Shown: piece by piece, positions 1 through 64,000 of the stretch
How the letters are laid out: each line of letters starts with the position of its first letter
How positions within the stretch are numbered: position 1 is the first letter of the stretch
DNA from: Candidatus Bathyarchaeota archaeon
GTDB taxonomy: Archaea > Thermoproteota > Bathyarchaeia > Bathyarchaeales > Bathyarchaeaceae
DNA: 64,000 bases
NCBI GenBank assembly: GCA_963806645.1
Contig: CAWDYQ010000005.1
Span: 79,778-143,777 of the forward strand
Direction: 5' to 3'
Position numbers and translations under genes: made by a program
Notes under the pieces: model-generated
The model's input: only the letters and a program-made list of their open reading frames with translations
Told to the model about the DNA's origin: nothing
The model's database searches: none

Positions 1-276
1 TCCGATCGTTTGGTTCCATTGCATATTCCCTTGTTCATCAGTCTTAACCAACCAAAAATATCTTTTAGAGTATTCATTAAAATCAGGTATTATGTGGCCA
101 CCTAAAGCGTATCCTCCATCAGCTACCTCTACCACTGCCCAAGCCTTTTCAGTACCTGTGCCTCCATAATTTTTGGTCCACATCACCGAATTTTTTAGGG
201 ACATCAAATATAATAAATAAAAACTAAGTAAAACAGAAATTATCATAAATAGAATAATCTGTTTTTTATAACGCAT
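1..276 (-). CDS. 5' part of a secreted or membrane-anchored protein (runs off the window start)
   Basis: ATG at 276-274 follows a GGGGAG SD-like box. My translation MRYKKQIILFMIISVLLSFYLLYLMS... has a basic N-terminus and a hydrophobic anchor. The frame stays open to position 1 (...VADGGYALGGHIIPDF...). It is absent from the ORF track because no stop lies inside the window. Confidence 0.5.
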   Translation of the reverse strand, partial: MRYKKQIILFMIISVLLSFYLLYLMSLKNSVMWTKNYGGTGTEKAWAVVEVADGGYALGGHIIPDFNEYSKRYFWLVKTDEQGNMQWNQTIG

Positions 277-357
277 TAATCTCCCCTAAAATATGTTTTA
301 TGTTTCTTGCTTAAACGTGTTTTTCTCAAGAACCTTTAACCAGTAAACATGATTAAA

Positions 358-586
358 CTATCGATGAGAAGGCAGAACAACGAGTTTGACAGTTGTTATT
401 TGTTCTCCAATTCCGTCTACAGTTTGGACATAAACAAAAGTGTAAGTGTCTGCTGCCTCTATTTTAACAAATTCTGTAATTGGATTTTGCTCCCTAAAAA
501 CTCCCCTTTTATTAATTATTTCATGTTCCCAAAAATTTTTAGTAGAAGTTTTGTCATAGATAGACCAAACAAGAAGTGAGTTTCAT
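358..586 (-). CDS. small beta-rich hypothetical protein, frame broken near its start
   Basis: The minus frame reads ...WSIYDKTSTKNFWEHEIINKRGVFREQNPITEFVKIEAADTYTFVYVQTVDGIGEQITTVKLVVLPSHR*. This looks protein-like but has no in-frame start. An ATG at 586-584 is 1 nt out of frame. Track ORF 349..579(+) looks like its antisense shadow. Confidence 0.3.
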
Positions 587-651
587 GGTTTTTTAGATTG
601 CTCTTTCTCAGAAAGATTAACCAAAAACAAATTTGATATGAGGAAAAGGAA

Positions 652-903
652 ATGGGTGGATTTGGGTGGGAATTGGACAAAAATCATAAACATTATCATT
701 CAAACATGATTTTTATGTATTTTACTTCTGGAGTATTGTTTTTATTTTTTGTAAACTATTTCATTAATATTTCTGTGTTTCTTGCTATTCTCTCCTTTTT
801 GCTGAGTTCTTTATCTTTTGTATATGCAGTTTATCACATTAAAAAACAAATAAAGAAAGACCGACTAAAAAAAGAAAACAAAAGTAATACTAAAAACACC
901 TAG
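652..903 (+). CDS. small membrane protein (two hydrophobic helices, Lys-rich tail)
   Basis: Track ORF with a purine-rich AGGAAAAGGA box just upstream of the ATG. Contains long hydrophobic segments FMYFTSGVLFLFFVNYFI and VFLAILSFLLSSLSFVYAV. Confidence 0.4.
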   Translation: MGGFGWELDKNHKHYHSNMIFMYFTSGVLFLFFVNYFINISVFLAILSFLLSSLSFVYAVYHIKKQIKKDRLKKENKSNTKNT

Positions 904-910
904 ATAGGAA

Positions 911-1369
911 TTGAACCATTATAGAGCCCTAACTTCACGATTCCCAAATGGAGTTCCTGTAGTAGCTGATCAGTACATGAGCGATTGGATGCTTTATGTG
1001 TATAAGCAGTTTCCAAGACCTTCCGATGCAGTTGGTGTCCCAGTAAAGATCCAGATAGTTGATCCAGAAGGTGTTTATGCTTGGATTGGAACAGCAACAA
1101 GTGACGCATATGGTAACTATGCATATCCATTTGCACCTCAAAAGGAAGGACAATACACAATAATCGCAACTTTCGATGGATCTGACTCATACTATGGTGC
1201 ACAAGCAACAGATTACCTCTTAGTTGGTCCAGCTTCAACACCTACAAGCCCAATAACACCAGAAACCCCAGCTTCACCGCTAATCACAACTGAAGTAGCT
1301 TTAGTTCTAGTTGCAGCAATTGCCGCAATCGTCATAGTGGCCTTCTTGGCGCTAAGAAAACGAAAATAA
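911..1369 (+). CDS. C-terminal fragment of a cell-surface protein (beta-sandwich, Pro/Thr linker, TM anchor, RKRK tail)
   Basis: TTG-started track ORF with stops immediately upstream and no signal peptide. GVPVKIQIVDPEGVYAWIGTATSDAYGNYAYPF...GQYTIIATFDGSDSYYG resembles a CarboxypepD_reg/Ig-like fold. It is followed by TPTSPITPETPASP, a hydrophobic helix and LRKRK. Confidence 0.5.
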   Translation: MNHYRALTSRFPNGVPVVADQYMSDWMLYVYKQFPRPSDAVGVPVKIQIVDPEGVYAWIGTATSDAYGNYAYPFAPQKEGQYTIIATFDGSDSYYGAQATDYLLVGPASTPTSPITPETPASPLITTEVALVLVAAIAAIVIVAFLALRKRK

Positions 1370-1617
1370 ACTAAACAATTTTCCTCCCTCTTTTTTTGGG
1401 AGTAAAAATATCGAAAGAAAACTGGGGCTGAAAAGGCTACTGGCATGTCAAATGAAAATTACCACTGCGATAGTATATGCTGCTGGGTTTTTCATTTTTC
1501 ATTCCTAAATATGCCCCTGCTAGTACCTCAGCAAACCCCAATTCTTTCTCATAAAAATTTGCTAAATAATTATTTGCTAATTATTTGCCATTCTTCTATT
1601 AGTCATAAAATTTAATT

Positions 1618-1628
1618 AAAAAAAGGGG
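1618..1628 (-). terminator. oligo-T termination signal (CCCC-T7 on the minus strand)
   Basis: The forward strand reads A7G4, so the minus strand reads CCCCTTTTTTT. It lies about 70 nt downstream of the stop of the 1699..2322 minus-strand gene pair. Archaeal terminators are oligo-T runs. Confidence 0.35.
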
Positions 1629-1698
1629 AAAAAGGGCTACTAGTAGAAACGCAAATACAAACAAAACCCGAAAACAGAATCAGCATAACTACTAAGCT

Positions 1699-1968
1699 TT
1701 ATCCAATTAACAAAACAGGGCTCTTAGATTCTCTGAAAAAATCTAATCCTTTTGAAGTTATTAAATACAAAGAATCATCTTTGCACGAATTCTTCTGAAT
1801 TACAAACCCTTTTCGATTAAGTTTATCTAACAATTTCTTCAATTTATTGCAATTAATATTGGCAATACAAGATATGTTGGTTATTTTTAAGGGACCATTA
1901 AAAATTAGTGATCCCAAAATTTCCTGTTCTATCGCACAACTATTTCTTCTCACCATCATTTTCCACAA
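1699..1968 (-). CDS. small winged-helix-like DNA-binding protein
   Basis: 89-aa track ORF. The pattern EILGSLIFNGPLKITNISCIANINCNKLKKLLDKLNRKGFVIQ...LYLITSKGLDF resembles a small archaeal wHTH. It abuts the upstream gene (1969) with no gap. Confidence 0.45.
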   Translation of the reverse strand: MWKMMVRRNSCAIEQEILGSLIFNGPLKITNISCIANINCNKLKKLLDKLNRKGFVIQKNSCKDDSLYLITSKGLDFFRESKSPVLLIG

Positions 1969-2322
1969 TTATTTCTTGTTATCATTATGATATTTCATAC
2001 AATCATTCATTTTTTCACAATCTAGACATTGTATTGGAATTACGGAATCACCAAAATGATCAGCTAAATAACCTAAATGGCGAGGACAATTAGAAACAAT
2101 CTCTTCCTCTAAAGGCGTAACACACGGTGTTTCCTCGTCAACCATTTTTTCAATCTTCTTTAGCGAACTTGTTATAATGGGGTCCAACTTGAAAAAACAA
2201 AAGGGACATCCATAAAATTTTTCAGGTGGTTTTTTCGAATTATCATCTATAACAATTAGATTTTCAAAAGCTTTTTCACAAATCGGATTTGGACAGATGC
2301 TCATTTCAACTTTTTTCATCAT
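1969..2322 (-). CDS. Cys-rich zinc-ribbon protein with a C-terminal Cys/His module
   Basis: N-terminal CPNPIC...CPFC ribbon. C-terminal CPRHLGYLADHFGDSVIPIQCLDCEKMNDCM (nt 1996-2088) has the same 31-aa spacing as the C-terminus of ORF 19758..20321. Confidence 0.55.
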   Translation of the reverse strand: MMKKVEMSICPNPICEKAFENLIVIDDNSKKPPEKFYGCPFCFFKLDPIITSSLKKIEKMVDEETPCVTPLEEEIVSNCPRHLGYLADHFGDSVIPIQCLDCEKMNDCMKYHNDNKK

Positions 2323-2926
2323 TTTCCCATAATCCCCATGTATTCAATTTTTAACTATTTGGTTTAGATGACTGCGATAATGGTATTTTGCGATATGACT
2401 TCATAATCATTAACTGAAGTATTAAGACTTAATATATATTAGTTCGGGCTATTTTAATTTATCTATATCTTAGAAATAAACTACTAAACTCATCTGATAA
2501 CATATCAAAATTCGCCATGAGCAAAATTGAACCTTTATTTTCTTATGCATATCAAACCAAAAAATAGACAAATATTCTTTGTTTAAAAATATCCTCAAGA
2601 GTATTGGGGGTTAAAATTTAATCCCTTAAAAAAAGGGGAGTTTAGAACTGTAACCAAATGATGAATTAATTTAGCTTGTAGTTTAATAGACCTATGTTAT
2701 TATGTCTTAAAAAAAGGGAAGTTGGAGTTAAGGGTAACCTAGATACTTTTAGTGTGAAAATCTGTAACCACAGTCTCGGCAAAAATATCGCTGAATTTCA
2801 CCGTTTTGCGTGTAACGTATTCCGTCCTTCCAGTTTCTTTTACTGTTGCATTCGGGACACTTTATTTCTTTAATTTCCGTTATATTCATTTTTTTCAACT
2901 CCTGATATATTTTATTTTTTTCCCAC

Positions 2927-2940
2927 AAAAAAAGGGGGGG
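2927..2940 (-). terminator. C7-T7 oligo-T signal downstream of the MFS gene
   Basis: The forward strand reads A7G7, so the minus strand reads CCCCCCCTTTTTTT. It lies about 180 nt after the MFS stop at 3123. Confidence 0.3.
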
Positions 2941-3122
2941 AATTTGCGGGAGCCCTTGCCATTTTTTGTGATAATAGTTTTTACCCTTGGTAAACTCCGT
3001 TTTATCTCGTCATTTGAATCTTTTATTTTCGTTTCTTGACCTTCAGTTTTATTGAAGATTATGGATTAACGTGTTCTCGAGATCTTGGGTTTTACCTATA
3101 GTTTTGGGTTTGAGGAGTTAGA

Positions 3123-4313
3123 CTAACTCTTTTTTCTAAAGAGGAAAATTGCTGAGAAAACTAAAGCCGATAATATTAGCAGGCTTTGTGAGGTGAAATA
3201 TTGAATTATTAAACCTCCTGCTATGGGTGTAACAATTTGAGCTAGACTAATTAATGAATTATTGACTCCCAGTATGGTTGCAGTTTCTTTCTTTGTAACA
3301 CTATTAACCAATTTACTAGTTAGAATTGGTCTACAAACTCCTGTACCGTAGGCAAGAAAGATTAATGGAATAAAAACAAACAGAGAATCTATAGATAATG
3401 CAAGACTTGCCATTGAAATAACCATTGCAATAATCCCCGTTTTCATTAATTGATCCTCACTGAAGGCTTGGAGGATGCGAGCGATTAGAACTGTTTGAAT
3501 AATAACTCTTAGTATGCCAATCCAGGCCATGTAATAGCTAACCTGGGTTGCATCAACTCCAAATTGGGTTTCTGCTATCAAACTGAAATTTGAAATAAAC
3601 AAATGAAAGCCCAAACTGTAAATGAAAAACATTAACACGTTGTTTTTTATGTTGGACTGTTTTAAATAGCGTTTAACATCTTTGATGGGAATAATATTAT
3701 TAAAGCCAAGAGAAATTTTTTCTGTTTTTTTAGCTATTGTTTCAGGAAGAAACATAGCCATTATGATTGAAATTAAAGTTACAGCTGCTGCAAAGAACAT
3801 TGGGATAGAATAATTGATCTGGGAAAGCATTCCACCAATAAACGGGCCAAATATTAATCCTATACCAAACACACCACTGGAATAGCCGTAGACTCTGGTT
3901 AGATGTTTGGGTTTAGTAATGTCGCTTATGTATGCTTGGCTTACAGTCATGTTACTTCCTAGTAATCCGTCAATTAATCGGGCTGCGATTAATAGGGTGG
4001 CTGTTGTGGAAAATCCAAGTAGAAGGAAACCTGTAAATGTGCTTATTTGACTTAGGATTAATAACGGTTTTCTTCCAAAATGATCACTTAGTTTGCCTGT
4101 TATTGGGCTAGCAAATAGTTGACAGAAGCTGAACACGCTGCCGATAAGTCCTATTTGGAGATAATCTAATCCAATAGAGAGTCCTATAAATGGAATTAAC
4201 GGTATTGCAATACTGAATCCTAGGACTTCTGTGAATATTATTAGGAATATTACATAAAGTCGTTTGTCAAATACGAAATCATCTGTTTCAAGAGGTTTTT
4301 CTTTATGTTTCAA
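3123..4313 (-). CDS. MFS transporter (drug/H+ antiporter-like, 12 TM)
   Basis: 396 aa and hydrophobic throughout. Carries the MFS motif A-like GKLSDHFGRKPLL after TM2. Confidence 0.85.
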   Translation of the reverse strand: MKHKEKPLETDDFVFDKRLYVIFLIIFTEVLGFSIAIPLIPFIGLSIGLDYLQIGLIGSVFSFCQLFASPITGKLSDHFGRKPLLILSQISTFTGFLLLGFSTTATLLIAARLIDGLLGSNMTVSQAYISDITKPKHLTRVYGYSSGVFGIGLIFGPFIGGMLSQINYSIPMFFAAAVTLISIIMAMFLPETIAKKTEKISLGFNNIIPIKDVKRYLKQSNIKNNVLMFFIYSLGFHLFISNFSLIAETQFGVDATQVSYYMAWIGILRVIIQTVLIARILQAFSEDQLMKTGIIAMVISMASLALSIDSLFVFIPLIFLAYGTGVCRPILTSKLVNSVTKKETATILGVNNSLISLAQIVTPIAGGLIIQYFTSQSLLILSALVFSAIFLFRKKS

Positions 4314-4700
4314 TAAATCTGCCTCATGATTTATCAGTATTGTTTCTAGTCCTTTCCGATACAGTGGTTGTAATTATGTACATAATGTTAAGTTCTTAGG
4401 TTTTCTAAAAAGTGAATGTTCAAATTCTTTTTTTATCAAACGCTTAGGATCTTAAATATATTTACGATTGATGTTGTTGTAAATGGTAAAATCGACGGCG
4501 CCACAACAACTTTCATTTTGGGTATGTTTTTTTCTTGTGCAATTTTAAATGTTACTGCCTAAGCAATCAGCTATAAATTGAAAAGTTTATATTTTTTTAT
4601 GAATCGAAAATACACGGTTATACTATTAAGAATATTAGACAAATGTTCTTCAAATTATTATGACTACGGTTTAGTAATTAAGTTGTAATTTTTAATGCAA

Positions 4701-5852
4701 TTAGGTTTTGATGCGTATGACTTTTTCTAGATCAGGTTCACTTTTTTTCCGAAGCAGTTTAGGTACGTATGCACACGCTGGATCTGAGGCGAATAGGTCT
4801 CCAGTGTAGATTTCTGCTCGGGTTCTGCAACCTCCACAGATTTCCCGGTACTCGCATACTCCACATTTTCCTTTAAGGTTGCGTCTGTCTCTAAGTTTTT
4901 TGTGCAAATCATTTTTTTGCATTTCATCCCAGATTTCACTCATCGACTTACGCTTTATGTTTCCCATCCTGTAACCTTCATTAAAGCCGCAAGGACGAAT
5001 ATCACCATTTTCTAATAGTCCCATGTATCTGCTGCCAATGAAGCATTGACCCAGAAACTCGTTATTAAACCAGTAATCAAAATCTGGCATGTCTCTTTCT
5101 TTTGCGATTCTGGCAAAGAATGGACAGTAAACATTAATGCTCAGTTTTCCTTTGTATTCTTGCATCAGATCATAGATTTTGTTCATGACAACTTCATATT
5201 GTTGTGGGGTAGGAGCCAACTCTAGATGCTCTTGTGCTCTACCAACTGGAATATAATTGTGATAAACAACGCGGGTGGCGTTGTACATGTGTCCAAGTTC
5301 AGCAATATGATCAACTTCTGAGCAATTACGCTTATTTAGTGTTGTTACTATACAATCAAAAATTCCATTCTTTGACAAATTTTCTATTGCTTTGATGGCG
5401 GTTGCGTAAGAGCCTTTTCCGCGCGAGAGATCATTTGTTTCTTGTTTTCCGTCTAAGCTTACCGCGGTCATTACTTCGTTTTTTACGAGTTTGTCGAGGA
5501 TTTCTCCTTTAACATAATAACCATTTGTTATGAGGCTCACATTCATGCCTAGGCTTTTTGCGTGAGCGATAATCTCAAAAATATCTTTACGGACTAATGG
5601 TTCTCCGCCGCTTAACCCAAACCATTTTGCTCCCATTTCATGAAGTTCGTCAACTATTCGCATTCCACCTTTTGTATCAATCTCGTTTACTGCATTAGGG
5701 TTTGAAGCAAAACTGCAATACAAACAATTATAATTACAAGCTCTGGTACATCGCCATGTCATCATGTATAAGCGAGGTCGATTTCTTGTGTCGCCTTGAT
5801 TATTTTTCACTTTACTCCTTTCCATTCGTTTTTCTTGCTTTCCAACAATCAA
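4701..5852 (-). CDS. radical SAM protein with C-terminal SPASM domain (AhbD/NirJ-like)
   Basis: CNYNCLYC (CX3CX2C) cluster motif, GGEPLVRKD, and a C-terminal GKCGVCEYREICGGCRTRAEIYTGDLFASDPACAYVP auxiliary-cluster region typical of AhbD/NirJ-type enzymes. Confidence 0.85.
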   Translation of the reverse strand: MIVGKQEKRMERSKVKNNQGDTRNRPRLYMMTWRCTRACNYNCLYCSFASNPNAVNEIDTKGGMRIVDELHEMGAKWFGLSGGEPLVRKDIFEIIAHAKSLGMNVSLITNGYYVKGEILDKLVKNEVMTAVSLDGKQETNDLSRGKGSYATAIKAIENLSKNGIFDCIVTTLNKRNCSEVDHIAELGHMYNATRVVYHNYIPVGRAQEHLELAPTPQQYEVVMNKIYDLMQEYKGKLSINVYCPFFARIAKERDMPDFDYWFNNEFLGQCFIGSRYMGLLENGDIRPCGFNEGYRMGNIKRKSMSEIWDEMQKNDLHKKLRDRRNLKGKCGVCEYREICGGCRTRAEIYTGDLFASDPACAYVPKLLRKKSEPDLEKVIRIKT

Positions 5853-6162
5853 TTGATGTGGGTGTTGGAGTTTACATTTACTGGTTTTCTTGTAAGGTTC
5901 TGTTACAACATTAGTTGTGTTGTTTTATTCATATTTGCGGATGTGGACCCAAGAAAACGAAGGGGATAAAAATGAGATAAAGTTATTTTTGATGCGAAAT
6001 TGTTCATGTTGTAAACCCCAACGATTCATTTTATGCTGAATAGAGCATAAAAGGATTTTCGTAAAGGTTTCTTGACCTACAAAAAAATATTCAGTCAAAT
6101 TTTTTTGACCAAAAAAACTTTTCAGCAATTGTTATATTATGTTATAGTTTGGTAGTTACTTA

Positions 6163-7466
6163 ATGTCAAATTTAAGCAAAGAACCATATTCGATTATGTT
6201 TTCGTCTTTGAAACATCCTTCCCGTCGTAAAATTTTGAGGATGCTCGCTGAAAAGCCAAGGAATTTTTCAAAAATTGAGGAAAAACTTGGAATTTCTAGC
6301 TCTAACTTGACATACCATCTTGAAAATCTTGGAGAACTGTTGACTAAAATGGATGATGGTAGCTATAAGCTCTCAAAGTTGGGGGAAGCTGCTGTTATTA
6401 CAATGAAAGGCGTAGAAGAGTCTCCTGATATCAAGTTCACAAGTCCTTTATCGTTGCCTTTGAGATGGAAGTCGCTTTTTGCTTTTCTTATAATTGGGAT
6501 TGTTATTTTATCTGGAGTGTCTTATGTGCAATTTGCTTCTTTTAATCAGTTATCTTCAGATTTTCAACAAATCTCAACAGAATATGAACATGTATTAGCA
6601 GATAACGAAAGATTGCTTTCATGGGGTAAATCTCCCACAAAGGTATTGGCTTTTTTGAAAGACGTGATTCATCTTGATATAACAAAATATCACTCAACCT
6701 TAGCAAGTAACACAGTAGAATATCGCAATGATTTAGGTGGAATTGTTGAGGAGCTTTTTAAATACACTCTTAATTATGAAGGAAGTACAGTTGATGTAAC
6801 TCTCAGGTTTAGAAATAATGAATTATCTAGATTTTATCTTTACGTGCTTGAGGGAACACCAATTTATTCTCAACTACAGCCAACTAATGTACTTGATGTT
6901 TCTAAGGGTATTATTGAAAGATACTACGAGTATTCTGGAGCATCATATTTGGAAGATATAAAAAACATTCTGATTAACGTTGATGAACCAGGAGATTTTG
7001 AAACAAACTCCGGTAATGTCAAGATTATTCGATCTGCTGAAGGAAATAATGTGAAAATCGAGTGTTTTTACATCGAAAATAATATTGACTTTAAATCAAA
7101 AAGTGTGGTCTTGAGCTTTGATAGCTACGGTTTTTTGGAGGTTCTAAATGACGATTGGACTATTTTTACAGTTGGGAGCACTGAAGTTAATATTTCCAAG
7201 GAGGAAGCAATAACCATTGCAATGGATTATGCTAGTGATTTCTCATGGGTTGCAAACGGTTTTAGGGTAAGCAATTTCACTGTAGTTTCTGACCCGTTAC
7301 AGCAGAATTATGGCCACATGCTAGAGAAGAACCTTTAGAGTTGATTCCATATTGGTATGTTACTTTGTATCTTGATAGAGTTTATCCTGAAAGGGTTGAC
7401 CGTCTCGCCGTTGGATTATGGGCAGACACCGGAAAGGTCAGCACATGTCAAACATTAAGTTGGTAA
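6163..7466 (+). CDS. membrane-anchored ArsR-type wHTH regulator with an extracytoplasmic domain; one frame break near 7293
   Basis: N-terminal LKHPSRRKILRMLAEKPRNFSKIEEKLGISSSNLTYHLENL is an ArsR/SmtB-like HTH, followed by one TM helix (LFAFLIIGIVILSGV). The track ORF stops at 7338. Shifting one base at gaccc-gtt continues as PVTAELWPHAREEPLELIPYWYVTLYLDRVYPERVDRLAVGLWADTGKVSTCQTLSW*, a PepSY-like tail ending at 7466. Confidence 0.7.
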
Positions 7467-7524
7467 CCGAAATCAACAAACTAACAATTGAATACTGGAA
7501 ATACCATCATGGTGGTAGGTTGTG

Positions 7525-8648
7525 CTATACTAGAAAATATAAGTTGATATATGTCTCATCAAAATTCAGATTGTCATCATATATTACGTCAAGCATTGTT
7601 CCGTGCTGCTTAAGCAATCCACCAATGTCTTTTCTTTCTTTATAGCTAATGGAGTCTGCTTCCCAAAATCCCCATATTTTGTCTTCGGGACCCCTAAAAC
7701 CGTATGCGTAACCTTTGGGAAGCACATACGCAACTCTATCTTCATTTAAGAAGTTAGGTTGAGGATTATTTTTAGAATATTCCCAAAACTGTTTTAGTGC
7801 ATCCAAGTGTTCTTGCTTAAGGATGCCTTGTGTGTAGTCTTCGTTACTGTCAAAGACTAGAATGTATTTTGCTCCATTTTGATATGCCAAAACCAAGTCA
7901 TTGTAAAGTTGCGGACCAGACTCGATGTATGGTGGATTATTGTAAGTCCATGTGATCATGGCTCCCCATTCCTTGTTTTGTATTGTAGCGGCTCCTCTAC
8001 AAAACGCAACGTTCAATTGTCTGCTGTAGTTCCATCCGAATTGTGCAAAAATTGTATCATATCCTGCTCTGTAGTCAAACCAATATAGTGCATAATCTGA
8101 AGTATATAACGGTAGGTCTCCCGCTTTAATCGGTTCATCTGTTATATGCTTTAATACATCACCCAAAATGGTAACGTATTTTTCGGCCGTATCAGTGTAA
8201 TTTTCTCCTGCCTCCTGGATTACTCGATACTGATCATTGTCTACTTGCCTTCCTCCGGGTTCATCAAAAGCATATAGTCCAACAAATTTTGTACCCCACA
8301 ATTTTTTGGCTTTTTCTACCCATTGACGTAGAACTTCAAGTGAACTTATTTCGTCAGTTGGATGCATGTAAATTAAAAAATAGAAACCTTTGTCGAAACG
8401 GCAGGTACACACTGGGTCTAGTTTAGTTACATCGTAGGTTACGCTTGGCTTCCTATCACAAACAAATTAGTGTACGGTTCAATTTCATCTACAATTCCGA
8501 CAATTTCTTCTAGATTGTAATGTGCTACAGAAATTCCAACAAACGGTTCCGGTGTTTTCTCATTGTTATTATCTAAGAAACTAAAAAATTATGCTAAATC
8601 GCAGATAATCAATAAGAAAAATGAAAGAAATAGGTATGTATGATTCAT
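7525..8648 (-). CDS. secreted protein of unknown function (possibly glycoside-hydrolase-like); N-terminal part frame-disrupted
   Basis: The 295-aa track ORF lacks an N-terminus. Upstream fragments read MNHTYLFLSFFLLIICDLA (signal-like, ATG at 8648), then FLDNNNEKTPEPFVGISVAHYNLEEIVGIVDEIEPYTNLFVIGSQ, then KPSVTYDVTKLDPVCTC in other frames. The functional guess is weak. Confidence 0.45.
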
Positions 8649-8842
8649 AATAATAAAAAACAAAACATTCAACGGATAATTAAGCGTTATTAATGCGTTT
8701 TTATATCGTATCTGAAAAACTTGCTATATTGATTAGACATTCAAGATGATTGATTAAAACTGTTTATTTTCTGGTTTTTTCGTTGTTTTTGCCATTAACA
8801 GTCGATGAAAGTCGGATTCTGATAAACAATTTATTGATCGTT

Positions 8843-9846
8843 TTAATGTAAAATGGGGAAAATGACAAATAGAGTGACAATACGAAACAATATGTAAAAC
8901 CAGAATTCTAAACCCGTTGAAAAATAGATTATGGATTGTCCAAAAACGTAATTGCTTATTAGATAATTAAAAAGTGGATCCATGAAATAAATCAAAATAC
9001 TTATTCTAGCAACCCAATTGACAAACTTGTTACTGGGAATATTCAATTCTCTTAAGATAATTAAAACTAACAAAACTGCTGACAAGCTAAAAATTATACT
9101 TCTTCCATTTGAGTAAAGCAGATACTTTAGAGCTTCGGTTGTGGTATTAAAATTAAAAAAGTTAGGACAAATCAATAGTAAATAAAGCAACTAATGGAAC
9201 CATAACTAATCCAACTCTTAATCTAGTAACCCTTTGATATATTGAGAATTTGTTAAGCCAAAACCCAGCAATAAAAATTAGGAAATATTGACTAAACACC
9301 TGACCTAGTTTCAATGAAAAATCAATTACCCATGACAATATAGTAAGAAACCATAAAGATGAAACCAACAAAAACTGCAATTTTGGATTTGGAACATATT
9401 TCTCGATAAAACAAAAAATTATCATAAAAATAAGCAAATATGGAATGAACCACAGAAAGTCCCAGTTATATGCTGAATTTAAAACATCAAAAATGTTAAA
9501 CAGCGTAATTTGAGATAACTAATTGAATTATGTTTAATTGTATCCTGCCAATTACAGATTGTAAAATAGAATAAAATATTGAAATAATTACAAAAGGAAT
9601 GTATAATGTTAATATTTTTGACTTTAAGAATTTTCGAATGCTAGATCCACGTTTATGTAATGAATTATATGCCAAAAAACCACTTACGAAGAAAAAACAG
9701 CTAACTAGGAACCATTCTGTTGGGAATATAATTTCTGGAAAAACAAAAAAAAGATCACTATGGACAAAAACTATCAAGAACAATGCTATGATTTTTAACC
9801 AATCAAATTCAATAATTCTTGCATTAGAAACTATTGATTGACCCAT
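8843..9846 (-). pseudogene. acyltransferase-3 family membrane protein split into three ORFs
   Basis: Track ORFs 9496..9846, 9162..9437 and 8843..9190 are collinear polytopic membrane pieces. The N-terminus FDWLKIIALFLIVFVHS is typical of acyltransferase 3. The frame changes twice. Confidence 0.6.
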
Positions 9847-9938
9847 ATTATACTCTAATTATTTCTTTACATAATGCTTTTGTGGACATACAATAATAGA
9901 TAACTCTCCGAAGACATAAAAAAATACATTATGATTCT

Positions 9939-10802
9939 TTAGGCACTGTCTGAAGGTGACATTGAAAAATCATTTTTAGCAAAAGAAATTTCAGGGTGAT
10001 CTTGTTCGCAATTTATTAAGTTTGAATAGGCCGAAGTATCATCATACACATGATAGTCTAACCAAGAAACAAGATGTTCCCAACCAACAGGGCTCATGTC
10101 ATGTCCCACTTCAGCTTGCTCAATTATCATTTTATTAGGATTTAATTCATCATAATAAGCTAATCCATGGGAATCGCTGGGTGCAATGTAATCGTTTGAC
10201 CCCGTGATTATCAGAACTGGAGAACTATTTTCTGCTGAAGAATTATCAATGTAGTATGGACAAATTGCTACAGAAGTTTTTATTCGTGTATCATTTAAGG
10301 ATAGGGTTGCAGCTCCACCTCCAGACATTCCCACAATAGAAACAAACTCTTCATTTATTGGAAGAGGAAAAATAGAAGTGTCAAAAACAAATGGAAGCAA
10401 TGTTTGAATATTGTTTCTGCTGTTGTTCACATACCTCGGAACATTATCTAAATCCTCTGGAGGAGTAGAGAATGCTAAAACTCCATATCCTTCTTGGGCT
10501 AAAATTGTTGCCCATCCAGCTGAATATTGTTTATGGCCTAATATGCCCCCTGCAAAAATAACAAGCGAACCTGAAAAGTTAGATGGGCAATACAAATCGT
10601 ATGAAACACCAGAATAACTCGAAGTTATCATGTGTATGGACGAATTGTTTGCATCAACTTCCTGAATATCAGACAATTTATACACTACTATGGCGAACAT
10701 CCCACAAATCAAAAGAGTACCAAAAAATAAACCTACGAACTTTTTCGTATTCATCTGAGGTTTGTTGCCTCCGATGTCCAATCGTATTTGAAATGATGCC
10801 AT
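9939..10802 (-). CDS. secreted or anchored alpha/beta hydrolase (dienelactone hydrolase / lipase-like)
   Basis: GMSGGG nucleophile elbow (GxSxG), a later D and GHD. The likely real start is ATG 10754 (MNTKKFVGLFFGTLLICGMFAIVV signal anchor). Confidence 0.7.
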   Translation of the reverse strand: MASFQIRLDIGGNKPQMNTKKFVGLFFGTLLICGMFAIVVYKLSDIQEVDANNSSIHMITSSYSGVSYDLYCPSNFSGSLVIFAGGILGHKQYSAGWATILAQEGYGVLAFSTPPEDLDNVPRYVNNSRNNIQTLLPFVFDTSIFPLPINEEFVSIVGMSGGGAATLSLNDTRIKTSVAICPYYIDNSSAENSSPVLIITGSNDYIAPSDSHGLAYYDELNPNKMIIEQAEVGHDMSPVGWEHLVSWLDYHVYDDTSAYSNLINCEQDHPEISFAKNDFSMSPSDSA

Positions 10803-11390
10803 TATGTTGCCCCTTAGTATTGTGATGGTCTTGTTTTACAGCGATGTAATAGCCTAACCAACGTTTTCGTTATTCCTGTAGTTCCTCGCTGAGTTTCGGC
10901 GAACATCTGCTGAAGCTTTCGCCTAACTGCGTTTGTCTTCCTTAAGAGTGTTTTTGCATTTTTTGTATATATTTACAGTAATTTGTCAAAGTTGCGATAA
11001 TCAGTTATGAAATTTTATACTTTTTTTATCTAGAAAATGTGCTAGATTTAGGTCAAACAAAATTTATTCTGTTGATTGGATGATGGACACGATAAATTTT
11101 GTGCGCATTATAACTTTAAAGAAAATGTTTCAAATTGAGTTTTTAAGATTTGATACATCACTGTTTGTTGATGTAGTTCAAAAAAATGCCTCAAGATTTT
11201 TAACTTTAAGAAACGAAACGAGTTGTTAACACTAAACTACTTTAAAGTGTGTTTTGGTATGAACTAAGAAATTGTTCCACTGGAAACATTCGGGTTCAGA
11301 GATATATCCGATTAATATTTCTATAACTTTAGTTTTCGTTGCGTTAAATAATAAGAAAAAAATTGTGGAATTAGGGATATTTTTTTGACG

Positions 11391-11663
11391 TTATTTTGAA
11401 CCCTTGTTTTCCACTTTAACAACTACTTCTTTTGGGCCTCGCATTTTTTCATAAATCATCATTGCTATGCTGAATGCGAACCAAATTATGATTCCATAGA
11501 TTACTCCGTTGATAATTCCTTCAGCCAGTGATGCATAATCTGTCTGTGTGATGTCAGGGATGTACTCTTGGATTATCCAATCTCCTATAGGTAGATGTAT
11601 GCCTGCAAGACCAATCAACACGAAGAGAACAAAGACAATAACAAAAATTATTGCTCCAATCAT
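11391..11663 (-). CDS. small membrane protein (2 TM)
   Basis: Track ORF with two hydrophobic helices. GGGAGGGAGGTGA lies directly upstream of the ATG. Confidence 0.5.
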   Translation of the reverse strand: MIGAIIFVIVFVLFVLIGLAGIHLPIGDWIIQEYIPDITQTDYASLAEGIINGVIYGIIIWFAFSIAMMIYEKMRGPKEVVVKVENKGSK

Positions 11664-11757
11664 CGTCTCACCTCCCTCCCCGTGAGTTATGCATTATTTT
11701 GTCTTAAAAAACCTTCGAAAAGACATTCTTTGTTTTTCTAGTACAATAATCTATTCA

Positions 11758-12432
11758 TCAAACATTCTTGTTTTTTGAGGAGTATTCTTTGATTTTTATA
11801 AATAAGCGATCGTTGCGCTCTTCTTTGCTGAAATTTAAAATGCTGATGGTTTCTTTGAAGTTTGGTCCGTCGATTGTCATGGTGTGATATTCTCCATTTT
11901 CGCCACAGGGGTCCATGCCTTTTTCTTCAGCTAGAACTTTAAGATCGTTAACTGATTTTTGGTTTAATTCTCTTCCAAGCCACTCTTTTGTGAACCACTT
12001 TTTTCCCAAACAAGTGAAAACTGATCTGAATCCGGATGATATTTCCTCATTCAATACTTTTCTGGTGTCTTGTTTCCACAGGGGCATAATTACAGAGATG
12101 TCTAACCCCTCGGTTACTTTATCCATCCATCTTCCATGCATGTCATCCACAACATAGATGTCACCTGTTATGATGCCTTCAATCCCTTTTTCTATAAGCT
12201 TCTTGATTGCGTTTCTATAGCTTTGTTCGTATGGCTCCTTTACTTGGAGTTTTAGAAGTGGGATTCCAATGGATTTAGCTTGCATCTCCATAATTGTGAG
12301 TGGATGACAAAATGATGGCCATGTCTCAGCAACGAAAACAACAAGATATCTAATATCATATCCTTCTTTTGATGCCTTATAACATGCTAGCGCTGATTCC
12401 ATTCCGCCGCTCCAAGAAACTGCAACTTTCAT
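11758..12432 (-). CDS. diphthine-ammonia ligase-like PP-loop ATPase (Dph6 / MJ0570 family)
   Basis: MKVAVSWSGGMESALA is an N-type ATP pyrophosphatase P-loop; also EYHT. I prefer the start at ATG 12432 (AGGAG upstream) over the track start at 12480. Confidence 0.75.
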   Translation of the reverse strand: MKVAVSWSGGMESALACYKASKEGYDIRYLVVFVAETWPSFCHPLTIMEMQAKSIGIPLLKLQVKEPYEQSYRNAIKKLIEKGIEGIITGDIYVVDDMHGRWMDKVTEGLDISVIMPLWKQDTRKVLNEEISSGFRSVFTCLGKKWFTKEWLGRELNQKSVNDLKVLAEEKGMDPCGENGEYHTMTIDGPNFKETISILNFSKEERNDRLFIKIKEYSSKNKNV

Positions 12433-12698
12433 CTCTAAAACTCCTATGTTTGTAATTGGACGTTGAATGTTTTTGTTCAATTATCATTCAACTAGTAGAA
12501 GATTAACATTTAAACATTTCCATAATATTGAAAGAATAGCAATATATTATACAAAAAAGTGAATAAACATTCATAATGACAAGAGACTCTGTATGTTGTG
12601 GGGATTCTTTCATGAAATATTTTAAGGTTTAAATTGTTATCAAGATTTTTCAAAGCCCTTAAATGAACGAGAAATTTTAGACTACTGCGTAACAGTAG

Positions 12699-13724
12699 AT
12701 GAAAAAAATGGTTACCTGCACCTTATGCAAAAAGAGAGATGCGATTTTTGGTCGCAGTTACTCGGGAGAGAATCTTTGTGGGAGATGCTTCTGTAAGACC
12801 ATCGAAGATAAGGTGCGAAGAACTATCAGCAAATATGAGATGCTTGGTCCAAAGGGCAAACTTATGGTAGGTGTCTCTGGAGGCAAAGATAGTGTCACAC
12901 TTCTTCATATATTAACAAAGATTGAAAAGGTATTTCCAGCTGTTTCTATCTGTGCAGGGACTGTTGATGAAGGAATAAGGCACTACCGTGATGAAGCGCT
13001 AAAAATTGCAGCAAGAAATTGCCAAAAACTTGGTATAGACCAAGTGGTTGTGTCTTTCAAGAAAATGTTTGGTTACGAGTTAGATGAAATTGTTGAGCTA
13101 CTTCGAAGGAGAGGAACAAATGGATTGACTCCATGCAGTTATTGTGGGGTACTTAGAAGGAAGGCTCTTAATACTATGGCTCGACAGGCTGGAGCTGACA
13201 AACTTGTTATAGGTCATAGTCTCGACGATGAGACTCAAACTATTCTTCTTAATATTTTCCATGGAGATCCAATGCGTATTGCACGGTCAAAGCCAATTAC
13301 AAATGTTGTTCATCCACAGCTTGTGCAACGTGTAAAACCTTTGTGCATGATTCCAGAAAAGGAAATTATTTTTTATGCTTATCTTATGGGTATAGAGTTT
13401 CAGTGCATCGATTGTCCTTATGCTCAAACTGCCTTAAGAAATGACGTAAGAAATATTCTAAATCAAATGGAGCATAAACATGCAGGAACATTGTTCACTA
13501 TTTTCAATTCAATAGAAAAGATTAGACCTGCGCTAGAAACCTTTGCAGCGGAAGTAAAACTCAATGATTGTAAAATATGTGGAGAACCAACCGTTGAGGA
13601 TCTCTGTAGACCCTGTGAGACTGCTTCAGGAACTTCGAGTTTTATAGCCAAAGGACATAGAAAGATTCTTTTTGGTCTATTATTATCAAGAAAGAATGTG
13701 AATTTCGTTGACTGTACTTTCTGA
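12699..13724 (+). CDS. ttuA: tRNA 2-thiolation PP-loop ATPase, TtuA/Ncs6 family
   Basis: N-terminal CTLC...CGRC zinc finger, VGVSGGKDSV PP-loop, central CSYCG, and C-terminal CKICGEP...CRPC. The last roughly 25 aa look out of frame; an alternative frame ends ...LLQELRVL* near 13650. Confidence 0.8.
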   Translation: MKKMVTCTLCKKRDAIFGRSYSGENLCGRCFCKTIEDKVRRTISKYEMLGPKGKLMVGVSGGKDSVTLLHILTKIEKVFPAVSICAGTVDEGIRHYRDEALKIAARNCQKLGIDQVVVSFKKMFGYELDEIVELLRRRGTNGLTPCSYCGVLRRKALNTMARQAGADKLVIGHSLDDETQTILLNIFHGDPMRIARSKPITNVVHPQLVQRVKPLCMIPEKEIIFYAYLMGIEFQCIDCPYAQTALRNDVRNILNQMEHKHAGTLFTIFNSIEKIRPALETFAAEVKLNDCKICGEPTVEDLCRPCETASGTSSFIAKGHRKILFGLLLSRKNVNFVDCTF

Positions 13725-14181
13725 TAATGAGATAATGAATTATCTTAAAACTGGAGAAATCAAACTTGAGCCATCGGACATATCAGCCTGCTTAAATCCT
13801 GCAGGTTATGACTTAAGGTGCTCAAAGACAGTAGTTCTGAAACCTAAACAGTATGAATTAGTGGCGACAATGGAAACCGTTGAATTGGGTGTAAGTTTAG
13901 TTGCATTTCTTCATATCCGTTCATCGCTTGCGCGGGAAGGTGTAATAGGAAGTTTTGCTGTTGTGGATCCTGGTTTTCGTGGGCAGCTAACGCTTAATCT
14001 CCAAAATGTTAGCGATAAAGAGATTACATTGAGAGAAGGTGAGCGGATAATACAGATTGTTTTCCATAAACTTGGGAACGACGCTCAGAAAAGCTACTCT
14101 GGGTCATATCAAGACAGCAAGGGAGTGGTTTCAAGTAGACGAAATAAAACGCCCAGATTTATAAATAAAATAAAACCTTAA
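13708..14181 (+). CDS. dcd: dCTP deaminase / dUTPase family protein
   Basis: TTG start. LSDNEIMNYLKTGEIKLEP at the N-terminus and VDPGFRGQLTLNLQN are typical of the Dcd/Dut trimeric family. The 157-aa length fits the short archaeal form. Confidence 0.8.
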   Translation: MTVLSDNEIMNYLKTGEIKLEPSDISACLNPAGYDLRCSKTVVLKPKQYELVATMETVELGVSLVAFLHIRSSLAREGVIGSFAVVDPGFRGQLTLNLQNVSDKEITLREGERIIQIVFHKLGNDAQKSYSGSYQDSKGVVSSRRNKTPRFINKIKP

Positions 14182-14349
14182 CTCCCGAACCACTTTACAA
14201 ACCATTTGAAATTTTCACATTCATCTTTAGATGGACATTTTAAACAGGGAAACTCCTTTCCTGCTTCTATAATCAAATTCCTAATAACTTTCTTGGTTTT
14301 CTTCATCTAAACTAAGTGAATCAATGCGTTTTTCAAATTCATTGTTCAT
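14178..14349 (-). CDS. small Cys-containing protein (about 57 aa), one frame break
   Basis: Below the track cutoff. GAGGAG SD then ATG 14349 gives MNNEFEKRIDSLSLDEENQ. After a 1-nt shift it continues KVIRNLIIEAGKEFPCLKCPSKDECENFKWFVKWFGS*. Confidence 0.3.
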
Positions 14350-14517
14350 GAAAATCTCCTCACTTCTACCTTTTCCATTTAAACGAATATAATCGATTTG
14401 ATGATTTTTCCTATTGTAAGTCAATTATAACCAGCAAAAAAATCCGTGTAAACCCGCTTTCTTATTATAAAACATCTTATTTTTTTAAAGTTACCAAAAA
14501 ATTGTTTGTTGAGTTAG

Positions 14518-16275
14518 CTATAGGAACCTTCTGGGGTCGGTGTCAATGTCAACTATGGTAGTTTTGCTTGATGCCAAAGCTTTGGCAATTGCTGCTTCAA
14601 GCATATCGGGTTCAGTGACTTTTATTCCCAATCCGCCGGCGTTTTTAGAGTAGTCCGCGAAGTTAAAATCGTACAGTTCTGTCTGCGCGCTAGTGTAGCC
14701 TTCTACTTTCTGTTCCTGCATAATCATACCTAACGATTTGTTGTTAAATATGAAGGTTTTAATTGGCATTTGATACTTTAAAGCAGTTAGGAAGTCACCC
14801 ATAACTTGAGTGAAGCCTCCATCACCTGTGATGCAAACGATTTGTCTTTCTGGATATGCAAGTGCCGCAGCCATAGCTCCTGGCAAACCGAATCCCATCG
14901 ATGCTAATAACCCACTCATTACCATTTTCTGTGTCTTTTTCATCTGGAAATTCCTTCCGAACCACCAACAATTTTCACCTATATCAAGCGAAATTATGGC
15001 GTCTTCTGCGATTTTGTCGTTTAGTATTTTGATTATATAAGGTGGCCTGATAGGTTTGAGTGAAGCATCGGCTTCTCGTTGGAGTTGTTGGTTCCATTCT
15101 TGCTTGAGTTTTGCGATTTCATCCAGATATGTAGTGTTCTGTTTTGATTGTACTTTCTTAGTTAGTTTCGGGATCAATATTGCACTATTACCAAGTAATC
15201 CAACTTCGACAGGGTAGTTTCTTGCGATGTTTTTCATGTTGATGTCTATTTGAACCATTCGTTTTTTTGGAAGCTGCGTATACTGACTAAAAGAGGAGCC
15301 GATTACTACAAGTAAGTCAGATTTTCTAACGAGTTTAGCGGCAGATGTTGAACCAGTTCCTCCATGTATACCTACACATAATGGGTGGTCTTCGTCGATA
15401 ACTCCCTTAGATCTAAAAGTGGTCACTATGGGTGCGCTGATTGTTTGAGCAAATTTCAAGAGTTTATTTCCTTGTCCTCTAGCACCGAAACCTGCGATTA
15501 TTACCGGACGCTCGGATTGGTCTATGATTTTTGCTGCTTTCTCGATTAGTGAATCTTCCACACCGAAAGCGAGACTAGGCATTCTTCCTTCGAATGGTTG
15601 AATGTATTTTTCGCAAGGAAGTTTTTGCACATCGTTGGGTATGCCGATGTTGCTTACACCTCGATCTAGCAATGAATGTTTGACAGCAAGGGTTACTAGC
15701 ATTGTGGTCTGGTCTTCAGTCATGAGAATTTTGTTAAAAACACAAATTGGTTCAAAAAAACTATGTTGATCGATTTCTTGGAGTGATCCTGGTCCAATAA
15801 ATTGCCTAGCTACCATTCCTGATAAAACTAGAACTGGAGAATTATCCAATGCTGCATCATATAGACCTGTAGCCAAATTTGTTGCTCCGGGTCCAGAAAC
15901 GCTTAGACAAGCGGAAATATTACCTGTAAGTTTACCGTAAGCTGAAGCCATAAAGGCTGCAACTTCTTCATGTCGCACTTGGATATAGTTTATTTTATTG
16001 CTTTTTCGTATAGCATCAACGATGCCAAGAGTTGATGTTCCAGGTACCCCAAAGACGTATCGTACACCCCATTCTGCGATTTGGTCGATAATAACTTCTG
16101 AAACTGTTCTGAATTTCTTGGATTGTTCAGTTGTTTCTTCTGTTAAGATCACAAAATCGGTTTTAGGTACTCCACAAACAGGGCAGACCCAATCTGGAGG
16201 CAAATCGCTGAATTTTTTTCCCTCTTTTGCTTCATCAAATACATAGTTGCATACTGTGCACCTGAACTTGGTCAT
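14518..16275 (-). CDS. thiamine-diphosphate enzyme (pyruvate oxidase / acetolactate synthase-like) with an N-terminal rubredoxin domain
   Basis: [38 protein letters not shown] is a canonical rubredoxin signature. It is followed by TPP_enzyme N, central and C domains with ITGDGGF...NN (the ThDP motif). ATG 16275 is preferred over the track TTG 16290. Confidence 0.85.
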
Positions 16276-16467
16276 AATTAGTAACTCCAAAAACCTTAGT
16301 CTATCTATGGTGATTTGGTTTTATCTGTTTTTTGGATTGAAGATTTAAATTTTTTTTACTCAGTTACAATGTATAATTAAGTTCAGTGTAAAGTTGCTGT
16401 TATTGTGAAATTATTGAAGTAAATATACAATTGTAATTAAGGCTAACTTGCATGATTCTTTGGATTT

Positions 16468-16605
16468 TTACAATCTTTCTCTTATGTATTTAATTAGTCT
16501 TTTATGCCGCTTTCTAGCGGTACATCTGTTTTCTAGATGTTCTGATTTTAAAGCGCTTGGAATGAGTTTGTTGCAGTATTTGCATCTTGATAATCCTTTT
16601 GGCAT
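16468..16605 (-). CDS. possible 45-aa basic C2HC zinc-finger protein
   Basis: Below the track cutoff. Reads MPKGLSRCKYCNKLIPSALKSEHLENRCTARKRHKRLIKYIRERL*. No clear SD. The overlapping + ORF 16448..16636 looks like noise. Confidence 0.3.
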   Translation of the reverse strand: MPKGLSRCKYCNKLIPSALKSEHLENRCTARKRHKRLIKYIRERL

Positions 16606-16885
16606 TGATCTTTGCCTACCCGTTAAGACTCCATGACGAATCTCTGTTTTTTCAAACTGGTTTATTTTTGAATTTTATATTGAATAACATGTCTTAATAA
16701 ATAATATGATTCTTGATATTTTGGCGTTACTGTCAATCTATACTACAACTATGCAGACACTTACGCATTTAATCCCGAAATTAGGTCATGAATATTTTAA
16801 TAATTATGTAATTTCTGAATAATTTTTTGCTAAAAGAGAAAGCGATATGAATTGTTTTTGGGACTATTTTAAAGCAAGCTATTTT

Positions 16886-17164
16886 TTAGGTTGTAGGGAT
16901 TTCTGGGAAAAGAATTTTTTTGGTATTTGCTCCACAATTTGGGCATTCGTTTAAATTTGCAGTGTAGATTGTTTTACAATAAGGGCATTCGATTCTAATC
17001 ATCTCGTTAAAATGTTTATCTAGAATGTCCATTTTCTTTTCCTGCAATTCTTTTTTATGTTTCATTTTTGAAGCAGAAAACGCAAACCATAATGACGCAA
17101 GTGTTATGATTACAAACATTACCGAAAAAATTAAAATTATTTCTCCAGCTATAGAAGATGTCAT
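16886..17164 (-). CDS. membrane-anchored zinc-ribbon protein
   Basis: N-terminal TM helix (IILIFSVMFVIITLASLWFAF) and a C-terminal CPYCKTIY...CPNCGA ribbon. Confidence 0.5.
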   Translation of the reverse strand: MTSSIAGEIILIFSVMFVIITLASLWFAFSASKMKHKKELQEKKMDILDKHFNEMIRIECPYCKTIYTANLNECPNCGANTKKILFPEIPTT

Positions 17165-17706
17165 TTTTTACCCTAAAATTACTGTTTATTACTTATTTCT
17201 TCTTTTGTAATGCTGGATTGAACTTAGATTTTATGAAACAGAACTAAAGATTGTTCATGAGTGTTTTAAATCCAAACAAAAAAGCTGTTTAATTTAACAA
17301 GAAGAAAAGGGATTTATGAGGCTCTGCATGGGGTATTTAGGAATGAAAAAAATGAAAAACAAGGCTACATTCGCCAGGTTAATATCATTTTATGCTTGAG
17401 CTTTCAATCCCTTTTTCTTCTAATACATCATCCTTGACTAATATAGAAAAACATTTTCGTCAAGAAAAATTGACTTAATATTCACTTCTTTAGGTCAAGA
17501 AATTTTGACTTGCGCCTAAGTATGAACTTAATCTCTCTTTGAAAATGCATTATCCTTACACTGCAAATATATTCTTTATATAAAAATTAAATTTGGAGTC
17601 CGTTTTCAAATTTTTATAACTACAAGTTGTTTGATGGCGAAAAAGTAAAGTTAAAATATTTTTGTGTATGTTGTATTGATATGAGCTTGTTTTAGGAGAC
17701 TATTTT

Positions 17707-17889
17707 ATGTCAAAATTTGAATGTGATTGTGGTGGAAAATTTACTAAACATTCTGCTGATGTTAGAGTTTGTCAAAAGTGCAAGAAAATTCCGAATATGA
17801 ATACTTTGCTTGAGATACTAGAGGAAATAGGTGTAAAAGAAGACACGATTCAAAAACTTAAGAAAGATGTTAATTATGTTCCGGTTTAG
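17707..17889 (+). CDS. small zinc-ribbon protein
   Basis: AGGAGA SD. CDCGGKF...CQKCKK motif. 60 aa. Confidence 0.45.
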   Translation: MSKFECDCGGKFTKHSADVRVCQKCKKIPNMNTLLEILEEIGVKEDTIQKLKKDVNYVPV

Positions 17890-17982
17890 ATAAATAATAA
17901 TCCATAGTTGATATTAAATAATTCAGTGAAATTCTTCATTTTCTGTTTTTTAGTGTTTTCTTTAGCACTTGTTTATGCGAGT

Positions 17983-18318
17983 CTATCTTTTAAGACTCTG
18001 AATCTTCATTTTTTTCTCTTTATTTAACGCTTTCAGTTCAGTCAATTCATATGCATATGTAGCTGTTTTTTCAACATTGTCTTTCGTTCTCCGAAAAATA
18101 ATTCGTAACAAATCCTCCTGACCTTGGGCCATTGATTCACCTGAACCAATGTTAACTTCAATATCCACATCACCTATTTTAAATTCAAGAAAACCACAAT
18201 TGGCTCTGCTAAAAACTTTGAAAAGAGATTGCCATTCAAACCTTTTAAATCCCAATAAATTAAGAAACTGGTCTAAAGCTATAAACCGATTATCAGGAAA
18301 CACGCCAGATTCACTCAT
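17983..18318 (-). CDS. hypothetical protein
   Basis: 111-aa track ORF of non-repetitive composition. I recognise no family. Confidence 0.5.
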   Translation of the reverse strand: MSESGVFPDNRFIALDQFLNLLGFKRFEWQSLFKVFSRANCGFLEFKIGDVDIEVNIGSGESMAQGQEDLLRIIFRRTKDNVEKTATYAYELTELKALNKEKKMKIQSLKR

Positions 18319-18467
18319 TGCGGCTACCCAGAAAAACTGTGCCTTATGGGATAAATTAAAGATTGAGCACTAAAATTTGTCTAAAATCTTTGGTAAAGCA
18401 AGTTTTTTTTATAAGCTGTTTACTTTTTCGATATTACCCCAAGCAACTAATCATGCTCTAAGCTTCC

Positions 18468-18623
18468 TTATTTCTTAAAGTAATCACAATCACATTTTTG
18501 GCATTTTCCAAAACCGTTGGTTACATATTCTTTGTAAGGACGATTTCTTTGAGCATCAAAGCGGTTAATAAAATCAAAGTGTTCATTTTTATTATGACCA
18601 CATTTACAAACTTTTTCAGTCAA
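18468..18623 (-). CDS. possible 51-aa Cys/His-rich protein (TTG start)
   Basis: Below the track cutoff. Reads (M)TEKVCKCGHNKNEHFDFINRFDAQRNRPYKEYVTNGFGKCQKCDCDYFKK*. Only a TTG start is available. Confidence 0.25.
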   Translation of the reverse strand: MTEKVCKCGHNKNEHFDFINRFDAQRNRPYKEYVTNGFGKCQKCDCDYFKK

Positions 18624-18720
18624 GTTTTACCCCAGATTTATTTCAGACCAATATATAAAAGAAATTTGTTTTTTTTCATCTTCAAAACTATTATATTTTA
18701 TATTAAAGATAATTGCCTTC

Positions 18721-18933
18721 ATGAAAGCGGTAAAGTGGTACACATTTTTTAAGATTAGTTTTGGGTGTGGCGTCGTTTTGTTTTTTGCTAGTATAATAGC
18801 AACATTGGTTGGTTGGAGTGGAGGACTCTTTCGAGATTTCGGAAATGTGGGATTGTTAGTAAGCACTTTTGTTTTCATTATTGCATATATTTGTTTTCAA
18901 AAATACAAACTAGAGTTATCTACTGAAAAGTGA
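18721..18933 (+). CDS. small membrane protein (2 TM)
   Basis: Track ORF with two hydrophobic helices. Preferred over the overlapping minus ORF 18627..18878, which is low-complexity. Confidence 0.4.
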   Translation: MKAVKWYTFFKISFGCGVVLFFASIIATLVGWSGGLFRDFGNVGLLVSTFVFIIAYICFQKYKLELSTEK

Positions 18934-19452
18934 TTAGCCGTAGATTGAAGCTCTGTAGGAATATTTTTTCCTGAACAATTTCAATGATTCGATTTTTAGT
19001 TTTGTTTCTAGTTCCCTTTGACTTTCTGATATAGTACTTAGATCTGGATGTCCTATGAACGGACCGCCTAAAACTGCGTTTGATTTTTTCTTTTCCAACT
19101 CTGGAATCGAAACTGGATTTTTCTCCAAAAGTTTGGAGATCAATCTTTGCTGCTTTTCTCCTTGGCTAAAACTATTGACTAATCTTTCAGTCTGTTTAGT
19201 TGAAAGTGGTCTAAATCCATATGATGGAGCACCCTCGACTAGCCTTTGCATCTCATTTGAGTCATCAATTTTTATTCCAACTCCTGTATGTTCTTGAGGA
19301 TTGAGCGGAATCATTTTTAGCATATATCCATCGTTTGGTCCTAACACCAGAAAGTTACCCTTATAATCTCTAAAAACATTCCAGCCCAAAGGATGCTTGT
19401 TATATCGCTTCATAATCTTAGGTAATAAAGATTCAATCGGTTCTGTAGCCAC
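18934..19452 (-). CDS. hypothetical protein
   Basis: 172-aa track ORF of balanced composition. No family recognised. Confidence 0.55.
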   Translation of the reverse strand: MATEPIESLLPKIMKRYNKHPLGWNVFRDYKGNFLVLGPNDGYMLKMIPLNPQEHTGVGIKIDDSNEMQRLVEGAPSYGFRPLSTKQTERLVNSFSQGEKQQRLISKLLEKNPVSIPELEKKKSNAVLGGPFIGHPDLSTISESQRELETKLKIESLKLFRKKYSYRASIYG

Positions 19453-19757
19453 TCTTATCTACCTTTAAATTAAGTAATTTGTAACTGTATTGGTCTTTTT
19501 ATAGTTCTTCTTTGTTTTCCAACTATTTTCCAAGAAATGAAATAACTCAAGTAAAAGCATTAGATCTCTTCCGCAAAACTCTCTTTTTTAAAAAATTAAT
19601 AGCAAGATATTAAATTAATTCCAATTGCATGCAAGAATTTCATAAAATCAAGTGAATTAGTATTTAGTTTTGAGCGTAAGTATTCTGGGTTCATCAAAAC
19701 TAAATAGCCCTTTAAAATAAGAATAAATCACGCAAAAAGTTTCAGTGAGGAGACAAT

Positions 19758-20321
19758 ATGTCAATAAAGTCACTATTATCGAAGTTAAAATTTTTTAATA
19801 GCGTACCTCAGTTAATATCCGTAGTTTTAGTCGCCTCTGCAGCAATAGTTTTAGTATGGATAGGCGGAATAATATGGAAAGACATTTCCTTCTGGAACAA
19901 AGATATTGGTACAATATTAACTGGTTCTAGAACTGGTGAAGCCATAAGTCTGGGAATCGGCATGACTGTAATCAACTACCTGTTGGTTGGTATATCACTG
20001 CTTATTGCTGGAGCAGTAGTGTTTCTAAGAAACCGTATTTTATCAATTACACCCGAACAGGTCATAGAGAAACAGGTTGTTCAAGTAAAAAATCAAGAAC
20101 CAGTTGCGCCAATTAAAGAACAAGTTCCTGTTGCAGTCAAATCTCCAATAAAAGTTGAAAATGCAATAGCTCAGGAAGAAAGGATTTTCTCAGGATGCCT
20201 TCACCATTTCGGGTATCTATCAAGTCGTCCAAGGGATTCTCCTATTCCTCAAGAATGCATTATATGTCAGCGATTAGGAGACTGTATGGTAGCAACTGTA
20301 TATGTCAAAAAAGCTAATTGA
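19758..20321 (+). CDS. membrane protein with a cytoplasmic C-terminal Cys/His module
   Basis: GAGGAG SD. Three hydrophobic helices, a Pro/Val/Lys-rich linker, then CLHHFGYLSSRPRDSPIPQECIICQRLGDCM (nt 20196-20288). The module matches ORF 1969..2322. Confidence 0.6.
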   Translation: MSIKSLLSKLKFFNSVPQLISVVLVASAAIVLVWIGGIIWKDISFWNKDIGTILTGSRTGEAISLGIGMTVINYLLVGISLLIAGAVVFLRNRILSITPEQVIEKQVVQVKNQEPVAPIKEQVPVAVKSPIKVENAIAQEERIFSGCLHHFGYLSSRPRDSPIPQECIICQRLGDCMVATVYVKKAN

Positions 20322-20398
20322 CAAAATATGTAGAACAATTGAAAAATAGCTACTGTATTTTCAGCTGCTTTTTTCCCTATATTTTTTAAGGTATCTAG

Positions 20399-21427
20399 TT
20401 AACCAGAGAATACTTTAGCTATTTCATAAAGGTCTAAGTCAACAGTCTTTCGTTTTCCGATTACGTCTTTTAATAAGACCGAGACAATCTTGTTTCCTTT
20501 AAGGGCAACCATTTTTCCGTATTGACTTTTATGGACCAGATCTATTGCTCCGATTCCATATCTAGTTGCCAGCACCCGATCGAAAGCTATTGGAGATCCT
20601 CCACGTTGAAGATGTCCAAGAACTACAACGCGTGTTTCAATTCCAGTGCATTTCTCGATTTCCTTTCCAATATAGTAACCTACGCCACCGAGTCTTGGAT
20701 GTCCAAATTCGTCCGAACCTGTTCCATAAACAATTTTTTCTGACCCTTTAGGTTTAGCTCCCTCAGCAACAACCACAAGACTGAACATCTTTCCTCGTTT
20801 CACTCTTTGTTCAATAAATTGACACACTTCTTTTAGGTCAAAGGGTTTTTCTGGAATCAAGACAACATCTGCACCTCCAGCGATTCCTGCTTCAAGGGCA
20901 ATCCAACCTGTATATCTACCCATTACTTCAAGAATCATTACCCTGTGATGAGCTTCAGCAGTAGTATGAAGCCTATCAATTGCTTCACATGCGATGTGAA
21001 CCGCAGTTTGGAAACCGAAGGTATAGTCAGTTAAACTCAAGTCGTTGTCAATGGTCTTGGGCACTCCAACGCAATTCAGGCCAAGTTCAGTCATTTTGTT
21101 TGCTACTCCTAGAGTATCATCTCCTCCTATGACAACAACCGCATCTATTCCATTCTGTTTAGTAATCTCTAGGACTTTTTGTGGTCCTCCTTCACGTTTG
21201 AACGGATTGGTTCTTGATGTTCCTAGAATTGATCCTCCGCGGGGAAGTAACCCTGAAATTGTTTTTAAATTGAGAGGTATGAATTTGTTTTCAACTAAGC
21301 CACGCCAGCCATCTTGTATTCCAATCATTTCATAACCGTAAATTAGGATACCTTTTCGCACTACTGCACGGATGACTGCATTAATCCCTGGGGCATCGCC
21401 GCCTCCACTTAGAACTCCAACCTTCAC
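20399..21427 (-). CDS. pfp: PfkA-family 6-phosphofructokinase with a PPi-dependent-type signature
   Basis: GGGDAPGINA, IGGDDT, GVPKTIDND and MGR motifs. GTG start at 21427 lies 9 nt after AAAGGAGG (the track TTG 21490 is less likely). Asp in GGDDT and Lys in PKTIDND are the residues associated with PPi use. Confidence 0.85.
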   Translation of the reverse strand: MKVGVLSGGGDAPGINAVIRAVVRKGILIYGYEMIGIQDGWRGLVENKFIPLNLKTISGLLPRGGSILGTSRTNPFKREGGPQKVLEITKQNGIDAVVVIGGDDTLGVANKMTELGLNCVGVPKTIDNDLSLTDYTFGFQTAVHIACEAIDRLHTTAEAHHRVMILEVMGRYTGWIALEAGIAGGADVVLIPEKPFDLKEVCQFIEQRVKRGKMFSLVVVAEGAKPKGSEKIVYGTGSDEFGHPRLGGVGYYIGKEIEKCTGIETRVVVLGHLQRGGSPIAFDRVLATRYGIGAIDLVHKSQYGKMVALKGNKIVSVLLKDVIGKRKTVDLDLYEIAKVFSG

Positions 21428-21654
21428 TGAATTTATCCTCCTTTTAAAGCGCTTTTTCGGAACTTCCAAAAACCAGCATTTTTTTCCCAAACGTATATTC
21501 TGTTAATATAGTGTTTTGTCATCCTTAAATCAATTAACTTTTTGCCAGTCTATGTTGGACTGATATTTTCTTTTAATCCTATTTTTAATGAATTTGGCAG
21601 AATTGTTAAGTATCATATTCATTATTCTCATAAAATCAAATTGAGGGTTCCCAC

Positions 21655-21861
21655 ATGAATAAGAACACATGTCCAAATATGGACGATAATTCAAAGAATT
21701 GTAAATGCAGTTATGTTTCTTGTAGTAAAAGAGGTAAATGCTGTGAATGCTTAAATTACCATCTTTCAAAAAAGGAGCTTCCTGCATGTGTATTTCCTTC
21801 GGAAATCGAAAAAACTTATGATCGGTCCATTGAACGGTTTGTTGAATTTCATTCTGGTTAA
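21655..21861 (+). CDS. small Cys-rich protein (DUF6485-like)
   Basis: Reads [31 protein letters not shown]... Preferred over the antisense track ORF 21530..21787. Confidence 0.5.
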
Positions 21862-21896
21862 ATGAAATCGAAAAAGCTTAAAATTTTAAGAAAAGA

Positions 21897-22247
21897 ATGG
21901 ATTTACTGTTGGTGAAATTATTGGAGATATCTTTTGATGATTTTATGAAACTTGATATTCGTGTCGGTAAAGTTGAAGAGGCAACATTAATTCCTGGGTC
22001 AAGAAATCTGATGAAGTTAATTGTGGATTTCGGTTTCGAGAAGAGACAGTCTGTTGCTGGTTTACTAAAATATTATGATCCAGAAGAATTGGTGGGTAAA
22101 AAATTTGCTTTTATTCTTAATCTGCAAAGAAGAAAGCTCATGGGTATAGAATCTCAGTGTATGGCGTTAGCCGCAGAAGATGATGATGGTAACGTAGTTT
22201 TGATCTGTCCCGAAAAAGACATAGCTGTGGGAAGCAAAATACGGTAA
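21897..22247 (+). CDS. tRNA-binding domain protein (CsaA / Trbp111-like)
   Basis: FMKLDIRVGKVEEA...LMKLIVDFG...RQSVAGL...LVGKKFAFILNL...ESQCMALAA matches the OB-fold tRNA-binding domain pattern. Confidence 0.75.
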   Translation: MDLLLVKLLEISFDDFMKLDIRVGKVEEATLIPGSRNLMKLIVDFGFEKRQSVAGLLKYYDPEELVGKKFAFILNLQRRKLMGIESQCMALAAEDDDGNVVLICPEKDIAVGSKIR

Positions 22248-22255
22248 AACATGTT

Positions 22256-23110
22256 TCAAACTCTTCCAAAGATGAATGCTAACAGTCCGGTCAAAAACCA
22301 GATTAGGCTAAGCTTTTTTATTTTTTTAGCGTTTTTTCTGGAGTAATCTCGGAGAAGCATAACTGAGGAAACAATTAGACCAATATCTGTTAAAATAACT
22401 AACGGAAGGAACCAGTCAGAAACAAGTCTCCACATCCAAGGTACAGGACTAAGACCTACTGCAAAAAGAGAGAAAGATGCCGCCGCAACTGCCGCAGTTT
22501 TTTCTCCATAAGTGACTGCAATTGTTTTAATGTTATGACTTCGGTCTCCTTCAACGTCTACTATTCCTTTTGTTATTTCTCTTCCTGTGTTTGAAAGAAA
22601 TACTATAGCCACAAAAAGTAATGTAGACACCTCGATTTGTCCTAATGTTAAGCCTCCGTAAATAAATGGAATTGTCACAGAAGCGCTAACCAAAAAGTTT
22701 CCTGGAAGTCCAGTTCCCTTGCCTTTTGTAATATAAGCTATTGAAATAATTAATGCCATTACAGCAACAATAAAGCTTGGGATGTTAGTTGCGAATGCAG
22801 CGATGAATCCTGTTATACTTAATATTGAAGCAAAACTCAGAGCTTCTTTTGGGCTGACATCTCCTCGTGGAATTGGTCGGTTCGGCTCATTTATTGCGTC
22901 GATTTCTCGGTCATAATAATCGTTAATCACCATTGAAGCTGCGGTCAACGAAAAAGAAGTTAAAAAACCCAAGACAAGGTTGATGTTAAAGCTTAATGCT
23001 GAAACCAAAGAAGCTCCAACAATGACTGCAAAACCCATCATTATACAGTTCAGCGGTCTGATTATTTGCAGGTAACCCTTTAGTTTGCCCATTTTCGATT
23101 CAGCATCCAT
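22256..23110 (-). CDS. UbiA-family prenyltransferase, probable digeranylgeranylglyceryl phosphate synthase
   Basis: NDYYDREIDAINEPNRPIPRG Asp-rich motif, about 8 TM helices and a second Asp motif (VDVEGD). Size and pattern match archaeal DGGGP synthase. Confidence 0.8.
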   Translation of the reverse strand: MDAESKMGKLKGYLQIIRPLNCIMMGFAVIVGASLVSALSFNINLVLGFLTSFSLTAASMVINDYYDREIDAINEPNRPIPRGDVSPKEALSFASILSITGFIAAFATNIPSFIVAVMALIISIAYITKGKGTGLPGNFLVSASVTIPFIYGGLTLGQIEVSTLLFVAIVFLSNTGREITKGIVDVEGDRSHNIKTIAVTYGEKTAAVAAASFSLFAVGLSPVPWMWRLVSDWFLPLVILTDIGLIVSSVMLLRDYSRKNAKKIKKLSLIWFLTGLLAFIFGRV

Positions 23111-23300
23111 TCAAAATCAAGCATTTACTAATGTTTTCTATTGTAGACACAAGTTAAGATTATGACCTTTTTAGATTTATCTCTGTATTACAAAGTTTGA
23201 GATACATCGAGGATCAATCTGGTGTTGCTGAGCGTTTATTCATTTTCATGTATAAAAATGACTAACAAAAAATGTGTGTAAACTGGTTTTTTGATAGTAT

Positions 23301-23317
23301 AAAAAGAAAAAAGGGGG
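23301..23317 (-). terminator. oligo-T signal after the roadblock gene
   Basis: The minus strand reads TTCCCCCTTTTTTCTTTTT about 30 nt after the stop at 23347. Confidence 0.4.
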
Positions 23318-23346
23318 AAAAAATTCTTTTAAAGAAAAAAGAAAGT

Positions 23347-23677
23347 TTAGGTGAGTTCTTTGTAGATTTTTTCATGATTTACGTTTTTTTCCATGAAGAG
23401 GCTAAGACGTTGGTCATCTATGTTCATTGAAAGGAGTTTGGTTTCTTCGCTTTCGAGAAGTATTGTTTGAAGTTCTCCCATCTGTAGATCTTCTGAAATG
23501 TCTAGACCCACATCAAAAGCTGTGGAAGATAACATGGCGTATTCGATTATCTTTTTTGGGTCCTTCAAATCGATTGATGCAGATTTTTCATCTCTTAAAA
23601 TGTATCCTATTATTCCTTCTTGCTCTTTGATTTCTTGTAGTTTTTCTTGCAGGTTTTTCAGTTTTATTTTCTGTCAT
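23347..23677 (-). CDS. roadblock/LC7 (MglB-like) domain protein, frame break near its start
   Basis: The track ORF starts at an internal TTG. The upstream same-frame sequence LKNLQEKLQEIKEQEGIIGYILRDEKSASIDL is the typical roadblock N-terminus. GAGGAAG plus ATG at 23677 (MTENKTEK) is one base out of frame. Confidence 0.6.
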
Positions 23678-23690
23678 ATTTCTTCCTCTT

Positions 23691-24423
23691 TTAAATTGGT
23701 TGGACCTTCACCAGGTCTCCTTTGTTGATTTCTAGACTCTTGCAGAGCTTTTCTGGTATTCTGATTATGTTTTTTCCTTTAAGTTTCTGATCATCAATCT
23801 CTTTTACTTTACAAAGTGTGGAATTTCCGTCTATTGTTTCAATTTTAACGTTTTCAACTGGTTCTTGCACAATTTTTTCTCCGGTTAACGCTGCTCGTAC
23901 ACGAGCTTCGGGGGTCGTCATTAGTGTTCCATGCTGTTAGTATTTCTGTATCAATTTGGACCGAATCGCCAGCGAAGAATCCGCTAAGTGTGTCAACTTG
24001 TAGTTCTTTGTGTTGTGTTTCTTTTTGTGGCGGTGATGCAGGTTGGAGGTGTGTAGGAGTAAAAGCCTCCAATGTTTTGAGAATTGTTGGAAGTATGATG
24101 TTTGTTATTGAGTGAATTTGATTGTTATCCATGTTTTTGGATGTTTTCAAAACAAGATTCATGTCTTCAATTTTAACTAGCATTAATTTTCCGTTTTTTC
24201 CATCAAGTTGAAAACTTTTGATATTTCCAATTGCTTTCGAGTTCTCTTTTATGGTTTCAAAAGATTCTAGGATATTGTTCATTGTTTCTTGGTCGGTTTC
24301 TGTGTCTGCAGCAATTATGTTTGATTCATTTGTAAAAATAAAAGAGTGGTGGATTTCAGGGTACGCTTTCTTGATTTCTTTCAGAGCATTATTTAAGGCA
24401 ATAGCGTAGAGGTCCCTGTTCAT
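23691..24423 (-). CDS. roadblock/LC7-like domain protein, probably fused to a C-terminal AbrB/SpoVT-like domain (two overlapping ORFs)
   Basis: The 189-aa ORF has a roadblock-like pattern (HHSFIFTNESNIIAADTETD...KSFQLDGKNGKLMLVKIEDMNLVL). The 76-aa ORF 23691..23921 ends IIRIPEKLCKSLEINKGDLVKVQPI, which is AbrB/SpoVT-like. The ORFs overlap by 68 nt around a CCCCC run, so this is either a frame break or a genuine overlap. Confidence 0.55.
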
Positions 24424-24445
24424 AGCTTTTCACATCCTGCCCGAT

Positions 24446-24871
24446 CTAAGAGATCTTGAGCAGAATACGCTCCGGAACCCCATCACTTTCCAGCACTATG
24501 TACTTTAGACCTTCAGTGTCGCCTATTTGGTCCACCCAGTTAAGTGCCTCGCGGGCTTTTTGGAGTACCAATAGTCGATCTTGTTGGCTGCGAACTACCT
24601 GTTCAATAGCGGTTAGTTCATGGAATGGGTTAGCATCTAGTATTACGCTAAGATCGCCGACTGTTATCTCTCCGAGGCTGTTTTGCGCTGATTTTTTGCC
24701 AGCGAGTTTGAAGACTACTTCACGTATCTTCTTTGATCTCTCGGCTAGATTACGTATCGAGTCGAGCCTGCGTAGGTATTCACCTAGTATACTCTTTGTT
24801 CTGGATATATCATTGTCCATTGCCTTTGCTATTTCTATCGCGGATTCATATTCTTTTAATTCTACTACCAT
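24446..24871 (-). CDS. hypothetical helical / coiled-coil protein
   Basis: 141-aa track ORF with GGAGGTG SD. The N-terminal half is helical and Arg/Lys/Glu-rich. No family recognised. Confidence 0.6.
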   Translation of the reverse strand: MVVELKEYESAIEIAKAMDNDISRTKSILGEYLRRLDSIRNLAERSKKIREVVFKLAGKKSAQNSLGEITVGDLSVILDANPFHELTAIEQVVRSQQDRLLVLQKAREALNWVDQIGDTEGLKYIVLESDGVPERILLKIS

Positions 24872-24953
24872 ATTTACACCTCCAAATATATGGTGAAAGA
24901 GGGAAGGATTTCTCTCCCCTCAATCTCTTGTTGAAAGTTTCTTTTTTAAAGTT

Positions 24954-25379
24954 CTAAGCTGTGTCTGTGTATGAGCCGATCATTGTACCGTCGTTTGCAA
25001 ACAAGCTTATTGCGTATTTGTTTCCTGCGATCGACATCGTGTAAGTGATTATCATAGATCACTGGCGATCACCTGCAGCGATATGTGAACATGGATTCCG
25101 CTACAGTAGTTATTGTATCACCGTTGACTCTTACTTGAGTAACAGTTGCTTCGCTTGTTCCTGAGTTAGTAACGGTAACGTTGATAGTTATCAGTTGACG
25201 CAGTTGCCTGGTGTAAATGCCATTTCTGTGACTGTTAGTTCGGTTGTTTCCATGAATCCGATGGTTAATGAGCCCATCCATGCTGCGACTGCGATGGAGA
25301 CTGCTACTGTTACTGCGATGAGTATGATGGCTGCGACTACTGGGCTTAGAGCTTTTTTACTCTTTAGGAGTTTTCTCAT
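24954..25379 (-). CDS. archaeal type IV pilin-like protein (class III signal peptide), multiply frame-disrupted
   Basis: AAGGAGGG SD. MRKLLKSKKALSPVVAAIILIAVTVAVSIAVAAWM is a prepilin-type signal (KKA/LSPV). It continues in another frame (ITINVTVTNSGTSEATVTQVRVNGDTITTVAES) and returns to the first frame (MIITYTMSIAGNKYAISLFANDGTMIGSYTDTA*). Confidence 0.65.
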
Positions 25380-25509
25380 TTTTTGTTCTTTCCCTCCTTA
25401 TGAGTTCACAAGTGGACTACGCAATAATTAGATTTAAGTCTTACGACTTAATACAACATATTTTAAAAGACTAAATAACAAAATGAAAAAACAACGAGCA
25501 ACTAATGAC

Positions 25510-25872
25510 CTATTCTAGGCCATCAAACAAATTCAAGAGGAGATCCGCTATCTTGTCGCCTAACTCAGTTATTACGTAATACTTCTTCAAAGGATCAATA
25601 GGTACACTCTTAGCTAAACCTAAAAGCTCCATCTCCATCATCCTGGACCGAAAAGTACCATCACTGAGCGTAAGACCCAAATCGTGCATAAACGCTTTAG
25701 CATTCTTCCATCTTCCATTTCCAAGCTTTAACAGAAAAATACAGTCAATAGCATGGTCCTTCTCTAGCACTGCCTTGATTCCAGAAAGCTTTTCGTTAGT
25801 AAGGATCCTCTTTATCTTTTCTTCTGCCAACCGTATTCCCAACCGTTTTCTTAAACAATTATTATCTTTCAA
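25510..25872 (-). CDS. winged-helix DNA-binding protein
   Basis: 120 aa. ...IFLLKLGNGRWKNAKAFMHDLGLTLSDGTFRSRMMEMELLGLAKSVPIDPLKKYYVITELG is wHTH-like (recognition helix plus wing). Confidence 0.55.
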   Translation of the reverse strand: MKDNNCLRKRLGIRLAEEKIKRILTNEKLSGIKAVLEKDHAIDCIFLLKLGNGRWKNAKAFMHDLGLTLSDGTFRSRMMEMELLGLAKSVPIDPLKKYYVITELGDKIADLLLNLFDGLE

Positions 25873-26181
25873 CTATTTAGCATTTAACTCTATATTACGA
25901 TTTTTGACATAATTCTGGTTACACATTCAATAAATCTCATGACACCATTCTCTCCAAAAATAAACCACATAATTACAAAAAAAGGCATTATTTATTGAAA
26001 CAGAAGCTTGGAGGTGGGCTCACGCACTCTTGAAAGCAGTTACCCCAACTGTTTTGGGTCTTTACTTTTCTCAAGATCTCAATCACTCTTCAGAGGGGTC
26101 AAAATCGTCATCGCCCACCAAACAAGATTAAATGCCTCTCCACCATAAAAATATCACTACCTAAACAAAGTAGGGACAATA

Positions 26182-27165
26182 TTGCTAAAAAAGATCAAAG
26201 TAACACCCATAGCCGAAGAAAGCTTAGGCGTAAGATCAATGTGCACATACGTCGAAACCTCAGACGTTAAGATCCTTCTTGACGCTGGCGCATCATTAGC
26301 TCCCAAGAGATTAGGTTATCCTCCACATCCCAGAGAATATCAAGCCTTAGCAGAGTCCCGAAAAAGAATAAGTAAAACAGCAGAAAAAGCCGAAATCATA
26401 ACCATTAGCCACTATCACTTTGATCATCACACCCCATCGTTTACTGACTGGTTCACAAACTGGTCCTCAGCAGAAACAGCAAAAAAAATCTATGAAGACA
26501 AGATTGTGCTCGCTAAAAGTTACCGATCAATGGTTAACGCCAGTCAAAGACGACGAGGATGGATGTTCAAAAAAACCGGAGGCAGCTACGCCAAAAAGTT
26601 GGAAACCGCTGACAGTACCTCATTCACATTTCGGAGACACAAAACTACAATTTTCTGATCCTGTCTTTCATGGAACTGAAAACTCGGACTTAGGATGGGT
26701 ATTAATGACAACCATTGAACATGAAGACGAAAAGGTTCTTTTCACATCTGACATTCAAGGACCCATACAAGTATCCACATTAAATAAAATCTTAGCTCAA
26801 CAACCTCAACTAGTCATCGTCGGGGGACCCCCAACATATCTTAGCCGGACTCAGAATAAACTGAAGAAGAAATAGAACAGGGAATGCAAAATCTGAAATG
26901 GTTAGTTGAAAATATTCCCTTAACCATCATAGAGCATCATCCATTTAGAGACGAAAACTGGAAAAAACTCTTCCAGCCCATATTCGATTCAGCTACAGAA
27001 GCAGGCAATAAAATACTTACAGCAGCTGAATTTGCAGGCGAAAAAAATAATTTCCTAGAGTTTCGTAGGAAAGAACTCTATGAAATAGAACCTCCAAGTC
27101 TTGAATTTGAAAAATGGATAAAATTGCCGGTGCTAAAAAGAAAACTTACACCGCCACCTATTTAG
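26182..27165 (+). CDS. metallo-beta-lactamase-fold protein (archaeal UPF0282-like), split in three ORFs
   Basis: KVTPIAEESLGVRSMCTYVETSDVKILLDAGASLAPKRLGYPPHPREY...SHYHFDHH. The text continues across frames (…FTF/GDTKLQFSDPVFHGTE...GGPPTYL.../EEIEQGMQNLKWLVE...). There is an apparent extra C near 26632 and a shift in a purine run near 26865. Confidence 0.7.
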
Positions 27166-27172
27166 ATTAAGT

Positions 27173-27385
27173 TTAATCGTTGTGCTGTTTAACAATCATT
27201 CTGCGAAACTGTTTAGCATATTGATAATCGGACTTGAGAAGCTTTAGTTCATTTGCTTCTTTCTCAAGCTTTTCAATTTTTTTTCTGATTTCCTGAATTT
27301 TTGCGCTCATCTTGAACTCCAGCGCATCATTCATCTTTTTTGATAAAAAGCGGTTATGAAGAGGAAATATGTACTCTGAATTCAT
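27173..27385 (-). CDS. small coiled-coil protein
   Basis: 70-aa track ORF with heptad-like KIQEIRKKIEKLEKEANELKLLK. Confidence 0.4.
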   Translation of the reverse strand: MNSEYIFPLHNRFLSKKMNDALEFKMSAKIQEIRKKIEKLEKEANELKLLKSDYQYAKQFRRMIVKQHND

Positions 27386-27432
27386 AATTACTATAAATAA
27401 AAAAAATCAATACCAAAGACTCGGAGATAGAT

Positions 27433-27546
27433 ATGGTTGCATGTCCCAACTGCAAAAACAATATCGTTTCAGGACAATCCAGTCATGAAGGTAATTTTTG
27501 CCACTGCAGAAAATGTGGGACAATAATTTATCAACCCAAACATTAA
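27433..27546 (+). CDS. 37-aa zinc-ribbon protein
   Basis: Below the track cutoff. Reads MVACPNCKNNIVSGQSSHEGNFCHCRKCGTIIYQPKH*. Its stop lies 16 nt before the next gene, whose SD (AAGAGGTGA) follows. Confidence 0.4.
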   Translation: MVACPNCKNNIVSGQSSHEGNFCHCRKCGTIIYQPKH

Positions 27547-27562
27547 GAGGTGAAAAACGAAA

Positions 27563-27862
27563 ATGGAAGATTTACTTGCACCAATATTGTTTGTGCTTCT
27601 AATCGGAGGAGTATCTGGCTACTTTATAGGACAATTAGTAAAACGAGTATCAGGAATGGCAATAACCATAGCCATCGTAGCAGTCATTCTAATAATTTTA
27701 GCATATGCTGGCACTGTTCAAGTTAACTTCGATTCAATAACTGCAAGCATAACCAACTTCGTTAGCCTTCTAGCCCCACTAGGAATCATAGCTTTAGTTT
27801 CTAGCGTTCCTTTCGTAGCAAGCTTCATTGCTGGTTTATTCATAGGCTTTAGAAGGAACTAA
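27563..27862 (+). CDS. small membrane protein (3 TM)
   Basis: Track ORF with GAGGTGA SD. Hydrophobic throughout. Confidence 0.55.
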   Translation: MEDLLAPILFVLLIGGVSGYFIGQLVKRVSGMAITIAIVAVILIILAYAGTVQVNFDSITASITNFVSLLAPLGIIALVSSVPFVASFIAGLFIGFRRN

Positions 27863-27870
27863 AATCCCCT

Positions 27871-29151
27871 TTACCGTTTAACATAACGGACCAATCGTGG
27901 CATTAATTCAGTTCCTTTAACTAAAACTCCCAACTCTCCCATTTTGCAGTCTTTTTCAGAAAATTTCTTAACCTTATCACCTTTCAACTTATTACCTGCA
28001 ATTAAAACTGGCACCGGATCATCGCTATGTGCCTTTAACTTGCATGGTGTTGAATGATCAGCTGTTATGCAGACTATATGTTCTTCCAGATTAATTTGCT
28101 GGAGCATACTTCCAACAAAATGTTTGTCAACTATGGAGGTTAACTCAGTTTTTAGGTTAAAGTCACCGTCATGACCAGGTTCATCTGGTCCCTTAATATG
28201 AACATAAAAACAGTCATAATGAGGCAGGGCTTCTAGGAGCCTTTTTACTCTGAGTTTGCAATCTTTCTCAAGATCTTTAGATGGAGGAGGAAGATCAACT
28301 AAACTCATTCCAGCCAGTTTAGATATTCCTCGCTCAACATTCATGTCTGCTAAACAAACAAAACTTAAACCATAAAGTTCGCTTAGCGAAGGAAACTTAG
28401 GGACACTACTGCCTGCATCTCTGCTGAGAATGACGTTAGCCTTCAATTTCCCGGCTTTAATACGCTTTTTGTTTACTTCATGTTTATCCAGAACAGATGT
28501 AGCTTTTAATGTGAACTCGTTTACCAAATTGGCTGAATTTTTTGCCTCTTCAGTTTCGTCAAGAGCATAACATGTTTTCATTACCATTTCAGCTTCAAGA
28601 TCTGCGACGCCTACACTGTTGATCCTCTTATATGCTGGATCCGTGTTACTAATATTGCCTGAAAGCTTCCCTTCTTTGCTTCGAATTACCAAAACCGCTC
28701 GGTAAGCATAGGTGCTTTTTATTTTTAATTCAACGGGATGGGTATCCAATTGAACTTCTTCATTGATTGCATGGGCTAGTTCATCCGCTTCTTTTTGGCT
28801 AAGATTTCTTCCAGCTCTTCTATCAAGGATAGACTTGTAGTCAACTCCCAACGTTCCAAAATTACACCGAAGAGCTAGATCCCCACTCTTCATTTCTAAT
28901 CCTGCACCAACACTTTCTAGGGCTCCTCTGCTAACATGGTACTTGAAGGGATCATAACCCAAGATAGAAACGACTGCGACATCACTTTCCGGTGCCATAC
29001 CTTTACCAACTGTATACATTAACCCGGTCTTTCCGGCGTTAGCAAGCGAATCCATGTACGGTGTCTCTGCAGCCTCAAGAGGAGTTTTACCGCCCAATTC
29101 TTCTATTGGACGATCGCCCATACCATCAATAACAACGTAGATTAGCTTCAT
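27871..29151 (-). CDS. apgM: 2,3-bisphosphoglycerate-independent phosphoglycerate mutase, archaeal type
   Basis: MKLIYVVIDGMGDRP...TPLEAAETPYMDSLA at the N-terminus and ...ITADHSTP... with 426 aa match the archaeal ApgM family. Confidence 0.9.
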   Translation of the reverse strand: MKLIYVVIDGMGDRPIEELGGKTPLEAAETPYMDSLANAGKTGLMYTVGKGMAPESDVAVVSILGYDPFKYHVSRGALESVGAGLEMKSGDLALRCNFGTLGVDYKSILDRRAGRNLSQKEADELAHAINEEVQLDTHPVELKIKSTYAYRAVLVIRSKEGKLSGNISNTDPAYKRINSVGVADLEAEMVMKTCYALDETEEAKNSANLVNEFTLKATSVLDKHEVNKKRIKAGKLKANVILSRDAGSSVPKFPSLSELYGLSFVCLADMNVERGISKLAGMSLVDLPPPSKDLEKDCKLRVKRLLEALPHYDCFYVHIKGPDEPGHDGDFNLKTELTSIVDKHFVGSMLQQINLEEHIVCITADHSTPCKLKAHSDDPVPVLIAGNKLKGDKVKKFSEKDCKMGELGVLVKGTELMPRLVRYVKR

Positions 29152-29218
29152 AGTTAAGCTCCTTTAAACCAAATTTTACAACAGCACATTTAAAACAAAA
29201 AGTTTTTCACAGAAATTT

Positions 29219-29599
29219 CTATTTGGGGATTTCAAAATGAGAATTTTTTCCTGCACTTATGTACTCTCCCCCAAGTTCGCGGACAACAGAAGCAATTTTG
29301 GCGAAATTGTCAGACCCTAGAAATCTCTTAGGTTTTACAATAATGTAGCTTCCCATCTCTTCAAAAAGGAGCATACCCGCAATTTCTGGAGAAAATATCT
29401 GCTTAACCTCATTTAATCCTCGCTTTTTGCTTGAGGGTGAAGGAGATACTGGTGGTGGAGTGACTTTTGTTTCGCTTATATTTTTAAGTGACTTAGAAAC
29501 ATCAGAGAGATCTCCTGAGATTACATTCAGAACGCTTAGAAGTTCATCGACTTTTCTGGCTAAATCTTCAATGTTTACTTTCTCTGCCTTCATCAACAA
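29219..29599 (-). CDS. hypothetical protein (coiled-coil N-terminus, Pro/Ser linker, small C-terminal domain)
   Basis: 126-aa track ORF with a TPPPVSPSPSS linker. The C-terminus reads FLGSDNFAKIASVVRELGGEYISAGKNSHFEIPK. Family not recognised. Confidence 0.55.
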   Translation of the reverse strand: MLMKAEKVNIEDLARKVDELLSVLNVISGDLSDVSKSLKNISETKVTPPPVSPSPSSKKRGLNEVKQIFSPEIAGMLLFEEMGSYIIVKPKRFLGSDNFAKIASVVRELGGEYISAGKNSHFEIPK

Positions 29600-29800
29600 C
29601 CTGCTCCATACAACTCTTTACCGTGAAGTTATTCATTTGTTTTATCCTAAATTACAATAATGTTAAAGTATTTAATGCCATAATTGCAGATCGATTCCCC
29701 TGACTATATCAGAGCTTAAACATTATTCATGACTTCAATAAAAAATGTCAAATGTTTTAACATTAAATAATTGAGGAGCAACTATTTTGGTAGGAAAGAA

Positions 29801-30840
29801 ATGTTAGAGATTGACGGAAGTCAAAAGAGCGGCAGCGGAACGATATTACGGTTATCCATCGCACTTGCAGGTATCCTGGAAGAACCATTACACATTTTCA
29901 ATATACGTCACCGACGCAGCAAGCCTGGATTGAGGCCTCAACACCTTGAATCAGTTAATACAGCAGCAAAATTGTGTAATGCAGAAACTGAAGGGGCAGT
30001 GCTTGGTTCTAGGGAATTGTGGTTCAAACCAAATGGAATTGTAAACGGTGAGGTTAATGCAGAGATAGGGTACTGCTGGGAGTATTCCAATGCTGCTGCT
30101 AACTGTCTTGCCTATATGTGCTTACGCTAAGGGGGACGTAAGGGTTCATGTCGTTAACGGCGGCACAGACGTACGCCATGCACCAACGATTAATTATCTA
30201 AATTATGTACTCTTGCCAATGCTTGAACGAATGGGATTGAAATCTTCTTTAACAATCAAAAAGTTCGGATATTACCCAAAGGGGATGGGAGAGGTCATTT
30301 TGAATGTCTACAAAAATTCAAAACTTACATCTCTGCGATTAGAAAATTTCGGAGAAATAGAAGAAGTTGGAGGCATTTCCGTTTGCACTTTCTTGGAAAA
30401 ACAAAAGGTATCAGAGAGACAAGCTGTAACAGCCAAGAACATCCTGAAAAACATCGGTTACACTCCGAGACATCCAAGTCGTTAATGATAAATCCAATCC
30501 TCAGCAAAAGGGCAGTTCCTTGGTTTTATGGGCAAAAACAAACAAAGGTGTTCTATTGGGAGGAGATGCTATTGGAGAACTACGAAAATCTAGCGAAGCA
30601 GTAGGCAGAGAAGCCGCCGAAAACCTATTGAAAGAAACCAAGCAAAAAGCTACGGTGGATGAACATCTTGCGGACATGTTAGTGCCTTACATCGCTTTGG
30701 CAAACGGAAAATCAGCATACTTAACCAGAACGTTAACCGAACATTTAGATACAAACATCTGGCTTGTTGAAAAAATTTTGGACATAAAAATTCAAACAAC
30801 AAGAGTTGGAAACCTAATTCAAGTTGAAAAAGTAAAATAG
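29801..30840 (+). CDS. rtcA: RNA 3'-terminal phosphate cyclase, split in three ORFs
   Basis: MLEIDGSQKSGSGTILRLSIALAGILEEPLHIFNIRHRRSKPGLRPQHL is the RtcA N-terminus. It continues as GSIPMLLLTVLPICAYAKGDVRVHVVNGGTDVRHAPTINYL and then ...VDEHLADMLVPYIALANG in shifted frames. Confidence 0.85.
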
Positions 30841-30888
30841 TAAAGATTATAAGCGCCTGTTCTTGCTCAGCATTAATAGGGATAATTT

Positions 30889-31853
30889 CGTGAATTTATG
30901 GAAACTTCGTGTCTCGCTAATAGGAACATTAAGCCCTAATAATTGGACTATCAACACTCTTTTTTACTGTTATCCTATCCTTGGCAGGCGTTAGCATAAT
31001 TTTCATGCCATTGATAGTTGTAATCTTTAACATCATCCAATGGCTAATCGCCCCATACCTCATAGATGCAATGTATAGAGTAAAAGAAGTAAAACCCCAA
31101 GAAGATCCACAATTGTATGATATGGTAGAACGACTAAGTAAACAAAGTAAAATCAAAAAACCGAAACTAATGAAAGCAAAAATGCCAATACCAAATGCTT
31201 TTGCATATAGTTCTCCACTTACTGGTAGCAAAGTTGCAGTTACCACTGGACTTCTAGAAAACCTTGACACCGAAGAAGTGGAGGCAGTAATCGGACATGA
31301 ATTAGGTCATCTTAAACACAGAGATGTCCAGGTTATGATGTTCGTTTCTATATTACCAGCTATCTTTTACTTCATAGGTTACTCAATGCTTCTCTCATCA
31401 ATGTTTGGTCGAAGAGATAGTAGAGACAGCGGAGGAACCGCCATCATCGGTATTGCAAGTATGCTTCTCTACTGGATATTGACACTTTTCACCCTTTACC
31501 TAAGCAGAATACGTGAATACTATGCAGACCGCCATAGCGCATCAATTGTCGAAGACGGATCACGCAAACTCAGTGAAGGTCTAGCAAAAATTGTAAACTC
31601 AACACACAACATGAAAAAAGGCCGACGCGATAAAGGAGGGTCAACCTCTTTTAAAGCCCTATTCATCTCAGACCCAGACAGGTCAGAATTAGATGCTGCA
31701 GCATTATCGCAACTAGGACGAGGAATGGGTGACAGAAGACTTGTCGAACAGGTCCTACAGAAAAAAGTAACAACATTCGACAAAATAATGGAAGTCTTTT
31801 CTACACACCCTAACATAGTAAAACGACTTAGAGCTCTTCAAGAACTCTCTTAA
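30889..31853 (+). CDS. htpX: HtpX-like M48 zinc metalloprotease, frame break near 30930
   Basis: HELGHLKHRD (HExxH) and four TM helices. The upstream GTG 30889 frame VNLWKLRVSLIGTL is the usual HtpX N-terminus but lies in another frame from the track ORF 30981..31853. Confidence 0.8.
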
Positions 31854-31907
31854 TCAAAAAATTGGATAAATAATGATTTGTTCTCTTTTTTCTTTACAAT
31901 ATAAGAC

Positions 31908-32090
31908 TTAGAATGTGGAAAGCATCTTTTTTAGCGATTCTGCCTCTTCTCGAAGCACAGCAACTTCACATTCTAAAGCAACAGCTTTTCCTTCTGCCTC
32001 TTTTCTAAGCTCTTTTACCTCTTCTAAGAGCATAGATTTCTCTTTTTCCAGGTTTTCGATCTTCTCTCGCAGATCCTTCAACATTAACAT
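31908..32090 (-). CDS. small coiled-coil protein
   Basis: 60-aa track ORF, Glu/Lys/Leu heptads throughout. The antisense ORF 31915..32097 is Ser/Phe-rich noise. Confidence 0.4.
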   Translation of the reverse strand: MLMLKDLREKIENLEKEKSMLLEEVKELRKEAEGKAVALECEVAVLREEAESLKKMLSTF

Positions 32091-32545
32091 TCACTGAGCC
32101 TCTAATCTAAAAGACGCTCTAAAGCAAATATAATAGTTATTACCAATGATTATACATTGATTTTTTTATTATATCAATTTTGGAAATATTACAAATCATG
32201 AAATATTACTAATTTCGGAAAGATTCAGGCGTAATTTAATAATTGTCAGATAAGAGTTTCCTATAATTTATTTATCATTTTTTTATTAGAATAACTATAT
32301 TTGTACCATATTAGCAAGATTGATTCAACGAGTTTTTGTTGGAAAATAAAGTTTCTGGATGCTAGTGTTTTGGAATAAAACAAAATACTTCTACTAGTAA
32401 ATGTTTCATTTCTAAGTCTCTGGTACTTTCTGTACTTCTAGTATATTAGCTAAACAATAAACAATCTTTCATTGTACAAGGAATAATCTGATGGTTCTGT
32501 TATCTGGTTACAAAAAGAGAAAAGAAAGTGAGATTTTGTTTAGAT

Positions 32546-33025
32546 CTATGTTGTTCTTTTTCTTTTGTAGATTAATGCTAGTAATGTTGCTGTCATGAAT
32601 AATGGTACTATTAGGATTGGTGGAAATTCTGGAATTTGTTGTCCATTTACGTATAACCATCCTGCTTCCCCCTCATAAGATATTTGATGGCATCCAGAAT
32701 TTGGGCCTTCCACTATTGAAAGGCTATCAGCTACAAAGGTACCATATGTTATTATTATGTTTTGATCGGGCAATAGCTGTACAGTGTAATTCTCTCCACT
32801 TTTAGTATTGATTGCTGATATTGTATTTGGAATTTCTAAGCCTGATGGTGGTTCAACAACTCTAAATTCCAAAGAACCAATTCCTAAGTTATTCTCAAGA
32901 AAGTTTGTTCCATAAGCATATACTTTGACCGAGTGCCAAGTTTGCGCACAAGTCAACGGAACAAAAAATAAAGCTGTAACAAGAATCAAAGTTGAAACAC
33001 CAATAAATCCAATTTTCTTATCCAT
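32546..33025 (-). CDS. secreted protein with a PEF-CTERM-like C-terminal sorting signal
   Basis: GGGGAGGTGAAAGA then ATG 33025. MDKKIGFIGVSTLILVTALFFVPLTCAQ is a signal peptide. The C-terminus reads ...QQIPEFPPILIVPLFMTATLLALIYKRKRTT (PEF, TM, basic tail). Confidence 0.6.
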   Translation of the reverse strand: MDKKIGFIGVSTLILVTALFFVPLTCAQTWHSVKVYAYGTNFLENNLGIGSLEFRVVEPPSGLEIPNTISAINTKSGENYTVQLLPDQNIIITYGTFVADSLSIVEGPNSGCHQISYEGEAGWLYVNGQQIPEFPPILIVPLFMTATLLALIYKRKRTT

Positions 33026-33090
33026 TCTTTCACCTCCCCTTGATGAATAACAAAAAAATGTTTTGTCTCTATTGATATTTAAAATTGGGT

Positions 33091-33114
33091 TGGGTGTACG
33101 TACCACCCACCCAC
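33091..33114. promoter_or_regulatory. GC-rich palindromic box, copy 1 (putative TrmB-type operator)
   Basis: TGGGTGTACGTACCACCCACCCAC. It lies 8 nt from ATATTTAA (33075-33082; TTAAATAT on the minus strand), about 65-90 nt upstream of ATG 33025, and 2 nt after the stop of the TrmB-like gene. Confidence 0.5.
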
Positions 33115-33115
33115 T

Positions 33116-33436
33116 TCAAAAATCACTGTTCCAACTAACGAGAAGTTCATTCTTACTTTTTTCCATAAAATTTGCTTGTTCCTTCTCTCTATTAATTAAG
33201 AGTTCTAGTGCTTCTTCAAAAGGTAAAGCAGAAAACGATATTCCGTCTTTATTGATTAATTCTTTAATTATTAAATTCTTAAGACTAGTAGAGATTTCAT
33301 GTTTAGAATAATTCAAAGTCCCAACTAAATCCACTACTTTTTGTGGACCTTTCTTGGAAATATAAACATAAATCTCAGCCTCTGTTCTTGTTAGTCCAAG
33401 ACTGATTAGTGCTTTTATTACTCGTTCTAAACTCAT
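33116..33436 (-). CDS. small TrmB-like HTH transcriptional regulator
   Basis: MSLERVIKALISLGLTRTEAEIYVYISKKGPQKVVDLVGTLNYSKHEISTSLKNLIIKELI matches the TrmB N-terminal wHTH pattern. I prefer ATG 33436 to the track start 33550, which overlaps the upstream gene. Confidence 0.65.
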   Translation of the reverse strand: MSLERVIKALISLGLTRTEAEIYVYISKKGPQKVVDLVGTLNYSKHEISTSLKNLIIKELINKDGISFSALPFEEALELLINREKEQANFMEKSKNELLVSWNSDF

Positions 33437-33455
33437 GTTATCACATCTTTTTCTG

Positions 33456-33473
33456 AAAAAAAGAAAAAAGGGG
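33456..33473 (-). terminator. oligo-T signal after the 33502..34519 gene
   Basis: The minus strand reads CCCCTTTTTTCTTTTTTT about 30 nt after the stop at 33502. Confidence 0.4.
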
Positions 33474-33501
33474 AAGAATAGAGATTGGAAAGTCTTCACA
33501 G

Positions 33502-34519
33502 TTATGGCTTTAGGAAGCCCCACCATGTGATAGGCCCAAATTCTATCCAATCATGCCCAGCCTTAATTGTTTGTCCTCTAAAAGCCCCAGTTCCTCTCAG
33601 GAATGCACTTGCTTTAGCTCTGTCATAAAATGGTGGAGTAGATTCAGTGGGAGCAATGTAGCCTTCGATAATAATTAGAGCTTTGCCTCTAAAAGTTCCT
33701 CCATCAATGTTAAACACGTATTTATCCCAAATCACAAGACCAACTCCAACATCTTGTGGTGTAATCAGAACCTTCCTCTTAGCATCAGCTGTTCCAGTAT
33801 AAGTTGGAACCCCATTAACATCAATTGTAATATCATAAGTCACTTCTGTAATTCGAAATATTTTGCCATTGTCTTTAATTTTCTCATAGATAATCTTTGA
33901 GACTGCATTAGAGAAATGTACGATAATTGGCGTGGGCCAACATTTTATTTTGCCTTCTCTGGTTAAATGTCGTATGTTTGCGCCTTCCGGGTCTTCAACA
34001 TAACCTGTAGATTCACCGGATATTTTGACTTTCTTTAGTGCCCCTGTCCCATATCCATAGAATTTTCCTTCGCTAAGTCCTGTTGTCATATCAACAATAT
34101 CTTTTACAATAAGAATTAGTGAACTTCCGTCAGCAAATGTGATTATGTCTTTGACATATACGTAAGATTTTTGGTTCACAAAATCAGCATCTGCATCAAT
34201 TATGCTATCATAATCATCAGGTACCTAAAGAAACCATTTCATATTCGTCATCTCCAGGCACTCCAAGCTGAAGTGATATTAAATCAGGAATCCAATCTGC
34301 ACCCTTGACATGCAACCATTCAGAATCAGGTGGAACTGTTCCTTCTGGTTCAAAAGTTCTTGTACCACCAACGGTATCTGCAGCACCGGACATTTCCAAT
34401 TTAAAATAGAGTTTATCACATCTTCTGCATCGTTTTGCTTCCACAACTCCAAGTAATGGTGAAGTTACAAGAACTAGTGTTAGAATAGTAATTGTCAACA
34501 TTCCAATTTTTTTATTCAT
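33502..34519 (-). CDS. secreted protein of unknown function (about 335 aa), one frame break near 34216
   Basis: GGGGGAGGTGAAAAA then ATG 34519. MNKKIGMLTITILTLVLVTSPLLGVVEA is a signal peptide. ORF 34217..34519 ends ...VSLGT*, and a 1-nt shift reads on as PDDYDSIIDADADFVNQKSYVYV... into ORF 33502..34179. Confidence 0.6.
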
Positions 34520-34624
34520 TTTTTCACCTCCCCCATGATGGATTATCCCTCTGATGGTTTGATCAGATTTTCTTTCTGATCTTCGATAGTTTCTTATGTG
34601 AAAAAATCATATTTAAGAACTAGC

Positions 34625-34647
34625 TGGGTGTACGTACACCCACCCAC
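34625..34647. promoter_or_regulatory. GC-rich palindromic box, copy 2 (perfect 16-bp palindrome GGGTGTACGTACACCC)
   Basis: TGGGTGTACGTACACCCACCCAC. It lies 8 nt from ATATTTAA (34609-34616), between the divergent genes 34519(-) and 34668(+). Confidence 0.5.
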
Positions 34648-34667
34648 TTACGATTTGGGGATAAAGA

Positions 34668-35129
34668 TTGAAGGGGACAATCAAAAAAACATTACGAGAT
34701 TTTGGTTTATCTGAAAAAGAAGTAGACATTTATATTCTTTTAGGAAAAAAGTGTCCCTTAAAAAGTGGAGAAATAGCTAAACAACTAAAACTAAACAAGG
34801 GTCAAGTTTATAGAAAATTAAAAAGTCTTCAAAAGAAAGGAGTTATTGAATCTACTCTAGAGTATCCTACAAGATATACTGCAGTTGAATTTGAGAAGAT
34901 TATTGACTCTTTTATTAAATCCAAAAGAGAAGAAGTTGATCAGATAGAAGAATCAAAGGATGATTTATTGTCTGATTGGAAGAAAATCAGTCAAACAGAA
35001 CTTGAATCTTCATTAGAACGATTTTCTGTAATTGAAGGAGAAAAAAAGATATTTCAAAAAATCTCTCAAATGATCAAAGAAACACAAAACACAGTTTTTG
35101 TCAATATCAAGTGTTTATGGTTTACTTAG
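34668..35129 (+). CDS. TrmB-family transcriptional regulator, intact N-terminal part
   Basis: LRDFGLSEKEVDIYILLGKKCPLKSGEIAKQLKLNKGQVYRKLKSLQKKGVIESTLEYPTRYTAVEFEKIIDSFI is the TrmB wHTH plus dimerisation helix. TTG start. Confidence 0.7.
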   Translation: MKGTIKKTLRDFGLSEKEVDIYILLGKKCPLKSGEIAKQLKLNKGQVYRKLKSLQKKGVIESTLEYPTRYTAVEFEKIIDSFIKSKREEVDQIEESKDDLLSDWKKISQTELESSLERFSVIEGEKKIFQKISQMIKETQNTVFVNIKCLWFT

Positions 35130-35860
35130 AGCAGATCATTATGGAATCTTTGAAAATATTCTAAACCATCCATTACACTCAAGCAATTAAAATTTAGATT
35201 TCTTAACCCAACTAACTCAAAAAACGATCTGAAACCAATAAAGACACTTTTATCGAAAGATTGAAGTCTGGATCTGATTTTAAGGGAAGAGATCCTGAAA
35301 GAAATTCAACAATATTCGCCAAGAATGGTAATCAAAGACAACGAAGAAATATTATTGTTTATTTCAGATGAGAATGATTCTTCAACAAGAAAAATTGAAA
35401 CTGTTTTGTGCACAAATTGTCAGAAGTATCATTAAATCATTTACGTCTGTTTTTGAAGATTTATGGAATGAAGTCATCAGATCTCAGAAAAAAGGATTGT
35501 TGAACTTGAAACTGGAAAACCACCACCTGTCATGGAGTTGATAAAAGATCCGAAAACTGGCAAGAAACAATATATTATGATGCATTAGATCAAGCAAGAA
35601 AAGAGATTCTGATTGTTACTTCTCCTAAACGTACTGATTGAGAATATCAAAGAATATTGACTGGTAAGAAAATGGTGTAAAAAAGGGGTTTCAGACAAAA
35701 ATAATGGCGCCAATTACAACTGAAAATCTGAAGGCTACCCAAAAGCTATTGTCATGCAGTGAAGTTAGGCATATTCCTGTTGGTTATAGGGAAACAACAA
35801 TAATTGATGAACAAGAAACTTTTTCAATTTAACAAACCTCTGCTCATCAGACTTTGATAA
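35130..35860 (+). pseudogene. frame-scrambled continuation of the TrmB-like gene (C-terminal domain remnants)
   Basis: No ORF of 60 aa or more, yet consecutive pieces in changing frames read like a TrmB C-terminal domain: SISSVYGLLRADHYGIFENIL; ILREEILKEIQQYSPRMVIKDNEEILLFISDENDSSTRKIETVLCTNCQ; SIIKSFTSVFEDLWNE; DALDQARKEILIVTSPKRTD; MAPITTENLKATQKLLSCSEVRHIPVGYRETTIIDEQETFSI. Confidence 0.45.
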
Positions 35861-36049
35861 GATTGTGAAGTATTAAATTTAGAAAATGTATTTTTCACTA
35901 ATGATCTAGATTATATTAACCAAACGAAAAAAATACTTTTTAATCTTTGGGAAAAAACAAGGAATCCCCAACTTAATGAAATAGAATCAAGAATTGAATC
36001 TTCTAAAACATCAAATCACACAACAATTGAAAAAACTCGCCATTATATC

Positions 36050-36748
36050 ATGAAAAGAATAAGTCTATTTCAGGACTTTAAAGAAAAAAAGAATAAATAT
36101 TCAGAAAAAGATATCTTAAAAAAATTCCAAACTACTAAAAAAGTTTATTTACCCAAATCTAAAAAAGATTTTTCATCAATAACTGCCAGGTACTTTGGAG
36201 CTGCAGCGTTTTCAATCATTCATCCACCCAAAGAATTGAATCTTCCAGATTTTATTATTGGGGTTTGGGATTTTAATGATAAATCGACATTTGGAAAAAA
36301 TGATTTAATGCATATTTATTTACCGACTAAGGAAAAAAATAATAGTTTATTTGATATTGCTGCAATTGTTCAAAACAATCCCAGTTCTTATGAATTTCGA
36401 AAAAATGTTTTTAGAGGAACAAATATACCAAATTATATTCATTTAGTTGAAAAAGATAAATTCAACGTAATTACAAAAGGAAATACACTTTTTGTAGGTT
36501 GGACATTTTCAATTTCTTTAATTGACTCAAAATACGTAATTCCTCCATCTTGTGTTCTTTTTGAAGGTTATGGTAATGTTGAATCTGGTGAATTGACAAC
36601 TCATTTTCCTTATGGTCGAAGATATGAAGCTGTGCATAATACTTTTGATGCATTTACCACATATTTCCATTCATCTTCAAAATATTCTGGACCTGGAACT
36701 GAAGCTTACATTAGTAGAGAATTTTTATTAACAGCCCATCCTGCTTAA
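36050..36748 (+). CDS. hypothetical protein, possibly the C-terminal part of the preceding TrmB-like gene
   Basis: 232-aa track ORF. The same frame is open from 35861 (…ENVFFTNDLDYINQTKKILFNLWEKT...) with no start codon there, so it may continue the upstream gene. Confidence 0.45.
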   Translation: MKRISLFQDFKEKKNKYSEKDILKKFQTTKKVYLPKSKKDFSSITARYFGAAAFSIIHPPKELNLPDFIIGVWDFNDKSTFGKNDLMHIYLPTKEKNNSLFDIAAIVQNNPSSYEFRKNVFRGTNIPNYIHLVEKDKFNVITKGNTLFVGWTFSISLIDSKYVIPPSCVLFEGYGNVESGELTTHFPYGRRYEAVHNTFDAFTTYFHSSSKYSGPGTEAYISREFLLTAHPA

Positions 36749-36749
36749 A

Positions 36750-37301
36750 TTATTTAGTGGATATCCTTGAATAAATTTTGTATCCAAAAAAGCCACCTAT
36801 GATTGAACCACCAATTATCCAAGGAAGCATAATTATAACGATGTTTGTAAAAGCCTCAACTACTTGTTGTGACAAGAATAGTGGAAAAAATTGTATCTGA
36901 AGGAAAGGAAGAACTAGAAAGAAAAATAATGCTGATAGAATGGACCAAAATACTAGTTTGTCATCTTTTTTGAACAGATTATATATACTATTCAATATCA
37001 AATCTGCTGGAAATCCTGCTAAAATCAATACTAATCGAGGAAATATGTCATAAGGTGGTCCTCCTAAAGTTGTTGGGAATGTTAATATTGCAACTAATAG
37101 ATTATGCACAAAAAATCTCCATCTTCTTCCTTCAAATAGCAAAAATGTTAGACTGACAAATAATGCCATACCAAATGTGAAAATATAGTTAGACCCAACA
37201 ATCCCAGTTATTATTGTTGCGTTTTGAAAAATTAAGAATGTGAATATAAAAACAACGACTGCTGTCACAATTACAAGTGCAATATCTCTGCTACTCCACA
37301 C
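36750..37301 (-). CDS. polytopic membrane protein (5-6 TM)
   Basis: 183 aa and hydrophobic throughout. Family not recognised (ECF S-component-like size). Confidence 0.6.
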   Translation of the reverse strand: MWSSRDIALVIVTAVVVFIFTFLIFQNATIITGIVGSNYIFTFGMALFVSLTFLLFEGRRWRFFVHNLLVAILTFPTTLGGPPYDIFPRLVLILAGFPADLILNSIYNLFKKDDKLVFWSILSALFFFLVLPFLQIQFFPLFLSQQVVEAFTNIVIIMLPWIIGGSIIGGFFGYKIYSRISTK

Positions 37302-37514
37302 TAATATTATCCCCTTTTAATGGCAAAGTGCTATTGTTTCAGTGAATATAATATTTTTCAACATTAGTTGACCTTATTTTGATAATTAGAAAGCATAACC
37401 CCAACCTGTAAAAAAACTAAGCCATCAGGGGGAGATAAACTAAGTTTTCAGATTGGGATACCAGTATATTGAATATGAAGTTTTAATATATGAATGTTGT
37501 TCTACATCAAATAA

Positions 37515-38258
37515 ATGTCTTTAAAGAATTCACTTGACATAAAAAATAATAGTTATTACAGCCTAAACCATAATCCAGAAACAGACACATCAACTGAAAC
37601 AAAACTTAATTTTGGAAGTAAGAACGCTTTGAGAAAAATTGATCGTAAAGACTGTCCCCCAAACTCAGAAGATAGTTTAACATTCGAAATTCCCTCTTGG
37701 GACCAAACATACAGCCTTCTACTTGAACTTGCAAATGCAGTACAAAAGAGCGGGTTTAAACCAGATATAATAGTGGGAATCTCCAGAGGTGGATGGATTC
37801 CAGCAAGGATAATTTCTGATTTGCTAGAGATTCCAAAATTAGCCAATATAGCTGTAGAATTTTATGTGGGCGTTGCCAAAACCAAACTTAAACCAGTTAT
37901 CACTCAACCAGTCTCGGTTTTAGTTGAAAACAAGAAAGTTCTTATTGTTGACGATTTGGCAGACACAGGAAAGAGTCTACGTCTTGTAAACTCACATCTA
38001 ATGGCGAAAGGCGCTTCGGAGATTAAGATAGCAACAATCTACTACAAACCATGGAGCTCTCTTGTTCCACATTTCTACCAAAAAGAAACCCAAAACTGGG
38101 TAGTTTTTCCATGGGAAAGAAAAGAAACAACCAGAAAGATTATTGAAGATTACAAGAATGAGGGCAAAAGCATTGAATATTTTAAAGAAAAACTAATCAG
38201 TTTCGGATTAAACAAAGAACTAACAGAACGGTTCTTCAAAGAAATCTTCGGTGAATAA
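37515..38258 (+). CDS. type I phosphoribosyltransferase (purine PRTase-like) with an N-terminal extension of about 55 aa
   Basis: KPDIIVGISRGGWIPARIISDLL and the PRPP motif VLIVDDLADTGKSL, then VVFPWE. Paralog of 42359..43012. Confidence 0.75.
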   Translation: MSLKNSLDIKNNSYYSLNHNPETDTSTETKLNFGSKNALRKIDRKDCPPNSEDSLTFEIPSWDQTYSLLLELANAVQKSGFKPDIIVGISRGGWIPARIISDLLEIPKLANIAVEFYVGVAKTKLKPVITQPVSVLVENKKVLIVDDLADTGKSLRLVNSHLMAKGASEIKIATIYYKPWSSLVPHFYQKETQNWVVFPWERKETTRKIIEDYKNEGKSIEYFKEKLISFGLNKELTERFFKEIFGE

Positions 38259-38260
38259 TC

Positions 38261-38816
38261 ATGACTCAACTCAATGAACGGATCACTATAATCGGTTTTA
38301 GGAACGTAAAAATAGAAAACATTAACACATTTCTTGAAACTTTTAGAAACGAAAACAAAAATGTCCCGATTCAATTTTTTAACGCCAAATATATTGCAAG
38401 TTCTGAACACCTTTTCTTTGCAGCCCTGAACGCACTTAATTCATTTGACAAAAAAACCAATATATCAAATAATCTGGCTGTTGAGGCTCTTCTTTACGCT
38501 TCTGCCCAAAGACAGATAAAAAAAGCTGTGAAGATGTTGGGAATTAAGCAAGACTCTTTGGAAGTTGCAGTTCTAATATTAACAGAAAGCAGTTCCCAAA
38601 AAAATGAATTTTTGAAATTAATTAATAATATTATTTCTGGTGAACGAGGATGACAGTGTGCTAGATCTTACAGACGAAAAATTCTGGAATATTAAACAAT
38701 TATTCGAAATCTCAGATCTAGAATTAGAAGCTAAACTGCAGAAAGAAGGACAAGAAAAGCAAGCCTTAATTGATCTCGTTATCGAGCACATGGCATTATT
38801 AGGCACTAAAAGTTAA
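38261..38816 (+). CDS. cgi121: KEOPS complex subunit Cgi121, one frame break near 38645
   Basis: LLYASAQRQIKKAVKMLGIK...VAVLIL...ISGE, then after a 1-nt shift EDDSVLDLTDEKFWNIKQLFEISDLE...ALIDLVIEHMALLGTKS*. This parallels archaeal Cgi121 (asGQRQI..A and GGEIDDSVL motifs as I recall them). Confidence 0.7.
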
Positions 38817-39416
38817 AACGTCCGATAGTTCTTTAAACTTTATTGGGCCTTCCCTGAGGATTCGTGGCTTTTTTAAGGTCAAATCAACCACTGTAGACGG
38901 TATCCCTTGAGCTGTGATCCCACCATCTAGGACAACATTCACCATATCTTTCAATTCTTCTGATATTTCCTGAACACTCCTCGGTGGTTTTTCTCCGGTT
39001 CTATTGGCACTTGATCCAATAAGAAGACCACCAGATAAATGGATCAATCGAAGAGCTATCTCATTGTCAGGTACTCTTAAGCCCACAGAATCTTGGTCAA
39101 AGGTAACTATGTTCGGAATTGCAGGTTTTTTGGGAAAGATAAGGGTAAGTGGTCCAGGCCAAAACTTTGCAGCAAGTTTTTTTCCATCCAATGAAATGTA
39201 AGCTGCTTTTTTTGCATCCTCTATGTTTGCTGCTAATATTGGAAAAGGCTTTGTTCTTTTTCCTTTTACCTCTAATAGATTATTTACTGCATCTATGTTG
39301 AATGGGTCGCATCCTAAACCGTAAACTGTTTCGGTTGGATAGATTATGGTACCGCCTTTTTTTACAATCCTGGAAGCAACCGTGATGTTGTTTTTTGTCG
39401 CTTTTAGTATTGGCAT
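38799..39416 (-). CDS. sua5: L-threonylcarbamoyladenylate synthase (Sua5/YrdC family, YrdC domain only)
   Basis: GGTIIYPTETVYGLGCDP, KGRTKPFPIL, LTLIFP and SSANRTGE motifs. 205 aa. Confidence 0.85.
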   Translation of the reverse strand: MPILKATKNNITVASRIVKKGGTIIYPTETVYGLGCDPFNIDAVNNLLEVKGKRTKPFPILAANIEDAKKAAYISLDGKKLAAKFWPGPLTLIFPKKPAIPNIVTFDQDSVGLRVPDNEIALRLIHLSGGLLIGSSANRTGEKPPRSVQEISEELKDMVNVVLDGGITAQGIPSTVVDLTLKKPRILREGPIKFKELSDVLTFSA

Positions 39417-39455
39417 ATCATTGTAGTCTCAAATGGGTGTCAAAACAAGATTGTT

Positions 39456-40151
39456 CTATCTTGCTCTGGATTTAACCCTCGGTCCAAGGAGTGTCCAGAG
39501 CCATTCTACGAATTCTCTAAGGTTTTTGGTTTGAATATAAATATCTCCAGGACCACTGATTTCTGTTACTAATCCTTCTCCTCCAAGAAGTGTAGATTTT
39601 AGTCCACCGAACTTTCTGACTTTATAATCGCAACTATCACTAAATGCTACAAGATGAAAATTATCGACAATCAATGTTTTTCCTGCTTTTAGAGTGTGTT
39701 TGTCGATTGCTCCAAAAGTATTTATGAACAGTTTGCCTTCTCCTGATACTTTTATCATAAAAAGTCCTTGACCAAAAAGCCCTTTTGTGAATCCCTGCCA
39801 TTTCATATCCAAATCCACTGTTTGGGTAGATGCAATATAGGATGAAGATTGGATAATGTAACCTTGATTTGGCTTAACTTCCAAGGTTTCGATATCGCCA
39901 ACCGGAGCAGAAACAAATGCTACTTCTCCTGGACTATTTTGTGCTTGATAATCATTTACAAAAAAGGATTGTCTACCCAACAGGGAGAGACCCAATGTAC
40001 CTAGGAGACTTTTTTCTCTTTTGCGTGTATTTACTTCAATATTTGGTTCCATATACGTCATGGCGCCAGCTTCGGCGGTTACAGACTCGTTGGGATCCAA
40101 TTTTACTACTAGCATCGAATATGACGGTTTATACTTGATTTCATAATCCAA
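39456..40151 (-). CDS. AIM24 / DUF124 (TIGR00266) family protein
   Basis: MDYEIKYKPSYSMLVVKLDPNESVTAEAGAMTYMEP... plus the Gly-rich C-terminal pattern typical of this family. Confidence 0.75.
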   Translation of the reverse strand: MDYEIKYKPSYSMLVVKLDPNESVTAEAGAMTYMEPNIEVNTRKREKSLLGTLGLSLLGRQSFFVNDYQAQNSPGEVAFVSAPVGDIETLEVKPNQGYIIQSSSYIASTQTVDLDMKWQGFTKGLFGQGLFMIKVSGEGKLFINTFGAIDKHTLKAGKTLIVDNFHLVAFSDSCDYKVRKFGGLKSTLLGGEGLVTEISGPGDIYIQTKNLREFVEWLWTLLGPRVKSRAR

Positions 40152-40439
40152 TTTTTTTCACTTCTCCTAAAAGCTGAAGTATTTTACGATAATAAATAAT
40201 AATTGAATTCTTTTTATTTAAATTTAAAGCTATCTTCATAATAATAACAGTGAAAAAAAATTTTCAATACAATTAAAGTCAACCAAGTTAAATTGTCACA
40301 AAAACAAAATTTATTACAACCCAATAAAAAGGGCAACTAGCCTTTTTTCTTTATTTTTTTTGAGAATTTAAAACTGTTTTTAAGCATCACATTATTATTT
40401 GTCATTTTTTATTTTACGTTAGAAAGGTATTGATTGGCA

Positions 40440-42230
40440 ATGGTTCGAATAGCGGTTCTCAACGAAGAACGATGTGAATCCAAACGTTGCGGCAGACCAT
40501 GTTATCGATTCTGCCCACCAGTGAGAAACAAGATTGAAGCAGTAATTTTCGAGGGCGAAACCCCTCAAATCGTGGAAAGCCTATGCGTAGGATGTGGAAT
40601 TTGCGTAAGAAAATGTCCATTCAAAGCGATCTCCATTGTCAATTTAGCCGATGAGCTAGAAACCGATTGCAGTCACCGATTTGGACCCAATACATTCAAA
40701 CTTTTTCGTCTACCAACACCCTCCCCAGGATTAGTCCTGGGTTTACTGGGACAAAATGGTATCGGAAAAACAACCGCCCTGCACGTTCTTTCTGGAGAAG
40801 TCAAACCTAACCTGGGACAATATGAAGAACCCCCAAACTGGACGGAACTTATTCAACATTTCCGCGGCTCGACATTGCAGGATTACTTCCAGCGATTAAG
40901 TCAAGGTAATTTGAAAGTTGTGCATAAGCCCCAATACGTTGATCGAATCTCCCGAGTTGTTTCTGGAAAAGTGGGGGATCTACTAAAAAAAGTTGATGAA
41001 CGGAACAAACTGACACAACTTACTGACCAACTTCAGCTAAAGACCATTTGGAACAGAAACCTGAAAATTCTAAGCGGAGGAGAACTTCAAAGAGTAGCTG
41101 TCGCTGCATCAATATGCAGAGAAGCAGACGTTTACCTTTTCGATGAACCCAGTAGTTACTTGGATGTGAAGCAGCGGCTTCAGGTCGCCAAGGCGATCAG
41201 ATCACTCAAAGACGATGACAAGACAGTTATTGTAGCAGAGCATGATTTGGCTATTCTTGATTATCTGTCAGATCAAATCTGCATTTTTTACGGTGACCCT
41301 GGAGTTTACGGTATAGTATCTCATGTCCACGGAGTTAGAGTTGGAATAAACATTTACCTTGAAGGTTATGTTCCAGATGAGAACGTGCGTTTCAGAAACG
41401 AACCAATAATCTTTGATGTTAAACCTCCGTTACCATCATTGACAGCTGGTCAATCACTACTTAAGTGGACTGAAATAAAGAAGTCATTCGAAGATTTCGA
41501 ATTTCAAGCATTGCCCGGGAGTGTGAAAAGGGGTGAAGTGGTTGGAATATTTGGACCCAACGGTATAGGAAAAACAACCTTTGTAAAAATGCTTGCTGGA
41601 CTTGAAGAAATTGACTCTGGAGAAACATCAACTGAAGATGAACTTAAAGTAAGTTACAAACCGCAGTATATTTCACCACAATATAATGGAACCGTAGAAG
41701 AATTGCTAAAGGAGACCACTCCCAAAGAGTTTGGAACAAGCCTGTACCGCAGCCAGATTCTTCAACCCCTAAAAATTTCTGATCTCATGGAACGTGACAT
41801 AAATGAGCTCAGTGGAGGGGAACTTCAAAGAGTTGCAATTGCGGCATGTCTATCCCGAGAGGCAGAGCTATATCTTCTTGACGAACCCAGTGCTTACTTA
41901 GATGTGGAAGATAGGCTTTCTGCTGCTCGTACGATTCGACGTGTGATCGAAAATAGAAAAGTTACTGCCTTTGTGGTAGAGCATGATGTTGTGGCTCAAG
42001 ATTTTATCGCTGATCGTTTAATGATTTTCTCTGGAGAACCTGGAGTTCGTGGTTTTGCTAATCCTCCAACAGATCTTCGTGAAGGTATGAACAGCTTTCT
42101 AAAGGACATGAATGTGACATTTCGTAGAGATCTGCAAACAAAACGACCGAGAGTGAACAAGGAAGGCTCCAGACTAGACCGAGAACAGAAAGATACGGGT
42201 GAATACTATTACATGCGCATTGAAGAATAA
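40440..42230 (+). CDS. abce1: ABCE1 / RNase L inhibitor-type ribosome recycling ATPase
   Basis: N-terminal FeS domain (CxxxxC...CP; CVGCGICVRKCP). Two ABC cassettes (GQNGIGKTT and GPNGIGKTT; LSGGELQRV twice). ATG 40440. Confidence 0.95.
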   Translation: MVRIAVLNEERCESKRCGRPCYRFCPPVRNKIEAVIFEGETPQIVESLCVGCGICVRKCPFKAISIVNLADELETDCSHRFGPNTFKLFRLPTPSPGLVLGLLGQNGIGKTTALHVLSGEVKPNLGQYEEPPNWTELIQHFRGSTLQDYFQRLSQGNLKVVHKPQYVDRISRVVSGKVGDLLKKVDERNKLTQLTDQLQLKTIWNRNLKILSGGELQRVAVAASICREADVYLFDEPSSYLDVKQRLQVAKAIRSLKDDDKTVIVAEHDLAILDYLSDQICIFYGDPGVYGIVSHVHGVRVGINIYLEGYVPDENVRFRNEPIIFDVKPPLPSLTAGQSLLKWTEIKKSFEDFEFQALPGSVKRGEVVGIFGPNGIGKTTFVKMLAGLEEIDSGETSTEDELKVSYKPQYISPQYNGTVEELLKETTPKEFGTSLYRSQILQPLKISDLMERDINELSGGELQRVAIAACLSREAELYLLDEPSAYLDVEDRLSAARTIRRVIENRKVTAFVVEHDVVAQDFIADRLMIFSGEPGVRGFANPPTDLREGMNSFLKDMNVTFRRDLQTKRPRVNKEGSRLDREQKDTGEYYYMRIEE

Positions 42231-42358
42231 AAAATAGTTTAGAAAATTTTCAAATTGGTCAAAAAGAAAATACCGAAAACCCGCTGTATGAAAAGGGCGA
42301 AACTGTAATATTAGTAACCTAATGAATTAATCAGAAGTAATAAAAAGGCGGGTCTTTC

Positions 42359-43012
42359 ATGGCTGCGGATTGTTTTGAATGTGAAGTTATGGATTGGAAC
42401 TTGTTCTATAAATTAGCCAGACAAGTTGCAACTAAAATTAACAGTTCAGGTTACAGACCTGATATTATAGTGGGATTAGCACGGGGCGGATGGGTTTTAG
42501 CTCGTGTACTATGCGATTTAATAGGAATAAAAGACCTCGTAAGCCTAAAAGTAGAACATTGGGGAGTAACAGCAACACCTGATGGTAAAGCCAAACTGAA
42601 ATATCCGTTAAATGTTGACATAACAGGAAAAAATGTACTCGTTGTGGACGACATCACTGATACCGGAGAAAGTATGCGGGTAACACTAGAATATCTTAAA
42701 TCTCTAAAGCCGTCTGAAATTAAAACGGCAGCATTAAGGCATATTAATACTTCAAAATTTTTGCCAGATTATTTTGGTGAGGAGATAAGCTGGCGATGGG
42801 TAATTTTTCCTTGGAACTTCACCGAAGACATGTGCAATATTATTCCAAAAGTCTGTAAACGTCTCTCAATAAACCCTAAAGACGAAGTTGACGTTATAAA
42901 AATAAAGAACGAACTAAAACAATTTTACACTATTGGTATATCTGAGGAAACCTTAGAAGAAATTCTACAGGAACTTAAACGACGAAATCAAACTAAGGAT
43001 AACACCAAATAG
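42359..43012 (+). CDS. type I phosphoribosyltransferase (hypoxanthine/guanine PRTase-like)
   Basis: RPDIIVGLARGGWVLARVLCDL, VLVVDDITDTGESM and VIFPWN. 217 aa. Confidence 0.8.
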   Translation: MAADCFECEVMDWNLFYKLARQVATKINSSGYRPDIIVGLARGGWVLARVLCDLIGIKDLVSLKVEHWGVTATPDGKAKLKYPLNVDITGKNVLVVDDITDTGESMRVTLEYLKSLKPSEIKTAALRHINTSKFLPDYFGEEISWRWVIFPWNFTEDMCNIIPKVCKRLSINPKDEVDVIKIKNELKQFYTIGISEETLEEILQELKRRNQTKDNTK

Positions 43013-43035
43013 ATTAGGTAATCTGGTTTTCCAAA

Positions 43036-43836
43036 TTAGAACAAAGCATCTTTGAGAGCTGATCCGCATTCACATACCCTGGTTGTGGGTATTTGAGGAA
43101 GTGCTTCTAAAATAAGCTTCTTCAATTGTTGATTACTTTCTTTAGCTTTTTCTATAACCTCTTTTGTAGACACAGGACTTTCAGACCACACATCATAGTC
43201 AGTAACAATTGAGATCGAAACGTAACATAGTTCCATTTCTCTTGCCAAAACACACTCAGGGTAAATTGTCATCCCAACTATGTCGGCTTTCCACATCTGA
43301 AACAATCTGGATTCAGCTCTGGTTGAAAACCTTGGTCCCTCAATACAAACGTATGTTCCACTTTTTTTTACGTCTAATCCGAGTTTTTGGGCATTTTTGA
43401 CGAAAAATGGTCCTAGCTGCTTACAAAAAGGGTCTGCTGCAGATATGTGACAAACTTGTCCGCCCTCATAAAAAGTATCTGACCTTTTTTTGGTTCTGTC
43501 AATAAATTGGTCTGGAATCACAAAAGTTCCTGGACCGTAATCTTCTCGTAGACTCCCAACCGCTGCTGAAGCGATAATTCTTTTGACACCGAGTTGTTTT
43601 AGCGCCCAAACATTAGCACGATAGTTAACTCGATGAGGGGGAATTGTGTGGTTTCTGCCATGTCGAGGGATAAAAGCCACCTTAACATCTTTGTACATGC
43701 CAATGGAGACAAGATCTGAAGTTTCACCGAATGGAGTGAAAACCTTAATTTCTTTAACAGTATCGAAACTATCTTGATCGTAAACGCCTGTTCCACCTAT
43801 TATTCCAATATCCACAGTTTCTTTCATATCCATCAT
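43036..43836 (-). CDS. mtnP: S-methyl-5'-thioadenosine phosphorylase
   Basis: IGIIGGTG, FIPRHGRNHTIPPHRVNYRANVWALKQLGV, and GPRFSTRAES...VGMT are hallmark MTAP/PNP-family motifs. Confidence 0.9.
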   Translation of the reverse strand: MMDMKETVDIGIIGGTGVYDQDSFDTVKEIKVFTPFGETSDLVSIGMYKDVKVAFIPRHGRNHTIPPHRVNYRANVWALKQLGVKRIIASAAVGSLREDYGPGTFVIPDQFIDRTKKRSDTFYEGGQVCHISAADPFCKQLGPFFVKNAQKLGLDVKKSGTYVCIEGPRFSTRAESRLFQMWKADIVGMTIYPECVLAREMELCYVSISIVTDYDVWSESPVSTKEVIEKAKESNQQLKKLILEALPQIPTTRVCECGSALKDALF

Positions 43837-43967
43837 CCCTGTATTGTCTATGGTAATACGTCAAAAATCAATTAAAACAATTTCTACTCTAAAAGGTTCA
43901 ATTTTCTTGATATAACACGTAAAGGTTATCTTTCAATATATGCATTCACTTTATTTGAGGGTGAAAG

Positions 43968-44438
43968 TTGACTAACTTACTTAAAATACTCATAGTTTAC
44001 TACAGCCAAACAGGTAATACTGAAAAGATGGCTAGAGCAGTTGAAGAGGGAGCAAAGTCAGTTGTGGGAGTTGACGTTGAAGTAAAATATTTTGTAAAAC
44101 CTGAGGACGCTAGCAGATTCAGATGGGATAATTCTGGGTGCACCTACTTATTATCATGATATGGGCATAGACATGAAAAATCTTTTAGAAGGGGCAGCTA
44201 AGGATGAGATTAATCTTAAAGGTAAGGTTGGAGCAGCTTTTGGGTCCTATGGTTGGAGCGGAGAAGCTGCTAACTTGTTGTTGGAGATTATGAAAAACCG
44301 TTTCGAAATGGATGTAATAGAGCCTTCGTCTGCGGATAAAATATAATCCAGACATCGAAAGGTCTAGAAGAATGTCGTCAACTAGGAAAAACTGTTGCTG
44401 AAAAAGTCTTGAAAAAAAGTTTGAAATCGGACCTTTAG
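43968..44438 (+). CDS. flavodoxin-like flavoprotein, two frame breaks
   Basis: GAGGGTGA SD and TTG start. ILIVYYSQTGNTEKMARAVEEGAKSV (FMN-binding loop), then ...GAPTYYH/DMGIDMKNLL...GSYGWSGEA, then a third piece LEECRQLGKTVAEKVLKK...*. Confidence 0.7.
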
Positions 44439-44673
44439 TTGTGCACCCAATTTTTGTATGTGTAACGCTATTAAGACTCGATGGGTTAATTAGGTCTATA
44501 TAGATTAAATATCTATATATATACTATTTTAGAAAAATATTTAGATCCAATCAACTTATGTTTAACATGTTAATTAAATAAAGAATAAAACAGGTTGGAT
44601 TTTTCAGATTCATGAAACAATCCAAGCGACAGGTTTTTTTGTTTAGTATTAAAAGTATATTGGAGGTGAAAAA

Positions 44674-45637
44674 ATGAACGTTGAATATGATGACAGACTT
44701 CCAATAAACCCTAAAATAGCAATAATCTTGGATTTCAATTCTAGTTATTGTAGGCCATTTTCGTAGCAGTCTTCTTCTTAACAATGTGGGTTAACGTGCC
44801 GGTAGGCAATGCAGTTATAATGGTTGACCCAGTGGGCGGAACAATCAGCGAACCAATCCTAGGTCCAACTTGGGCTAACCAAGGCTCCTTGGGTCAACCC
44901 CGTCCAAATCAAAGTTTCAGTAGACATCATTGGGAATGTGGGGTACCGGAAGCGATCCAACCGCAGACTTTCCAACGGTGAAGAGTTTTTCAAGAGATCA
45001 ATTGGAGATGGATATCGATATTATGATGAGGTGGAGGCTTGATGCTTCAAAGATTACGATATCTGTATGAGAATCTACCCCAAAAGAACTGGAAAAAGGA
45101 TATTATAGCATCTATCGCGAGAGAACAGGTCAGAATAGTTACAAAAGACTTCAGCACAATTGAAACAATTGAGCAGAAGAGATTTTGTGGCACAAACCAT
45201 GCGAGATGCTATTTGGAACAAAATTAGTACATCTGCTCCTCTAGCTGGAGCAATAACAGACTTTGAGTTTGAGCTCAGAAATATCGGATATCCAGCACGA
45301 TACACCTCATCGATTGAAGACAAACTGGTTTCAGAACAGCAGAAGATTCAAGCAGACTTTCAAAGACAAATAGTGGTTATTAACGCCACTGCGTATGCTG
45401 AGAAAATTACTATAGAAGCAGCAGCAAACGCAAATGCAACAGTTATTGAAGCGAACGCTACAAGAGAAGCTATTGAGTTGGTTCTTGAGGCTGCAGGTGC
45501 AGACTCAGGTAATGAAACTAGAATTGCAGAACTTTATCTGGTAGGTACAGACTCTTCAACAAATAGCTCCAGACATTGACATGCTAATAATGGCTCCTGA
45601 CGGAACTCCTATACTGTTACCTTCACCATCTTCATAA
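44674..45637 (+). pseudogene. SPFH / band-7 (prohibitin-like) membrane protein, heavily frame-disrupted
   Basis: GGAGGTGA SD and ATG 44674. Pieces across at least 5 frame changes: WVNVPVGNAVIMVDPVGGTISEPILGPTWA; VKSFSRDQLEMDIDIMMRWRLDASKI; LYENLPQKNWKKDIIASIAREQVRIVTKDFSTIETI; FVAQTMRDAIWNK...IEDKLVSEQQKIQADFQRQ...; TLQQIAPDIDMLIMAPDGTPILLPSPSS*. Confidence 0.6.
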
Positions 45638-45686
45638 GAGTGACAAAAAATCACTCTTTCCTCTTTTTCTTTAAACTACATATTTT

Positions 45687-46140
45687 TTAACAATTAGTTG
45701 TTTCTAAATTTTTCATCATTTGATCTGCTAAGGTTTTTAGCTTCACATATGCCTCTTCCGAATTTATAGAAGCAATAGCCTGTTTTTCGAATGGGCACAC
45801 ATCAGTTTTGCTGCGGTTCATTATATTAGACACCTTGTTTGCAAACCGGTATGTCAATTTTATTATCTTTGAGCACCTTTATTCCCGGACCACTTATGGT
45901 CATTGCAAACACAGAAGAAACCCTAGCGTAAACACAGAGCATTGCGGCTGCTACTCCCACAATCTTATCCGCAACTGACGATTTAACTAAATTTTTATCC
46001 AGGTTCTCAATAGCCTGCAAAAAACCATTTATTCCAGGCTTTTTTGTTTCAAAAATGACTTTTTCCTTCTTTACGATCACAAGGCTAAGATCTTCGTTTT
46101 TCAATCTCAATTGAGCAATATCTAAATCTATATTTTCCAT
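45687..46140 (-). CDS. DUF1893-like protein, one frame break near 45850
   Basis: LSLVIVKKEKVIFETKKPGINGFLQAIENL...DKIVGVAAAMLCVYARV matches my recollection of DUF1893. After a 1-nt shift it continues FANKVSNIMNRSKTDVCPFEKQAIASINSEEAYVKLKTLADQMM...*. Confidence 0.55.
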
Positions 46141-46335
46141 AAGTCATCACCAATTAACCAGTGAAAGCTTAGAAAAACGTTTACTTTTTACCAATCATTA
46201 AATTACTCTGTTATCATTCATTGTGCAACAAAACAGCCTGATTACAATGATACTCAAAAACCATATTCTGTTTGAGGAACACACATAAATCACATATCCT
46301 AAATCTTCTAATAACAAACCTGGAGACAGAAAGCT

Positions 46336-46899
46336 TTGGGCTTCTTTAAAATGTTCAAGAAACCAAAAACAGAAGTCACACTGAAAATTCCACAAGAATC
46401 TTTTGCCTTAGGATCAAAATTTGAAGGCACAATTTCTGTAATATCCAAAGAAGAATTTGATGCTTCAGAAATAAGAGCTGAACTTCGTTGTATCGAAAAA
46501 CGCAGACGTGACGAATGGGTTTATAATGAACGTCTTCGACAAAACGTTCGGCGAACATATTGGGACTCAGTTACTCATCTCTCTGAAGATTTGAAAGCTA
46601 GTGGTCCAATGCATGTTGTACCCGGATTTAGAAAGACATTTCCTATAAACGTGAACATTCCTGTGGGGGGACTTGAAACATTAGACAGTATGGATGTAAA
46701 CGTCACATGGTTAATCAAAGGTGTAGTAGCAGTCAACGATCGCCCTGATGCTACTAGCGAAACTTATGAACTTCAGGTTTTCAGGAATTCAGCATCCACA
46801 GTCAAGGAAGTGCAGATGGTACCCTGCGGGTATTGTAAATCTTTGATGCCTTCCACTTCAAGTTCATGTCCGATCTGCGGAGCACCTAGAAAAAGTTAA
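46336..46899 (+). CDS. Spo0M-like (arrestin-fold) protein with a C-terminal zinc ribbon
   Basis: (M)GFFKMFKKPKTEVTLKIPQESFALGSKFEGTISVISKEEFDASEIRAELRCIE... follows the Spo0M/arrestin-N-like pattern. The C-terminus carries CGYCKSLMPSTSSSCPICGAPRK. Confidence 0.55.
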   Translation: MGFFKMFKKPKTEVTLKIPQESFALGSKFEGTISVISKEEFDASEIRAELRCIEKRRRDEWVYNERLRQNVRRTYWDSVTHLSEDLKASGPMHVVPGFRKTFPINVNIPVGGLETLDSMDVNVTWLIKGVVAVNDRPDATSETYELQVFRNSASTVKEVQMVPCGYCKSLMPSTSSSCPICGAPRKS

Positions 46900-46947
46900 G
46901 ACAAGAAAAAATATTGTACTTTACCATTTTTTCGAGAATGGGAATTG

Positions 46948-47974
46948 TTATTTATTTTGTCCTTTACTTAGAATTTGTTCTATTATTCCTATGACTTGTT
47001 TACCGCTTTCAGCGGAAATAGGAACATCTGTATCGTTTTCGATAGAATCTATAAATCTACGGATAAGCTCAGAGTGTCCAAAGTAAAGGTTTCGTGCAAG
47101 TAATCTTACTCCTGAGTTTGCTGTTTCTTTAGTGTATTGCCACATATAATTAAATGAATGAGATAACACTTCAAATGCAGTATGTTCTCCTCCCCCGGCT
47201 AACTCTAATACCGTGTCACGGAAGAAATCTACTAGCATTACGCGTTTTGTCCCCATAACCATTAAGATCCACTCGTCCCTGGGAGCATCAAAAGCAAAAC
47301 GAAGATACGCTGAGGCGTCAGTAGGATTTTGAAGCCATAAGAGCCTCTACCCGGCTAAATGGTTGAGGATTATCTTCAAACTTTGTTGTAGAAGCCCATT
47401 CAACTGATACATCACCAAGAAACTCAAGAATCGAATAGAGCATATGTGGCGACTCATCGAAGAATAAGCCCCCAGGAAGTGAAGGATACCATGTAGGTAA
47501 GCGTCGTTTTAAATTTGATAATTGTAAAGCGACAGCTCCTGTGACTTTTCCAAGTTCGTTAGAATCACGAAGCTGTTTAACCCTTTTCATAGAGCGAGAA
47601 AACAAGAAATTATGGCTAACACACAGTTTTACATTGTTTCGGCGCGCCGCGGCTATCATTTCTTCTGATTCTTTCGAATTCATAGCGAATGGTTTTTCTA
47701 CAAGAATATGGCATCCGGCTTCTGCTGCTTTAATTACAAGTTCATGATGAGCAAAAGGCGGAGTGCAAATAACAACTATATCCAAATCTTGCTTGAGAAG
47801 ATCTTCAGTGGTTTCATAGTAATTGGGTATGTTAAATTTTTTAGCAGCTTTTTTAACACTTTCCATCACACTACTTGTAACAGCCACTATCTCAATTCGT
47901 GGATCACGTAGGAATGAAGGAATATGCCGAGTGGATGCCACCCAGCCAGTTCCGATTACACCAACTTTGTACAT
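46948..47974 (-). CDS. Gfo/Idh/MocA-family NAD(P)-dependent oxidoreductase, one frame break near 47290
   Basis: MYKVGVIGTGWVASTRHIPSF Rossmann N-terminus, ICTPPFAHHELVIKAAEAGCHILVEKP. The C-terminal domain continues in ORF 46948..47262. Confidence 0.75.
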
Positions 47975-47980
47975 TATTTT

Positions 47981-49148
47981 TCACCTAAAGAATTGTATAC
48001 TGAAAGAGTACATAGCAGCAACTGCATCCCAGCTATATCTTTCCTTATATTTTCGTTCAATGAATTCGCGCGCGTTTTTTCCGAGTCTTTGGGCCATTTC
48101 AGGAGACTCCACTAAACAGAGAATTGCATCTGCTAGTTGCTTCACATTTCCTGATTCAACAAGAAGTCCAGTTTCATTTTGGATTACTAATTCGGATGTA
48201 CCTGCAACATTAGATGCAACTGTAGGTAACTGCGAAGCCATGGCCTCTAATACTGTGAGTGGCATTCCCTCAGTTAAAGAAGGGCGCACAAATATTCCTC
48301 CATCCTGAAATATTGCAGAAATGCTGGGAACTTTTCCAAGAAAAACAAAATTTTCACTAAGCCCTTTACTTGCAACCAATTCCTCAAATTGTGCTTTGTG
48401 TGGGCCATCTCCCACAATCTTGAACTTAATTTTTCGTGAACTTCTTGCGACAATTAATTCCGCAGCTTCTATAAGATATTTAAGACCTTTGTTGGGTAGA
48501 AGGCGACCAACAAATAAAACATTACAGGCTTCAGCATCAGAATTGACGTGTGCAGGTAAAAATCCCTCTAGATCGACACCGTTTTGTATCACTACGACTT
48601 TTTCTGGCGAAACACCAAGTGTAAGCATATAATCTCGAACAGATTTGCTGACTGCGATAACTTTATCGCTTGACGATTAACGTGAATATTCCTAAGCTGT
48701 ATTCATAGAACGAAGCAGTCAATGCTTTTAAGCGTCCAACTAATGCCAATTTTCGGACATCGCCCAAATGAGCTGTTATCACCAGTTTTTTATTAAAGAC
48801 ACGTTTTAACAAAACTGCCAATACCGATGTTGTAAAGAATATGTTGTGGGCGTGGATTATATCGGGACAGAAGTCCTTTGCGACCTTAAATGCACTAAAA
48901 ACGTTTTTTGGGAAACATAACTGGAGACCAAAATTTTCTGTTAAATCAAATGCAGGTAGTCTACAAACGTTGATTCCGTCAATTTCGTAATTGTCTTGTG
49001 AAGGACATTTTCCAAGTGTGATTACTAAAACTTCGCAGCCTTTTTCTGCGAGTCTTTTAGATGTTTCATAAACTACCTTTTCGACGCCACCGCCAATTTG
49101 TGGATAAAAATAGTCGCTAAGCATTAAGACTCGAAGCTTTGAACTCAT
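47981..49148 (-). CDS. GT4-family glycosyltransferase, one frame break near 48650
   Basis: MSSKLRVLMLSDYFYPQIGGGVEKVVYETSKRLAEKG (ATG 49148). The C-terminal half carries FVGRLLPNKG and EGMPLTVLEAMASQLPTVASNVAGTSELV. The connecting text VIAVSKSVRDY lies in a shifted frame. Confidence 0.8.
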
Positions 49149-49363
49149 GAATCTCGCCAATAACGGTGGATTGACGTATATTTTTCGGTGCGTAATATAA
49201 GCATAGTGGTGTGCAATTTTTTGTGTTTTATTATCGTTGCTTGAATGTTTTTGGATGAATATAAGATCCGTTTTTATGTTTGAATCCAAAAAGAATGATT
49301 TTTGAGAAAACTTATTAGGTTAAGTGTTACTGTTTATGATAATAGTGTTACTGGAGTGGTGAC

Positions 49364-50025
49364 ATGCACATACCCGACGGTTTCCTGAGCCTATCAATAT
49401 GCATAGTAATGTACGTAATATCCCTAGGGTTCCTGTTCTGGTCATGGAAAAAAACAAAAAATTCCTACTCTAGCTCGATGACTCCCCTGTTAGCTGTTTC
49501 TAGCGCTTTCGTTTTTGCAGCTCAGATGATAAACTTTCCAATCCTTTATGGCACAAGCGGACATCTGGTAGGTGGAACTTTTCTATCTGTTCTTCTTGGA
49601 CCTTATGCTGCAATATTAAGCATGACAATCGTTGTGATAATGCAAGCACTGTTTTTTGCTGACGGTGGCATCTTTACCTTTGGTGCAAACGTTTTAACAT
49701 GGCAATCATCGGAGGGCTCAGTTTCTTTTTAGTTAAAGCTTTAACTCATGAATCCAAAAGTAATAGCCGGTTTTTCTTTAGTGTCTTTGTGTCTTCTTGG
49801 ATTTCTATGGTGCTTGGGGCCTTAGCTTGCGGTTTGCAAATAGGATTTTCTCCATTATTCTCAGCGGCAGGAGGAATTGTTGTTACAGTCCCTACTATGG
49901 TTTTTTGGCATATTTTAATTGGTTTTGGTGAGGCTATAATTACGGCAACTTTGCTTACTCAACTAAAGCGAATGCCATCCACTGTCTTATCCTCTTTTAC
50001 AACTCTTCGAGGTGGACTTGATTGA
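49364..50025 (+). CDS. cbiM: CbiM/NikM-type Co/Ni ECF transporter substrate component, one frame break near 49700
   Basis: MHIPDGFLS N-terminus, GTSGHLVGG, and polytopic membrane topology. ORFs 49364..49732 and 49699..50025 overlap in different frames. Confidence 0.8.
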
Positions 50026-50297
50026 ATAATTATGTTAAAGCCTTAATTGTCATACTTGTTTGTATGGCCGTTTTGATACCATTTGCTTCAAGTGATCCTG
50101 ATGGACTAGAACGGGTAGCAGAAGACCTTGGTGTAGAAGAAACGGAATCACCATCTGGAGGTCTAATGCCGGACTACACTGTTCCTATGGTTAAAAACGA
50201 TTACGGCTCAACACTTATTGCCGGAGTTATTGGTGTCTTTCTGGTTTTAGGAGCCGGTTTAGTGCTTGGAAAAACACTAACAAAGCATGACAATTAA
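50022..50297 (+). CDS. PDGLE-domain membrane protein (CbiN/NikN-like partner of CbiM)
   Basis: TM helix, then SSDPDGLERVAEDLG (PDGLE motif), then a C-terminal TM helix. The start overlaps the cbiM stop. Confidence 0.65.
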   Translation: MNNYVKALIVILVCMAVLIPFASSDPDGLERVAEDLGVEETESPSGGLMPDYTVPMVKNDYGSTLIAGVIGVFLVLGAGLVLGKTLTKHDN

Positions 50298-50365
50298 TTC
50301 CAAGCATCTTTAGGTGTTGCGAAAAAGTTATAGCACAATATTTTGTTCTAAAACTGTGAATAAAA

Positions 50366-50630
50366 ATGAAGCCAACTGTAAGAAAACCCACCAAATACGA
50401 ACAGAATGAAGCCGAATCATGGCCAATCTGGGAAAAAGAAGAATCAGAGTTTCCTTGGGAATATTTTGATCAAGAAACTTGCCTGATCTTAGAAGGAAAA
50501 GCTGTTGTAAAAACTTCCGAAAGAAACTATCGAATTTGGAGCAGGCGATTACGTTGTGTTTCCTGAAGGTCTTAAATGCACTTGGGAAATAAAGAAAAAA
50601 ATTAAAAAACACTACAAGTTTGGAGAATAA
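50366..50630 (+). CDS. small cupin (DUF861/cupin_3-like), one frame break near 50520
   Basis: ...WPIWEKEESEFPWEYFDQETCLILEGKAVVKT..., then after a shift GAGDYVVFPEGLKCTWEIKKKIKKHYKFGE*. Confidence 0.55.
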
Positions 50631-50785
50631 GTTATAAAAAGTATGTGCGAATTCTAATACTTTTTTCTTTTAAAAAATATTTTTTAGAAAATAACCTAAT
50701 TCTGAGTTCCCCAAAATTTAAGCAAATAATAATTTTGGAGATAAAGGTTTTATGATTTGTGTGATAACGGTTAGTTGTGGAAATT

Positions 50786-51193
50786 ATGACTAAGATTGTT
50801 CGAGTGGGTGTCACTTTTCCTCCAGAACTGCTGAACGATCTGGATGAAATCATTCAAGAGATTGGTTATGACAGCCGATCAAAGGCTATTCAGGATGCTG
50901 TTACATCTTTTGTTACAGAGCAAAGACTCCTTCATAGAGAGAAGGGAAAAAAGGCTGGTGTATTGGTAATGGTATATGATCATGATGTAAAAGGCCTAGA
51001 AGACGATCTTATTGAGTCACAGCATCATCATCGAAAAGTAATAAATTCGGTTCTGCACGTACACCTTAGCGATAGAGAATGTCTTGAAGCGATTGCAGTC
51101 AAGGGTGATGCCGAAGACATAAGAAAACTTACCCAGGAACTGACAACAAGGAAAGGCGTAAAACAGGTCAGATCAACTATCGTTAGCTCTTGA
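50786..51193 (+). CDS. nikR: nickel-responsive regulator NikR (ribbon-helix-helix plus ACT-like metal domain)
   Basis: MTKIVRVGVTFPPELLNDLDEIIQEIGYDSRSKAIQDAV (RHH), then SQHHHRKVINSVLHVHLSDRECLEAIAVKGD (His/Cys nickel site pattern). Confidence 0.8.
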   Translation: MTKIVRVGVTFPPELLNDLDEIIQEIGYDSRSKAIQDAVTSFVTEQRLLHREKGKKAGVLVMVYDHDVKGLEDDLIESQHHHRKVINSVLHVHLSDRECLEAIAVKGDAEDIRKLTQELTTRKGVKQVRSTIVSS

Positions 51194-51282
51194 AGCATTT
51201 TTTTATATTTCTTTTATTGGCCACTCCAATTCTTCATTCTGGAGACCCAATCGATTTTTAACAACTTATCAGGAAAATGTTC

Positions 51283-52131
51283 TTACGTTTTTTCCTTATT
51301 TTGAATATATTTCTTTATTTTGTCTACTATCTGGGCGAAGGCTTTTGAGGCAGGAGAATCAGGATTTTCTATAATAAAGGGATGCCCCTTATCAGAAGCT
51401 TCACAAATTCGAGGATCGATAGGTATTCTTCCCAAAAACGGGACCGAATGTTTCTCAGCAACTCTTTGGCCGCCTCCAGTCTTGAAGATTTGAGTTTCGG
51501 TACTGCATGTGGGGCAAATAAACCCGCTCATATTTTCAACTATTCCAATAATTGGAACATTCAGTTGTTTAGAGAATGTGATCGCTTTTTCTACAACATT
51601 TTGAGAAACCTCTGAAGGAATTGTGACTATTACAACGCCGTCTAATTCTGGGAGAAGTTTCATGACACTCAAAGGTTCATCTCCTGTTCCTGGAGGTAAA
51701 TCTATGAAAAGAAAATCCAACTCCCCCCAAACGATGTCAGTTAAGAACTGTTGGATTGCTCTCATTTTTAGGGGTCCACGCCAAACTACTGGAACCTCTG
51801 GTCCATCAAGTACAAATACCATCGATACAACCTTTAAACCCAGAGGACCCAACGCAGGAAAGGCTCCCACTGGCCCAACCCGAAGTTTTTGTTGCTCCAT
51901 ACCCAGCATCTTTGGAACGCAAGGACCATGAAGGTCTGCGTCTAAAAGTCCAACACGGTTTTCGTGACCTTGCAATGCAAATGATATGGCTAAATTAACT
52001 GCTGTAAGAGTTTTTCCAACGCCTCCTTTGCCGCTGATGATCGCGATTTTATGTTTAATCTTTTTCATTCTTATTTTAAGAACAGACTGCTCATCTAGAT
52101 CATTGGTGGTATTTTCATTTGCTTGCATCAA
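51283..52131 (-). CDS. Mrp/NBP35/ApbC-family Fe-S cluster carrier ATPase
   Basis: ISGKGGVGKT deviant Walker A, DLPPGTGD, ENMSGFICPTC (CxxC). Confidence 0.9.
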   Translation of the reverse strand: MMQANENTTNDLDEQSVLKIRMKKIKHKIAIISGKGGVGKTLTAVNLAISFALQGHENRVGLLDADLHGPCVPKMLGMEQQKLRVGPVGAFPALGPLGLKVVSMVFVLDGPEVPVVWRGPLKMRAIQQFLTDIVWGELDFLFIDLPPGTGDEPLSVMKLLPELDGVVIVTIPSEVSQNVVEKAITFSKQLNVPIIGIVENMSGFICPTCSTETQIFKTGGGQRVAEKHSVPFLGRIPIDPRICEASDKGHPFIIENPDSPASKAFAQIVDKIKKYIQNKEKT

Positions 52132-52256
52132 ATCATCTCAAAAAGTTGTTTCTAATATGTTGGGATTGTTGTTTAGGTTTAATAATGATTTCTTTTTTTG
52201 TGATAAAAGAACTTAAGTTACCAAACTACTTTACCCGTCGAGAAAGTGACTGAAAA

Positions 52257-52965
52257 ATGGACATAAAGGGATTTATCGACGTTAGTTTCGTTGACTGGGA
52301 TTCCAAAATTACCTCAGTTATCTTCCTCCCAAATTGCAACTTTCGTTGTCCCTTTTGTCACAACGTAAATCTTGTTCTTAATCCTGAAAAACTAGAAACA
52401 ATACCAATGACATATCTGGATGATCAACTCGAACAACAGAAAAATTGGATTGACGGAATATGCATTACAGGCGGAGAACCAACCCTCCACAAAGATCTAC
52501 CTGAACTGTGTACTCTATTAAAGAAAAAAGGATTCTTAATCAAACTGGATACAAACGGTACTAATCCATCCTATGCTAAGGGAGCTTATTGCGAGAAGCC
52601 TCATAGATTATGTGGCCATGGACATCAAGGCACCACTTACTGACAAGAAATATTCCAAAGCAACTGGAGTTAATACAGAGAAAATGTTAAAAAATGTAAA
52701 GGAAAGCATAAAACTTTTGATAGAATCCAATATAGACTATGAATTCAGAACCACAGTTGTTCCTACGCTCCATGACGAAGAGGACATAAAACAGATATGT
52801 CACAGCTTGAAAGGATGCCAAAAATATATTTTACAGAAGTTTGATGTCAGCATTGGAAAAACAACTATAAATCCTGACTTGATATCAAAATCGTTTAGCG
52901 AAGAAGAAATGCAAAATTTTTTAGTTTCAGCTCAGGAAATAATTCCAAACACTAAACTTAGGTAA
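52257..52965 (+). CDS. radical SAM activating enzyme (anaerobic RNR activase / PflA-like), one frame break near 52590
   Basis: GFIDVSFVDWDSKITSVIFLPNCNFRCPFCHN, GICITGGEPTL and KLDTNGTNP. The C-terminal half continues in the overlapping ORF 52573..52965. Confidence 0.75.
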
Positions 52966-53021
52966 AATAAGCATTTTTGGAACTAAAACCTTTTTAGAGC
53001 TCGAAATGGTATATGAAAGGG

Positions 53022-53141
53022 GCTCTCACCAAAGCCTGTACCACGCCACCCTTGAATGGATAAATTTTGGATATCTCATTATGAGATTATTCAGGTTTTG
53101 GGATTTACGCGTGCAGAGCAGGTCTCCTTTTCGGTGAGAGC
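53022..53141 (+). ncRNA. candidate structured RNA or palindromic element (120-nt GC-rich rod-like hairpin)
   Basis: A GC-rich island in AT-rich intergenic DNA. Nested pairings: GCUCUCACC(53022-30)/GGUGAGAGC(53133-41); GCCUG(53034-38)/CAGGU(53119-23); CACGC(53042-46)/GCGUG(53109-13); CUUGAAU(53051-57)/AUUCAGG(53089-95); apical AUCUC/GAGAU. G-U pairs occur only if the + strand is read. Class unknown. Confidence 0.35.
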
Positions 53142-53600
53142 ATTAACTACTATCAATAACTTAGACTAAAGGTTTGAACACAAAAACGATTATATCTACA
53201 CTGGAAATAGTCCTGATTTTTAACAAGGTTACTTTTTTCTACCTACAGAACTTAGTTGTGAAATAAATCTCCAGATATTATGCATACCCTACAAATCGGT
53301 AAAATCTATTTAAAAACAAACATCCTGAGAAATCGATTAAATATACACGATCAGATATTCAAAACCAAATTTCATCAAAAAGAAATTGGTTTACGAAAAA
53401 AGAAAACCTTGCTAAAATTCCGAAATGTCGAATCTACCAGATATCTTCTTGAATTGTTTTTTGGAAAACAATAACCGATAATCTGATGAACGAAACGATC
53501 CTTCAATATTAAATCAAAAGAAGTAGTTGTGACCGCGATTTTTTCATAAGTCATTACTACTACATTCTTGAATTTTTTGTATTTGTTATTATTAGAAAAT

Positions 53601-53654
53601 ATTAGAAGTTGTTGAACATGGAAAATTCAGCAACGGTCAACAACAACTTCTAAT
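53601..53654. repeat. perfect 14-bp inverted repeat with a 26-nt spacer
   Basis: ATTAGAAGTTGTTG (53601-53614) and CAACAACTTCTAAT (53641-53654) are exact reverse complements. Intergenic. Confidence 0.6.
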
Positions 53655-53869
53655 ACTAAATCAATAAATTCCAGCTGGTTTGTCCTTAATCAACAAAGAG
53701 ACTGTTTAGATTCAAAAACACGCATATTAACTGAAAAGTTGGTTTGTAGGTAATTAAAATTTGGGTTAGAAAAAATTGAAACCATGCCAAGATTAAGGAA
53801 ATGGCTGTTTGTATTAACAGTGGTGAAATTGCCACATCTCCCGTAAAATTCCCCCCTTTTTTTAGTAAT

Positions 53870-56800
53870 TTACGTAAAGCAGATCGGGTTTCTTATGTAG
53901 TCTTGATTTCTAAGTTTCTTAACCAGTATTGACTTTTTGCAATCTAATGGGTCATCACTTTGTGTTATGTTGATTTCTCCATCAAACAGATTAATGACTG
54001 CTTTTGATTGATCTGGAGGGTGCATCTCTGGATCCATGACTGCCAACATAGTAAATCCTTTAGATCCCAAATCTGTAATCAATTCTGAAATCCATTTACA
54101 AGTTGCTTTAGCTTCATAATCCAATATAACATTAGAAACAGTTCCAATACAAATCCGCTTCTTCTTTGATGGATCTATACTTCGATAAGCTTTAGCTAAT
54201 GAAATAGAAAGATTTGTGAGATCAGTTTTACTTCTAAGCTTGAAGATGTTTGGTAATTCAGGAACTTGAGTTTTAGGTTTAGGATTACACAAGAACAAAT
54301 AGAAATTGGGATTATCTAGCAGATTTTCTAAACCATCTGCTTCTGTAGAAACATAGAATACTATTTCATTTTCATTAATTCCAGCTTCTAAGAAAGTTCT
54401 TAACAATATATTCTCTTTCATCACTTGGAGAACCAGTCAAAACAACGGCATAAGCTTTAGGAATACCACCTAATAGAAGTGAATCAAGTTCTGGGGTTCC
54501 AGTAGAAATTCGGTTAGAAAGAACAACCTCTTCAACGTTTATTTTAATAGATTTCAATTGAATAGATCTGCTCTGTCCCCGTTCATCTAAGTAATGAACC
54601 TTAGGTTTAAGCTGATATTCTCCTTTCTTTGAAGGTTGAAGAACAAGCTTCACTTCTACCAACTTGAGAGGAGCAAGCTGTTTCCCCTTCATTTTTAAAC
54701 AAGTATCTTCTATTCGGTAAATTTCAGGTTTCTTTACCACAACAAAGTCTGAAGGAACAAAATCATCCACGCTCATCAATAAGGCAGGTTCTCTACCAGC
54801 ATTAACAAACTCAACAGACAAACAGAAGGATTCACCAACCTTAACTTCTTTAACCGTAGTAACTAAATTAGCTTGGACATTTGCATGTTCAAACCTTTCT
54901 AAACCAACTGAGACTTCATTTGTTGGAGATGGTGCTGAAAACGATAAAGTACTTGAAGCTATTGTAGGTGCTTGCATCACCTGACTTAAAGATATAGCTA
55001 ATGTTTTTTCTTCTCTAACATTAACCAAAATTTCTTGCACCTGAGCTGTCTTTTCTGGTTGCTTAGCTTTCATAAATGAGCCAGCAGCAATCTGCAACAA
55101 ATTCTCAGCCATCTGATACTGCTTAGCCTTTTTCTCAGGATCAATCTCGCTTTCAGCCTGATTCATAAAAACATAAGCATCAAACAAACGAAGAGTAGCC
55201 TTAGCATACTCTGAAGCATTCTTAAATCCAGCTTGAAGGTAGCTGGTAGCAGCATCCTTAATGTATTGCTTAGCTAATGCATTTTCCTTTAAATCCATAC
55301 TAGTTTTATACTTTAAGCCCGAAGCTAATCCTCTACAAAAATTGCTGTTACCTAAAACCCAAAGACTGGCCTTTTTTGTGAAGCAGTGTTCTTTTGCTTG
55401 CTCAAAAAGTTCTGCAGCTTCTAGATAGGATTCAGAGGAGGTAGTTTCTTCTGCATTTGCCATCTTCTCCCAAGCCTGGCACAGAATCGCAATATATTTT
55501 AGTTCTTTACGTTCAGCCTCAACTTCTATCATATCAATTATTTCGGAGATACTTTGTGTTGCTTCTCTATATTTTCTTGAGCTAAGCAGATACTTGCCTT
55601 CTCTGTCTAACAGTTTTGCTTCTTCCATAAAGATACGTGCTTCACAGTATTTCCGTCTAACTTCAGAAGCTCCGAATAAATTCTGGATTATTTCCTTTTC
55701 ATCTGCAGAGGTGATTTGGGGCATTTTTTGTTTGATTGATTCTTGGGCTTTGCTAAACTGTTCGGATGCTTTTTGGAATGCTTGTTTTGCCTGTTGAGTG
55801 TTCTCTTTTCTGCTAAGTCCTTCTGCCTCTTCCATATGTGACCAAGCAAAATAATTGGATGCTAAATAACTCCAAGAATCTGTTGATTCATGAAGCTTAG
55901 CAGCCTGTTCAAAGTGTTTTTGAGACTCTTCGTAATCCCCAATGGAGTGAAAATATCTGGCTTGCTCGATTTTACTCCAAGCTTCCATATAAAAAAAATG
56001 TTCTCCGAAGAAGTCTTTGAGTTGTGAAATTTTTTTGGAGGCAAGGTCATATGCTTGCGATGCCAATTCATAACTTGTTGAGGCTTCCTGAAACTCACTA
56101 GCCTTATGTTGAAGTTGAGCTAGTTGCCAATATGACTCAGCCACATGCGTGGGCAATTCTGCTTTCCTAAAATAGGCTGATGCTTGCTTGTAGGCTTCCA
56201 ATGCTTTATGCAAACTTACTTGGTCTTGGGTTACGGAGAAAAATTGCTTTTGAATTCCTCCAAGCTGATGGTAGTATCGTCCGAAATTTAGATATGAGCC
56301 AGCAGTGAACTGCAGTTTTGGTGTTCTATTCATAAATTCGATACTCCTCTCAATTGAAGCATTTGCCTGATTTAGCGATTTGATCTTCTCAGTACGACAT
56401 GTTTCTGTTTTAGCAAGTTCCTTTTGTATCATCGCTAACTGACTGAAGTTAGCAGCAAAGAAAGAAAATGTAGCCTTACTCATTTCCTCTAAATACTTCA
56501 AATTATTCTTAATAGCAAATTGAGCTTTGTTGAGCAACTTTCTTTTTTCATCAATTTCGTTATTAGATACTGCAAGTTCCCATAAAACGTCGCTCAAAAC
56601 GACAGTAATTCGGTCATAATAATATTTCCAACCTTGAAAACGTTCTCTTTCCTTCTCAATTAGTTCTAATGCTCTTTCAAGAATTGCCTTTTTTGTTCTT
56701 GGATTAGTTTCATATTCTGCAAGACTATGAAGTCCATTACAAAAGAAATGAAGAGAATTATAAACACCTGGAGTGTTGTTGATTATTTGATAGTTATTTC

Positions 56801-57875
56801 CAGCTTCTCGGCTTATTCTTATGGCGTTCTTACAATACTCCTTTTGTATATTGGGATCTTCTTCAATCCAGGCCCTATTCAGAATTAACCAACTTTTCGA
56901 ATTTTTTCCATTACTTGTTAATAGATTATCGCGAGTAATTCTTCCATATTCTATAGTTTTCTCACAAAACTCCATTTGTAAGATGGGATTTGGAACAACA
57001 AACCTTGAGTTAGCAAAACTTACTGCAAAGGCTGACCAACCGATTAACCAAGCCTCATTAATCTGCTGAGCTAGTTCTAAAGCCTTACATGAGTAGTTTC
57101 GACTCTTCTCATTTAATTGCTTGAGTTTTTCTTTAGATTCAAATATCCAATTACTAAAAATGTAATACAAACTGGCAAAACAGTAAGCTCTTGCAAGCTC
57201 GAAGTCATCATCCAACTTCAAAAATATAGCTATTGCTTTTTCAGCGAGAGCTATACATTCTTTATAGATAGCGCTAAATTCAGAATGTGACGAAACAAGG
57301 GTAAATCGATCATGCCAAAACGTGCAATTTTCAATTAGATTATTGCATGTTTTGCCCACAGAATACATGTCACCAATTTGTTCATAAGCTTCTAGCACTT
57401 GATTTTCGAGATTCCACCACTTAGTAAGGAGATGCTTTTTTTGTGATGGGTATCTCTCAATCAAAGATTGTGTAAAGAAAACCATAGCATTAGCATGGTT
57501 AATTCTTGTCTGATAATTCTCTTCATTTATCTCAAGAAGTTCGGATTCTTTTTCATAAGCTTGTGTGGCCTGTTTCATGTGTTTTTGATATTCATTATTG
57601 CTTTGTGTTTGAAATGCAGCCTTATAGTAACAAAAACCAATGTTTTCTTGTATTTCAGCTGCTTTAAGTGCATTCTTATTTTTTATTAACAAATCGATTG
57701 CTTTTTTGTAATATTTTATTGCTTGAAACCATTCATACTTTTTCTCTAACTCTTTTGCTTTCGTTTGAAGAGACTCCAAGTTCCCGTCCTGCAAAGATAT
57801 CAACAGACAATTATTATTAGTGTAGCATTGAAATAATTTGTTACAACGTTTGTTGTGGGAAAATGCTATATTCAT
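53870..57875 (-). CDS. giant TPR-like repeat protein with a beta-sandwich domain and a degenerate KaiC/RecA-like C-terminal domain; one frame break near 54400
   Basis: The 1166-aa ORF contains about 950 aa of helical Ala/Tyr/Lys/Glu repeats (TPR-like). It is followed by VKVGESFCLSVEFVNAGREPALL... (CARDB/Ig-like) and ISTGTPELDSLLLGGIPKAYAVVLTGSPSDERE (KaiC-type N-terminus without GKT). It continues after a shift in ORF 53870..54424 (ILLRTFLEAGINENEIVFYVS...). Confidence 0.75.
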
Positions 57876-57913
57876 TTTTCAACGAAGGTTATTAAGCTTA
57901 GGAGAGAGACACT

Positions 57914-59215
57914 GTGTTCGATTGTGAGGCCTTAACTAAGGTTCAATCGATTATCCTGATTACATTAATTGTTATTGCTGGAGTAGCTGCTTACATCCTT
58001 TTAAGGGGAAACGAATCATCAGAGAACACAATTAATATTGGTTTTCTTGCTGATTTGGATGCTTTAAGGGGGAAGAAGGATTGGCAATGGACAATTCTGG
58101 CTGCTGAACAAATTAATGATGAAGGGGGATTATTAGGAAGAAAACTGGAGATAATCGCTGTAGACCATGATTTAGAGAGTGGTGCAGACATGAATGCGGT
58201 CAGTTCTGCGATGACTAGACTAATAACTTATCATGATGTAGATTTTATTTTAGGATTTGTACTTGGCGATTCTGCAATGGTGTGCCAAGATATTGCTTCT
58301 CTTCACAAAAAAGTTTTCATTGCTTATCCTGGAGCTACAGATAATTTTACTCAACGAGTTTTGGATGACTATGAAAATTATAAGTATAGTTTCAACATCA
58401 TATTTAACACTACATCAACGTTCATTGGTATGACAGACAATCTCCTAGTTTTAAGGGAGGATACGGGATTCAATAAAGTTGGCTATTTAGGTGAAGATTT
58501 GGGAATTACGCACGCGATAGCAGCTGGGCTAGAAAACTTTTTGCTAAAAAATGGTTTTGAGCTTGTATACAAAGGAAAGTTTCCATTAGGGACTGTCGAT
58601 TTTTCAAGTTATTTTGCTGCTGCTGAACAAGCAGGAGTAGAAATTTTGCTGCCCTTAATTGGACTAGATGGAGGTATACCATTCATTAAGGAATATTATG
58701 ATCGCCAATCACCAATGGTTGTTTATGGGGGAGTACTTACAAGAGCATCAGATCCAGAAGCGTGGGAGGCAACAGACGGAAAATGTGAACACGTCAGTAC
58801 TGGCAGTCTTGCTATGAATGCAAAATATTCTTTGACAAGTAAGACTTTACCGGCAAGAGAAGCATACATCGCTAAATGGGGAGAACCCCCGGGATCACCC
58901 GCTGCCTTTGACGCAGTTCGCTATATTTTGGCTGATGCGATTAAGCGAGCTGGTACGATTGAAACAGAAGCGGTTATCAAAGCTTTAGAAGAAACCAGTA
59001 TAGAAACCACCTCTGCAAGAAATTTTGTTTTTACAGAATCTCATTCTGTAATGATGGGAGAGAATCCTAATGATCCAAATGCTGACTATATGTTGGCTTT
59101 GATTTTCCAATGGCAAAACGGAGAGCTAATCCCTGTTTACCCAAAAAAGATCATGGAAGAAGCTGGAGCAACCTACACTTTTCCTGATTGGTCTGGTCCA
59201 TGGGATGAACAATAA
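57914..59215 (+). CDS. membrane-anchored periplasmic-binding-protein type I domain protein (LivK / branched-chain amino acid binding-like)
   Basis: AGGAGAGAG SD and GTG start, with an N-terminal TM anchor. INIGFLADLDALRGK...AAEQINDEGGLLGRKLEIIAVD... follows the Peripla_BP_6 pattern. No permease or ATPase genes are adjacent. Confidence 0.8.
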   Translation: MFDCEALTKVQSIILITLIVIAGVAAYILLRGNESSENTINIGFLADLDALRGKKDWQWTILAAEQINDEGGLLGRKLEIIAVDHDLESGADMNAVSSAMTRLITYHDVDFILGFVLGDSAMVCQDIASLHKKVFIAYPGATDNFTQRVLDDYENYKYSFNIIFNTTSTFIGMTDNLLVLREDTGFNKVGYLGEDLGITHAIAAGLENFLLKNGFELVYKGKFPLGTVDFSSYFAAAEQAGVEILLPLIGLDGGIPFIKEYYDRQSPMVVYGGVLTRASDPEAWEATDGKCEHVSTGSLAMNAKYSLTSKTLPAREAYIAKWGEPPGSPAAFDAVRYILADAIKRAGTIETEAVIKALEETSIETTSARNFVFTESHSVMMGENPNDPNADYMLALIFQWQNGELIPVYPKKIMEEAGATYTFPDWSGPWDEQ

Positions 59216-59303
59216 ATAATGAAGATTATGTAATAGAATAAAGATTTCAGGTTGACTACCGAAGAAATTAAATTTTTAAACCAGTAAAATAAAAAAGATC
59301 AAC

Positions 59304-59615
59304 ATGAATCATTCTGGGAAAAAACATCGAGTTTGTCCTTGTGAAAGTTGCATCTACGAGTTTGAATTAATTGAAGGAGAACAACTTAAAGGGTTAATTT
59401 CTTCTAGTTGCGAAATCGACATTTACTTTGTTAACAATTCAAATTTCTCTGCTTGGCTATCTGGACAAAGTTTTAATCATGAATGCTGTAAAGAGTCTGT
59501 TTCCTATGCAGAAATACATTATTCTGCTTCAAAAGAAGGAACATGGTATCTGCTAATAGAAAATAATGGAAAAAAAACAGCCAACATTGAGATTATGTTA
59601 AATGTTTCAAGTTAG
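59304..59615 (+). CDS. small beta-sandwich protein, DUF1883-like
   Basis: YEFELIEGEQLKGLISSSCEIDIYFVNNSNFSAWLSGQSF...EGTWYLLIENNGKKTANIEIMLNV parallels the DUF1883 pattern as I recall it. Confidence 0.5.
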   Translation: MNHSGKKHRVCPCESCIYEFELIEGEQLKGLISSSCEIDIYFVNNSNFSAWLSGQSFNHECCKESVSYAEIHYSASKEGTWYLLIENNGKKTANIEIMLNVSS

Positions 59616-60002
59616 CTATTCATTAAATTTTTTCATCAGAAAGATGTTTCCTTGTCCATCTCGGGCACCAACACCTTGTGTGTCAAGTGCAGCAACCGTT
59701 TTTTTTGAGGGATAAAGGGTTGCGAATGTATAAACTCCAGAATCACAAGCGTAAACCACCAAAATGTCTGAGTTAAGTTGTGGTTTTTTAGCCAAATCAA
59801 GGTTACATGCCATAGGAATCAGTGCTGTATCAACTACATCATATCCATCAGCCTTTAGTCTTTCAGCTATTTCATCCATCTTTTCTTTACCTCCTGTTTC
59901 ACACGCACGGGCACAAGAATTACAGGAAATAATGCCAATTTTTTTCCATTTTTTCAGCATACCCTTGACGATTCCATATGGTTTGCAACTTGTAACAATC
60001 AT
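59616..60002 (-). CDS. hypothetical Cys-containing protein
   Basis: 128-aa track ORF with SCNSCARACETGG and YACDSG motifs. Family not recognised. Confidence 0.5.
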   Translation of the reverse strand: MIVTSCKPYGIVKGMLKKWKKIGIISCNSCARACETGGKEKMDEIAERLKADGYDVVDTALIPMACNLDLAKKPQLNSDILVVYACDSGVYTFATLYPSKKTVAALDTQGVGARDGQGNIFLMKKFNE

Positions 60003-60101
60003 AAAATCCCTTTAAGTATTCTGAGTCATTTTTCTATAAAATATTTATCCCCATTAATAACTAGGATTCTAAATAAAATAAACCAGGATAGTTATCCTGA
60101 T

Positions 60102-60875
60102 TTAGCCCCTCCCAAACAATGTTACGTCAGGAAAGATTTCAACGCCGTTGGTATCAATTGTATAAGGAACAACGTTTGGATTAATTTTAACACCTCTCAT
60201 TTTTGTAACCTGCAAAGCCCGTGTTGTAACTCCATTAGAAAACAAAGTCTGTGCAAGAATGACTCCATGCGCCAAATATTCTTCAACTGAAACCTTACGA
60301 TTAAGACTCAAACGTCCCAATTCTGAAGTTACAAGAGTGGTGATCCCTAAATCTGACAAAGACTCAAATAAATCAACAATAGAGTTTCTTCGCTCAATAG
60401 GATCAGGAAAGCGTTGAAAAAGTGTAGCAAGCGTATCCACTACAACTCTCTTGGCGTTAATTCTGTGAATTTCAGACTCTATTGATTCAACTAACCGGTC
60501 TATCGGTAGTTGCTTAGTTCTCAAGTTGGCTCCGTTTTCTCCAAATTTTGCTCCTAATGCTGCAGATCTTGACATTCGAGTAGCATCTAAAAAGACAAAT
60601 TTTCCCTCTTCTTCAGCTTTCTTGAAATCCCATCCAAAATTCTGCATTTCAACCAAATAATGGTCTTTGCCTTCATCTAAACTCACAAAAATTGCACCTT
60701 CCTCTAAGTCACTAATTCCTTTGTATAAGAATTGAGAACAAAGAATTGTTTTTCCAGATCCAGGTCCCCCAACAAGCAAAATTACTCTCCCTTCTGGGAA
60801 ACCTCCACTTACTAAATCATTTAATCCTGGGATTCCAGTTTCAACCGTATTCATTTTTTTCACCTTTTTAAACAA
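60102..60875 (-). CDS. single-domain KaiC/RadA-like ATPase (canonical Walker A)
   Basis: VETGIPGLNDLVSGGFPEGRVILLVGGPGSGKTILCSQFLYKG, with Walker B-like VVVDTLATL. 257 aa. Confidence 0.85.
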   Translation of the reverse strand: MFKKVKKMNTVETGIPGLNDLVSGGFPEGRVILLVGGPGSGKTILCSQFLYKGISDLEEGAIFVSLDEGKDHYLVEMQNFGWDFKKAEEEGKFVFLDATRMSRSAALGAKFGENGANLRTKQLPIDRLVESIESEIHRINAKRVVVDTLATLFQRFPDPIERRNSIVDLFESLSDLGITTLVTSELGRLSLNRKVSVEEYLAHGVILAQTLFSNGVTTRALQVTKMRGVKINPNVVPYTIDTNGVEIFPDVTLFGRG

Positions 60876-61035
60876 TTACCAATATTTTCTTGTGTTATCA
60901 AAACTAATACTGTATCTGCTTTTGAATTTTATTGTAGACTTTAAACAATTCCTTTGCAATGATTAGAAATTCTTTATATCCTTTAATATTTCTGCTTTCG
61001 ACTCTTACCTTTGGATAAAAGGTACCTCTGTATTG

Positions 61036-61431
61036 TTATGTTAAACATATTGGATTTTTTATGTAATCTTGGTTTCTGAGTTTCTTTACTCTTATCGATT
61101 TTTTGCATTCTAATGGGTCTTCGGTTTGGGTGATGCTGATTTCCCCATCAAAAAGTCAATGACCGCTGTGGCTTGGTCTAAAGGATGCATACCTGGATTC
61201 ATTACTGCTAAGCATTGTGAAGCCTTTTGAACTCATGTCAGTGATTAGTTCAGCAATCCATCTTCTGGTTGGTTCTGCATGATGACTAATCAGCACGTCA
61301 GAGACTGTCTCAACACAGATTCGTTTATTTTTTGAAGGTTCAACGTTACGATAGGCTTTAGCAAGAGATATTGATAGATTAGTTAAATCAGTTTTACTTC
61401 GAAGCTCGAAAACACGGAAATCTATACACAT
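61036..61431 (-). pseudogene. truncated, frame-broken paralog of the KaiC-like C-terminus of the 53870..57875 gene
   Basis: FELRSKTDLTNLSISLAKAYRNVEPSKNKRICVETVSDVLISHHAEPTRRWIAELITDMSSKGFTML aligns with FKLRSKTDLTNLSISLAKAYRSIDPSKKKRICIGTVSNVILDYEAKATCKWISELITDLGSKGFTML. Shifted frames continue as AVMNPGMHPLDQATAVI and FDGEISITQTEDPLECKKSIRVKKLRNQDYIKNPICLT*. Everything N-terminal to this is missing. Confidence 0.7.
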
Positions 61432-61437
61432 CTAATC

Positions 61438-61571
61438 AACTTTGAAAGTGACGAATGGCACGTCGCTACTGCCACAAGTTTGGACGAAGAAAACGAAACT
61501 TATAGAAGCTGGATTTGAATATGTGCGGTATAGCGACAAAAGACGAAGTCGCTATCTATCAGAAAACGTAA
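61438..61571 (+). pseudogene. decayed gene tail (WHVATA...KLIEAGFEYV...IYQKT*) immediately 5' of tRNA-Glu
   Basis: Three frames read in turn NFESDEWHVATATSLDEE, KLIEAGFEYVRYSDK and DEVAIYQKT*. This resembles a C-terminal motif (EAGFEYV...FRKRK) that I recall from archaeal integrase/HTH-type ORFs. That is unverified memory. Confidence 0.3.
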
Positions 61572-61594
61572 GTAGAAAAGTAGTATAGTTCAGG

Positions 61595-61672
61595 GCTCCG
61601 GTAGTATAGTCCGGTTAAGTATGACGGCCTCTCGAGCCGCCGACCCGGGTTCGAATCCCGGCCGGAGCACCA
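61595..61672 (+). tRNA. tRNA-Glu (anticodon CUC), CCA encoded
   Basis: Manual cloverleaf: acceptor GCUCCGG/CCGGAGC, D arm GUAU-AGUCCGGUUAA-GUAU, anticodon stem ACGGC/GCCGC (one A-C mismatch), loop CUCUCGA. T arm CCGGG-UUCGAAU-CCCGG, discriminator A, CCA. GC-rich against the AT-rich background. Confidence 0.9.
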
Positions 61673-61811
61673 ACCCTATTATCTCAATTTCTTTAGAAAA
61701 ATCTTTTTAATAATATCTACTGTTGATTTAATCTAAACTAATAATCAAAATCTTTCTACTGTTAACTTTTTTTAAAGCGTTAATCCTTGCGTTTTTTTAA
61801 TTCACGATGTT

Positions 61812-63386
61812 TTAATTCTTTTGAAAAATTTTAGCTATTTGCTCGACAATAATTAACGGTATATTCAATAGCGGAGTGAGTCGCCCGAACATTTTCAATG
61901 TTTCTTTAAGGTATTCTAAATCCTTTTTGTTTACTGCACCCAACAGAGGAGCTGTAATTAGATAAACAATAAAGAAAATTGTTGCTCCAATAATTAGGTT
62001 TATCCAGTTAGCTGTGTTCAATTGAGAAATTGTTACATGAGTAATTGCAGCTGCAATTCCTGATGCTAAAAAGATTTTAGCAGATGATATCCAGTCTATT
62101 GTAACTTTGAAATGTTTTCTTATCCACCAGAGGGCTAACAATGTGCTTGGGATTCCCGCTACCAGAAAAGTGGCTAGTAGACCCATGATACCGAATAATG
62201 GAATTAGGATTATACTCAATGAAAACCCCATAGCCGCTGTGATCAAAGTCAATTTCAGGTTAATATCAGTTCTTCCTTGACTCTTGATTAAATTATCCAC
62301 GCTTAGGCTACCAATTGCTGCATAAAGATAAATTACAATATACAAACTTACATAGAGTGGCGCAAACTCAAATTGTTCCCCAAATAGAGTTGATATTGCC
62401 GGTTGCGCTAGCGCCATAACAGCAAAAGTCGAAGGTACAACAATAAGAGCGGAATACTTTACTGAAGCCTTGAATACCCTTTTCATTAATTCACCCTCCT
62501 TATGAACATCAATTTTCGAGAATGCTGGAAACAAAATTGTAGTTAAAGGTATGACAATTAAAGTGACAAGAACTGCGAAACTTACGGCTATATAGTAATT
62601 ACCTAAAAGCAAATCAGGGCTGTATATTACTATTAGAACTTGGTAGAATTGGGTCAAAAACCCATTGATAATCCAAGCAATTGACACAGGAAGTCCGTAC
62701 TTTATCATATATTTTATTGTCGAAAAAAGTCTCAAACCGTCTTCCTTTTTTAATTTTTTATAGATTACAAAATACAAAATAACTATGCTTACTAATCCCG
62801 CAATCAGGTAAGATATTGTATCCCCAATGATTGCTCCTGCAGTTCCATATCCAATTGAAACCAGAAAAATCATGATACCTGTTTTGAACACAGACTGAAT
62901 AACTAAGGATGCACTTTGAAGCCCCATCCTCTCATATCCCGTGAATGCAGATTGAGCTGCTTTCAAAAACGCCTCTGCAAAAACTATCAATGATGCAATC
63001 TGGATCAAAGGCATAATTGTAGGGCGCTCTAAAAGGTTCGCAATAAAACCTGAAAGAAAAAACAAGATCGCAAAAAGGATAAATCCTAGAACAATTTCAA
63101 ACAGGCTTTCTGCTGCTAGAACCTGTTTTACCTTTGCCATTCTTTTTTCTGACCTGTATTGAGCAGTATATTTTATTGTTGCTTGATCTATTCCCAAGTC
63201 TCTAAATGTTTTAATTAAGTTAGGCGCTGTCATTACTGCCGTTATTATGCCAAGTTCTTCTGGAGAAAGAGTCCTTCCAATATACAATACGCCTATGGCA
63301 GTGACTATAAAAGAGATAGCGACCCCCCAGAATAGGTTAAATCCTCCTCTGGCTGAAACTTTTCCAAGATCTCTTGCCTTACTCAC
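61812..63386 (-). CDS. MOP-superfamily polysaccharide/oligosaccharide flippase (Wzx-like)
   Basis: 524 aa with about 14 TM helices. Layout is typical of the polysaccharide biosynthesis protein family (N-terminal KARDLGKVSARGGFNLFWG...). Confidence 0.85.
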   Translation of the reverse strand: MSKARDLGKVSARGGFNLFWGVAISFIVTAIGVLYIGRTLSPEELGIITAVMTAPNLIKTFRDLGIDQATIKYTAQYRSEKRMAKVKQVLAAESLFEIVLGFILFAILFFLSGFIANLLERPTIMPLIQIASLIVFAEAFLKAAQSAFTGYERMGLQSASLVIQSVFKTGIMIFLVSIGYGTAGAIIGDTISYLIAGLVSIVILYFVIYKKLKKEDGLRLFSTIKYMIKYGLPVSIAWIINGFLTQFYQVLIVIYSPDLLLGNYYIAVSFAVLVTLIVIPLTTILFPAFSKIDVHKEGELMKRVFKASVKYSALIVVPSTFAVMALAQPAISTLFGEQFEFAPLYVSLYIVIYLYAAIGSLSVDNLIKSQGRTDINLKLTLITAAMGFSLSIILIPLFGIMGLLATFLVAGIPSTLLALWWIRKHFKVTIDWISSAKIFLASGIAAAITHVTISQLNTANWINLIIGATIFFIVYLITAPLLGAVNKKDLEYLKETLKMFGRLTPLLNIPLIIVEQIAKIFQKN

Positions 63387-63506
63387 CGAAACAGATTCTC
63401 CTGAATAAAGCTCTAGTTTGGTATGAGCCTAGGTACTTATCAGTTATATATTTGTGCAAACGTTTTAGAAACTTTTTCTAAAATTGGTTCATTCAGGATT
63501 TTCGTT

Positions 63507-64000
63507 CTACTGATTCTTGACTTTACTTCTCCGTTTTAAAAAGATCGCTAATAACACGATCACGGCTACAGCTAATACAAAAAATAAAATCAGGTTCATA
63601 ATGTTAAATTCTGCAGTCGTCCATGTTTTCCCATCTAACTCTCCGGCATTAGTCTGAACTGTAATCTGTTGAAACGGACTCCATGAGTTTATCATCGTCA
63701 CGTAGACACCAGGTTCAATCTCTTCGCATAATTCTCCATTAACAAATGTGGCTGCACCTGTTACTGCAGTTCCATCGTATTCTTGGAATAATTTTACAAT
63801 TACCTTTGACACTCCAAATGATTCTGAAACAACTTTAACATCAACATCAGTATTGTCCCAAACTATGCTGGGAACTTCAGTGGCTATTAGGTACCCGTTT
63901 GCGGTTGGATGCTGAACATCTGTGACAACCCATGAACGTTTACCCACTGTATCATATGATACACTCAAACTTATCCATCCTGTGCTATTTGTTACATAAT
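63507..64000 (-). CDS. C-terminal part of a surface protein with a TM anchor and basic tail (5' end beyond the window)
   Basis: The frame is open to position 64000 (…YVTNSTGWISLSVSYDT...). Beta-rich, ending in the hydrophobic helix LILFFVLAVAVIVLLAIFL plus KRRSKVKNQ. Confidence 0.55.
   Translation of the reverse strand, partial: YVTNSTGWISLSVSYDTVGKRSWVVTDVQHPTANGYLIATEVPSIVWDNTDVDVKVVSESFGVSKVIVKLFQEYDGTAVTGAATFVNGELCEEIEPGVYVTMINSWSPFQQITVQTNAGELDGKTWTTAEFNIMNLILFFVLAVAVIVLLAIFLKRRSKVKNQ

Follow-up and report, generated by a model that had tools for sequence, protein, structure and literature searches.

Remnant of a tyrosine integrase joined to a truncated gene beside tRNA-Glu(CUC) in a Bathyarchaeia genome: probable trace of an element formerly integrated at the tRNA 5' end

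In the window (the whole stretch of 64,000 nucleotides of Candidatus Bathyarchaeota archaeon DNA that was analysed), the last 56 codons of a tyrosine integrase lie on the plus strand at 61402..61575, with the truncated tail of a giant-gene paralog on one side (61036..61410, minus strand) and tRNA-Glu(CUC) on the other (61595..61672, plus strand). The explanation that we consider probable is that the locus once held an element integrated at the 5' end of the tRNA, that a later single deletion with its ends in a short microhomology removed most of that element together with most of the paralog, and that both gene tails decayed afterwards. The elements of the locus described in an earlier note on this DNA are all present, far beyond what chance would give, and its placement of the tRNA start at 61595 is upheld by both ARAGORN and Rfam (RF00005, 59.3 bits).

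The plus-strand remnant is a member of the integrase family by descent and not an active enzyme. By homology and by the family HMM (positions 366-419), it starts at 61402 (KLENTEIYTH...) and includes the codon of the catalytic tyrosine at 61423-61425. Alignment places three +1 insertions in the stub, at ~61495 and in the A-runs at 61538-61541 and 61563-61566, which leave four reading segments, KLENTEIYTHLINFESDEWHVATATSLDEEN / KLIEAGFEYVRYSDK / DEVAIYQK / RK-stop. The earlier note had recognized a real remnant running up to the tRNA, with an extent and an end that needed correction: the remnant begins at 61402 and has four segments, and its last residues read not DEVAIYQKT* but, once the frame is restored, AIYQKRK followed by a TAG stop at 61573-61575, 19 nt before the tRNA, while the uncorrected frame stops at a TAA at 61569-61571. 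Taken together, the two remnants of the locus hold 5 frameshifts in ~545 nt as compared to 1 in ~8.4 kb of neighbouring genes, and this local enrichment indicates real decay rather than a general sequencing or assembly error. Two of the three frameshifts of the stub sit in A-runs and could be homopolymer errors.

The restored peptide matches 168 proteins, the best with an E value of 3.6e-24 and 89-91% identity; the best 120 of the 168 are all 45-95 aa long, and the few named ones among the matches listed come from Bathyarchaeia, some of them labelled integrase, XerC or PF00589. The family HMM also finds the stub directly in the window (positions 366-410, E 5e-10), and thus the homology search of the frame-corrected remnant that had been suggested as a check does return integrase relatives. 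A Pfam search of the 48-aa stub alone gave no family, as the stub is too short for a PF00589 match. At the level of DNA, homology to the stub extends to ~45 loci, and the module made up of stub plus tRNA is 74-86% identical across many co-occurring Bathyarchaeia. The stub begins seven codons upstream of Y355, after H346, and so keeps only the tyrosine of six catalytic residues; with five of the six gone it is without enzymatic capacity. It does retain the C-terminal mini-domain of the family, a beta-alpha-beta-beta unit that reads EAGFEYV...AIYRKRK in other members.

The identity of the stub becomes clear from its full-length relatives. A locus scan with one genome per species yielded 80 loci, nearly all of them in Bathyarchaeia MAGs, among which the stub-type C-terminus ends open frames of 400-450 aa; an intact full-length example of 399 aa, with 63 bits on PF00589, lies at 9059-10258 of locus L012. 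More than 3,800 proteins belong to the family at E <= 1e-10, and those that are annotated go under the name tyrosine-type recombinase/integrase at NCBI. Two full-length relatives score 63.4 and 67.5 bits against PF00589 (cut-off 27.1), and the catalytic set of full-length relatives is R, K, H-x-x-R, H, Y, with R233, K259, H320, R323, H346 and Y355 invariant in 38 of 38 aligned full-length members. An AlphaFold2 model of one relative, P0122 (pLDDT 82.6), predicts an N-terminal Zn-ribbon, a recombinase fold and the C-terminal mini-domain, the latter spanning ~40 aa (residues 366-402) with pLDDT above 90. The top PDB fold matches of this model in Foldseek are XerA, IntI4, lambda Int, XerH and Cre, all with a probability of 1.00, and the best relative among solved structures is XerA (PDB 5hxy), with a sequence E of 2.6e-10 and a Foldseek E of 6e-13. 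Judged by these residues and by the predicted fold, the full-length relatives are bona fide tyrosine recombinases. The earlier note had tentatively read the EAGFEYV motif as the C-terminal tail of archaeal integrase/HTH-type ORFs, and an integrase tail it is, given relatives of ~400 aa with a PF00589 match, the catalytic residues and a modelled fold like that of XerA and lambda Int.

With regard to carriers of the family, a tblastn search of deposited plasmids and phages with a full-length integrase found no close relative, with generic matches at <=29% identity, and nine IMG/VR contigs of 14-40 kb carry integrases that are 38-52% identical. The integrases of the IMG/VR contigs lie at a contig end or a few hundred bases from one, and some are then followed by tRNA-Ser.

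The position of the stub relative to the tRNA recurs throughout the family. A same-strand tRNA starts within ~40 nt of the end of the integrase frame in 30 of the 80 loci, the frame ending 7-42 nt upstream of the tRNA in 29 of them and overlapping it by 14 nt in the remaining one (L029). The tRNAs at these 30 loci comprise 14 Glu-CUC, 5 Glu-UUC, 2 odd "ctcg" calls, 5 Val, 2 Arg, 1 Gly and 1 Pro, and 14 more distant members are followed instead by a tRNA on the opposite strand. At seven loci the first 21-27 nt of the tRNA are repeated directly 1.6-8.2 kb upstream, and the repeats begin at tRNA position -1/+1. Five of these repeats are exact, namely those of L012 (25/25, 3.6 kb upstream), L031 (23/23, 2.3 kb), L017 (23/23, 2.8 kb), L002 (21/21, 1.6 kb) and L052 (24/24, 8.2 kb), and two are nearly so (L056, 22/23, 1.6 kb; L006, 25/27, 3.0 kb). 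Between the repeats of L012, at 6693 and 10274, lies the intact integrase together with an ATPase_2/WHD_MCM gene and an ORF of 357 aa. An intact integrase bounded by direct repeats of the tRNA 5' end means that the elements integrate at the tRNA 5' end and leave the integrase gene unsplit, the att core of the family beginning after the integrase stop codon. The family therefore consists of non-suicidal (type II) integrases that target the tRNA 5' end, and the diagnostic arrangement, with att outside the gene and the gene intact between the repeats, is found for the family in L012, the window itself holding a remnant only. The view of tRNA genes as integration targets, on which the earlier note had relied, is thereby borne out for this family by its adjacency to tRNAs and by the att direct repeats visible in other genomes.

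The far ends of these elements are also recognizable. At attL, the native upstream region leads into the 5' fragment of the tRNA alone; in L012 and L002 this region has a TTTAAA box ~30 nt ahead of the fragment, and a conserved GAT(T/A)TCTCCCGCA occurs 15-22 nt past the tRNA fragment. In L120 the 5' 38 nt of tRNA-Val are all of the tRNA that comes after the integrase, and the SSV-type integrase gene of another element comes next, while in L121 a D5_N/DUF5906 primase-helicase lies directly upstream of the integrase and tRNA-Glu(CUC). In the window, the first ~23 nt of tRNA-Glu(CUC) (61595-61617) match the att core direct repeats of other genomes and represent the former element's attR side. An element-derived spacer (61576..61594, plus strand) separates the integrase stop from the tRNA, and in it AGTAGTATAGT at 61579-61589 is an imperfect direct copy of tRNA positions 6-16; this sequence is conserved in the family, across 27 distinct tRNA-Glu-linked sequences.

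On the other side of the junction, the minus-strand fragment (61036..61410) is a pseudogene made up of the last ~125 codons and the stop of a paralog of the giant gene, with two internal frameshifts and a KaiC-like ATPase domain (PF06745 KaiC, E 2.5e-07). The in-window paralog is the giant TPR plus KaiC-like gene at 53870..57875 (minus strand), which a +1 frameshift near 54392 divides into two ORFs and whose orthologues in L089, L090 and L097 are unbroken and in one frame. Against the 3' end of this gene, blastn gives 73% nucleotide identity over 377 nt (E 2e-67), and the frame-corrected fragment is identical to it at 91 of 124 aa, or 73% (blastp, E 9e-71). The earlier note was right that the fragment is the tail of a giant-gene paralog, and its estimates of ~130 codons and two-thirds identity become ~125 codons and 73%. 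It had also let the homology run to ~61432, which does not hold, since blastn places the end at 61410; the ATG at 61431, from which an ORF of 91 aa runs, is fortuitous.

The chromosomal flanks allow the missing part of the paralog to be recognized. The neighbouring stand-alone KaiC-like ATPase gene (60102..60875, minus strand; PF06745, E 2.7e-59) serves as a synteny anchor, with orthologues in L085-L103 in the metagenome scan. Upstream of this orthologue, L097, L089 and L090 each have a giant-type gene of ~1,340 aa that is complete and in a single frame, placed and oriented like the fragment of the window. The window retains the last ~125 codons at a place where these related contigs have the complete gene, and the loss of ~1,200 codons is therefore real, just as the earlier note had it. 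On the tRNA side, the closest syntenic relative is L019, in which synteny continues through a flippase gene at 75% nucleotide identity over 2.6 kb; its stub is longer (HMM 303-419), and its contig stops 160 nt upstream of the stub.

Both homologies meet at 61402..61410. Paralog homology runs to 61410, and for the majority of the ~45 loci aligned, integrase homology sets in at 61401/61402, with a single locus in which it starts later than 61421. The sequence AAGCTCGAA is common to the two, the giant-type version being AAGCTTGAA and the integrase-type version AAACTTGAA, which amounts to a microhomology of 6-9 nt (AAGCT[C/T]GAA) as deduced from the paralog and from homologs that stand proxy for the true parental sequences. 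This junction block is unlike the att core. The earlier note had proposed that the insertion or excision of an element deleted the paralog; both the element and the loss are borne out, while an integrase-catalysed accident is not favoured, because a junction at microhomology instead of an att-like sequence makes an ordinary illegitimate deletion after integration look likelier.

What the window lacks agrees with a locus that has lost most of its element. No second 5' or 3' half of tRNA-Glu was found in the window by searches with 31-mers at <=3 mismatches, with a 20-mer at <=2 mismatches or with blastn-short at word size 11, so the partial tRNA duplicate that the earlier note had envisaged as an att site is absent here, although such duplicates are present in other genomes. 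The left-end motif GATTTCTCCCGCA gave chance-level matches with 2 mismatches only, and neither integrase HMM positions 71-365 nor homologues of the cargo genes sought (ATPase_2/WHD_MCM, ORF357, ORF131) were found in the window. A complete integrated element, with an attL/attR pair, an intact integrase and cargo, is thus not present in the window.

With these observations in mind, the following history would account for the locus. A small integrative element of the Bathyarchaeia-wide family would have integrated at the 5' end of tRNA-Glu(CUC), coming to lie upstream of the intact tRNA with the integrase as its last gene, reading towards the tRNA, and this would have displaced the native promoter and a 5' tRNA fragment (attL) to the far end of the element. 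An illegitimate deletion with its ends in the 6-9 nt microhomology may then have extended from integrase codon ~345 through attL into the paralog, removing the cargo genes and attL along with the integrase up to that point (~345 codons) and the first ~1,200 codons of the adjacent giant-gene paralog. The two gene tails would thereby have been joined tail-to-head at 61402-61410, and both remnants would have gained their frameshifts afterwards.

The main competing possibility is a longer course of events, in which 5' erosion of the integrase came first and one or more later, unrelated rearrangements (deletion, inversion, translocation) brought in the truncated paralog. This seems rather unlikely to us, even though several features of the family speak for it. 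Stubs of the integrase, eroded from the 5' side and adjoining tRNA-Glu, are common in other genomes, with the tRNA-proximal end kept, truncation points distributed over HMM positions 253-393 and no truncated gene beside them, and their frequency counts in favour of the single-deletion history as well; truncation at HMM 366, as in the window, is also seen in L002-L004 and L068, and stubs start at HMM 360-363 in L056, L073, L036 and L041. Stubs even form tandem arrays (L075, L030, L012, L038), and across the genomes there is neither a fixed truncation hot-spot nor a common sequence at the stub boundaries. In addition, the longer stub of L019 suggests stepwise erosion, and among relatives synteny does not extend past the paralog. 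The fact that the two truncated genes meet directly in the microhomology, with nothing between them, argues for the single event as the simplest account. The sequence of the window would look the same after one deletion as after several successive ones.

The integration also bears on how the tRNA may be expressed at present. An element inserted at its 5' end parts the tRNA from its native promoter, which stays at attL, and from this we infer that the tRNA must be driven from element DNA. In most relatives the A-I-Y codons (GCNATATAY), 36-50 nt ahead of the tRNA, make up a TATA-like box; the candidate TATA-like sequence within these codons in the window is degenerate (TATCTAT). In several genomes a stub of only ~54 codons is left ahead of the tRNA, which confines any promoter to the last ~190 nt. 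Survival of the tRNA-proximal end fits a situation in which deletions are tolerated only if the tRNA and its driver are spared, and the stub, which as a protein has no function, would have its only plausible role today as upstream, promoter-bearing DNA of the tRNA.

It is worth considering whether the stubs do more than this. The general proposal that stubs upstream of tRNA-Glu in many Bathyarchaeia are retained by selection, be it with their last codons and the spacer as the obligate promoter of the tRNA, as an expressed ~40-aa mini-domain or as a landing pad where incoming elements reconstitute hybrid integrase genes, appears to us unlikely. For the stub of the window to be functional, as a domesticated mini-domain protein or as DNA maintained to serve tRNA-Glu as a promoter module or landing pad, seems very unlikely indeed. 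In favour of function, substitutions among stubs fall mainly at third codon positions (between the window and L019 there are 7, 6 and 23 at positions 1, 2 and 3), the frame of most stubs in other genomes is open, the model of the mini-domain is of high confidence, and the tRNA is still preceded by a stub even where only 54 codons are left. However, the frame in the window has no start codon and is broken three times, truncation points vary, and the loci were found by protein-based searches, which favour intact frames. The bias towards third positions also holds between stubs and full-length genes, and it is expected just as well if every stub arose separately from an integrase that was functional until recently.

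Of the accounts that do without an ordinary deletion of a type II element, one takes the stub as the int(C) half of an SSV-type integrase whose int(N) half would be the N-terminal Zn-ribbon fragment at 2749..2928 (minus strand), making the interval a provirus of ~58 kb, or else supposes one large inversion through the integrase gene. The window does hold this fragment of the same family (HMM 23-70, E 1e-18), 58.5 kb away, and suicidal integrases are common in archaea (PMC8371274). Nevertheless, the two fragments are encoded on opposite strands and leave a gap of ~295 missing codons between them (HMM 70 as opposed to 366), and the interval consists of ordinary chromosomal genes that are syntenic in relatives. 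Intact members of the family moreover lie between att repeats outside the gene (L012) with the core downstream of the stop codon, and the truncation point varies from genome to genome instead of being fixed. An inversion would further predict an N-terminal part of the paralog to the left of 2749, and none exists anywhere in the window. On account of strand, non-contiguity and the lack of N-terminal pieces of the paralog, we reject both the SSV-type split and the single inversion, to which we attach next to no likelihood. An assembly chimera, in which two populations were joined at a sequence common to their genomes, is just as hard to credit, for although the stub-plus-tRNA module is shared among co-occurring Bathyarchaeia and contigs L001, L027 and L121 break right at it, the join in the window sits at the outer edge of the module in a similarity of 6-9 nt, too short for assembler k-mers, and the synteny of the tRNA side with L019 and of the KaiC side with L097, L089 and L090 is what is expected of one lineage.

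We turn now to the relation of the family to known systems. With the type II archaeal integrases (pNOB8-type, lambda-like; defined in PMC8371274) it shares an att site outside the gene, a gene that stays intact when integrated, and short direct repeats derived from the tRNA, as in L012. It differs from them in targeting the 5' end of the tRNA instead of the usual 3' part, so that the integrase reads into the tRNA, and in possessing the N-terminal Zn-ribbon and the C-terminal mini-domain of ~40 aa. The pTN3-like integrases of Thermococcales resemble the family in that attB is the 5' half of a tRNA and the reconstituted tRNA needs an expression sequence borne by the element (PMC8371274). By description, these are set apart as SSV-type, with att inside the ORF, whereas the core of the present family follows the stop codon and leaves the gene intact. 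Targeting of the 5'-distal part of tRNAs has been called "considerably less frequent" (PMC6563490), and the family, again compared by description, shares this rare mode with CalSub-E1 of Ca. Caldiarchaeum subterraneum and with TKV4/MVV-type proviruses; those are single cases, while in Bathyarchaeia it is a recurrent property of a large family. XerA (PDB 5hxy), the best match among solved structures in both sequence and fold, has the same catalytic residues, but it lacks both the Zn-ribbon and the C-terminal mini-domain, has dif as its site of action, and is neither tRNA-linked nor borne by an element.

For the genome at hand, the pair of short ORFs at 61.0-61.6 kb represents the tails of pseudogenes and does not warrant annotation as genes; the locus is probably an ordinary genomic scar left by one past integration and one deletion. 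The wider significance lies with the family. Bathyarchaeia possess a very large, uncharacterised family of integrases that targets the 5' end of tRNAs without splitting its own gene, that is carried by plasmid-like elements of 1.6-8 kb as well as by viral contigs of 14-40 kb, and that leaves characteristic stubs beside tRNA-Glu, tRNA-Val and tRNA-Arg. Because targeting of the tRNA 5' half was held to be unique, among archaeal integrases, to the suicidal pTN3-like group (PMC8371274, a 2021 review), the family widens this picture, and the succession of EAGFEYV...YRKRK, spacer and tRNA offers a simple signature for integration sites in Bathyarchaeia MAGs.

The left end of the elements is marked, next to the att core (the first 21-27 nt of the tRNA), by a conserved motif, GAT(T/A)TCTCCCGCA, that is present whichever tRNA serves as the target. 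It lies 15-22 nt inside attL, the upstream copy of the repeat, at approximately 6735-6747 of locus L012 and also in L031, L017, L002, L056, L052, and L006, while in L131 it is found approximately 45 nt past the integrase stop codon. The motif could be an arm site for the integrase or some other cis element. The spacer between the integrase stop codon and tRNA-Glu contains a further repeat, AGTAGTATAGT (61579..61589 in the window), which is found at this place in 27 loci linked to tRNA-Glu and is an imperfect direct copy of positions 6-16 of the tRNA (GGTAGTATAGT). The tRNA-Val-linked elements contain an analogous degenerate copy, and the repeat may be a core-type binding site.

A second decayed element may be present in the window, consisting of a 59-aa ORF (2749..2928, minus strand) and its two neighbors to the left, although no tRNA is close by. 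The ORF matches positions 23-70 of the 419-position HMM of the integrase family (E-value of 1e-18), which is its N-terminal Zn-ribbon, and retains this domain alone, with the remainder of the integrase gene absent. The neighbors, both on the minus strand, are a Zn-finger-like ORF of 117 aa that belongs to no family (1969..2322) and an 89-aa ORF with an HTH_45 winged-helix domain (1699..1968). Over the whole window, open frames of at least 120 aa cover only about 69% of the sequence, which is low for an archaeon, and leave approximately 15 gaps longer than 600 nt, which suggests either that many of the genes are small or broken or that the assembly is error-prone. In the giant TPR and KaiC-like gene (53870..57875, minus strand), one additional A near 54392 (AGA-A-GCT) shifts the frame, so that the gene reads as two overlapping ORFs; its orthologues in contigs L089, L090, and L097 each form one uninterrupted frame, and the gene in the window is either a recent pseudogene or affected by a sequencing error.

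The tRNA that follows the integrase in L012 (10275-10390) and in L018 is called by ARAGORN as "tRNA-??? (ctcg)"; its sequence suggests a tRNA-Glu(CUC) that is interrupted past the anticodon region by an intron or other insertion. In L120, a single site derived from a tRNA appears to have taken up two types of integrase, one behind the other: the 5' 38 nt of tRNA-Val come after a type II family integrase and are directly followed by the start of an SSV-type (PF16795) integrase gene (3114-4040). Multiple integrase C-terminal stubs, either arrayed in tandem or separated by a few kb, surround one tRNA in L075, L030, L012 (10405-10869), L038, L039, and L058, and this arrangement indicates that a single tRNA site has been used repeatedly by successive elements.
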